From Heteronotia binoei (taxonomy: Eukaryota), in assembly GCF_032191835.1 (NCBI RefSeq), contig NC_083223.1:252464001-252528000 (forward strand): a stretch of 64,000 nt of DNA, given 5' to 3'. The translations under genes were made by a program, and so were the position numbers. The notes beneath the pieces were generated by a model. The model was given only the letters and a program-made list of their open reading frames with translations. It searched no databases and was not told the origin of the DNA. This document shows, piece after piece, positions 1 through 64,000 of the stretch (position 1 is its first letter; the number at the start of each line of letters is the position of its first letter).

Positions 1-11
1 ATATTAGGACT

Positions 12-200
12 CAGGGCTTTTTTTTTGTAGAAAAAGCCCATCACAACTTATTTGCATATTAGGCCACACCCCCTGACATCACCATTGTTTCACACTGGGC
101 TTTTTGTAGAAAAAGCCCAGCATGAACTCATTTGCATATTAGGTCACACCCCCATATGCCAAGCCAGCCGGAACTGTGTTCCTGCTCTAAAAAAGCCCTG
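12..200. mobile_element. hAT MITE (CAGGGCTTTTTT family)
   Basis: TIRs CAGGGCTTTTTT / AAAAAAGCCCTG; internal ATTTGCATATTAGG repeats shared with copies at 15443, 27389 and 49331. Confidence 0.75.
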
Positions 201-771
201 CTGTTTTTAAAACACTGCTATTGCTGTTTGGAAGATTTAGGATTTAATGGAGCCACTCCTCTTTGTGGTATTTGGGTATCATATGTGTAATTTTATTTAT
301 TTTGGTTAATTTATATTCTGCCCTTTCCCAGGCAGGCTCAGTTAATTGTATGTTTAAGCATTTGCAAAGATTTAGATATAAATGAGACTTAACATAGGAG
401 AAAGAGATATATATTTTTAAAATTGATTTTGTTGCACAGTTGCTTTTTCTTGCTTGCTTGATTATCTCCAAGGGAGCTGATCTCTGCCAGCTGGAAATCG
501 GTTATAAAACCAGGAGATCTCCAGGCCACACCTGGAGGCTGGCAACTCAAACTTTTAATTAAGTGGTTGCTCTTTAAAAATAATTCAATAGTTAGGTTTC
601 AGACTGAAATTGTTAAATTCATTTTAAGTTGCTCAAAGGCTGGTGGTTAAAACAAAACACTTGCAAAACATTGCTCTAGTCAGTAGATAACATTTCCCTT
701 CAGAACTGACCCCATCCCCGGGATCATGCAACTCATCTCACAGGTCTAAATGACCGCCATTAATTACCCAC

Positions 772-2385
772 CATTAATACGGTAAGAGAGCCGGCTCTTG
801 TCTCGAAGAACAGTCCCTTCTGTGACCTGTTTAAAAAAATATACAAGATGAAGCAAGATGAGCCAGCAGTATGGCCTATCTTGTAGAAGAAACATATCCC
901 CCTTCCTTTCCACTCTCCTCCTCCCCAAAAAAAGACAATGTGGTCCACTTGCCAGAGGACTGATCTTAGAGCCCCCCAAAAGTGCCAGGTTCAAATGTTA
1001 CTTCCATCATGGCCTGTGTTGTATCCTTAGATAAGTTTTCACCACACACCCATGAACACATATTCAGACTGCAGTTGGGAATTAGCTTGTGTGTTTGTAT
1101 AGTGAGTGGAAAACAGGGATCTTTTATCTTGAAGAGTGGCTGAGAGCAGCAAGTTTTCATCAGGAAAAGGATGACAGAGACCTGATTAAAGATTTTAATC
1201 TCTTTATCAGGTCTACATCTGTTCAATATCTGTTAGTTCATAAGGTTTCTTACAGCATATACATACATGAAGTTTTCTTATTTCTTGTTGCAGGATTGTA
1301 CAGGCTGTGTTGCCTAGTGATATCCTATTTCTTAAAGTATTTAAGAAAACTTCATTTCTCATTTCTTGTGTGCAGATAATCTGGAGGACCCACAGACCTG
1401 AGTGCCGCTCATTTACTGAGGAGATAGTCATAGACCCAGAGAAGTCAGCCATGTTCATCTGTTGCTGCAAAACAGTAAAGACTCCACAGCACCTTCAAGA
1501 TGAACAAATAGTAAAGACTCCACAGCACCTTTAAGATGAACAAATTTTATCACAGGATAGGCTTTCGGGAAACACAGCTCTCTTTGTCATCCGATGAAGA
1601 GAGCTGTGTTTCTCAAAAGCTTATACTACAATAAAAATTGTTCATCTTAAAGATGCTACTGGACTGTTTATTATTTTCCAGGGGATAGTGACTCAGAGGG
1701 ACTTAGGGTTCAGTCCCTGACAGATTCCTTGATCAATCAATAGGCGTCGTGCTTTACAACAGAACGTTCAAGACACAGAGGTTTATTTATTAAAACACGT
1801 TCCTTGTGGTTCAAGGTGGCTTGCAGTACTAGTTAAAAACATTTTCAGTTGCAAAACAAAAATAATGTCTTCTTACCTTCCCCAGAGGCAGCATATACAG
1901 CAGAGCCTGCAGCCCAACCCAGGCTAAGACCAGCACAAAGTCCTGGGGGTTCCACAGGGAGCGGAGCGTGGGCAAAGGCAAAGGGAAGCTCAAGAAGCTG
2001 GCATGCTCTGTCTTGCATGTCAGGAGCAGGACAAAGACGGTGGCAGGCAATAGGATGAGAAGGCAGGCAGCCCCTGAAACAAGACAGGATGTGAAGGGGG
2101 AGGTTTAGAAAGCAGCAAGATGTAGTGCCTTGGGAAGGGGAGTCAAGGAATAAAAAGATCCCAGTTTTGTCAATCAGGATGTAACAGGATCAGTATTCCA
2201 AATGGACCTCCTGATGGCGCCTGGTTTTTTTGGCCACTGTGTGACACAGAGTGTTGACTGGATGGGCCATTGTTTTGTTCCCCTCCCCTCCCCCACCAAT
2301 CCTCCAACAACTTCAAAATTTCTTCCTTACCTAGAACACCCCCAAATTCCAATTCTTTGGTGTGGGGGATCTTGTGTCGATCCAT
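772..2385 (-). CDS. TM7SF2: Delta(14)-sterol reductase TM7SF2, 5' part (coding exons 1-3; continues beyond the left edge)
   Basis: Exons 2385..2331 (55 nt, MDRHKIPHTKELEFGGVL-G), 2073..1877 (197 nt, AACLLILLPATV...LAWVGLQALLYMLPLGK) and 826..772 (55 nt, VTEGTVLRDKSRLSYRING). All introns are GT..AG and phases match (1,0). Peptides match recalled human TM7SF2 (LEFGGPLG; LAWLGLQAALYLLPARK; VAEGQELKDKSRLRYPING). Confidence 0.92.
1474..1665. repeat. Palindromic Penelope-like remnant with 36-bp tandem duplication
   Basis: 36-nt unit at 1474..1509 and 1510..1545; palindrome 1518..1665 centred near 1590; CCGATGA-AGAGAG..TTCTC-AAAA-GCTTA resembles a decayed minimal hammerhead. Confidence 0.55.
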
Positions 2386-2979
2386 AGTTCTCTCAACCAG
2401 CTGCCAGAGGAGCCCCCCTGCACTTGGTTTTAAGTCTTGACTTGTATATACTCAGAAGGGTGCCTGTGGAAATAATCCATTTAGATCAAGTTGTATTTTT
2501 CTTCTTCTTGGGTACCCAGTTAAGCTCTCTTCATATGAATCAGTTACCCCCGGTTAAGGCCCAACAACACAACTATCCTCTCACGTTTATAATCATCAAG
2601 ACAACTAAAGCTCCCTCTCTTAATTTCATTCTGCTCCAGACAGTGCCTTAAATAAAGGCAGAGGAGTAATTTCACTCAGACACTTTTCTTCTTTTAGAAA
2701 TGAATCACCCAAAGAACATGCATGAAGCCCTTTTCTCTCCCACTGCTGAGTAAACTACAGCCAGCCAGCTGGTTGGCCGGCCTTCCTACACAATGGGATT
2801 ATTGGCTTGTGGCTGGAATTCAAGAACAGAGGGAGTACAGCTTTCAAACCAGTGCTGAGAACGTATGATGTCTTTGTTTGAAATTAATCATAAGAGTGCC
2901 CTGGAGCACATGCAGAGTGCTCCTACCTTCCTGCTGAATTAAATCTAAGGAGTTTCCAGCTAAACATTTGGAAGAACTT

Positions 2980-3375
2980 CTTGACATGGGTGCCCAGTGG
3001 AACAGGTTTTCCTGGGAGGTGGTGAGTCCTTCTTCGGAGGTTTTTAAGCAAAGACTAGATGGCCTTCTGATTCTGTGAATTTAGGCAGATCATGAGAGGG
3101 AGTGTAGGAAGGGATGAGTCAGTACTTGGCTCTCATGGCCCTTTCTTACACACCTGGTGTAAGATTGCCACTTTGGGGGCAGAAAAGGATTTTCCTCTAC
3201 ACCAAATTGGCCCCAGGATCCTGGAGGGTTTGGTGGGGGGGAGTTTGCCTTTATCTGGACATACAGCAGGGGTCACTGGGAGAGAGGGGGTGGGTAGCTG
3301 TGAATTTCCTGCATTGTGCAGTGAGTTGGACTAGATGACCCTTGGAGTCCCTTCTAGCTCTTTGTTCCTATGAGT
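2980..3375 (+). mobile_element. Older CR1-subfamily 3' end
   Basis: CAGTGGAACAGG..GGAGGTTTTTAAGCAAAGACTAGA...GTTGGACTAGATGACCCTTGGAGTCCCTTC tail; antisense homolog at about 51150..51385. Confidence 0.7.
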
Positions 3376-5435
3376 TAAGTACTGGTACTCCATTTTCCTT
3401 CCTACTAATCCCTCTAGGTCCTAAACTCAGCAAAAATGGGATATTTGCTCACGGTAAATACCCCAATGCAGAATATATATTTTTCAGTACCTGCAAATCT
3501 CAAGTATACTTTCCTTCAGTGCTCATGCCCAGATTAACACCCACCCTTAGGTCTTTACATGAGCCTTCTAACAGGCATTCACCAGTACCAGCCCACCAAC
3601 CCCCGTTTTCAATACTAGTATTAATACCTGAAAGTTGTACTTAATACATGAAGCTGTCTTAATACTGAAGTAATACCCCGGTAAAAAGTCTGCCATAAAA
3701 AGGTCATGATGCGGCGTCACCCCAGAGTCAGAAACGACTGGTGCTTGCACAAGGGACTACCTTTACCTTTAATAGGATAATCTAGCTCAGTATTCTCTGC
3801 TCTGGCTGCAGTTTTCCTGATTCCCAGGCAAGGAGAGTCCACTTCCCCGAATATTGAAGGTCCAGTAACTGAACTGAACCAGGGGTGCCTTCTATGTGCA
3901 TTGTATACACACCACCACACTACAGCTTCTCCAGAGCTGCATGCCTAGAGTGACTCTGATCATGTTGTCAAACGCTCATTCGTGGAGTAAGGATCCCAGC
4001 GTCTCCACACACTTCTGGTCGTTTATGGCAAAAGAAGCCTGTCTGCCCTAGTGGAGAGATCCCGCCAATGCCTTGTCCCGACTGGAGGTTTCCAGTCATA
4101 TGCATGTGAGCCAGCCTGGCAAGATCAGCAAGAACACTCCAGCTTCTTTTCATCATTCATAATTGGAATTGCTTGCTTTAAAACAACATACAAATAATGT
4201 CCTTCCTATTGAAAAATTCTTATCATATATAACAAAGGAGAAAAGTGTTATACATTGTCAATTACAGCATATCTATATATTTCAAAGTAATAACAAATCT
4301 CGGTTAATGCGGGTTATTTGAGACTATCTCATTTCCAGTTAGGTTTTCTGCTACAGGTAAATCTAAGCTTCTTCATAACTTCTTTGACTCACAATCCAAA
4401 TTCTGTCCTGATAGTATTTTCATTCAAATTATCACTCCCAGGTCCTTCCTCCCCCCCCCCCCCCCCCGCCCCACGCAAAGCCGGGTTCTGGAATTTTTAC
4501 GACTTAACTTTAAAAGCATTCTGGATCTGCCTCAGCCCCAGTTTTCTGTCTCCAGCAGTGGGTAGCGCAGAGCTTCCACTCCTGGAGATTTCACACAGGG
4601 AAAGATGGAGAGATGGCCAATATCTTGCTGTCTGACCTCCAGCACCTGCTGAGACTTGGTGGGGGGATGAGAATTGCTGCAGTCCACCCCCTCAAGCAGT
4701 CATGGACTTACCTGTCCGGACCGCAAAGGACTCAGCTACAGGACCGCAGGTCTCGCTCACCTGCCTGTCAACCTGCGTGCTGTCATTCACGCCAAACCGG
4801 GCTGCAGCAACCCCCACTCTGCCCATCCTGTCCTTATCCGGGAGCAGCCAATCGCATCCTAGGAGAAGAATGACATCTCAGGCTGGGGGAACCTATCAGG
4901 AACCAGGGGGAGGGTCTGGCTCGCTCACAACGCTGTTCGGTTCAGCTGCCTTTCCAGTGCATCATGAGGATCTGGAAAATATGCAAAGGGAAGGCGGCGG
5001 CAGCGAGAAACGCCCGAAGAAGCCTGTGGTATCGATGCTGGGTTTCAGTCCTGCAACGTGCTAAGGAGCTGGCGGGAAAAAGAGTGCATCTGAGCCTGTG
5101 CAGAATTTGTAGGAGTCCAGTGAGCACTTTTAAAAACCCCTTAAAAAAAAACAGAATAAGCTTTTGTGAGCCAGAGCTCCAGATTATGCATACTAGTGTA
5201 CAACTGTTGGGGCTGATTTTATACACGGAATTGAGAGAGGGCACGTTACAAAGAAAGGCCAGTATAACACGAGATTCAGTCGAAGTAGCATTCACCCCAA
5301 GTAGGTCAGGTGTGAGACCAATAAAAAAGTAGAAGACTCAGCCATGCTAATTAAGAATAAACCAGGACAGTGGAGTACATGGTTGGCAAACACAGCCATT
5401 TTGCGCAAGAATTTATTGCTTTTAGGTTGTGCAGC

Positions 5436-5804
5436 CAGGGCTGATGCGTGAGAGTAAGCCAAGTAGGTGGCCGCCTTGGGCACCACTTGGCCTAGGGGCA
5501 TCACGAGGAACCCCCTCCCCCCACGCTTCACTGCTGTCCTGACTTTGCGGAGGCTTCCTGAGCCTCGGGCAGCCTCTGCAGAGTTGGGAACGGCAGCGAG
5601 CGTGCTCTGGGTGCACCTGCTGCCTTTGGGACTTTGCGGAGGCCGCTTGAGGCTCGGGCGGCCTCTGCAAAGTCGGGGGGGGGGGAAACGTGACAGTGAC
5701 GTCATTGTGATGTCATCAACGCGCTTTGCACACGCGAACTTAATGGGAGGGGGCGGAGGAGCAGCAACTGGCCTGGAGCGCTGGAAACTATAGCGCCGGG
5801 CCTG
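5436..5804. mobile_element. CpG-rich hAT MITE (CAGGGCCGGC-type TIR)
   Basis: TIRs CAGGGCTGATGCG / TAGCGCCGGGCCTG; perfect 8-bp TSD TGTGCAGC (5428..5435, 5805..5812). Confidence 0.85.
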
Positions 5805-7040
5805 TGTGCAGCGTTGGAACACAGTCACAGAACATATTCTTTCTCTTTCCCCCTCCCTCTCTCGCTCCGTCCACCTGCTAATTTACAGTACCACCATGCA
5901 TCCGATGAAGTAGGGTCCTGTGCCCCCCCCACCACCATGGAGGGGGAGCAAGACATCTGATAGGGGATGCCAGCCTCCAGGTGTGACCCTGGGATCCCCC
6001 CAAAATTACAGCTTATCTCCAGACTACAAAGATCCTGGAGAAACAGAAGGTTTGGAGAGTGGATTCTGTGGCATTGTACTCCACTGAGATCCCTGTCCTC
6101 CCCAAGCTCCATCTCCAAATCTCCAGGAGTTTCCCAACCTGGATCTGGCACTGTGCCGGCCCTGCCACTAGGCAATTGTCGAGGGCACCTGCCATCTGAG
6201 ATTGCCAAATTGGATGTTCAGGTGTGACCTGGTATGTTATCAGGGAAAGGGCAGGGACAGAAGTTAGCCTTGCCTAGGGTGCCAGACATTCTAGGGCCTG
6301 CCCTGATCTCTCAACTCCCCTCCATGCCAAGGGGAACCTAGCAGAGAGTCACTACCTATAGCACAAATCACAAACATGTATAACATTTATTCTAGAATGA
6401 ACACAAAAATGAATTTTAAAACATGATGTCTGAATATCAGACTGCATAAAATTTGCAAACAAAATATATTGAGGCCAAGGTGACTGACCTGAAGAAGCAG
6501 AGGCAGTCAGTTAGGCACTTGGGGAAGACTCTCGGGGGGGCGTACTAGATGAGCCCTGCTCTGAACATGCATGAGGGTCGAGAGCGTGAGGGTCGAGAGG
6601 AAACAGAGCACCGTGCTAAGGATAAGGGGAATGTGCCCTCAGAAGGGACCTCCTCTTCAGTTGCTGATTTGATCCTTAGGCAAATAGACAGCTGGGTGGC
6701 AAAACCACGTACTAACCATATGGTGACTTGCCTGCCTGGTGCGAAGGTAGTGGACATTACGTGTGTAGTGGACATTACGTGTGTAGTAGATAGGCTGATA
6801 GACAGTGCTGGGGAGGAGCCAGTGGCTGTGGTGCATGTTGGCACCAACGATGTGGGGAAATGCAGTCGTGAGGTCCTGGAGGAAAAATTTAGGCTGCTAG
6901 GCAGGAGATTTAAGGCCAGGACCTCCAAGGTAGCCTTCTCAGAAGTGCTGCCTGTTCCACGTGCAGGGCAGGAGAGACAGGCACAAATTAGAAGTCTCAA
7001 TGTGTGGATGAGACGATGGTGTAAGGAGGAAGGGTTTAAG

Positions 7041-7125
7041 AACATAAGAACATAAGAGAAGCCATGTTGGATCAGGCCAACGGCCCATCAAGTCCAACAC
7101 TCTGTGTCACACAGTGGCAAAAAAA
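7041..7125 (-). mobile_element. Short antisense CR1 3'-tail insertion inside CR1 ORF1
   Basis: Reverse complement of the CR1 3' end, flanked by TTTAAG at 7035..7040 and 7126..7131. Removing it restores GFKFVRHWDAFW. Confidence 0.85.
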
Positions 7126-10100
7126 TTTAAGTTTGTTAGGCACTGGGATGCTTTCTGGAACAAGCGGGAGCTGTACAAGAGAGACAGTCTCCACTTGTCC
7201 TCAGATGGAACCAGGCTGCTGGTGCTTAAAATAAAAAAGGTGACAGAGCAGTCTCTGGTTTGGGAGGACTCATCTCAAAGAGATGAAGGGTTAGCTGTTA
7301 CTTTTCTACCGGGTAATGGATCAGAGTTGTCCACTGAGATGGTGACAAACAGTATGGACTGTCTGCCAAAGTCTCGAGGCAGCAGGAGGAAGGTGGCAGG
7401 CCTAGCTTGCCTGGGAAATTATAGATGTTTGTATGCAAATGCAAGAAGTGTTCGAAGTAAAATTGGTGAGTTGGAATGTTTAGTGTTGGGAGAAAACATA
7501 GACATTGTGGGAATTTCAGAAACTTGGTGGAATGAGGAGAATCAGTGGGACGATGATTCCTGGATATAAGTTATATTGGAAGGATAGGGAGGGAAGGGTT
7601 GGAGGTGGGGTGGCTCTGTATGTCAGAGAGGGTATGCAGTCCAGCAAGACTGAGGTAAGAGAATTAGATTCCCTTCTAGAAATGCTTTGGGAAATTGAAA
7701 TAGAGGACCCAAAAAGAAATTTAACTATGGGAGTTTATCGCCCACCAAATCAAAAGATAGAGGACGATTATAATATGATGGAAGGATTAAAGATAGCGGC
7801 TAAATGTAAAAACTGTGTCGTAATAGGTGATTTTAACTACCCGCAGATTGTTTGGGTCAATATGTGTTCTGGTTGAGAGAAAGAGATTGAGTTTCTTGAT
7901 GCTCTCAGTGACTGTGCTATGGAGCAGATGGTCTCAGAACCTACCAGGGGTGGGGTGATTCTGGATTTGGTCCTAAGTAATGCCCAAGACTTGGTGAGAG
8001 ATGTAAAAGTGATTGCAGCGCTTGGGAGCAGTGACCATAACATTATTGATTTCACCGTTTGTATAAATAGAGAGTTGCCCCAAAAGACCGGCACAACCAC
8101 GTTTAACTTTAAAAAGGGTAAATTCTCTGAGATGAGGCATGTGAAGAGGAAACTGAAAGGAAAGGTAAATACAGTCAAAACCCTTGGGGAAGCTTGGAGG
8201 CTATTTAAAACTACAATCCTAGAAGCTCAGCTAAAATATATACCACAAGTTAGGAAAGGCACAAACAGGTATAAGAAAAGGCCTGCATGGTTAACAAAAA
8301 AAGTAATGGAAGCTGTAAAAGGTAAGAAGGACTCCTTTAAGGGGTGGAAAGCTAGTCCAAGTGAGATTAATAAAAGGGAACACAGGCTATGGCAAATCAA
8401 ATAAGACTGTGATCAGGCAGGCAAAAAGGGACTATGAGGAGTATATCGCAAAAAACATAAAGACCAACGATAAAAATTTCTTCAAATATATTAGAAGCAG
8501 GGAGGCAGTGGGCCCTTGGATGACCAAGGGGTAAAAGGATTACTGAAGGAGGATAGGGAAATGGCTGAGAAGCTGAATGCATTTTTTGCCTGTCTTTACT
8601 GTGGAAGACGAGAAGTGTTTGCGCGCTCCAGAACCACTAATTTTGGAAGGGGTGTTGAAAGACCTGAGTCAGATTGAGGTGACAAGAGAGGAGATCCTAC
8701 AATTGATAGATGAATTAAAAACTAATAAGTCACCAGGTCCGGAGGGCATACATCCAAGAGTTCCGAAAGAACTCAAAGTTGAACTTGTGGATCTCCTGAC
8801 AAAAATATGTAATCTTTCATTGAAATCTGCCTCCGTTCTTGAGGACTGGAAGGTAGCAAATGTCACCCCCATCTTTAAAAAGGGTTCCAGAGGAGATCCG
8901 GGAAATTACAGGCCAGTCAGTCTGACTTCAATACCGGGAAAGTTGGTAGAAAGCATTATCAAGGACAGAATGAGTAGGCACATTGATGAACACAAGTTAT
9001 TGAGGAAGATTCAGCATGGGTTCTGTAAGGGAAGATCTTGCCTCACTAACCTGTTTCATTTCTTTGAGGGGGTGAACAAACATGTGGACCCAATAAATGT
9101 TGTTTACCTTGACTTCCAGAAAGCTTTTGATAAAGTTCCTCATCAAAGGCTCCTTAGAAAGCTCAAGAGTCATGGAGTAAAAGGACAGGTCCTCTTGTGG
9201 ATCAAAAACTGGCTAATTAATAGGAAGCAGAGAGTGAGTATAAATGGGCAGTCTTCGCAGTGGAGGACGGTAAGTAGTGGGGTGCCGCAGGGCTCAGTAC
9301 TGGGTCCCATGCTCTTTAACTTGTTCATAAATGATTTGGAGTTGAGAGTAAGCAGTGAAGTGGCTAAGTTTGCAGATGACACTAAATTGTTCAGAGTGGT
9401 AAGAACCAGAGAGGATTGTGAGGCACTCCAAAGGGATCTGTTGAGGCTGGTTGAGTGGGTGTCAATGTGGCAGATGAGGTTCAATGTGGCCAAGTGCAAA
9501 GTAATGCACATTGGGGCCAAAAATCCCATCTACATATACAAGTTGATGGGGTGTGAACTGGCAGAGACTGACCAAGAGAGAGCTCTTGGGGTTGTTGTAG
9601 ATAACTCACTGAAAATGTCAAGACAGTGTGCGATTGCAATAAAAAAGGCCAACGCCATGTTGGGAATTATTAGGAAGGGAATTGAAAACAAATCAGCCAG
9701 TATCATAATGCCCCTGTATAAATCGATGGTGCGGTTTCATTTGGAATACTGTGTGCAATTCTGGTCACCGCACCTCAAAAAGGATATTATAGCATTGGAA
9801 AAAGTCCAGAAGAGGGCAACTAGAATGATTAAAGGGTTGGAACACTTTCTCTATGGAGAAAGGTTGAAACGCTTGGGGCTCTTTAGCTTGGAGAAATGTC
9901 GACTGCGGGATGGCATGATAGAAGTTTTCAAGATAATGCATGGGATGGAGAAAGTAGAGAAATAAGTACTTTTCTCTCTTTCTCACAATACAAGAAAGAA
10001 GTACTTTTCTCCCTTTCTCAAAATACAAGAACTCGTGGGCATTCGATGAAATTGCTGAGCAGTCAGGTTAAAACAGATAAAAGGAAGTACTTCTTCACCC

Positions 10101-10281
10101 AAAGGGTGATTAACATGTGGAATTCACTGCCACAGGAGGTGGTGGCGGCTACAAGCATAGACAGCTTCAAGAGGGGGTTAGATAAAAATATGGAGCAGAG
10201 GTCCATCAGTGGCTATTAGCCACAGTGTGTATATATATGTGTTTGTGTGTGTGTATGTAAATTTTTTTTTTGGCCACTGTG

Positions 10282-10800
10282 TAGGGTTGCCAAGTCCAAT
10301 TCAAGAAATATCTGGGGACTTTGGGGGTGGAGCCAGGAGACTTTGGGGGTGGAGCCAGGAGACATTGGGGGCGGAGCTAGGAGCAAGGGTGTGACAAGCA
10401 TAATTGAACTCCAAGGGAGTTCTGGCCATCACATTTAAAGGGACGGCACACCTTTTAGAATGCCTTCCTTCCATAGAAAATAATGAAGGATAGGGGCACC
10501 TTCTTTTGGGGCTCATAGAATTAGACCCCCTGGTCCAATCTTTTTGAAACTTGGGGGGTATTTTGGGGAGAGGCACTAGATGCTATACTGAAAATTTGGC
10601 ACCTCTACCTCAAAAAACAGCGCCCCCAGAGCCCCTGACACCCGCGGATCAATTCCCCATCATTCCCTATGGGAATCGTTCCTGGAGGTGCATAATGGCT
10701 ATGGGGGTGGAGCTTCCCCCGCCGGCCAGCTGGCTGGGGGAGGGGGGAAGCCTGTAAAACCAGGGGATCCCCCGCTGGGACCTGGGGATTGGGAAGCCTA
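10282..10800. mobile_element. hAT MITE (TAGGGTTGCCA family) inserted in CR1 3' UTR
   Basis: TIR TAGGGTTGCCAA / degenerate TGGGAAGCCTA; perfect 8-bp TSD CCACTGTG. Confidence 0.9.
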
Positions 10801-11797
10801 CCACTGTGTGACATAGAGTGTTGGACTGGATCAGCCATTGGCCTGATCCAACATGGCTTCTCTTATGTTCTTATAGAGGCCAAAAGCCATCAAATGCATA
10901 TGTGAAATTGTATTTTGTTTGCAAATTTTTGTACAGTCTGATATTCAGAAGTAATGCTTTAAAATTCATTTTTGTGTATGTTCTAGAATAAATGTTACAC
11001 ATTTTGTCATTTATGTTATAGGTAGCTTGACCCTCTATTACACTGATTAAATTTGGGTTCAGCCCCCCCTTTCTTTTTGTTCTTTGTCTAATCCTAGCAG
11101 AGAGTCAGGCAGATGCATGCAACAGTTCACCTTAAGTGTCTCTACTGGAATCAGTAAAATCCACACAGGTTTCCTTGTGAGCACAGTTCCCTTCACTCCA
11201 CCACGTTTGCCTCTTCTGAATCTCAAGGCGGGGGCAAGCAGGCACACACTGCTATGGGACAGTTTTACTAGGCCTGCCCAGGTCTGGTAGAAGAGTTGCC
11301 AACCTACAGGTGGGACTTGGAGATCTCCTATTACAATCGATCTCTACCAAGATCAGATCCTGTAAAGAAAATTCCTGCTTTTAGAGGGTGGATCTATGGC
11401 ATGATACTCTGCTGAATTCCTTCCCCAAACCCCACCCTCCCCAGATTCCACCCCCAAAATGTCCAGGTATTTCCCAACCTAGAACTGGCAGCCCTATCTG
11501 GTAGCCTTAGCTTGCCCCACTACTGCCTTGAGGTTCATCTCCTCTGCCCCCTCTTAGCCATTCTCAGCCAGTTCGCCTTCTTTTCCTGTATTTGGGGTCC
11601 ACCTGTGCTGGTGAAGCCCAGTACTGCCCCTTCCTTCTCTGAGCCTTGTTCCTCTCTTAACCCCTTCTTTGCCTTGCTTCACCCTAGCTGGGTTCACATA
11701 GGGCTAGCCTTGCTGTCCCACAGGGTTGCCAGCCTCCAGGTGGTACATGGAAAATACCATTGGTATCATAACCCCAAATAATTAAATACACATATCC

Positions 11798-12400
11798 AAA
11801 AATATTAATAGTATCAATGAACTCTTATCCAAGACATTATATATATCCAAATTATTTCACTTTCAAAATGTCAATCCATAGGAACTCCATGTATTCACAA
11901 GTCCAAAAGTCTTTTGTCATTCAAACAAAAGCCTTTTCTCCAGCTCAACCCCAATTCAGACACAAATGCCACAAAAGAGGGGGTAAATCCACTGTCCAAT
12001 AATGAACTATGATGTCTTCACTTTTAAGGTATCAAGACCACATATGAAGAAGACTCTTAAATTCTTTGTTTTGTAGTCCCTTGTCCAGGACTATATTTTG
12101 CAGCTTTCTTCAGATGTGGTCTTGATACCTTAAAAGTGAAGACATAATGCTTTATTATTGGACAGTGGGTTTACCCCCTTATGCAGCATTTGTGTCTGAA
12201 TTGGTTTGAACTGGAGAAAAGACTTTTGGACTTGTGAATACACAGGTTCCTTTTGATTGACATTCTGAAAGTTAAATAATTTGGATATACAAGATTTTGT
12301 ATAAGAGCTCATTGATACTATTAATATTTTTTTATGAAGAGGATTACTCTTGGCCCTTGATAAAGACTTCATTTTGTTTGTTGAAACAGCTGTTGGGCAG
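11798..12400. repeat. Long inverted repeat with adjacent degenerate hammerhead motif (Penelope-like remnant, inferred)
   Basis: Arms 11798..12051 and 12106..12332 are reverse complements at about 85% identity, with a 54-nt spacer. GCCC-TTGATAA...GAAA-CAGCTG-TT-GGGC lies at 12353..12398. Confidence 0.6.
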
Positions 12401-12803
12401 TGAAGACTCTGGAGAATATTGTTCAAGCACTTTTGGGTAGAGGAGACTTTGGAGAATATCATACAAGTGCTTTTCAGTCTGTTGGTGTCTGGTGAAACTG
12501 ATGGACTCTTAAACATATTTTTGCACACCTGAAAGAACCCCTTTCAAAGGACTTTATGGCATCTATGTATAGGTTCAGAAAGAGTGCCTAGCTACAGATA
12601 ACACTATGTATGTTTTCTATGGTTTATACAGTTTTGTGGCTGAATATCATGTATCTTTTAGCATATCATAATACTGATACTTTATTTGTTCCCAGTGAGA
12701 TGGTTTATAAGGAAACACAATACAACTGTAGAGGATGTTCTTGGTTAAAAGACTTAGTTGATTTATTAATACATTTTATATCCTCTCTCTCCAACAAGGA
12801 CTC

Positions 12804-12804
<1 letters not shown>

Positions 12805-12834
<30 letters not shown>
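12805..12834. repeat. (TAA)n microsatellite
   Basis: About 10 tandem TAA units. Confidence 0.9.
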
Positions 12835-12836
<2 letters not shown>

Positions 12837-12939
12837 GGGTCTTTTACAGTTTGTGACAGGATTCTTGAGAGAAATCACTGTAAAACCGTAACACAAGTTA
12901 TACAGTTCATCAATCACAACTTCATTATGAGCCAAATAG

Positions 12940-13372
12940 GGACCGTCTCTCCCTATATGAACCCCAGAGAGCACTGAGGTCAGCTGGAAAAAACTTGCTG
13001 ACTATCCCCGGACCAAGAGAGGTGAAGTTGCAATGCACCCGCAATCGGGCCTTCTCCTCTGTGGCCCCGAGCTTATGGAACCAACTTCCAGAGGAAATGC
13101 GGGCCCTGCGGGATCTTGAACAATTCCGCAGGGCCTGCAAGACTTTCCTCTTCCGACTGGCTTTCGATGATGTAGAAAATTAAGTACTAATGATACCGCC
13201 ATCATAATAAAGAACAAATAGCAATAGCATTAGCACTTTTATAACTGTAATTAATTTTAAATCTATTAGAATTTTAATGTTGAATGTAACCTTGTTTTTA
13301 TACAATGGAATGTTACTGTTACTGTTAGCCGCCCTGAGCCTGCCCCGGCGGGGAGGGCGGGATATAAATAAA

Positions 13373-13376
<4 letters not shown>
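12940..13376 (+). mobile_element. L2-clade LINE 3' fragment
   Basis: Translates as LTIPGPREVKL..RAFSSVAPSLWNQLPEEMRALRDLEQFRRACKTFLFRLAF, homologous to the end of the 59842 element; same 3' tail GCCGCCCTGAGCC..GGGAGGGCGGGATATAAATAAA. Confidence 0.88.
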
Positions 13377-13442
<66 letters not shown>

Positions 13443-13443
13443 A
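13377..13443. repeat. (TCTA)n microsatellite
   Basis: About 16 tandem TCTA units directly after the L2 tail. Confidence 0.95.
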
Positions 13444-14685
13444 AATAGAGCAAAATAAACCAACATCAGTTTTGCACAGTAATATAACATTTATTTGCTT
13501 CATTTCTAGTCCATCTTTCTCACTGACACTTAAGGCAAACTACGATTTAAGAACAGGTATAACAGATACAGCCAACCCAGAATTAAAGAACCCCATGCTA
13601 CAAACACAGTGTAATGTAGACAATAACCCCGGAGTTATAGGATTGGATTGGAGATCAATGCAGTGAAACATTAGATACAATGGATGATTGCAAACATTAG
13701 AAAACAATTCAATAAATACAACTTATTATTATTATTAATAATAATAATAATAATAATATATGCAACAAAGACTGCCTTATGTGACACTGGCATCAACGAC
13801 AACCTTATTCACCTTATAAAAATGCCCTTTTGAACTATTCTGTTTTGTGCATTCTGTGGAACGATAGGAGTGTGGAACCCCCCTGATCTCATCAGACAGG
13901 CCATTCCACCAGGTGAAAGCCACTACAGAAAATGCAGGGTAGGGGCAGCTACTAATCTTATCCATTTGTAGTGGGGACTTCAAAAGGCTTTGCTCAGATG
14001 AGCAGCTCTGGAGAATCACTCTGCAAACATTTAAAATCAGAACAATCCTGTGAGGTAGGTTAAGTTGAGAGATAATGACTGGTTCAAGGCCATCCAAGGA
14101 GTTTAATGTCTGTGTGAGGGATCTGAACCCAGATCTGCCTGATTTTGCACTGCATTGTAAACAATTAAGGTAAGGGGAAAGGAAAATTGGCACTTCAATT
14201 AGGACCAGGCCAGCCAATAGAAGCCCTGTGGAAATTGCACTTCCACTGAGAATGTGACACTGCACAGGATCTCAGAAAAAATATATTCATATTTAATAGG
14301 GATGCTGGGCTCCAAGTGGAGCCTGGGGATCTCCTGGAATTACAGTTCATCTCCAGACTACAGAGATTAGTTCCCCTGGAGAAAATACTTTGGAGGGTGG
14401 ACTTTATGTCATTGTACTCCACTGAGGTCCTTGTCCTATGCAAGCTCCATCTCCAAATTTCCAGGAGCTTCCCAACCCGGATCTGGCAAACCTACCTCCC
14501 ACCCTCTCCTGGATGCTGGGGGGGGGGAGTTACTTGATAACCCTATTTAAAACAGTTATAGAATACTTGTCTGAGAAATAATGGCTTGGATCACACTGTA
14601 AACTTCCACTAACAAAAGGTGGATTCATAGTTTCCTCCCTCTCACAGAAGCCCTCCAATTCACTCGTCATGCTAATCCCCACCAC

Positions 14686-14893
14686 CAAGGCCGGATTAAC
14701 AAATAGGCCGAGTAGGCACCAGCCTATGGGCCCCCACACCTCTAGGGGCCCTGGGCCAGTTAGCCTCTCTCTGCCTCTCCACCACAGATTTGTCAAAGGG
14801 GCTTTCGAGAAGGTGCCTGCAGGAGATAATTTGTGAGAGAAGCCCTGAGATTTTGACTGCCCAGGGACCTCCACAGGGTTTAATCCAGCACTG
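14686..14893. mobile_element. hAT MITE
   Basis: TIRs CAAGGCCGGATTAA / TTAATCCAGCACTG; perfect TSD CCCACCAC. Confidence 0.8.
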
Positions 14894-14945
14894 CCCACCA
14901 CCAAGATTAACATTTTGGGGAGAAGGTATGGAGAGTTGGATGGGG

Positions 14946-15151
14946 TAATGCTCCCTGTAAGATATGTAGTCTTGTGGCAAAAATTGTACTTTGTGAGCTA
15001 CTGGCATTAAAATAGTGAGAGAGCACTTTAGCTATTGCATAAATTAGTTTGCTCTGGAGCCATCCTTCCTGAGCAAAGACAAAAATGTGTGAGCCAGAGG
15101 CTAAAAACACTGTGAGCTAGCTCACACTAACTCAGCTTAGAGGGAACACTG
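14946..15151. mobile_element. hAT MITE (CAGTGTTCCCTCTAAG family), degraded
   Basis: Ends in CTTAGAGGGAACACTG; reverse-orientation homolog of the 21383..21594 copy. Confidence 0.7.
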
Positions 15152-15442
15152 GGTGAGGCGAGGAAGCTCAGTTCAGTTGATAGAAATGCCTCCTTGTTAG
15201 AGGAGGTTTACCATAGGGCTTATATCAGCGTCCATAGTGGACTCTGTTGCCATTTTTCTAAGCAGACAGGCAGAAAGCTGGCTTTGAGGCATGTTCTGTA
15301 GCTTGTAGCACCTGAGAAGGCTGTGTTAAACAAGCCTCTGAGCATTAGCAGCATGCAAATTCAAACGTTTATTTTCCCCAGCTTCCAATTCAATTTGCTG
15401 CAATTTGTGGTATGGTGAGGAGGTCCTTTTACCACACATCAC

Positions 15443-15561
15443 CAGGGCTTTTTTTAGTAGAAAAAGCCCAACAGGAACTCATTTGCATATTAGGCCACAC
15501 ACCCTGACACCAAGCCAGCTGGAACTGCGTTCCTGTGTGTTCCTGCTCAAAAAAAGCCCTG
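15443..15561. mobile_element. hAT MITE (CAGGGCTTTTTT family) overlapping the TLR5-like stop codon
   Basis: TIRs CAGGGCTTTTTTT / AAAAAAAGCCCTG; 8-bp TSD CACATCAC / CACATTAC (7 of 8 match). Confidence 0.88.
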
Positions 15562-17492
15562 CACATTACAATTGTTGTGGAGGAACCAGGACAAGGAGAC
15601 CTGTGTGAAAGATGGAGCAGGAAGAAGACAAGGGATCCCTGTTGCCACAGATCTTTTCAGTGCCATGCTATTGCTCTGCAGCCACGTCTGCAAGTTGGCA
15701 AGGCCACAGTGACAAAACAAGGTCAACTCCTGCAGATCCAAAGTCTGCAGTAAAATCAGCGGCTGGAATATGGATGGTGAGAGGGTCATCATAGGGTTCC
15801 CACGGAGGCTGAGGGTGCGCAAAGACTGCAGGTCAAGGAATACTTCCTCTGGAAGTAAGGACAGGAGGTTCTCAGAGAGGTCCAGAGTCTGCAGAGACAC
15901 CAACCCCTGAAAAAGATCCTTAGGCAAGGCCTTGAGGCTGCTAGAGCTGAGATTCAGGACCATCAGCCTCTCTAAATGATGGAAGATGCCCACACATTTT
16001 CCTGCTTTCCAGATACCTGCCAGGTTGTTATGGGAAAGATCCAGTTCTCTGAGATATCTGGGGCCTTCTCGGATCCTGAAGCATCTCGCCAAGTGGTTGT
16101 TTGAGAGATTAAGAAAAAGCAAAGAGGGAATCTTCTCTAGCTGCTCCCAGAGCTGCCCCAGGTCACTCAGACGGTTGGAGGAGAGGTCAAGGTGTGTAAG
16201 GTTCTGACTAAGATGCTCAATGCCCCAGGTGTCCCCGATCCTGTTCTGCCCCAGCATCAGACGCTGCAGAGATGGGAGTTTGCCCTTTGGTACCTGTGAG
16301 AGAGCATTGTCCTGTAAGTCAAGGATTTGCAAGTAATTCAGCCCCACAAGAGCATCATGTTGAACAATTCCAATGTGGTTGGACTTCAGGTTGAGATTCT
16401 GAAGGGGTGATGACCTCAGACTTTTGAGTGCTTTTGTGTACAGCTCCCCAAGAATGTTGTTGGAGAGATCAAGAACTTGCAATTGATTCAGCTTGACGAA
16501 GGCTCCATCATGAATCTCGGTAATCTTATTGGACCTCAAGAACAGGATGTGGAGATCTGAGAAAGCTGAGAAGACAGAGGGGACTAGTTCATTCAGGAAA
16601 CTGTGGGACAGGTCAAGGGAGAAGGTACCACTGTCATGTAGCCCAGAAAAGGTCCTAGCTGAAATGTCCTTCACATTACGGAAACCAAATGAGCTTCCAA
16701 TTGCCCCTGAGTATTGCATCTTGAGGTTCTGGATATGTGTGCCAGTTAAGCTTGTGAAAAACTGTTCAACTTGCATTGCATTCCATGGATTGGAAGAGAT
16801 GTCCAGGGTCCCCAGTGTGATGTTGTGGAAAGGGTTGGTGCAGGTGTGGTGGTAGAGCAAACGGTTAGAAGACAGGTCAAGCAAGGCAAGATGGTGGCCT
16901 TTGAGGTTCTGTAGGTCATCCCCACAAATCCTCTCAATTCTGTTGAGTTTCAGCTGAAGGAAGCTCAGCTTTCCAAGCTGTTGAAAGGTTGAATCAGGCC
17001 TCAGTCTCTGGATGTGATTTCCAGAAAGATCCAGTCTCTTCAGGGACACCAAATCCTGGAAGTAACTATTTTCCAAAACTTTATCATCAAAGCCATTAAA
17101 ATCCAAGAGTAACACTTCAAGTTTGGTCAGGCCTGCAAAAGCAGCAGGGTGCAGCGTTACATTCCTGTTGCCTCCAAGGTCCAGAAATGTGATACCAGCC
17201 ACGTTCTGAAAGGCCCTCTCTCCCACAAAGAGTGATCCTCCCAACTGCTTCCCAAGGGACAACATCCGCAGGGAATCCATTTGGGGCCAAGTAGAATTTA
17301 AGATGGTGGAGAACAGGTTAAAATTCAGCAGGAGGACCTCTATGGAGGGGTCAACTTTGGGAACTGTCTTGTGGCTTTGAGCTTGGCAATTGGCTGCTAG
17401 CCAAAAATTCATCATGGTATGATGGCAGTGGCGTGGGACATCAGCAGTGTAACCCAAGACAGCCAGTGAAAGGATGGCCATACAAAAGAGGA
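15547..17492 (-). CDS. TLR5: Toll-like receptor 5-like, soluble form (LRR ectodomain + LRR-CT, no TM/TIR); main coding exon
   Basis: Uninterrupted 644-codon ORF (17481..15547) with about 20 LxxLxLxxN repeats. TLR5-type motifs: FLDLGGN, ENSYFQDLVSLKRLDLSGN, IGSSFGFRNVKD, LDLSHSFL. Four-Cys LRR-CT (CHC..C..C) is followed directly by a stop. Acceptor tttaatttacAG precedes 17492; AATAAA (plus TTTATT 15368..15373) follows. Confidence 0.88.
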
Positions 17493-18865
17493 CTGTAAAT
17501 TAAAAAGAAGGTTATTTATTCATTTGTCATTAATTATCTAGGTACACTAGTCCTAGAAGCTACACTTCTCAGAATTCCCCTAGATCTATTTGTGAAATGC
17601 TGGAAGGTAGGAAGTTCTCTTATTCAGTTTGAGACAGATGATCTATTGGCCTGTGACCAGCTTGGTTGCTGTGGCTCTTGGCCGTAACATTTGCAGGCCT
17701 GTGATCTGTCATGCTGGTTTTTTTGTCACTATGAAGTATTGTGGAAAGGAGGCGCCACTGAACGGCCATTGCCCACGATTAACTTTTTTTCTGAGCAAAC
17801 CATGAAATTAACTGTCAGCTAGTGAGAGCTGAAGGGAAGTGGAACTCCACCAGGTCTCTAGAGAAAGCAGAAATAAAGAAGAACAAACAAATAAGTGAAG
17901 CTACTCTTGCCAAGAGGTTGAACAGCAACACTTTTTAGGACAGGAATTTGGCAGTTCCAGTACACTGCTAGACCTGAAACCCTTCCACCGGGACTCTGTT
18001 AATATGAGCCAGTCCCTTGCCTTGCCTCAGCCTGGACACAGCAGCCAAGATAATGATAAAGAGAAACTAGGAGAGCTCCAGATCAACTCTTCCTCCAGCT
18101 GTTGTCCCGCTCCAAGTGTGGCTCCTACAGGCAGCCTCAAAAGGGAGGTTTAAATCAGGGGTAATGCTTATGTTCCGAACACTTATTTATTTACTTTATT
18201 TATATCCTGCCTCTGACTCCAATGGAGACCCAAAGCATCTGACATCTTGCTTCTCTCCTCCATTTCATTCTCACAACAAACCTGTAAGGTAGGTTAAGCT
18301 ATTGCTGCCATTCATCACAAGACACGCCCCCCCCCCTCAGTAGAAATAGCTGCCTTTGTTACAATTGGCCTTGAAGACTCTTTCATTCGCATTTCCTCAA
18401 CCTCAAGGGGTGGCCAATTATTTTTCCTGGCAGGGCTCCTGTGCCTTTAGCAGCGATATGACAGTCAGATATTAAATAGTTGAGACTTTCAAAGCAATGT
18501 GTTTCTGAGCCCCAGGGATTATTTTAGTTGCAGATGCTACAGTCCAAACCTGGAACTTTATGCGTGCAAAGTGTGATTGGACTCACAGTGACTACCAACT
18601 GACCAGTAAAAACTCAGCTCTTCTCCTTTGAATAGTAACCTGATCTTCAGAAATCAGTAAGTTAAAACTTGTCAAGGCACAGAGATAAGCGCAAGCACCT
18701 ATTTACAGTTTACAAAGTGTACTTCTCTTAAAGCTTAGAAATAAGAGCTGGAAACAAACCAGAGTTCTTATCTTCAACCGAATTATAGGCTATCCGTTCC
18801 CTACCACAAATCCTTTCCTGTCTCCAGGCTGGTGGCCTCAGCTCCAATGATCGTTCATTACTCAC

Positions 18866-18923
18866 CTCTTTGAGCCCCACAAAACAGGCCTCCGTCATGA
18901 AACCTCAGCATTGTGGTACCCAT
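18866..18923 (-). CDS. TLR5: Candidate first coding exon of the TLR5-like gene (signal peptide n-region)
   Basis: ATG at 18923 (or in-frame ATG 18911) reads MGTTMLRFHDGGLFCGAQR and ends at a GAG|GTGAGT donor in phase 1. This matches the phase-1 acceptor at 17492 and gives ...QRVLFCMAILSLAVLGYTA-DV. Inferred, no transcript evidence. Confidence 0.55.
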
Positions 18924-19019
18924 GCAAAGGAGATGTCTCTCTCTTTTCAGGCTCCAGCAGTCATTGCCCCATATAAACCCCACTGGAGTGAGGTGTTCCG
19001 CTTCTCAGGACACTAGGCT

Positions 19020-19095
19020 TTACGTCAACAGCCCAACACTGACTCAAACAATTATTTGGCAATATGTACAATGGGGAAGTGCAAAGGAAATTCCC
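19020..19095 (-). promoter_or_regulatory. Inflammatory-type cis-element cluster upstream of the TLR5-like gene
   Basis: TTACGTCA (CRE/ATF-like, 19020..19027), TGACTCA (AP-1, 19040..19046), TTTGGCAAT (C/EBP consensus TKNNGNAAK, 19055..19063) and GGAAATTCCC = GGGAATTTCC on minus (NF-kB, 19086..19095), all within 76 bp. Confidence 0.55.
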
Positions 19096-19896
19096 CTCCG
19101 GGCCCTTCTTGTCTCCTAGTGTTGGCATTCCCACATTACCACCAAGCTGCCAACTCACAAACAAGACACCTGAGGTCAACAGAGCCTTAATTGTACTTTG
19201 AGTTAGATATAGATCTAGATTCAGGTACACACAGGGCTTCTGTGAGTGGAGATTGTAGAAGTTAAGAGACTCTGCTATGAATTAAAGCATTTCCAGTTTG
19301 AGTCTTATATGAACCAACTCAGCGGTCTTAAACCAGCCACTTTCCCTTAGCACTGGCCCCCTATCTGCAATATGGGGATATTGACCTATTAATAGGGTTG
19401 TTATTGGGATTGCAATATTGTTATACCTGGGAAGTGGTTTGAACATTAACATATGAATGTGAAGTCCTGTACTCACTGGCAGAGCATGTCTCGTAAAAGA
19501 CAAGGAGGTCTTGTAAAAGACCTTTCTCTGCCCAGGACCCTGGAGAGCCACTGCTAGTAAAGACAAGTCAAAAAGAAGCTAAATGGTCTGTTTCAATATA
19601 AGGTAGCATCATATGTACATTGAAGAGGAAATTTCAGAACGTGTACTTTCCTACAGCACATGGAGCTATGCCACTTGAAATGACCTCTGGTCCTGCTATT
19701 AAATGCAGTCATCTGTTTCCCGTTATCCTTTTTTTTTTTTGTCTTTGTGACAGGTGCTGTTTTGTGAGCTGGATGTGGGCCAAAAACTGTCTGGCTCGTG
19801 TTTCTCCTACCAAATTGTGATTGAGGCATGGTAACAAGTTTGACCACTGTTTCAATTGCAAGGAAAAGTGGGGGTGGGGGGAATGCTTTCACCGGC

Positions 19897-20095
19897 TAGC
19901 CCAACCTTGTCGAATCTCAGAAGCTAAGCTGGGTCAGCCCTGGTCAGGACTTGGATAGGAGGTCGCCAAGGAAGTCCAGGATTGCTATGCAGAGGCAGGC
20001 AATGGCAAACCACCTCTGGCCATCTCTTGCCTTTAAAACTCTACAGGGTTGCCAAAAGTCTGCTGTGACTTGACAGCACTTTCCACCACTACCAA
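19897..20095 (+). mobile_element. 5S rRNA-derived SINE with Sauria/Bov-B-like tail
   Basis: cccaaccttgtcgaatctcagaagctaagctgggtcagccctggtcaggacttggataggaggtcgcc aligns with the 5S rRNA internal promoter region, followed by the gcaggcaatggcaaaccacctctg Sauria-type tail. Related fragments near 21085..21140 and 40060..40200. Confidence 0.75.
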
Positions 20096-21382
20096 AAAAC
20101 AGAGACACATTTCTTTCTTTTTATTATTTTCTAAAATAAGTTTTGGATTTTGCATAGTATTTGTGGTAGACCACAGTACATACTGGTTCTTAATGTAGCA
20201 TCTGAAATCTATCATTATAAAGAACTGACTGGACCATTCTACACTTTACAAAATTCTTGTGTCCTGCCAGGTCCTGTTGATCATATGTGTTCTATGGATT
20301 CTAGTACTCGTAACTTAATTCCCAGGTGTGCATGGTCCCAATTTGGATCAGGAACCCTAGGGAGAGGGGGGGGGGATTTAAGTCTCCCCGCCTATGCAAT
20401 TTTTCTGTCCTGAAACAGCATGGGGGAACCATTGTTTGAACTGTTGGGGGCTATATTATATACTGATGGCTACGTTTATGTTTTGCAACCTGGGCAAACA
20501 GCAGTTCCCTGGGGCCATTTCAAGTGAGGGAAATTACATGGGAGGCAACTACTGGAACATGCTGACGCCCAGGCAGTCATAAAAACATAAGAGAAGCCAG
20601 TCCAACACTCTGTGTCACACGGTGGCCAAAAAAATCAAGTGCCATCAGGAGGTCCACCAGTGGAGCCAGGACACTAGAAGCCCTTCCACTGTGTCCCCCA
20701 CCCAAGCACCAAGAATACAGAGCATCGCTTGTCCCAGACACATGGGGAGAGAGAGATGCAAGAACTTTGAGATCCATTAATTTGCTAACACAGACATATA
20801 CTACTTCAGGCCCTGAGATCTCTGGAAAACAAAGCATCTCCTGAGAATGTAAGCCATCTCTAACTTAAGGCACAACAGACAAGATATCAGCCCAAGAGCT
20901 CTGCCGGAATATAAGAAATGGCTTTATGCTAAGGCCATTGCTCCATGTAGCTCAGTAGTGCCTGCTCTAATTGGAAGCAGCCAACTGGGAAAGTAGGGGT
21001 CTTCCGCAGACCTGCTAACACAGGTGGTAATGAACTTGGCTAATGGTGATGCCGGGAAGGAAGGCAGTTTCAGTTCTAGGATTTTGTCAGTTCTCGGAAG
21101 CTAAGCAGGGTAAGTATGTGGAAAGGAGACCACCATGGACAGCTCTGCAGAGGAAGGCGATGGTGAGCTACCTCTGCTTCTCACGGAGTTTGAAAGCCCC
21201 TTGCTGGGGTCACCATAAGTTGTCAGGACTTTACACAGGCACAACAGTGATGGCAATGGTAGGGACTGAAGCCGGCACCTCTCACAGGCCAAGCAAGAGG
21301 GACTCACTAACATTGCTTTGTACTGACACCCTGGGCTATCTGTCCTAATAGGCTCTACTTAACAGTTAGAGGGCCTCCTATC

Positions 21383-21594
21383 CAGTGTTCCCTCTAAGCT
21401 GTTAGCGTGAGCTAGCTCACAAAGTTTTAGCCTCTAAGCTCACACATTTTTGTCTTAGCTCAGGAAAAATGACCCCAGAGCACAATAATTTATGCAGTAG
21501 GTCACAACTTTTAATGCCAGTAATTCAGAACTTTAATACCAGTAATAAAGTGGAAAGTTTGCTCACAAGACTCTGTGGCTTAGAGGGAACATTG
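21383..21594. mobile_element. hAT MITE (CAGTGTTCCCTCTAAG family)
   Basis: TIRs CAGTGTTCCCTCTAAG / CTTAGAGGGAACATTG; perfect TSD CTCCTATC. Confidence 0.88.
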
Positions 21595-22706
21595 CTCCTA
21601 TCTGATCTAAGCCTGGTTCAGCACAGTGTACATCATTACTCAATCCAATTGATTGACATCTTAGTGCAAGCCCAGCTGCCTCTCAAAACCATGGCATTCA
21701 GGAGGACATAGAAGTTCAGAGTATTTGATGGTTTATTTATACTGTCAAATGAGGTGTGTGTGTGTGTACCGGCCCAAGGAAGGGGAAAACCAAGGTTTTC
21801 ACATACCAGCAACCTTCTGTTCATCTGTTAGACTTCTTCCTTTTGAAGAATTAATTTTTTTGTTTAAAGGAGATGACATTATCTCTGAAAGCAGGCAACC
21901 CAACTTTTCTGTCTGTCGCAAGATTAGCTTGTTTTTTCTCCAAGGAGTTCAGGGCAGCATTAATGATTCTCTTCTCTTTCTTTTTGCCCACACAACACTC
22001 TGTGAGATAAGCTAGAGAGAAAGTGACTGTCCCAAGGTTGTTCAGTGAACTTCCTAGGGATTTGACCTCTCCCACTTCCTGGTCCTGTACGCCAACCACT
22101 ATGTAACTAATAAATTGGCACGTTTGCAAATTCCTCTTCACATTCTAATGGTTTTTGCCAGTTCTTGCCTGTTACAGAGAGTGGAAGGGTCAGTTCTCTA
22201 CAATGCTTGCTGGTCCATTGACTGCAATATCCCATGTTGCATTATTTTAAAAAAGCTGGTGGGTTGGATCCAACCAGCTTCTCTGCTGGTGAAAAAGGAA
22301 AGGGAGATTCTTTTTGACCATTCAAAAGGCTATTCTGGGTGTTATGGGATCTAGATGAATAAAAGTCACATGGCCATGGGGCTGTAGAGTGGCAGCATCA
22401 TATAGTGGTTAGAAAGCTGGATGAGTATCTGGGAGACCCAGGATTGACTTCCTACTCTGCCATGGAACCTTGCAGGGAGACCTTGAGCCAATCACACGGT
22501 CTCAACCTAGCCTACATTACAGGGTTGCTGTGAGGATAAAATGGAGGAGAGGTGAACTACGATAGCCACTTTAAGCCCTCATTGAAGAGAAAAGTGGAGT
22601 AAAAATGAAGTAAGTAAAGTAAATGGTAATAAAGAGAACTGGGTGAGAATGAGTGAAGAAGCAGACTGGATTTTTTTTCCTTTTAAGTTAAAGGTATGCT
22701 GGGGAG

Positions 22707-22847
22707 CAGGGCCGGCTAGGGCACCAGTCTTCTGGGGACACCCAACTGGGTGCCCCCCATGTGACTCAGTGAAGTTATCAGTGCTGTGGGGGGGGGCAGT
22801 AGAAGTTAGCCTTGCTTACGGTGTCAAACAGTTTAGGGCCAGCCCTG
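22707..22847. mobile_element. hAT MITE (CAGGGCCGGC family)
   Basis: TIRs CAGGGCCGGC / GCCAGCCCTG; perfect TSD CTGGGGAG. Confidence 0.82.
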
Positions 22848-23361
22848 CTGGGGAGAATGTGACTTTCCTACAATCTGCTCTCTAGAGTTCAAGATGAGCC
22901 CCACAAGCCTGCGTAATGACCTATCACTCGCTGCATTGTGCCTTAATTATCACAAGCATGGTTACATGCATGTGCATTAGAGACAAGGGATTGGATCCCA
23001 ACTAAATTTCCCATCAGTTAAAAGGACCATTCCTGCAATCTCCACTACATGTTGCTCCTGAGGGATAGGCGACTTTTAGACATAACATGAGGGGGTCTGC
23101 TGCAGGAAGTGGAAATAAGCCTGAGGAAAGAGAATGCTAGCAACTGACATTCTGTCTCCTAATCAAAAACAGGAAGCACACAGAGAGCCTGATTTATCGG
23201 GACAGGCGATAAAAGTACAGCTGACACTCTGGACCATCATACTTTGATGACCATCAAGGACCTGTGACCAAGATGCCTGCACCACTGCTATCCCCAGCAC
23301 CTTTTTTAAAATTACCCTCTTAGACTGGGGGCCCTACATGGGAGTACACAGCATTTGAATA

Positions 23362-23721
23362 TAGGGTTGCCAAGTCCAATTCAAGAAATATCTGGGGACT
23401 TTGGGAGTGGAGCCAGGGTAGGGGTAGGGGCACCTTCTTTTGGGACTCATTGAATTGGACCCCATTGTCCAATCATTTTGAAACCTGGAGGGTGCTTTGA
23501 GGAGAGGTACTAGATGTTATGCTGCAAATTTGGTGCCTCTACCTCAAAAAAACAGCCCCCCCCTGATCAATTTTCCATTATATCCCATGGGAATCAGTCT
23601 CCATAGGGAATAATGGAGTGCCCAGCAGACATTTCCCCCGCACTTTCTGATGTTCCTGAAGCGAGGGGAGGGCCTCCAAACCAGGGGATCCCCTGCCTCC
23701 ACCTGGGGATTGGCAACCCTA
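23362..23721. mobile_element. hAT MITE (TAGGGTTGCCA family)
   Basis: TIRs TAGGGTTGCCAA / TTGGCAACCCTA; perfect TSD TTTGAATA. Confidence 0.9.
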
Positions 23722-24417
23722 TTTGAATATCTGTGCATGCTGTCTGCACTATGTGAAGTCTGAAGCTGAAACAGAGGATCTAGATAGGTGACCAACTAGA
23801 TATTTGTGCTGCTCAGGTGCCAGAAGGAGCCATCCTGGTGGCTTGTTAATTTCCTAGTCTTTTTCTGGGACTTTCCCCCATTGGCTAAACAGTAGCTTGC
23901 ATACTCAAGGCAGATATACATCCACCTCTCCCCTTGCCCCATGGGTTGCGGTGGTTCTCACCAGCTCCAAAAAGGACAGTTTGTTCCCACCACAAAAGGG
24001 CACAACAGGGGCTCCGCTTATGGCATTACCCAACCACTGATCTTTCACTAGCCTTGGCAGTGGTGCAAGATTTAGAGAGAATTACATCACATGCAAGGGC
24101 GGGGGGGGGGAGAACACAAACCACTGTGGCAGGGAAGCCAGTTTAGAGAGGAGAGAAATAATGGAAGGAAGCAGGCTACAGTGAGAGAGCCTGTCAAACT
24201 TTCCAGATTTGGCTTGGTGCCTAGGAAGGGTAACCAGAAAAGGTCAAGGATTGTCATTGCTTGTGAGGCTCATGTTTAAGTTTGCAAGGCTTGCACAGGG
24301 ACATTTCCTGATATGCTAGAACCAAATTTCTGCTAGTGTAGCCTGCCACCAAAGGTAATTTCTACCCACCTCTTCAGTTCTCATCTGTCCATTTGAAGTT
24401 CCAGCCTGGAAATAAAT

Positions 24418-25115
24418 AAGAACATAAGAGAAGCCATGTTGGATCAGGCCAATGGCCCATCCAGTCCAAAACTCTGTATCACACAGTGGCCAGAAATTCA
24501 CACACACACACACACTGTGGCTAATAGCCACTGATGGACCTCTTCTCCATATTTTTATCTAACCCCCTCTTGAAGCTGGCTATGCTTGTAGCTGCCACCA
24601 CCTCCTGTGGCAGTGAATTCCACATGTTAGTCACCCTTTGGGTGAAGAAGTACCTCCTTTTATCCATTCTAACCCGACTGCTCAGCAATTTCATTGAATG
24701 CCCTTGAGTTCTTGTATTGAGAGAAAGGGAGAAAAGTACTTCTTTCTCTACCTTCTCCATCCCATGCATAATCTTGTAAACCTCTATCATGTCACCCCGC
24801 AGTCGACGTTTCTCCAAGCTAAAGAGCCCCAAGTGTTTTAACCTTTCTTCATAGGGAAAGTGTTCCAAACCTGTAATCATTCTAGTTGCCCTTTTCTGCA
24901 CTTTTTCCAGTGCTATAATATCCTTTTTGAGGTGCGGTGACCAGAATTGCACACAGTATTCCAAATGAGACCGCACCATCGATTTATACAGGGGCATTAT
25001 GATACTGGCTGATTTGTTTTAAATTCCCTTCTTAATAATTCCCAGCATGGCGTTGGCCTTTGTTATTGCAATCGCACACTGTCTTGACATTTTCAGTGAG
25101 TTATCTACCACGACC
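24418..25115 (-). mobile_element. CR1 LINE 3' fragment (antisense)
   Basis: ORF 24521..24997 MPLYKSMVRSHLEYCVQFWSPHLKKD...[11 protein letters not shown] plus CR1 tail. Confidence 0.92.
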
Positions 25116-26259
25116 CCAAGATCTCTCTCTTGGTCTTACAGTCTCCTTTATCTTCCTCCCCCTTCCTTCTTCCTCTTTTATCTGTCCTTTCAAGGACAGC
25201 TCTGTGAGAGCTATGGCTGACCTAAGGCCATTCCAGCCACTGCAAGTGGAGGAGTGGGAAATCAAACCTAATTCTCCCAGACTAGAGTCCACACACTTAA
25301 CCACTACACCAAATTGGCTCTCATTGTGGGGATGGAATTCTAAAGCTAAGGTGCCACCACCAAGAAGGTCCATTTCTGAAGGCAGAACACATAAAGGAGT
25401 TCCTCTGTAGAAGATCTTAACTGCTTGGCAGTTTATTCATTATTCAGGTTTTTAAAGCTATGATTCAAAAACTTCATTTTTAAAGGTTTCACAAGATTTT
25501 TGTATCATTTTAACAGCTTTTAAAATGCAATGTAAGACACAAAGGTATCATATACATGCACTTATCAGAGACATAGGATTAGCTGTAGCTTCCAGTCAGA
25601 TGCAAGCTTGGTCTTCAGTCCAGCAATTTCATTTCCTCCCACAAAACATCATCATAATTATAAAATAGGGTTGTATGAGGGATACAATGTTGTAGGAGCA
25701 AAAATTGCACTTGTGCACTTACTGGAAATTGTTTATAGGAAGTGATAAATGTAGCTCTAGGAACTGCCAGAAACTTTATAGCAAAACCATAGAGCTACCT
25801 TTGTTGCTTCCTATAAAGAAGGAACACAAGGACACATTAAAAATGTATCCTACTGCCACTTGGAACAGTGGTACGCAATGGACCTGGGGTGGGGGATTCC
25901 TCACCTCCACTGGGGGTTTGGAAACACTATTATAAAGCCATCTGAAAAGCTGAATCACAGCAGAAGAAACATAATAAAACCCCTAAGAATGTGTTTTTAA
26001 CTGACATGGTTTTATTTAATCCAGTGACATGGTTTTATTTAATCCAAGATGCCTTGTTGCAATGGAAATAAGTGTGGGTGTGGTGTGTGAATATCGAAGA
26101 CACAATCGGATTAAGTCATTTCTTTAGTCACACTTAATTGCCAGGTTTTGAAGTCTGGAAGCAAGTTTCACAACTGCAGCAGGCTTTCAAGGCATTTCTC
26201 CACTTCTCCTGTGCATACCTAAAAGTATGTGCACATGCGTGCCCAATGTGGCACCCACA

Positions 26260-29200
26260 CTATCCACGCTCACAAATGACCTCGATCACACTCTGTTCCA
26301 TGGGTACAGGGTCCAGACAGCGGTGAGCTGTGCTGCCTACAATCTCGTCCAGCAAGAAATGCACCAGGTTCTCATCAGAAACAAAGCGCCACAGGTAAAG
26401 TTGCAGGTAGTAACAGTCTACTTGGATCTGCTGCAGGCCGAAGCGACCAAAAGTGCGCAAACGGACACACTCTAAAAACGTCTTCAGGCTGATCTTGATG
26501 ATGCCAGTCAGCACAGAGACCTGGATGAAAGCCGACAGGCAGAGGTGAAATGTACAAGCTGATTTGTGAAACTTCCAACATTTCCTGTGGCACCTTAAAT
26601 ACTTAGTTTTATTGTGGTGGAGACTTTTATGGACTAAAGCCAGTTCATAAATTGCATGAATTGTCTCTTCAGTCAACAGCTAACATACACATACATGGCT
26701 ACAGAGGAAAAAAGACACACGATACAAGAGGTGTATTTCTATAAAGCTTGAGTCCATTCAAGGTAAGCACCCACAGTGACTATTCATAACAGTGACAATT
26801 TGTTAGTTGAGTGGTCCTCATCTGATTGCAAACCCACCCAGAGCTGCATTTTCCACCACTTTTTGGAACAAGGTTGCCAATTCTGGGTCGGGAAATTCCT
26901 AGAGACCTGGGGATGGAGACCTGGGAGGGCAGGGCTTAAGGAGTGGAGGGGACTTAATGCGGATATGATGGCATGGAGTCAACCTCTAAAGCTCCCAATT
27001 TCTGCAGAGGAACTGATCTCTGTCATCGGGAGATCAGCTGTAATTCCAGGAGAACTTCACCTGGAGGTTAGCAACCTTGTTTTGGAAGGATCTGCACATG
27101 GAGAGACAATAAAGGTTCCACACCTCCTACCTCTCATTGCAGAGAGGAGGAGGAGGAGCAGCAGGATGGCAAGGCCAGGTCACTCAGCACTGGAGAAGGC
27201 TTCTCTGTAACACAGGCGGGTCCAGAGACTCTGGCTGCTCCCCTGGCTGTCACATGACATTCTGGCTGCTCCCCTGGCTGTCACATGACATTGTGACATT
27301 CTGCTGTGTCCTTGCAGCTTATGGGGTCCCATGCGCTTCCTGAAGTCAAACATGGTTACTGAGTCCGGAAAGGTTGAACACCACTGCCCAGGGCTTTTTT
27401 TTGTAGCAGGAACTCCTTTGCATATTAAGCCACACACCCCTGATGTAGCTAATCCTCCTGGAGCTTACAGCAGGCCCTGCGCTAAGAGCCCTGTCAGCTC
27501 TTGGAGGATTGGCTACATTGGGGTGTGTGGCCTAATATGCAAAGGAGTTCCTGCTACAAAAAAAGGCCTGCCATTGCCTAAGTCAACTATGAGAACAATC
27601 CTAAGAAGCCTTTTCAGAATCCTACTCAAGTGTTCAATGGTGATTACTTTTAAATACATTAACGGGTTTTTATGATGTTAAATTTAAGTTTTATTGTTAA
27701 ATTTAAAGTTTTTACACTTATTATTGTATTGTATAAGATGTTGTTAGCCGCCCTGAGCCTGCCTTGGCGGGGAGGGCGGGATACAAATAAAATTTCACCT
27801 TACTGTAGATTTGAAACAAATATTTTAAGGACACTCCAACATCTATTGGACAGAAGGCTGCCCCGCCACTGAAGGGGAAAACAGACACTTGCTTGGGAGT
27901 GCTGCTTCAGCACCCAATCACCTTTGTTTCAGATTTTGGAGGGAAACACAGCAGCAGGTGAGTTCTGCCTCATGGAGGGAGCAGTGAGAGCTCAGGTCTG
28001 GCTCAGGAGAAGAGCAGAGAGAATAAAGGGTAGTTCTGCTTGGTAGTGCAACAAAATTATTTCCAGGAAAGCATCCTTAGAATTGCACTCTGCATCTGCC
28101 AACTGACAATGCAATGTTTGCATCTGATGAAGTGTACCCATGAAAAGTGATGCTACAATGAATCTGCTAGTCTTTCAGTCACTACATAGTTCATCCCCAC
28201 TCTGATATGGAAGCACATGGGTGACTTTGGGCCAATCACACTCCCTCTCAGTCTAGCCAGTTCCCACGGGAGATAAAGGAGGGAGTAGATTTTAAGGACA
28301 CTCCAACATCTATTGGCTTCAGGCAGGACTGGCCCTGCTCCTTCCTCCCTTAACAGATAACTCTTTATGCCCCTGCAGAGAAGCCCCATCTGGGTGTGTT
28401 AATATTCCTGGACTGTACAAACTAAGAATAAAATGAGCTCAAGGCAGATGTGCCCTGGCAGCACCCTCACCTTGTTGAACTCCACAGGGCTGAAGATATC
28501 GATGCGCTCGGAGAACAGCTTCTGGATATTACTCAGCAGGTTGGTATCCATGGGGGCACTTGGGGACAGGAACAGAAAGAATGAATTTATCTAACAGTCA
28601 TTCACTGAGTTGCTTAGAGAGAGCAAAGGATCATCTCCAGGTGACCAAGCAAAGAGACTCTTGGTAAAGGCAAGGCATGTGGACAATTGTATTTAAATAC
28701 CTCTGGTGTCTACTCTTACACAGTGTTCCAGAATTAATTTAGAACATGTAAAATGGCTGGAGATGAAGGTAGATCTAGGGAGAAAGACCCAATAGCTGTA
28801 GGCCCAATCTAAGTTGATGAAGTGGGGACTCCCCTCCTGGCATCCAACACATACAAGGAAGGTCAGAGAACTCCCACCTGCCCTGCTCACCTGGGCGTGT
28901 AGCTGGGCGCATAGCGACTCTGCTGCCGGGAGCTGCTGTACACTGAAAAGGTTCTTTTGCTGGAGTCGCTGCTCTGTGCTTTACGCACCCCTTCTTCATA
29001 CAGAAGCCCAACCTGAGATGGGAGGCAACATTTGGGAGATGGGAGAAGGGAGTCAATAAAGTGGAGGCAGACTAGCATCTGACTGCATCAGGTCTCTGAA
29101 ACAAGCCCTGCTGGGTCTTGATGAGGCTTCCTGAAAGCATAGCTTCCTGATCTCAGAGACTGGATGTGGCTACTTAGTGGCAAGTGCACAAACTTTGCAC

Positions 29201-32200
29201 AAGCTCACTGTAGAGATGTTAAGGCCTGGGGGGGGAAAAACTGGGAAAATTTTTTTTGGGGGGGAACCAACATTTTTCCCTTAAAGCTTCCCCCCCCCCA
29301 ATTTTTCCAATGCAAAAATAGGAAATTTTGGGAAGCACTGGAAAAAAACCCCTATGAAATATTTTCTTTTTTTCAAATGTGTGAAATGCTTTTAAAGACA
29401 TGGTGGACATGCTGTAGACATATATGCTCTTAAATCCAAGAGGCATTTTTGCACCTAAAAGGATACCTAATCTTATGAGAGAAGCATACAGGACGTTAAT
29501 GGCTTCCTAACAGTTGCGTGCCTTCTGCTGTCCAAACTTTCTGGTAATGTTACATCTCAAGCTCAGAGGCACCCAGAGGGTGAAACAAGTGGGACTCCTT
29601 CATAGCCCACCTCTTCCCACTTCTACCACTATAGGAACAAGAGAACAACTTCGATGAAATTGCTGAGCAGACAGGTTAAAACGGATAAAAGGAAGTACTT
29701 CTTCACCCAAAGGGTGATTGACATGTGGAATTCACTGCCACAGGAAGTGGTGGCGGCCACAAGCATAGCCACCTTCAAGAGGGGGTTAGATAAAAATATG
29801 GAGCAGGGGTCCATCAGTGGCTATTAGCCACAGCGCACGCGCGTGTGTGTGTATATATATATATATAAATTTTTGGCCACTGTGTGACACAGAGTGTTGG
29901 ACTGGATGGGCCATTGGCCTGATCCAACATGGCTTCTCTTATGTTCTCTTATGTTCTTAACCACTTTCTCCCTGATGTTGTAAACAGGCTTTTGGGCAGA
30001 GGTGATGAATAAAGCCCAGCCCCCCCCTTCACCTGCACATCGATGGAGGTGGCATCCTCAACCACACGCTTCATGACGGCACGGACGTTGCGTGGCTCAA
30101 TGGTTGTGATCCAGTCACGGGTCTCCACGCTCTTGCGCAGCATCTGCGAGATGATCAGGCCTTGCACCTTGACGTAATGGTTCAGCAGCTTCTGGGCAGC
30201 TTCACGGGCTTCAGCACACAGCCCCGTCACTGGGGTCACAGGGGAGTGGTCCTGGGGAGGGTGAAGGAGAAGCACAAAATCCCCCATCAAATATGCAGGT
30301 GTATGGCACTTGCTTTTATTGCAAGGCCTTATACCTTGTAAGCCATCTTATGTAGTGCTTATACTTTTAGACACTGTGTTGTCTGCACTGTTGTCTAATT
30401 CTGTAATCCTATTGTACTGGTTGCCTTATGCTGCGCTGCCTGTCTGCATTGGCTTATATCCTATAATCCACTTTGACTCTCAGTGAGAAAGGCAGACAAC
30501 AAAGTAAATACAATTAAAATAGAAGAACTCTGTGTACATTTGCAGCTGTTACATCCACCCACTAAAGCAGGGGTGTCAAACATGCAGCCCGACAGTTGCT
30601 TCCTTCTCCCTCCCTCTTGCTTCCTTCTGCATAACAGCTTGCTTTGCAAGACTTGCTCAATTGCACAGGAGCTATAGAGCAAAACCTCTATTTTCTCCAT
30701 TGGCTGAGGCTCCTCCTTGGGGCGGAAGGGAGGAGGAATAGCTTGCTTTGCCAGGCTCTCTCAATTGCACAGCAGGGCCACTGAGCCAAGCTTTTCTTCC
30801 TTCTACTGGCTGAGGCTCCTCCCCCTCCTAATCTCCTGGGGAAGGAAGGAAAGAGGGGGCTCCTCCCCCTCCTCTTCCTTTGCCCAGTTCCCTGGATCCC
30901 ATGGGAGAAATACAAAGAAAGCACCTTTAAGACCAACAAATACTAATGTTTTAGGCAAGTTTTAAAAAAAAATCTTTGTGTTTGTCAATGTCCTTTATGA
31001 AGTTTACATCTCTACTACCTAGTCTTAAATAGGTACATACATGGCCCGGCCCGACAAAGTCTCATTTATGTCAGATCCGTCCCTCATAACAAATGAGTCT
31101 GACACCCCTTCATCAAGAAATTTTACTCAATGGCTAATTAAATTGTGCACTTCTCTTTCAGTGGGTGTAGTGATGGAGGACTTTCCACTCCAAAATAGCC
31201 AAGACCAAATATCTTGGTGATAAGAATAAAAGGGATCACTCTCACCTTTTGTACTGGCTGGAAAGGCTAGATAGTTAAGGGTTACATGAGCTAGCAGCTT
31301 GCTGACTTGATTTTATCTGTTCAAAATATTTAACCCCACTTTTTTGACTTGGCAAACAGTTCGCAAAGTGACTTCTAAATTCTCTGAAACCATACAATTA
31401 TAAAAGAAAGTAAGCCAACAAAAAGGAATATCAGTACTTTAATCTGAGCCAGTAAAATGTTAACCTCCTAAATGTGACCATCAGAGAAAGAGACAAACAA
31501 GCCTCCAAGGGGGACATTCAACAATTTTTGGTGCTGCCAGTAAAAGAACACAGAGCATCTTTCTGCAGGACAAATCTGAAACTATTTTTGGGACTGCAGA
31601 ATGAACAAGCTGCTGACATAAACACTGGCAGTATAAAATTCTGCTCAAAAAAGCAAATTTTCTGCAGCTAAAACGTGCCCCTGAAATCTCATTCCTAAGC
31701 ACAGAAAATCTTATGCAACCCAACATCTGAGTTTACCATGCATTACCTAAATTATTTTCAGGCAGAACTTTAGAAACATTTTTAAGCAACATTCTCAACC
31801 CGCATACCTGTGGAATCATGGCATAGATAAGCCATGATCACAAAGAACCCAGTTCTGAGCAGAAGGAAATAGAAAGAGCCTTCCCTGGCATATGCTGATT
31901 TATGAGTTACACCCTCCCTGCTCTGGGACAACTTATCCAACAACCTCCCTCCCACACATTTAAAATTCTGAAAGGTGGTAAACGAATTTAGTGAATAAAG
32001 GGGGGGGGGGTAAGAATACCTGCACTAAGAATTGCTCATCAGTCAGTGTGAGGATGTAGCTGATAGTGGAGGTCTCATAGTCCAGGCAGAGGCGGGAGAG
32101 GAGTAGCAGCAGTGCAGGGGGTGTAGACCCACCCTTGTCCCCTGCACTTTCACAGAACTGCCGCGCCGTCTGACAGATTGACTTGATGAAGCTGACAATA

Positions 32201-35200
32201 AGGCCTTCGCGGACACCTTGGCTGCAGAATTCTCCCTAGGAGCATGAGGTGAAGGCCAGTTGATGAAGTGAATACAGATAGCCTAAAAGCTGCTCATGGT
32301 TAATTGAACAACAAGAAGAACACCCCGCCCTTCACTCAGCATCTCAGAGTGGCTTACAATCTTCTTCCCTTCCTCTCCCCACAACAGACACCCAGTGGGG
32401 CAAGTGGAGTCAAGAGTTCTGAAAGAACTGTGACTGACCCAAAGTCACCCAGCTGGCTGCAAGTGGAGGAGGGGGGAATCAAATCCAGTTCTCCCAGATT
32501 AGAGTCCACTGCTTGTAACCACTACACCAAACTGGCTCTCAGCAAGGGCTGATGGGGGCCACTGTCTTGCTCCCGCCTGAGCTGTGTCAAGAAGCAAGGC
32601 TCTTCAACTGTCTCCAACCCACTGTGAACAGGGAAGACAGGCTCTAGCATTATTTCTTCCTTATTATGTACCTGAACACACATGGACCTCCCTTATCCTG
32701 AACCAGGCCAAGGTTCGAACTGTCTACTCAGACTGGCAGTGGCTCTTCAAGGTCTCAGGCTGAGATACCTCACCTGTTGTGTTTTGTTTTTATTTTAACT
32801 GGAGGTTCTGAGAATTGAACCTGGGACCCTCTGCATACAAAGCAGAGGCTCTTCCACTGAACCACATGGCCCCACGCCTTAATATACTATGCACCTCCTC
32901 CTTGCCTTGGCTCATGCAAAGGGACAAGCCGACAAGAGGCTTAATGAGAGGCTCCCTGTAAAGTCTTTAGATGTTGTTCACATTGAGAAAGAGAAGTCTG
33001 AAGAGTTCTTGCAGACCTGATTAATGACAAAGCAGATGAATCACAAAAGAGAGTCCTAAACACTGAGGGACCAACAGGAAGCCTCTGCAGACAGGTTGAG
33101 CCTTTGGACGTCCAGGCGCCTGTTTCTACTGTAAGCTGAACTGGCTGATGTTTGGCACACCTGGCCCTTGTTAGGTGAGGCAGAGGTGGCTTTCCTGAAG
33201 CAGTTGCCCCAGAATCACAGAACTCTGTCCTAAGGGAGGTGTTTCACTGAGCCTTGGCCCCTCCCCTAAAAGGGGCAGCACTTATTAGAGGCTGGCCTTT
33301 TCTATTTGGGAAGGTCAAAATGAAATCCAGAAAGCATGTATATTAACATACGAATATTTCATTTTATTTTATTGCATTTATATCCTGCCCTCCCCTAACA
33401 GGCTCAGGTTGGCTAACAACAATTTTAATTTAACATTGCCTATCTTGGGTTTCTCTGGGCCACTGCAAAACTAAATACACTATAAGAAAATACTTTTAAA
33501 TTTGTTTTACCTTGAAATAAGGCTTGTTGGAGAAAGTGATGTCCTTGGCAGTGAAGAGATGAACGTAGGTGAGCACTGACTTGATCTGGTTCAGGATGGA
33601 AGCCGAGATGGTGCTCAGGAGTTCTGCCAAGTTGGGGCTGTCCTTGCCCATGAGACGGGGGGCTGCCAGTGACTGGCGCACGTCTGTCAGGCAATCCATG
33701 TAGAAGCTCTGCAGGGCCTGGAGGTACTGACGGATGCGCTCCTTGGCTGCGCGCACCACAATCTCTGTGCCTTCAGCTGCTGCCCGAGAGGCTGGTAAGA
33801 GTTTGGCTAAGGCCTGCAGGCGCCGGTGGAAGCGGTCCAGGGCCCGCACCAGCAGTGAGTTGTCCCCCACACCCCTCTCCAGCTGGATGCGCCGCTCCAC
33901 CAGGGCAAAGTAGCGCTCCATCAGGCCATCCACAAAGGTCACCAGCTTGTCACGGGCCATGCGGGCAATCCCTTCAGTGCCCTCCCGGCTGACAAACAGC
34001 TCCTGGTATGAGGCGATCACCAAGCACATGTTGCTGACAAAGCTGTTGCAGCCACGGTCGGTGAATTCGAGGATGTCAGTGGTCGGACCAGAGATACTCT
34101 GCGGCTGCCCCTCCCCCAGCTCGGCCTCCAGGGCCTGAAGTTCAGCCTCTAGACGAGAGCGGGCATGAGAGAGGAATTCGTCACATAGCTCCTCAGCCGG
34201 CTCACCCAGTTGCAGCAGAAGCTCCACGCACTCAGCTAAGTCCTTGGCACCGGAACCCCCATCCCTGAGGAAAAAGAATGAACTCTTACAGCCCATCTCT
34301 GCTACAGTGGATTTAGTAGTTGCACTCTCTCCACACAGAACCCTGGGAACAGTAGTTCTGTAAAGGGCTCTGAGCAGACTACAATCCCCAAGATTCCTTT
34401 GGGGAAGGTGTCCAGCTTCCTGATTCCACCCATTGCCTGGCAGACAAGTCCTCAAGTAGGGTATGATGGCAGTGACCCTTCCTTATTGCTTTCCCCAGTG
34501 GCTCCCGTTTAGTGGCATACTAACGTCTGAACACAGAGGTCATTTGGGGTCTGCCTCTTGAGTTTAAAGTCTCTTGATTTCCAGAAATAAGTATTTTGGC
34601 AGGTTACATACTGGCTCAGAGATTCTACCACTTTAAATGGCCAAACCCAATAACACAGTCCTGTCTACGACTGTTAACCACACGGACTCCCTGCAAAGAG
34701 GACCCTGATGCCTACTGTCCAATGTCATTGCTTACCTGAACTTCTCACGCAGCTTCTGAGCTAGGTCAGCCATGATCTTCTGGCAGTCATCCTGGATGCC
34801 TTGGAAGGAGGGCATGTGCTGGTACTGGTGGAGGATGGAGCGAGCTTTGCTGTAGTAGCGAACAGCCTGTGCATAGGCTTCAAGCTCCACGCACTTAGTC
34901 AGGCGGGCAGGCAGCTCGAAAAGGAACTGCAGCTTGCGCAGGAGTGCGTGCACACCTGGTGAGAGAAGAGAGGAGAGCGGTCAGATCAGAGCACAGCCAT
35001 GGCCATGATGAGAATTCTCTCCTGATCTACATCTTGCCCTATCTGTCTGTTCTCTGCTGCTTCTAAATGAGGTTTTCAATGACCTCCCAATCAAAATACT
35101 GGGTCAAGTTCATGCCTGCACAGCCTCAGGAACACTGCAACAACTGCAATGTCCTGAACATGGTTCTTGGAAAAACCACAGGTAATAGCAACTGAAAGGG

Positions 35201-38029
35201 AAGGTAACAGAGTGTGTGTTCCCAAGGCAGGCTCCAGATCTGCAAGCCACACTTTACAGCAAGCCAATGATTCTGTAAGAAGCTATCAACAAAAAGGCAA
35301 AAACAACTGTGTTTCAAAGCAGAAGGTACTAAGAAATACATGGCTTGCACCAGGGCACATGCTTGAAAGGGAGACTTTCCTGAAAACCCCCATCTATGTC
35401 CATTATGAGGGAAGAAAATAAAAATAAAAATGCACTGAATGAATACTAATTGAAAGTATGCCCATGTGTCTAATTCAAATAATTTATTCTGTATTGTAGG
35501 ATTTAGGGTCTCTGGTCCATCTTTAAATCCCAGCAGCTGAAGAGCTCCTCTGCTCATAGATGTCCATTTGCAGCCAATAGGCTTCTCTCCAAGGTCTTAG
35601 CCACTCCTGCCTCACCCACACAAGCCCTGTAGCAGAACCAAGGACCTTGTGCTCTCCTTCCCCAACAGTGGCCACCAAAAAAACACCATTCCTACCTGAC
35701 AGCTTGGTGATCTGCTCGTGCTGATCCTGTAAGGTGCTGCTGATGCTGGCACTGAACTCTGTGATCACAGCCATGTTGGCTGCCAAGCAGTCCATCTCAT
35801 CCTCCATCTTTTTGAAGTCGTTTTTCATCTTGCGGATTGTGTCTGAACAGCAGACAAAACGGGAGGGATTCAGGCTCCAAACGGGCACATACTTCAGAGC
35901 TGGTGGGCTCCCTGTACATTGCCATGGGCCAGCCAAACCTCTATCTGCATCTGGTCCCTGTCTTTAAAATGGGATCTTCTGTACCTGACTAGAAAGCTAA
36001 ATATAGTAATAGACATAAAGGACTTTATAAACTGTTATAAAATGTGCTGTTATAAAATGAGGTCATGGCCACTGGCTTACTTGACCTTAAAGGAAGATCA
36101 GAGAAATTAATGGAGAAAAAGTCTACCGATAACTATTAGCCATAACAGACAAACTAAACCTCCAGGCTCAGAGGCAGTGTGCCATGGACTAGCAGTAACT
36201 GAAAGGCATGCAGCAGGGTAAAGCTGTTGAATTCAGGCTCTGCTTGTGGGCTTTGTTGAAGAACCAGCTTGGCCACTGACGAAAGTGTTATGCTGAATTA
36301 GGTGGGACTTTGAGACTGACCCAACTGGGGTCTTTCTATACAAACTTAGGAACTAAAAAAAAAAAATGGGGAAGAAAAACAGATAGATCTCTTTCAGGGT
36401 TATTAAAGAAATCAACCCCTAGCAGCAGCCCAACCACATCTCACCAGACTACACCAAGGCAGGAGGGCTCAGGTGCCCAAGTCCCCTCAGTACCTGTGGC
36501 GGAAATGAACTTGTTGTAATTCTCATAGACCAGTGTCTGCATATCGCTGTCCAGGGCTCGGATCTGCTTCACCATGTCAGTCTCACAGTCCATCAGCTGA
36601 GCCAGGGGGCACTCTTTCCGCAGCTGGTGCACAGAACAGAGGAGTAAGTAGCAGGCCTCATTTGGCCCGACATCCTTTGCTCCTAAATAGTATAATGCAG
36701 TTTCATATATATGGAATGTCCAGGGACTCAGACAAAGGTTTGGACCACCCTGCAAACTGAGACCCTTTAATGAGATAAGCATTTGCTTGACCTCCTATGA
36801 GACTGCTAGACATCAAGGCTGGTATTGTCAATTCAGACTAGTAGCAGCTCTCCAGGGTCTTGGGCAGAGGTCTTTTACATCAGTTGCTGCCTGGTCCTTT
36901 TAACTGGAAATGTCAAGGATTGAACCTGGGACCTTCTGCATGCCAAGGAGGTGCTCTACCAGTCAGCTCCCCTGACTGCTCTGACATATTTTTGTTCTGG
37001 TTTTCATTCTCCTATTCGACTGTATCAATTAAAACTATACTAATTAAGACTGAAGATAGGTTACAGAAATGGTTTAAAGCAACTGTATAGTGATAATTTC
37101 TTGAAACATTGGGAGCAAGTTCAGTTTTCTTGCAAAAGCAAGGGGTCCCAGCCAGGTTTGCCAGGTGGTGGTTGGAGATCTCCTGGGATTACAACTGATC
37201 TCTAAGTGACAGTGATTAGTTCCCCTGAAGAAAATGGCCACTTCAGAATGCAGACTCTATGGTATTACACTCCAAAGAAGTCCTTCCCTTTCCCAACCAT
37301 GCCTTCCTCAGGCTCCACCCCGCAAATCTCCCGGTATTTCCAAAACCAAATCAGATAAACCTAGTCTCAACACTTCTCCCTCAAGCAGAGATTTAATTTA
37401 TACCCCGCCCTTCGCTACCCAAAGGAGTCTCAGAGTGGTTTACAATCTCCTTTCCCTTCCCCTCCCCACAACAGACACCCTGTGAGGTAGGTGGGGCTGA
37501 GAGAGGTCTCTCAGAACTGCTTTTGAGCAGAACAGCTTTGAGAGAACTTGTGGTTGACCCAAGGTCACATTAGCTGGTGTATGTGGAGGAGTGGGGAATC
37601 AAACCCAGTTCTTCCAGATAAGAGTCCATGCACTTAACTATTACACCAAACTGGCTCTGAGTAACTATCCTCTTTCCTATTACTCCTTCCCTAACCTGCA
37701 TGAAGAGTAAGGCACCTGTCTTTTTAAAGATCATTTGGGGCACTGAGCACTTTAGGCAGAATCCAGAAGACAGGGCATTTGAGGGGGCGGTTGCTGTGTG
37801 AAAGAGGCTTGTTGCTAAGGGGCGGAGTCCTGAAAATCACCTTAGTGAGGAAGACTTCCGGGTCGAAGTGAGGCCCGTTGATGTCCGTGGGGCCCCCGAG
37901 CTCCCCTCTGGCCGAGCCCAGGGTCTCTCCCGAGGGGTCCGGGAGCCCGTAGTAGAGCTTCAGCATCCCGTGTGGCCGACGCTTCCCGCCCGGCGGCTCA
38001 GGGCCACGCTCGGCCGGAGAAGCCGCCAT
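26260..38029 (-). CDS. VPS51: VPS51 subunit of GARP/EARP complexes, complete (10 coding exons, 781 aa)
   Basis: Exons 38029..37841, 36623..36494, 35842..35696, 34955..34736, 34264..33511, 32235..32020, 30251..30033, 29012..28891, 28558..28471, 26520..26260; total 2346 nt. All GT..AG with continuous frame. Peptides such as [64 protein letters not shown] and VIEVICERG* match recalled VPS51. Confidence 0.97.
27389..27570. mobile_element. Palindromic hAT MITE in VPS51 intron 9
   Basis: Near-complete fold-back (CAGGGCTTTTTTTGTAGCAGGAACTCCTTTGCATATT... / ...AATATGCAAAGGAGTTCCTGCTACAAAAAAAGGCCTG); TSD CCACTGCC / CCATTGCC. Confidence 0.85.
29650..29958 (+). mobile_element. CR1 LINE 3' end in VPS51 intron 7
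   Basis: [21 protein letters not shown]-type sequence and ...CTTCTCTTATGTTCTCTTATGTTCTTA tail. Confidence 0.88.
30568..31109. mobile_element. hAT-like MITE (CAGGGGTGTCAAAC TIR) in VPS51 intron 6
   Basis: TIRs CAGGGGTGTCAAAC / GTCTGACACCCCT; no clear TSD. Confidence 0.7.
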
Positions 38030-38132
38030 CAGACTGGGTGCGGGTACAGCCCAAAACCGCCTCCAATCCGCTCTGGAAAAGACAAGAGCAATAATAATAG
38101 CGGGATGTATTAAGGACACAGCGCCGAATGCA

Positions 38133-38355
38133 ACTTCCGGAAACAAAGTGTTGAAAAAAAACTTTCGCTGTCAGAATTCACTTCCGGGGAAAAAGTTTTG
38201 TTGAAACCCTCCTCTCTACGGAAACTAATCCCCAAAGGCTCCCTGCTTTATTAAAAACACTTCCGGGAATAAACAGGAAATTGTTGGGAATTCACTTCGG
38301 AGAGTTCTATTTCTATAGCAACCACCCACCTTCTGACCCATCCTTTCACTTCCGG
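38133..38355. promoter_or_regulatory. VPS51 promoter (divergent from TMEM262) with repeated ETS/GABP motifs
   Basis: Perfect ACTTCCGG at 38133, 38180, 38259 and 38348, 100-330 bp upstream of the VPS51 ATG and next to CpG-rich exon 1. Confidence 0.6.
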
Positions 38356-38745
38356 CAAAGCGACAGTAAGCAAGACTAACGTTCTTCCTACAAATACAGT
38401 CCCCCCCGCCCCCCAATATGCTGGGGATAGAACAAAGCTCGAGGCCAGTAGCACCTATAAGACCGACAAAGTTTTATTCACACTGTAAGCTTTCGTGTGC
38501 GAAAAGCACACTTCATGAGACAACAGTGTGGGATGGAATTAGCAGTCCTACATATATAGAGAGAGGGTAGTGAACTAGTAAGCAAAATAATGAAAATTGG
38601 AGTTCTGACGATTGTTGCCTTTGCTGTTTTTTCTGGCCAGTCCACACAGGGTGACGATTTGCTGTTCTTTTAATCTGCTAAAACAATTTTCACTATTTTG
38701 CATACTAATTCACTGCCCTGGAGAGTTGGGGGTGGGCCTGGGGAG

Positions 38746-39242
38746 TAGGGTTGCCAAGTCCAAGAAATACTTGGGGACTTTGGGGACGGAGCCAGGAGAC
38801 TTTGGGGGTGGAACCAGGAGCAAGGTTGTGACAAACATCATTGAACTCCAAAGGGAGTTTTGGCCATCACTTTTCAAGGGACCGCACACCTTTTAAATGC
38901 CTCCCTCCACTGGAAATAATGAAGGATAGGGGTACCTGGTTTTAGGGCCCATAGAGTTGTACCCCCTGGTTCAATCATTTTGAAAGTTGGAGGGTATTTT
39001 GGGGAGAGGCACTGGATGCTATGCTGAAAATTTGGTGCCTCTACCTCAAAAAACAGCCCCCCTGCAAGCCCTAGATAACCACAGATCAAATTTTCCATTA
39101 TACCTTATGAGAATTGGTCGCCACAGGGAATAATGGCGTGCTAGCAGACATTTCCCTCCCCTGCTTTCTCATGACCCTGAAGCAGGGGGAGGGGTTCCAA
39201 ACCAGGGAATCCCCTGCCCCCACCTGGGGATTGGCAACCCTA
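38746..39242. mobile_element. hAT MITE (TAGGGTTGCCA family) between VPS51 and TMEM262
   Basis: TIRs TAGGGTTGCCAA / TTGGCAACCCTA; perfect TSD CTGGGGAG. Confidence 0.9.
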
Positions 39243-39557
39243 CTGGGGAGACTGCAGCAGTGGTGTAATTCCACAGCATGTGCCCTCTGAAGCTGCCATT
39301 TCCTTCAGAGGGATTGGTCTCATGCGATCTGGAAATCAGTTGTAATTCCAGAACGCCAGGTCCCAGCTAGAGGATTGCAACCCTACTCTACCCTACCCCT
39401 GCCCTTCTAGAACCTTTGGAACATTATGACCTCACGAGTCCAGAATCCAGCTTTCTCCAAGCCTTTATAACAAGCAAGAAGAACAAAAGCACGCCAGCTA
39501 GCACCTCCTGCCCCTTAGCTTTCTCAAACGACAGCTGACTACAGGAGGGTACAGAAG

Positions 39558-42500
39558 ATGAGCTGGAAGGATCCATTTATAACCATCACCTTCCCCAGTA
39601 AAGTTGTCCTCACCATTGCCTCCATCCTCCTGTTTCTCATTCACACGGGAGTCATCATTGGAGACCTGTATCACTTCCTTGGATCCCAGAGGGTGGATCT
39701 AATGAGTTTCCGTTATACCATAACTCTTTTGGTAAACATAATGCCCCTTTGCCTAAATTGCAGAAGCTTGTGTGGGAGAGATTATTTTTGGATTGTGGCA
39801 ATAGAAATAGGCAAGCCCTGGCAGGAGATAGAAACCAAACTAGGGGCCAGGTTGTATGAAACATTAGCCACCTGTACAAACAGTTTACAAGGATTAAACA
39901 ATTTAACTTCAGAACTGTATAAAAATATCAGATGAAGAGCTATTTGAGTCTCAAAAGTTTATTCCTTGAAAATCTTGTTGGTCTCTGAAGTGTTATTGGA
40001 CTCTAATCTTGCTAATAAAACCTCGTATGCATCAGTTATATAGTGCTTTCCATTATCTTGTAACCCTGGTTAGTTCGTATCTGGGAGACCACCAAAGTCC
40101 AGGGCTGCTACACAGAGCCAAGCAGTGGCAAACCATCTCTGAATATCTCTTGACTTGAAAACCTCATGGGTCACTGTAAGTCAGCTGTGATTTGATGGCA
40201 AAAAAAAAAACTTGTAACTCTTACAAAAGAGCTAGTTTGGTGTAGTGGTTAAGTATGCTCTTACCTGGGAGAACCTAGTTTGATTCCCCACTCCTTCAAA
40301 TGCACCTGCTGATGTGACCTTGAGTCAGTCACAAGTTCTCACATAGCTGTTCTGCTCAACAGGACCGGATCTACGTGTTTTTTTTTGGGGGGGGGGGGGT
40401 GGGGGGCAAAATAAAAAATGGTGCCCCCTTATGGGCCATTCTCTTATGGTCCCATAGAATACAATGGGCTCCATACCCAATTTGGTGCCCACCCCTCTGT
40501 CAGCGCCCAGGGCAAGCACCCCCCCTGCCCCCCCAGATCCGGCTTTGCTGCTCAAAAGCAGTTCTGGGAGAGCTCTCTCAGCTTCACCTACCTCACAGGG
40601 TGCCTGTTGTGGGGAGGGGGAAGGAAAGGAGATTGAAAGCTGCTCTGAGACTCCTTCAGTTAGTGAAGGGTAGGGTATAAATCCAATCTCTTCACAAATT
40701 GCAGACTTGGGACGTGCTGAAAGAATGCTTTGTCTAAGGCTACGTACCTAGTGAGTCTGTGGCAGAAACAGGTTTGAACCAGGGATGTCTTGGCCTGTTG
40801 CTCCCTCTTTTAGCCAATGTATTAAACCAGCTTGATATAGTTTATAAGTCTCTTTAGTACCCACCAATTAAGTAGACAGAACAGTTAAGGCGGACAGCTT
40901 TTACCCGCTGACGAAACAAGGATTCTAAATGGTACAAAACCAGGAGACTGGTTGTTGTTCCAGATTAATTCAGAAGCAGAAGATGAAGGAGACATCTTGG
41001 AAATGTAATGTAGAACTGGAAAAATAGTAAGGTAGACACAGGCAGGATTACAGTGGGTGAGGATCAGAATGTACAGTACTTTAAAAACAATCGTAGGAGA
41101 TAGGAAATTGGAGAGGGGTCAAAGTGCTGGGAAGCAGCCTGTCTACAAGAGTGTGATCAACTTCCTGAGCTCACTATGGGGGTGGGAGGAGACAGAGGAA
41201 GATGTGTCCTTCTCACCTCTCCTCTTTCCCCCCTCCCCCCCCCCAACTAAGAATTACCATTGGCCAAGAAGACAGGTACATTTACTTTTTTTTTTTTGCT
41301 TTCCATGGACTAATATTTTCAAGGATAGTTTTCTGCTAGTGAAACCCAGTTGAACAATGGAAGAGAGAAGAAAAGTGCTAAGAGAAAACCCACCACACTG
41401 AGAAAAACCTTTCCGTACTTCTTGCCAACAACGAATGTGCTCATGCACACCCAAAATATCTCTTTGAGACAAAGATTTTTACATTGCCTTTTTTGTTCTG
41501 CAGTTCTCACAAGTGGTCAGCTTTTACTGGGCTCTGCTCGCAACCATCTACACCTTGCAAGCAGAAGACAGCGTACTGATGTGCTTTGCTCTCACATCTT
41601 TCGGTGAGGACTTGAAACTTAAGTGAGGGGGAGAGATGGGAGGATAGCCAATCAAATCAGAGACATGGCAAGCAGCTAGAACTAGAGTCCCAAACGCACT
41701 GAACAAGCCCCCAACTTATTAGGTGGGACAGCCTAGTTCCATTCAAAGAAAAAGACCAAATCCTGATGTACCACTGGAGAAGCCAAAAGCTGCCTGGGGC
41801 AGTAAGATATTTCCCCCTTATCTTTGCCCTTCTAGCCTTGAGCCTCTAAAAGTCTATGGCTTTACTACTGCTCCTGAAAGTATACAACCCTTCCTTCTGC
41901 CTTGCTTCCCCCTTTGCTAAAAGGGATTTTCTTCTTCCTTCACAGCAATAATTCAGGTGTCTAGAATGCTGATGCCCACCTCCTCTTAAGTTGGGGGTTC
42001 CTAATGCTGTGCCCGTGGGCACCACAGTGGCTCACCAACACCTTTCTTGGTGCCTGCCAAGTGTTTTTAGAAACTGAGTGGGGCCAGATGGGACTATTGG
42101 CAGAAGGGCTTCTGATTTGACACTGGAGATCTGACTGGCTGTGCAGATTTTCAAAAACGTTGCTTTGGCAGCAACTGTCACCACAGCATGAGGGTCTTCG
42201 CTGTGTGAATGAAGGTAACCTGTGTGCATGCAAAAAAAAATAATTACAAGCAATATGCTCATTTAAAAAGACATCCTGTTATAGAGCTTCCACCCGAAAT
42301 GTTGAAGAGCTACTGTTAGAATCATGTATAACTTTACGCCCCGATGTGTGGTTTCCTCCACTTCCTGCAGCAGCCATTCTGTGATTTTCTTTACCCATCC
42401 TATGTCAGAATCCCGAAGTAGCCCATAGACTCAAAGAGGCTAGGGACCCCTGGCCTGAGATGTTAAAAAGACAGGCAAATGCTGTAGCACAGGAGCTCAA

Positions 42501-43676
42501 AGAGGTAGGAACAGGGCTGGCCCTAGACTGTCTGGCACCCTGGGCAAGGCTAACTTCTGGTGTCTCCCTGGCACTGATATAGTCACCAAGTCACATGGGG
42601 GCACCCAGTTTGGTGCCCCCAGAAGACTGGTGCCCTAGGAAATTGCCTAGTTTTCCTAGTGGCAGGGCCAGCCCTGGGTGGGAAGGGGAAAGAAAAGGCT
42701 GAAGGCAGTACTAAATGCTATTTCTTTCCTCAGGGAAGATGTTTTTAAACATTGCTTGGTTGTAAGAAAATCCTACAATGCATTCTCTCCCCAGTGTGGT
42801 GGTAGGGGAAGAAGGAACCATTTATCTAACCTGGAAGAGATTCTCCCATCTCCTCTTTGGCCTACATGTGTACTTAGTTAAATAAGGTTTTTAGTAATAT
42901 AGAGCGGAATCTAAGAAATCCAACAGATTTGGATTTCCTCTGTCCCAAATCTTTTTTCCCATTCACTGAAACTAAACATATAATTAAGTCAATGTACAGC
43001 AAGATGGGGGAGGGGGTGTCACATGACAGTGAACCATCTGGCTGGTATTAACTCTCCAAGGTCTTTTGCACCCCTACTAAGATCTTTCAACATGGGATTT
43101 CAGAGCAGGGGTGGCCAAACTGCGGCTCAGGAGCCACATGTGGCTCTTTCACATATATTGTGTGGCTCTTGAAGCTCCCACCACCCCATTGGCCAGCTTG
43201 GAGAAGGCATTTGTCTCTTTAAATCACTTCTCCAAGCCAAGCCAGCTGGCGACTTGGACAATGAATTTAAAGTTGCTTTCTTTCCACCTCTCTCCTCCTT
43301 TCCCCATCTATTTTCCTTCCTTCCCTCCTTCCTTGCGGCTCTCAGGTATCTCATATTAATATATTGAGGCTCTCAAACACTTGGCATTTATTCTATGAGG
43401 CTCTTACGTTAAGCAACTTTGGCCACCCCTGTTCCAGAGACTCAACTAGGGTATTTTGGATGTAAAGCACATGCTCTACCACAGAACCCTCCCCAAAGTT
43501 CCCAATTAGGAAAGGAGAAAGCATGGACTTAGCAGCTTCGTCCTGCTGCTTGGAACACAAGACATGATCGATCTCATCCTTTTTCTTTCTGCCTAGCCCT
43601 GAACTTTGCAGTCTTCATTGCTCGTTTCATCATGGAGTATCTCACCATTGCCTACAGAGAAGAGCGCTATGAGTAG
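39558..43676 (+). CDS. TMEM262: Transmembrane protein 262 (CatSper auxiliary subunit eta), complete, 117 aa
   Basis: Exons 39558..39731 (MSWKDPFITITFP...MSFRYTITLL), 41504..41603 (FSQVVSFYWALLATIY...CFALTSF) and 43597..43676 (ALNFAVFIARFIMEYLTIAYREERYE*). GT..AG, phases 0 and 1. Three hydrophobic segments; resembles recalled TMEM262 (MSFHYT, FSQV, LAIEYREE); syntenic between VPS51 and ZFPL1. AATAAA at 43891. Confidence 0.88.
40360..40547. mobile_element. hAT MITE nested in a tRNA SINE
   Basis: TIRs CAGGACCGGATCT / AGATCCGGCTTTG; perfect TSD CTGCTCAA. Confidence 0.82.
42512..42676. mobile_element. hAT MITE (CAGGGCTGGC family)
   Basis: TIRs CAGGGCTGGCCCT / AGGGCCAGCCCTG; TSD GGTAGGAA / GGTGGGAA. 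Confidence 0.8.
43106..43431. mobile_element. hAT MITE (CAGGGGTGGCCAAA family)
   Basis: TIRs CAGGGGTGGCCAAA / TTTGGCCACCCCTG; TSD TTTCAGAG / TTCCAGAG. Confidence 0.85.
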
Positions 43677-45479
43677 AGAATCACTTCAAAAGAGAGGACT
43701 GAGCAGTTCCCCAAGGAATCTGGGAAATGCCGTTCCAGTTTAACTTTGAGGAACAGAAGCAGCAAAATGGGCTCAGGATTTAGCCAACAGCATTTAATAG
43801 AATTGCAACATACAAGTCTATTGCTTTAGTCTCTTACACAGTCTTGTGTTTCTACCAGGCCCTCCACAAACCGTATGAATTGAGGCAGTAAATAAAGCCA
43901 CATGGGCCTTCTTAGTGTTTTGCAACAGCAGAGTTAGAACAGAGGAATAATCCAGGAGCTCAGGGGGCACACAACTCATCCAGACTCTCAGCTGCTTTCC
44001 ACACAGTATCATCTGCCGTTTTAAAAGCAGAGTCTTGGGTAACATTTGGAAACTGCTCTCCTCAGAAACCACCACGAGGCTGGTAGTGGTGGTGGAGAGG
44101 AGCCTGCAACAGATAGGCAGCTATCTTGAAGATCTGGCAGCCCATCTATTGATTTCAGGGCATCTCAGACCACACACACAAAATAACTTAAAAGCAAACT
44201 CCTTAAAGCCCCACCCCCCCAAACAGTAAAAAAGGGAAAAAAAGTGCAACCCACCAACTGTTCTTAACCAGGTTTGAAGAGATGTAGCCATTACAGCCAC
44301 GAATGCTGTAACATATCCCAATAATCAGTTCCCCTGAATCTCATCAAAAGGCCCACTGAGCCAGATATGGAACTTAAGCCCAAACAGGACAAATTTTTCA
44401 TCAGGGCCAGTAATGCAGCAAATACTGTGGACCTATGAGAGCAAGGTCCTGCCCACCCACATATTATGGAGTTTGTGTGTGTTTGGCGGGGGGGAAGAGT
44501 TCCTCCATTGCTTGATGCCTTTCTTAGCTACAGAAACTCCACAGATGGGCAAACCAAAGGAAGCAGGGGTGTCATCCGCTGGGTCGGCAGCTTGTCTCTT
44601 TTAGAATGCCACCACATTGAAAAGAGAGACTCAGGAATGATATAAGTCTGGCAAGTGTCCTGGTTTGGATAGCACCCATCTCTTCATGGCAAGCGCTCTC
44701 ATGCACGCTCCAGATCGATGGAGGCACTCCTGGCATTCATGGAACACAGGTGGCTTGTCGAAAAATGGTCCCGCTCGATATAGGAGGAGGAGGAGGACCA
44801 ACACCAGGGGATCAAACAGCATCAGATACTACTGCTGGCTTGGGAAAGTGAACACTGGGGGGGATTCTACCATTCCCTTCAATGAAAATCTTAAACACTA
44901 TGTCAGGGAAAAGCATACAAACAACCCTCTCAGCCTCCACTACCTCCTAAGCTGAGGACGTGGCCAAGTGACAAGGGAAACCTGGAATGACCTTCCCAAC
45001 AACAGATGTAGGCTTGGATGAATACAGCAGGAAGGGGTTCCAGAAAGTGGCAGCTGACAGAACAAGACTCAGTACCCTTGTTTTCCTCTAAAGCATCAGG
45101 GCAATCTGCCAAGCAGATGCAGCAGCCCCCTGCTGGAAATCCATCTGGTGGGCCTCCTCTGTTGCCCACGTGACTTTGTAGACCAGTATCCCTGAAGGCT
45201 ACCAATAGCAGGCTCCAAAAAGCGAAAGTCCCGAGCTTGGGATCCACATTGAACAGGAGAGAAAGAGGAAGACTGCCCCCCTTCACTCAGGGCATCTTCC
45301 TTTAAGCTACCAAGGTGGGCCTTGCGGGCTTCAGAGCCAGGCTGTGCTCTTTCAGGGAAAGAGGTTCATCTGGCTGCAGAGATTTTCCAGGGAGCCATCC
45401 CCAGTTCAGTCTTCCCCAAGTAGCCGGGAGCTCTGGAGCAGGGCAGAACATACAGCAGGGGTGGGGGAAGCTGCCCAAC

Positions 45480-53672
<8,193 letters not shown>

Positions 53673-54607
53673 TCAGGACCCAAATGAGCTGGACAGGGTA
53701 AGAAAACACAGAAAGTGGAGTTACAGTCTTGCCTGGGAGCTTTTCATTTGCATGCCTGACCCAATGCCTCCCACAGTAACGGGGCATAGTTATTTGCTTT
53801 TCAGACTACAAAATACACCCATCTGCACTAGTTCCTATATATTCCTTGCTAAAGAAGTTTACAGATCACACAGTTTAGCCTATCCTCCCAGACATTTTAA
53901 TCAAAGCCTTCATAGCTCCACCTTTCTTTTCCTTTATTCCTCTTGTAGGGCTCCTGCACATTTATCAAGGGAACAAGTGGGCAAACATGAAGATGCACTG
54001 AAGGGAAAAGAAGGGCCTGGAAACTTACTCAGGAAGCTGCCCTGAGCCTGCTTCAGCTGGGAAGGCAAGATACAAAACCAATAAGCCTTAAACCTACTGC
54101 CTCTTATGCAATTTTCAAAGGTGCAAGAAGGCACAATGATGGAAACAGCCCATGCACAGTGATTTAGGAATAAACCATACTGAATTCAGGTATGCCTTTG
54201 ATTAAATAACGTTAGTAAGCTGTATACATGATCAGTCTTTATGAAGAAAAAGTGACAGATACTTAAGAGAGAATCCAGGCATTCTCCCCTCCACCCCCGT
54301 ACATTCCAATCCTACTATGTGGAAGGAAGTCCCAATAAGTGTACTGGTGTTTACTTTTTAATAGATATACACCAGCTTGAAACGTTAACACTTAAAGGAT
54401 TAAGTCTGATATATTTAGGAAATCTATATACTTCCGGCCTCCAGACACACCAGCTGGTCCTCTACTCAGAGGAATTCCACTCACAATATTACTATATCTC
54501 GGTGAAACCTCCCCAACTCTAACCCATACGTCCTAGCCGCAGGACCTTCCTTTGAATCCTGCCGTCCCCGAGAAAGGAAGCCAGGCTCCCTGGCGCCGCC
54601 TTTTTAC

Positions 54608-55250
54608 CTCCTCTCTGCAGGAACCCTGGCAACCGGGCCCTCGCTCTTCTCCACCAGCTTCTTCTCCGGCTCAAAAGAAGCCTCTATCCAAGAAACAACA
54701 AAAAGGGCGGAGATAGCCAGGCCGGGGGGGGGGGGGCGTTTTTGACCGTTGGCTCCAATGCCACGTCTCTTCCGGGAAAGTCGCGCTGTGATGGCGTCAT
54801 ACATAACAGTGGCGCCCGAGAGGAAAACAACATATGACGCTACAGCGATCGCTTCAAACCATAGAGGCAGAAAGAACTTCCTGTTTGAAGTTGAAAAGCA
54901 GGGACCTCTATGGACGCGCAGAGTGGTAACCGCTCTATGTGCTGGCATCTCTGTGGTGAATTCCATCAGCCTTGACATTGGAAGGTAGAATAGGAAGCTG
55001 GTTGGCCGGATGTGCCGATCATAGAGATATCACAATACGCAACCGGTTTTCCTTTTTATTTCCCAATAGGGGGATTTCACCATAGATTTGCTAGTGCCTA
55101 GAGGTACACCACAGACCGGAAACTCGATCGCTGGCCGTTTTTTGCTCGCCCAGGAAATTCAGGATCGCTACATGTGTAACGTCACTTCCGGTGAAGTGGT
55201 GGCGGGCAATTCTAAACGGCGAACTGAACTGCGGGCGAAAGGAGGTTGCC
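54608..55250. promoter_or_regulatory. Bidirectional CpG-rich promoter of ZFPL1 (-) and CDCA5 (+)
   Basis: CpG-rich stretch between divergent genes; ETS ACTTCCGG 55184..55191, CCAAT 55063..55067, TTTGAA/TTCAAA (CHR-like) at 54884 and 54853. Candidate non-coding ZFPL1 exon donor at 54608|GTAAAA and acceptor before 53688. Confidence 0.6.
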
Positions 55251-58200
55251 ATGGCGGCAGGAGGGGGTGGCGGTGCTGTCCGCTGTCGACTAAGGCGGGC
55301 TCGATCCGCTGGGGAGGCAGGGGCAGGTGAGAAGGCGAGGGCGGTATGGTCCTGAGGCGGGCGTTGCGAAGCGGGCTAGGTGATGACTCCATGGGAGTCC
55401 TGGGGAAGGGGTTGCCTAAGGGGACTTCTGCTGAGAGCGGGAGGGGAAAAGAGATTTCGGCTCTGGAGTGAGGCCTCCTGGCCTATTGGTTATGTGTCTC
55501 ACGAAGATTACGGGAATATAGTTTATGTTCCCGCTCAACCGTGAAACGCACTAGGTTACTTCAAGCGACTCACTTCTTTCACTTCTTTCATTTCCTGCAT
55601 TTCTTCTTTGGATTTCCTGCATGGTGTGGAGGAACTAGAGATGACCCTTGAGGGCCCTTACAACTCTGTGATCTGCTCCTACCTCACAGACCTATTCTGA
55701 GAATAAACTAGCTATGATTGCTTTGAATTCTGTAATATTTTTGGACCCCTAGATAACAGGGTACCATATTAAAAGATGACTTGAAATAGCTTTAGCATGA
55801 AGGAAAACAATAACATCTTGTGCAGCTGCTTAGTTTGACAGATAATGTGTGATCTTTGGGCAAGTCCTCAACTTACCAGTTCCTTAATACTGCTCAGTAT
55901 AATACAATAGAATACATCCTGTCTCTGCAACCTCCTTAGGGTATGCAAATATGCACTGGATGGGTAGAATTGGAAACATTCCAGGAGGCCCTATTTGCTA
56001 GACACAGGTTTCTTGGCTGGTCTGGATGTTGCTCTCTTGATTTTTGGTGGCTTCTTTGTTTTTCAGGGCTTGCCATCATGAAATGAACCAGTCTCTGCAA
56101 GAGAATGTGTGTGCAAAATGTCATTCAGTTGATACATTAGCACACTTATGCATTAGCAAAGCTACTAAGAAACCAGCAGGGGAATGTTTCAGTTGCCTTG
56201 GACATTGAGTAATGGATATGAGTAGATTTAGTAATAGAATGAGTAGGCACATTGATGAACACAAGTTATTGAGGAAGACTCAGCATGGGTTCTGTAAGGA
56301 AAGATCTTACCTCACTAACCTGTTGCAGTTCTTTGAGGGGGTGAACAAACATGTGGACAAAGGAGACCCAGTAGATGTTACCTTGACTTCCAGAAAGCTT
56401 TTGATAAAGTTCTTCATCAAAGTCTCCTTAGAAAGCTCAAGAGTCATGGAGTAAAAGGACAGGTTCTCTTGTGGATCAAAAACTGGCTAATTAATAGGAA
56501 GCAGAGAGTGAGTATAAATGGGCAGTCTTCGCAGTGGAGGACGGTAAGTAGTGGGGTGCCGCAGGGCTCAGTACTGGGTCCCATGCTCTTTAACTTGTTC
56601 ATAAATGATTTGGAGTTGAGAGTAAGCAGTGAAGTGGCTAAGTTTGCAGATGACACTAAATTGTTCAGAGTGGTAAGAACCAGAGAGGATTGTGAGGCAC
56701 TCCAAAGGGATCTGTTGAGGCTGGTTGAGTGGGCGTCAATGTGGCAGATGAGGTTCAATGTGGCCAAGTGCAAAGTAATGCACATTGGGGCCAAAAATCC
56801 CATCTACATATACAAGTTGATGGGGTGTGAACTGGCAGAGACTGACCAAGAGGGAGCTCTTGGGGTTGTTGTAGATAACTCACTGAAAATGTCAAGACAG
56901 TGTGCGATAGCAATAACAAAGGCCAACGCCATGCTGGGAGTTATTAGGAAGGGAATTGAAAACAAATCACCCAGTACCATAATGCCCCTGTATAAATCGA
57001 TGGTGCGGTCTCATTTGGAATACTGTGTGTACAGTATTCCAAATACTGTACACACAGTATTCTGGTCACTGTATCTCAAGAAGGATATTATTATGACATT
57101 GGAAAAAGTGCAGAAAAGGGCAACTAGAATGATTAAAGGTTTGGAACACTTTCCCTGTGAAGAAAGGTTAAAACGCTTGGGGCTCTTTAGCGTGGAGAAA
57201 CATCGACTGCAGGGTGACATAGAGGTTTACAAGATTATGCATGGGAGTAGAGAAAGTACTTTTCTTCTTTTCTCACAATACAAGAATTTGTGGGCATTCA
57301 ATGAAATTGCTGAGCCGTCGGGTTAGAACAGATAAAAGGAAGTACTTCTTCACCCAAAGGGTGATTAACATGTGGAATTCACTGCCACAGGAGGTGATGG
57401 CAGCTACAAGCCTAGCCAGCTTCTAGAGGCGTTTGGATAAAAATATGGAGCAGAGGTCCATCAGTGGCTATTAGCCATAGCATATTATTGGAACCTTCTG
57501 GGGCAGTAATGCTCTGTATTCTTGGTGCTTGGGGGGGGGGGGGGCAAAGTAGAAGAGCTTCTAGCCCCACTTATGAACCTCCTTTCTTTTTTGGCCACTG
57601 TGGGACACTGAGTGTTGGACTGGATGGGCCATTGGCCTGATTCAACATGGCTTCTCTTATGTTCTTATGACAGGCCTCAGATTCAGTGGTAGCTCACAGG
57701 AGCACAGCTCCTGAACCTTTCTGAGAGTTCCACCTCCTTATCCATTGAATAGTATGTGCAGCTGCATAACAATCCCTGGATGAGCTCCATCACCTATTTT
57801 TCTACAACATGACCCCTGGTAATGGATGAGAAGATTAATGTACTAAAACAGAAAAGTTTCAGAGGGAGTCTCTGGAGACACTGTACCAAGTTGGAAATTA
57901 TATGCAGATCTGATGTTATCAGACTTTGACGCATTAGGGATGTTCTAAAATAAGCAGTTCTTACTGACAACCCAGATTCATCCTATTTTGATAATTTAAT
58001 TAATCACCTGTTGAAAGTGGTCGACCCCCACTCTGGTAGATTGTGTTGTTTTGTTTTGGCTGAATCTTGTTTTCAAGTGTGCTCTGCAGTATAACATAGC
58101 ATACCTTGTAGGAAACTGGACCCACTGACCTCTTTGCAGTTACTTCTTTAGGGATGCTGGAAGTAGCAGCAATTAGAGTTTGAGTATCTGAGGTTGCTCT

Positions 58201-61200
58201 GAGTGCATCCTATTCCTTTCTCTTCCCCCAGATGCTGTTTCCATTCTCCCAAGGCGCAGATCTGAGAGGAACATGGTATCCACTGCTCAACCTGTTTCCC
58301 AGGGAAAGCCTCGCTTGATGGCGAGCAAGATGGTGGGCAGCCCAGTGAGTAAAAAAGTCTCCTTTTCCTTTTTTCCTCTCATATCCATTTGATGGGGGAG
58401 AGGTTAAGAATTATCTGTGACCCAACAATAACGCCCTGCCTCAGTTTCCAGGCAGCAAGGTCTCTACCCTTCTTGTCTGAAAACATTTATTTGTTTCGAG
58501 AAAGCCACCAAAGTGGCTGTTAAAACATAAAAAACAATTAATTCATAAAAACAATTAAAATCAAAGCTGAAATAATAGTAAAAGCACATAAAGCAGGAAT
58601 TTAAAAAGGGTAGCGCAGGAAGGAGGGATCACTGAGGAAATGCCAGGTGAAACAAAAATGTTTCACCCATGGGTGGAAGACAGTGATAGAAGGGCACAGA
58701 TGAAAATCCCTGGGAAGAGAGTTCCCTAGCTTTGATGCCATGACCAAGAAGAATGACTCGGAATGTGGAGGCACTCGAAATAGGGGCTCAGAAGGTTACC
58801 TTACTGGTCAGGTATGATTGTGTGGAAGTAGCCAGTTCTTCAGGTATGCTGGTCCTAAACCTTTATAGGTCTTTAAAGATTAACTCCAACACCTTGAATT
58901 GTGTCTGGAAACAAGCTAGGAGCCAGTGTAGATGGGTCAAGACTAGAGTGGTATTTTCCCTATAATCCATTCCAACCTCCTGGCTACAGCATGCTGAGCC
59001 ACTTGAAGTTTCCAAGCATTCATCGAGGGCAGCCCCATTTAGAGCACATGGCAGTACTCTAATCCTGATGTTACCAGGACATGCACCACAGTGGCCAGAT
59101 CTTTTCTGTCCAGGCTAACCAGTTGAAGCTGGTAAAAGACACTGCTAGGTGCAGCTGCCCCCTGCTTGTCTAGTAGTAGGACTGGGTCTAGAAACACCTC
59201 AAAGATGCCTTGGCAGGGAGGGCGGGATATAAATAAAAAGTTATTATTATTAGACCTATTCCTTCAGGAGGAGTGCAGTCCCACTGAGACAGGACACTAT
59301 AAACCCTAGCTCAAGACTTCTGTCCATCAATAGTACTTTCATCTTGCCAGAATTAAGCTTAAATTTATTAGTCCATATCTCCTTCCAGACACCCTCCAGG
59401 TACTGGTTCAGGGTTTGTCCAGCCTCCCTGGGATCTGCCCAAAGCGTGAGATAAAGTTGAGAGTCATCTGCATATTGATGATAGCTCAGCCCAGATCTCC
59501 AGATGACCTCACCAAGTGATATAGTGTAGATATTTAAAATTAGGAGTTTATTAATCTGTCACAGCTTTTGAGTGATTTCTCCAGCAAAGCCTTCATCTTG
59601 TTGTGCAGTACAGAAGGGGATGCCTTGTGGTGGAGGAGGCAGCCTTGCTCCCAAATAATATCTCTGTTCCAAGGATGGAGGGCACTACACACCTTTGCTT
59701 CCCACCATAAAGGGACTTGTGTCAGGTTTGCTTCCACTGTTAAAAGTGGCAAAGTAAAATTGGCCAGCTGCCAGACTATTCTTACTGCTGGGTGGATGGT
59801 GAACAAAGACCTTGTTTGGTGTAGTGGTTAAGTGTGTGGACCCGGAACGGTTCCAGATGGCTCTGCGGGACCCCTGGCCCTCTGGCGACTCCCTCGATGG
59901 CCTGATTGAGACCTGGAATAGCCGGCTCTCTAGGGCCATCGAGGAGATCGCACCTCGGCGCCCTCTGCGACCTCGGACTAAGCTGGCTCCGTGGTATACC
60001 CCGGAATTACGCCAGCTGAAACAAGGCCTTAGACGGCTAGAGAGGCAATGGCGACGTACTCGTGACGAGGCGATTAGAACATCTTACAGGAAGTTTATGA
60101 AGTCCTATGAGATGGCAATCAAGGCCGCAAAGAAAACATACTTTGCGGCTAGGATTGCATCTGCAAATTCGCGCCCAGCCCAATTATTTAGAATAATTCG
60201 GAATCTGACTACATTGCCTCAAGGCAATTCAAAAGCTAAGGAATTGGAAATTGGCTGTGAGGCTTTTGCGAAATTCTTTGCGGACAAGGTCCAATCGCTC
60301 CGCCAGGACTGCCCCGCCAATTTGGAGGCAGTAAGTGGACTCGAAGCCCAATGCGTGTCTTCTGATTTAACTCTGGATTGCTTCGACCCGCTCAGCTTGG
60401 AGGAAGTCGACAGAATTCTTGGCACTGCACGATTCACGACTTGTGACCTGGACCCATGCCCCTCCTGGCTAATTAAGGCCTGCCAGGAGGAATTAAGATA
60501 TCCTATACGGGATATTATAAATCGATCCCTTTCAGAAGGTGTTTTTCCAACACCCCTGAAAGAGGCATTGGTCCGCCCTCTCTTGAAAAAACAGTCATCA
60601 GACCCGGGCGAATTGGCACACTACCGGCCGGTCTCAAATTTGCCCTTTTTAGGCAAAATTATCGAGAGGGCCGTGGCGGTGCAGTTACAGGAATTTCTGG
60701 AGGACGCTTCCGTCCTAGACCCATGCCAGTCCGGCTTCCGCCCGGGCCATGGGACAGAAACAGTCCTGGTCGCCCTCATGGATGACCTCCGACGACAACT
60801 GGATCGAGGCGGCTTGGCGGTATTGCTGTTGCTAGACCTATCGGCTGCGTTCGATATGGTCGACCATCGGCTGCTGACCCGCCGCCTCGCCGACGCAGGA
60901 ATTCGGGGGCTAGCCTTACAGTGGCTCTCCTCCTTTCTTGATGGTCGGGGACAAAGGGTGGCAATTGGGGGGGAACTGTCTCAGAGGTACCCACTTCATT
61001 GTGGAGTGCCTCAGGGAGCAGTTCTCTCCCCGATGCTGTTTAACATCTTTATGCGCCCCCTTGCCCAGATTGCACGGAGGTATGGGCTGGGTTGTCATCA
61101 ATATGCAGATGACACCCAGCTCTATCTACTGATGGGCGACCGGGCTGGTGATGTCCCTACAAATTTGGACCGGGCATTACAAGCCGTGGCTGACTGGCTC

Positions 61201-64000
61201 AGGCTGAGTGGGCTGAAGTTGAATCCGGCGAAGACTGAGGTCCTTTGCGTGGGCCGCGGCGGACCAGGAGGGGAGATTACTTTACCGGCCTTTGACGGTG
61301 CGCCACTGGTACCAGTGCGCAAAGTCAAGAGCCTGGGAGTGCTACTGGAGTCCTCCTTATCAATGGAGGCCCAGGTGGCCGCCACTGCTAGATCCGCCTT
61401 CTTTCATCTTAAGAGGGCGAGGCAGTTGGCTCCCTTCTTGGAGCGCACCGACCTAGCAACTGTGATCCACGCAACGGTCACTTCGAGGTTAGACTACTGC
61501 AATGCCCTCTACATGGGGCTGCCCTTGTACCGAACACGGAGACTTCAGGTAGTCCAGAACGCGGCGGCCAGGCTGCTGGAGGGACTACCACGGTGGGAGC
61601 CTGCGCGGCCTGGGCTGCGGAATCTGCATTGGCTGCCGGTTGTATACCGTGTTCGCTATAAGGTGCTGGTTATTACCTTTAAAGCCCTATATGGCCGAGG
61701 ACCTGCCTACCTAAAGGACCGCCTCTCTCCATATGTGCCCCAGAAAGCACTGAGGTCTAGTTCTCAGAACTTACTAACAATCCCTGGGCCAAGAGAAGTT
61801 AGGTTGAAGGCCACTAGGGAGCAGGCCTTCTCGGTGATAGCCCCTCGTTGGTGGAACGACCTTCCAGAGATGGTGCGAGCCCTGCGGGACCTGAATCAAT
61901 TCCGCAGGGCTTGCAAAACATTTCTTTTCCAGCTGGCTTTCGAGATAGAACCTGATTAACCCAACGAGCGGACATCTAGCCATCTTGTGTACATTATGAT
62001 TACAGCATTTTAGCACCTATTTTATATATTTTATCTATTTTAAATAACTTATTTGTAATCGATATATTTAAATTGTTCATGTTGTTTTATGTGAATCATG
62101 GGACTCCCATGTCTGTTAGCCGCCCTGAGCCCGCCTGGCGGGGAGGGCGGGATATAAAAATAAAATATTATTATTATTATTATCTGGGAGAACTGGGTTT
62201 GATCCCCCACTTCTCCACTTGCAGCTGCTGGAATGGCCCTGGGCAAGCCATAGCTATCACAGGAGTTGTCCTTGAAAGGGCAGCTGCTGTGAGAGCTCCA
62301 CCCACCTCACAGGGTGTCTCTTGTGGGGGGAGAAGATATAGGAGATTGTAAGCTGCTCTGAGTCTCTGATTCAGAGAAAAGGGCGGGGTATAAATCTGCA
62401 GTCATCTTCTTGTGTATCTCTTGTCAACTCTGATCTTGATTGCGATGGCCAAATGGATCTTCCCTGTTCAGTGGCAGTGTACCTCTGAATACCAGCTGTG
62501 GGGAGGGTCATACTGAAAGAGAAGGGCTATCACCTTTGTCCACTGCAAAGGAATTTCCTAGGACATCTGACTGGCCACTGCCAAAAACAGGATGCTGAAC
62601 TAGAGCGTCCCATGGTTGTGATTGATTGGCTTGTGTCATTGCTGTTGAAATCTGGAAATGGTCATTTGTTTAGCAGGCTTTTTAAAAGGACTGTAGCGTT
62701 GGCTAAGCCTCTCTGTTAGGCAAAGTAGAATGCTGACCTCAAGCAGCTGATTTTGGACACTGAGTGGACTCAACAGGACACAATTTCAGTTGCACAAGAT
62801 GAACTGTAATGAATGGGAGCCGTGCTCTTGCATAGCTGTGTTTGTTTTGTTAATGTTTGAGCATCAGAGCATCCCACTGGGTCATGCCCCGAACCCCATT
62901 TATATTTTTCATTTCCAACGCTGAAATACCTTCAGCTGACTGCTTAATTGTATTTCTTGTGACTGAAAAGCAAGCTTAGTTTTAAACGAATGGAAGCAAA
63001 ACCAAGATACTGCATATGTTATTTGCGATGCTAAATACATGTTGCATTGCAAAGTAACCTAAAAAGATAGAACCTCACTCCCAAGGGTTTGACAGTCTGA
63101 AGCTTGAGTGGCCTCTGCAGTGGACTAAACTTGTAACCCAAAAGCTGTAACTTGTAGACCAAATTTTATTATTTTTGAAGTGTATTTTTCAATACATTGC
63201 AATCAAAACCCAAATATAATCAGCCAATACATTACAAATTTTCCTCCCCCTCCTCACCTCTAATTTATGACCTCCGCCGGTATTAAAAATATATAAAAAA
63301 CATTCTAAAGGTAAAATTCACAGTTATAGAATCTTCACTAAAAGTTACCATTATCTTAACTCAAAGATGATTATTATGCTTTATCCTCAGCTTAATTCTT
63401 ATTCATCTAACTTACATATTAAATCAAATAACAATAATCACAGTTCTTCTTTTCTCTTTAAAAGTTCAATTATTGTTGTCAAAACACTCTAAATATCTCT
63501 TCACTTTCCATTGTAACTCCACATAGTTTTGAAACTTCTCCCAGTCTTCTTTGAATTTCTCCAAATTACAGTCTTTTAAGATTCTAGTAAGTTTGTCCAT
63601 TTCACTCCAGTTTAATACTTTTAAGACCCAGTCCCATTTTTCTGGTATTTTGTCTTGCTTCCACATTTGCGCATACAATGTCCTCGCAGCTGAAATCAAG
63701 TACCACAACAGTGTCCTGTCTCGCTTCGGAAAACTTTCCATTTGTAATCCCACCAGAAAGACATCCGGTGCTCTCTTAATATTATATCCCAAGATTTTCA
63801 AAATCTCTTGTTGAATCATAAGCCAAAATTGTTTCGCCTTTTCGCAAGTTCACCACATTTGGTAGAAAGAACCTTCATGTTTTTTACATTTCCAACACCT
63901 ATCTGAAGCTTGATTCCCAAAAGCGGTAACTTTTGCTGGTAGGATGCCTTTCCTCTTCTCACCTGTGTTTCCTTTGTTGTCTCTGCAGATTCCAGTACCA
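55251..64000 (+). CDS. CDCA5: Sororin CDCA5, 5' part (candidate exons 55251..55326, 58232..58344, 63989..edge)
   Basis: GCC-ATG-G start, MAAGGGGGAVRCRLRRARSAGEAGA, donor CAG|GTGAGA. Exon 2 DAVSILPRRRSERNMV...GSP|GTGAGT (RRSER resembles human RRSQR). Acceptor ttgtctctgcAG at 63988. The call rests mainly on head-to-head synteny with ZFPL1; sequence similarity is weak. Confidence 0.6.
56227..57668 (+). mobile_element. CR1 LINE, 5'-truncated RT and 3' UTR, in CDCA5 intron 1
   Basis: ORF 56469..57326 with GVPQGS and FADD; frameshifted; CR1 tail ending TCTTATGTTCTTATGA. Confidence 0.93.
59813..62410 (+). mobile_element. tRNA-derived (MIR/Squam3-like) SINE split by the L2 insertion (parts 59813..59841 and 62181..62410)
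   Basis: Head TTTGGTGTAGTGGTTAAGTGTGTGGAC lies left of the L2; TATCTGGGAGAACTGGGTTTGATCCCCCAC and the rest of the body lie right of it. The intact copy at 52666 shows the two parts are normally contiguous. Confidence 0.85.
59842..62183 (+). mobile_element. Young 5'-truncated L2-clade LINE with uninterrupted RT ORF
   Basis: About 705 codons without a stop (to 61959): APWYTPEL, CDLDPCPSWLIK, YRPVSNLPFLGK, QSGFRPGH, LLDLSAAFD, GVPQGAVLSP, YADD. CpG-rich; (ATT)n tail. Confidence 0.93.
63165..63935 (-). mobile_element. L1/Tx1-clade LINE 3' fragment (ORF2 C-terminus)
   Basis: Minus-strand RCWKCKKHEGSFYQMW*TC zinc-knuckle remnant followed by ORF 63466..63819 (...LISAARTLYAQMWK...EKFKEDWEKF) and an A-rich tail. 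Confidence 0.8.

Follow-up and report, generated by a model that had tools for sequence, protein, structure and literature searches.

The gecko Heteronotia binoei carries an intact and expressed gene for a TIR-less TLR5-type ectodomain, very likely the orthologue of TLR5L

In the stretch of Heteronotia binoei DNA analysed here (64 kb in total, hereafter the window), a two-exon gene on the minus strand is intact, under purifying selection, transcribed and spliced, and from our point of view it is very likely the H. binoei orthologue of TLR5L. The gene is already known, as it belongs to a published family and has been annotated by NCBI, misleadingly, as "toll-like receptor 5" (model P0001, 667 aa, 100% identical to the product of the window gene). 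The initial annotation overstated the novelty of the locus, since TLR5L is published for amphibians and reptiles and annotated in dozens of squamates. The gene model consists of the following features:

18971 to 18977, minus strand: TATA-like motif TTTATAT, ~50 nt upstream of the start codon, invariant in three geckos
18923 to 15547, minus strand: CDS span of the gene, two exons, 667-aa product, identical to NCBI model P0001
18866 to 18923, minus strand: exon 1, coding portion, 19 codons and 1 nt, spliced as in P0001
17493 to 18865, minus strand: intron 1, GT..AG, 1373 nt
15547 to 17492, minus strand: exon 2, encoding the remainder of the leader, LRRNT, LRRs and LRR-CT, and ending with the stop TGA (15549-15547)
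15568 to 15714, minus strand: LRR-CT cap with four cysteines (C613, C615, C641, C661)

Most of the protein is encoded by exon 2, within which the ORF list of the window contains a stop-free frame of 644 aa (15547 to 17481, minus strand). The product has the ectodomain of the TLR5 subfamily, composed of LRRNT, ~22 LRRs and LRR-CT, and is nearer to TLR5 than to other TLRs, as its best match among solved structures is the human TLR5 ectodomain (E 7.7e-83, residues 39-638), with TLR3 at ~1e-33. A Pfam search returned LRR families only and no TIR, and the AlphaFold model of the protein has a pLDDT of 90. Hydropathy reveals one hydrophobic segment (residues 20-38, Kyte-Doolittle 2.01), and this N-terminal leader is a putative signal peptide. 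When translation starts in exon 1, 19 hydrophilic residues precede it. Exon 1 and its donor AG/GTGAGT are kept in Gekko and Paroedura; the start ATG at 18923 occurs in H. binoei only and a second ATG at 18911 (MLRF...) is common to three geckos. The TTTATAT motif upstream is a candidate core promoter.

Neither the transmembrane helix nor the cytoplasmic TIR domain of canonical membrane TLR5 (TLR5M) was found in the protein or in the 64-kb window, where a tblastn search with the corresponding part of the H. binoei membrane TLR5 yielded noise only (E >= 2.6). An intact TLR5-family ectodomain with a four-cysteine LRR-CT and no TM/TIR, followed by nothing TM/TIR-coding up to TM7SF2, had been read from the sequence by the initial annotation, and the ORF, the Pfam search, the structure match, the hydropathy and the window-wide search all bear this out. 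A GPI anchor was considered and rejected, as a C-terminal hydrophobic tail is absent. Lacking both membrane anchor and TIR, TLR5L can therefore not signal on its own, and recruitment of MyD88 is impossible.

Within the phylogeny, the gene falls into the TLR5 family and there into the squamate TLR5L clade (support 100/100), the whole TLR5L clade being supported by 90/100 with a branch length of 0.36. We found dozens of TIR-less orthologues of 617-718 aa, two of which are named 'Toll-like receptor 5L', and forms of ~650 aa occur across squamates, turtles and amphibians. Liu et al. 2019 (PMC6946030) described the TLR5L of amphibians and reptiles as soluble, and TLR5L was also described in Quasipaa spinosa (PMC12179096). 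The H. binoei gene shares with these published forms the length of ~650 aa, the TLR5-type ectodomain without TM/TIR, the clade and a similar dN/dS, and differs from them in lineage details only, namely a MITE-derived C-terminus, an additional upstream ATG and a long 3' UTR.

The genomic neighbourhood is consistent with this assignment. The order VPS51 - TLR5L - TM7SF2 is found in H. binoei and in Gekko, and a position between these two neighbours, which is an unpublished TLR5L criterion of the present analysis, thus holds in geckos. The first exons of TM7SF2 lie in the window as follows:

2041 to 1874, minus strand: first of the two TM7SF2 exons
865 to 770, minus strand: second of the two TM7SF2 exons

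A literature search combining TLR5 with TM7SF2/VPS51 gave no relevant results. The separate membrane TLR5 that had been expected in the same assembly does exist (P0080), 56 Mb away on the same chromosome and with 37% identity to TLR5L. Membrane TLR5, as known from human TLR5, zebrafish TLR5b (PDB 3V47/5GY2) and P0080, has the LRR horseshoe in common with TLR5L, whereas gecko TLR5L is without transmembrane helix or TIR domain and occupies its own VPS51/TM7SF2 locus.

Since teleost TLR5S also lacks TM and TIR and ends after LRR-CT, the question arises whether the gecko gene is its orthologue and thus the counterpart of a flagellin-induced acute-phase liver protein, an equivalence that the initial annotation had implied. 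The tree, however, places teleost TLR5S within teleost TLR5M and the gecko gene in the TLR5L clade, and forcing TLR5S and TLR5L together costs 168 log-likelihood units (p-AU 9e-32). We hence reject orthology with TLR5S, the probability of which is practically negligible, in agreement with the conclusion of Liu et al. 2019 (PMC6946030). TLR5S, with the same domain architecture, arose independently inside the teleost TLR5M lineage. Rainbow trout TLR5S binds flagellin, is induced in the liver and amplifies TLR5M signalling (Tsujita 2004; Tsukada 2005; both as cited in PMC6043800). Among soluble forms of TLR5, it alone has had its function tested, and as such it provides a working model of mechanism, although this function is not simply transferable to TLR5L.

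Expression of the gene is evident from exon-specific RNA in two studies, with a depth on exon 2 of 146 (run X1) and 13.6 (run X4). Over intron 1 the RNA depth is 0 (17537-18127), the X1 contig stops at 17494, at the acceptor, and the depth is again 0 in the downstream flank beyond the 3' UTR (13991-14187). These RNA contigs cover exon 2 and the 3' UTR, exon 1 being outside their coverage. In two raw-read transcriptome runs (X7, X8), the exon had almost no reads, and the reads present mapped to repeats only. The 3' end has the following features:

15368 to 15373, minus strand: AATAAA, 174 nt after the stop codon, kept in Gekko
14286 to 15546, minus strand: 3' UTR, ~1.2 kb by RNA contigs 14286-14364, 14356-15060 and 15145-15475 at exon-like depth
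14297 to 14292, minus strand: ATTAAA, candidate distal poly(A) signal

The initial annotation had correctly noted the AATAAA about 170 nt past the stop but had placed the end of the transcript near 15350, and the RNA runs on to ~14290. Past the AATAAA the depth stays at 126 versus 146 (X1) and at 9.7 versus 13.6 (X4), so that this motif is at most a minor poly(A) site. The same RNA bears on whether some transcripts encode a membrane form, through read-through splicing into TM7SF2 or into an unseen TM exon. This idea draws on an entry from Lerista edwardsae (P0015, 1028 aa) in which a TLR5L ectodomain is fused to an ERG4_ERG24 protein; that entry, however, is an unreviewed 'hypothetical protein', and the NCBI models of more than 20 species end at the LRR-CT cap. 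In the RNA contigs and reads there are neither indels or joints within exon 2 nor joints leaving it, and coverage continues unbroken across the stop codon into the 3' UTR. We therefore regard a membrane form as very unlikely.

The stop codon itself lies in a transposon, which is delimited by the following features:

15443 to 15561, minus strand: MITE of 119 nt with perfect 13-nt terminal inverted repeats (15443-15455 and 15549-15561)
15435 to 15442, minus strand: distal copy of the 8-nt target-site duplication, GTGATGTG
15562 to 15569, minus strand: proximal copy of the 8-nt target-site duplication, GTAATGTG

The core of this element occurs in six copies in the window, with zero expected by chance, and the insertion is absent from Gekko japonicus and from two other gecko contigs. 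Inserted after the last native codon and ahead of the native stop, it provides the residues QGFF as well as the stop codon now in use, so that the H. binoei protein ends with ...NCNVQGFF instead of ...NCDV. Whereas members of the clade stop 0-5 residues past the last LRR-CT cysteine, the H. binoei protein ends 6 residues past it because of the MITE. This lineage-specific insertion replaced the native stop and added four residues, leaving the LRR-CT cap untouched.

With a transposon on the stop codon and with TM and TIR missing, one could imagine that the gene is a decaying, truncated TLR5 pseudogene that is stop-free merely by chance. The MITE, however, contributes no more than the four residues past the cap, and the point of truncation is common to all orthologues from bichir to snakes. 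In six gecko genomes, moreover, the frames are open over 646-650 codons with pairwise dN/dS values of 0.23-0.35, far from the frameshifts or the ratio near 1 expected of decay, and a value of 0.236 was published for reptile TLR5L (Liu et al. 2019, PMC6946030). On the basis of dN/dS, the conserved end point and expression at good depth, we reject a pseudogene as exceedingly improbable.

How old TLR5L is can be approached through the short TLR5 forms of lungfish, bichir and sturgeon, all of which fall within the TLR5L clade. In Polypterus (bichir), the TM7SF2 neighbour, a 420-aa ERG4_ERG24 gene, has the short TLR5 4.6 kb upstream of it; for the sturgeon form, there were no neighbouring gene calls within 10 kb. 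The hypothesis that TLR5L arose within tetrapods is rejected (p = 8e-5). Taken together with the placement of the three fishes and the adjacency in bichir, this dates TLR5L to the bony-vertebrate ancestor or earlier. A gene duplication later than the shark split is not rejected (p-AU 0.19), and an origin in 2R is therefore only a possibility. On human 1q41-42, TLR5 is close to LBR, which is the paralogue of TM7SF2, an arrangement that would mirror the pair of TLR5L and TM7SF2. A search within PMC9857387 found no mention of LBR. In teleosts, birds, crocodilians and mammals, no TLR5L copies were seen in this analysis. With moderate confidence, we propose that TLR5L is an ancient paralogue, devoid of TM and TIR, that stood beside TM7SF2 in the ancestor of ray-finned and lobe-finned vertebrates, that it is maybe a 2R ohnologue, and that its LRR9 pocket has been invariant for >400 million years. 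This older origin contradicts both the published hypothesis that TLR5L arose around amphibians (PMC6946030) and the published statement that non-teleosts and tetrapods possess a single TLR5 (PMC9857387).

The pocket in question belongs to the LRR9 insertion loop of the TLR5 subfamily, which sequence comparison finds in the gecko protein as well:

16666 to 16701, minus strand: LRR9 loop IGSSFGFRNVKD, residues 284-295 of P0001, equivalent to the flagellin arginine pocket in zebrafish TLR5b

The resemblance of this loop to that of zebrafish, pointed out before, is real for most of the pocket: residues matching zebrafish G270, S271, S272, F273, G274 and N277 are kept in the gecko, and the motif G-x-x-F-G-F-x-N is common to membrane TLR5 and gecko TLR5L. 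It does not extend to Y267 and N268, which are G and A in the gecko. Across 25 proteins of the TLR5L clade, G285, F288, F290 and N292 are invariant, and of the ten segments most conserved in the clade, the loop is the only one that does not belong to the LRR consensus.

Two ligand assignments can be imagined on this basis, namely that (i) TLR5L is secreted and uses its conserved LRR9 pocket to bind flagellin; or (ii) it is secreted but has a non-flagellin ligand, or acts as partner or chaperone of another receptor, with the LRR9 loop serving that contact. The second is possible but rather unlikely in our judgement. It would fit a literature in which the ligand of TLR5L is stated as unknown (Liu et al. 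2019, PMC6946030), the two pocket-wall residues that are unlike zebrafish TLR5b, and the split of TLR5L and TLR5M in the bony-vertebrate ancestor or earlier, which left ample time for a change of ligand. However, the core residues of the arginine pocket (G, S, S, F, G, N) are retained, four of the pocket positions being invariant across the clade, positions 275 and 303 carry the residues of human TLR5, a flagellin binder, and the N-terminal half retains the shape of TLR5 in the predicted model (TM 0.86-0.87 and rmsd 2.2-2.5 A on zebrafish TLR5 crystals). A literature search for functional studies of any TLR5L returned nothing relevant. As judged from sequence and predicted structure, we lean towards the first assignment, that of a secreted flagellin-binding protein, and consider it reasonably probable. 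Secreted TLR5L would then bind flagellin through the LRR9 pocket and modulate membrane TLR5 signalling, acting as an amplifier, as is the case for trout TLR5S, or as a decoy.

Overall, what the present analysis adds for the window is mostly housekeeping, in that the gene is a real, functional-looking and expressed member of a published family. Given the strict conservation of the LRR9 pocket, the flagellin hypothesis amounts to a cheap and well-defined experiment. If the proposed age and function are true, a secreted sensor of the flagellin type would have been part of the ancestral toolkit of bony vertebrates.

The TLR5L gene of H. binoei contains an ORF of 644 codons (17481-15547, minus strand) whose frame stays open back to a splice acceptor at 17494-17493. 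The 667-aa NCBI model of the gene (P0001, named "toll-like receptor 5"), which is 100% identical in a protein search, owes its 23 additional residues to a first exon (18923-18866) spliced to 17492, and the resulting CDS, spanning 3377 nt, coincides with the range proposed in the initial annotation. The ORF, the TLR5-type ectodomain, the LRR-CT ending and the AATAAA were all found where they had been placed from the sequence. Among solved structures, the human TLR5 ectodomain was the top match to the ORF protein (E 7.7e-83, residues 39-638), followed by zebrafish TLR5b, with TLR3 reaching only ~1e-33. The AlphaFold model of TLR5L (pLDDT 90, pTM 0.86) superposes with its N-terminal half on zebrafish TLR5 crystals (TM 0.86-0.87, 2.2-2.5 A).

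The 5' features of the gene are as follows.

18923-18866, minus strand: coding part of exon 1, joined to 17492 in P0001
18977-18971, minus strand: TATA-like TTTATAT, invariant in three geckos (H. binoei, Gekko japonicus and Paroedura picta)

Exon 1 is kept in G. japonicus and P. picta with an invariant donor (AG|GTGAGT). An ATG at 18911 (MLRF...) is common to the three geckos, whereas that at 18923 was found in H. binoei only. Since Paroedura has Ile in place of the exon 2 Met of other geckos, the exon 1 start is required at least in this species. The DNA directly 5' of exon 1 (18971-19000, minus strand), TATA-like motif included, is likewise conserved across the three geckos.

The proposed absence of a membrane anchor and signalling domain was borne out. 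A Pfam search of the ORF protein returned LRR families only and no TIR domain, and the TM and TIR tail of gecko TLR5M, searched against the entire 64 kb by tblastn, gave chance matches only. While the membrane TLR5 of H. binoei (P0080) has a clear TM helix at residues 644-662 (hydropathy 2.6), the sole hydrophobic stretch of TLR5L lies at residues 20-38 (2.01); six residues separate its fourth LRR-CT cysteine from the protein end. P0080 itself, an 858-aa protein with a TIR domain, provides the separate membrane TLR5 locus in the same assembly (196.5 Mb, against 252.5 Mb for TLR5L on the same chromosome).

The gene is under constraint and expressed. Frames of 646-650 codons are open in six gecko genomes, with pairwise dN/dS of 0.23-0.35 at dS of 0.18-0.38 (Nei-Gojobori); for reptile TLR5L a dN/dS of 0.236 has been reported (Liu et al., 2019; PMC6946030). 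In the gecko Sphaerodactylus townsendi (P0007), ~20 residues around 300-320 are unrelated to those of other geckos at unchanged length, which looks like a compensated frameshift pair or an assembly error. Four RNA libraries contain 39-56% of the sequence words from this 4-kb stretch. In library X1, a single contig covers 15534-17494 at depth 146, and in X4, from a second study, contigs cover exon 2 at depth ~13, in both cases without indels or joints in exon 2; exon 1 lies outside the contig coverage. As depth is 0 at 17537-18127 in the intron and at 13991-14187 in the flank, the signal represents RNA and not contaminating DNA.

Two features of the 3' region, the transcript end and an inserted element, deserve description.

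15443-15561, minus strand: MITE of 119 nt with perfect 13-nt terminal inverted repeats
43-65, 123-145, 27409-27431, 27529-27551 and 49358-49380: other copies of the MITE core in the window
14286-15546, minus strand: 3' UTR under RNA contigs, ~1.2 kb, crossing two dispersed repeats
14297-14292, minus strand: ATTAAA near the end of RNA coverage

The AATAAA at 15373-15368, 174 nt past the stop, is conserved, yet RNA contigs traverse it at nearly equal depth (126-160 in X1, 9.7-12.5 in X4) and extend to 14286-14356. Together with the ATTAAA, this places the main 3' end ~1.2 kb past the stop, contig ends being inexact, and not near 15350 as initially annotated.

Compared with G. japonicus, H. binoei carries 127 extra nt exactly at the ORF end. 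The 119-nt element is a MITE, located exactly on the native stop codon and flanked by an 8-nt target duplication (GTAATGTG and GTGATGTG), the length of which suggests a hAT type. The window holds six copies of its core, and the insertion is absent from three other geckos (G. japonicus and two further gecko contigs). The native ending ...NCDV-stop has thereby become ...NCNVQGFF-stop, so that the element supplies the last four residues as well as the present stop, leaving the LRR-CT cap unaffected. Since RNA contigs of X1 and X4 contain the junction, the inserted form is the transcribed form.

In zebrafish TLR5b, Y267, N268, G270, S271, S272, H275, N277, F278 and K303 of the LRR9 loop form a cavity for a conserved flagellin arginine (PMC5247705). 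The initially noted likeness of the gecko loop holds in that the residues matching G270, S271, S272 and N277 are kept, whereas positions 267 and 268 differ; at 275 and 303, gecko TLR5L has Phe, as does human TLR5. Among 25 TLR5L-clade proteins G285, F288, F290 and N292 are invariant, and within the ten most conserved 11-residue windows the loop is the sole segment outside the LRR consensus. This supports a conserved TLR5-type ligand pocket, although the ligand of TLR5L is stated as unknown by Liu et al. (2019; PMC6946030). Lacking both TM and TIR, TLR5L would act only outside the cell. It may bind flagellin and pass it on to TLR5M, by analogy with trout TLR5S, for which such a transfer was shown according to citations in PMC6043800 and PMC2691675; alternatively, TLR5L might sequester flagellin.

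By the definition of Liu et al. (2019; PMC6946030), TLR5L is a short, soluble form of TLR5 that occurs in amphibians and reptiles and is phylogenetically far from fish TLR5S; a 2025 frog paper reports it in amphibians, turtles and anole (PMC12179096). As P0001 is also annotated, both the kind of gene and this particular gene were known, and the latter is an ordinary orthologue of the family. The new points are minor: a MITE located on its stop codon, the length of its 3' UTR, and an age of TLR5L that predates tetrapods, with conserved TM7SF2 linkage. Our protein search retrieved TIR-less relatives of 617-718 aa, those of geckos at 84-88% identity and the others from further lizards, snakes, turtles, an amphisbaenian, tuatara (partial sequence), caecilians, salamanders, frogs, a lungfish, a bichir, sturgeons and paddlefish. 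UniProt names two of them "Toll-like receptor 5L", and NCBI uses "toll-like receptor 5" for both TLR5L and TLR5M, which hides the paralogue. Two further models look like annotation artefacts, namely a 1028-aa fusion of TLR5L to TM7SF2 in Lerista edwardsae (P0015) and a 648-aa TLR5L-type protein of Rhinatrema bivittatum labelled 'VPS51 homolog isoform X4' (P0033).

In a maximum-likelihood tree of 50 ectodomains (629 alignment columns), the H. binoei gene falls within the TLR5 family, in one clade with all tetrapod TLR5L and the ~650-aa TIR-less forms of lungfish, bichir, sturgeon and paddlefish (P0045, P0062-P0065; support 90/100, branch length 0.36), separate from a second clade (94/91) that unites the TLR5M of sharks, sauropsids and teleosts. 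The TLR5S of teleosts branches from within their TLR5M, and a joint group of TLR5S and TLR5L was rejected (AU test, p = 9e-32); the gene is thus not the teleost TLR5S to which it had been likened. A duplication within tetrapods, with all tetrapod TLR5 and TLR5L constrained together, was also rejected (p = 8e-5), whereas one after the cartilaginous-fish split was not (p = 0.19). Synteny supports this age independently: H. binoei and Gekko share the order VPS51 - TLR5L - TM7SF2, with all three genes on the same strand, and in Polypterus 4.6 kb separate the short TLR5 gene from a 420-aa ERG4_ERG24 (TM7SF2-type) gene downstream of it. The TLR5L-TM7SF2 intergenic region of H. binoei includes a stretch (6001-10000) in which GC skew (0.23-0.24) and AT skew (0.10-0.17) are strongly positive relative to the rest of the window. 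Among annotated proteins matching above TLR5M, no short forms of birds, crocodilians, mammals, teleosts, gar or coelacanth appeared, which does not by itself prove loss. Lampreys have ~720-aa TIR-less TLR5-like proteins (P0099, P0105) that group with lamprey TLR5M, with a long-branch warning at that join.

Taken together, tree, AU tests and synteny make TLR5L at least as old as the bony-vertebrate ancestor. This is older than the amphibian origin put forward in PMC6946030, and it also conflicts with the single TLR5 reported for non-teleost fishes, amphibians and reptiles (PMC9857387). Given the lamprey proteins, soluble TLR5 forms may have at least three separate origins: one in lampreys, one in teleosts (TLR5S) and that of TLR5L.
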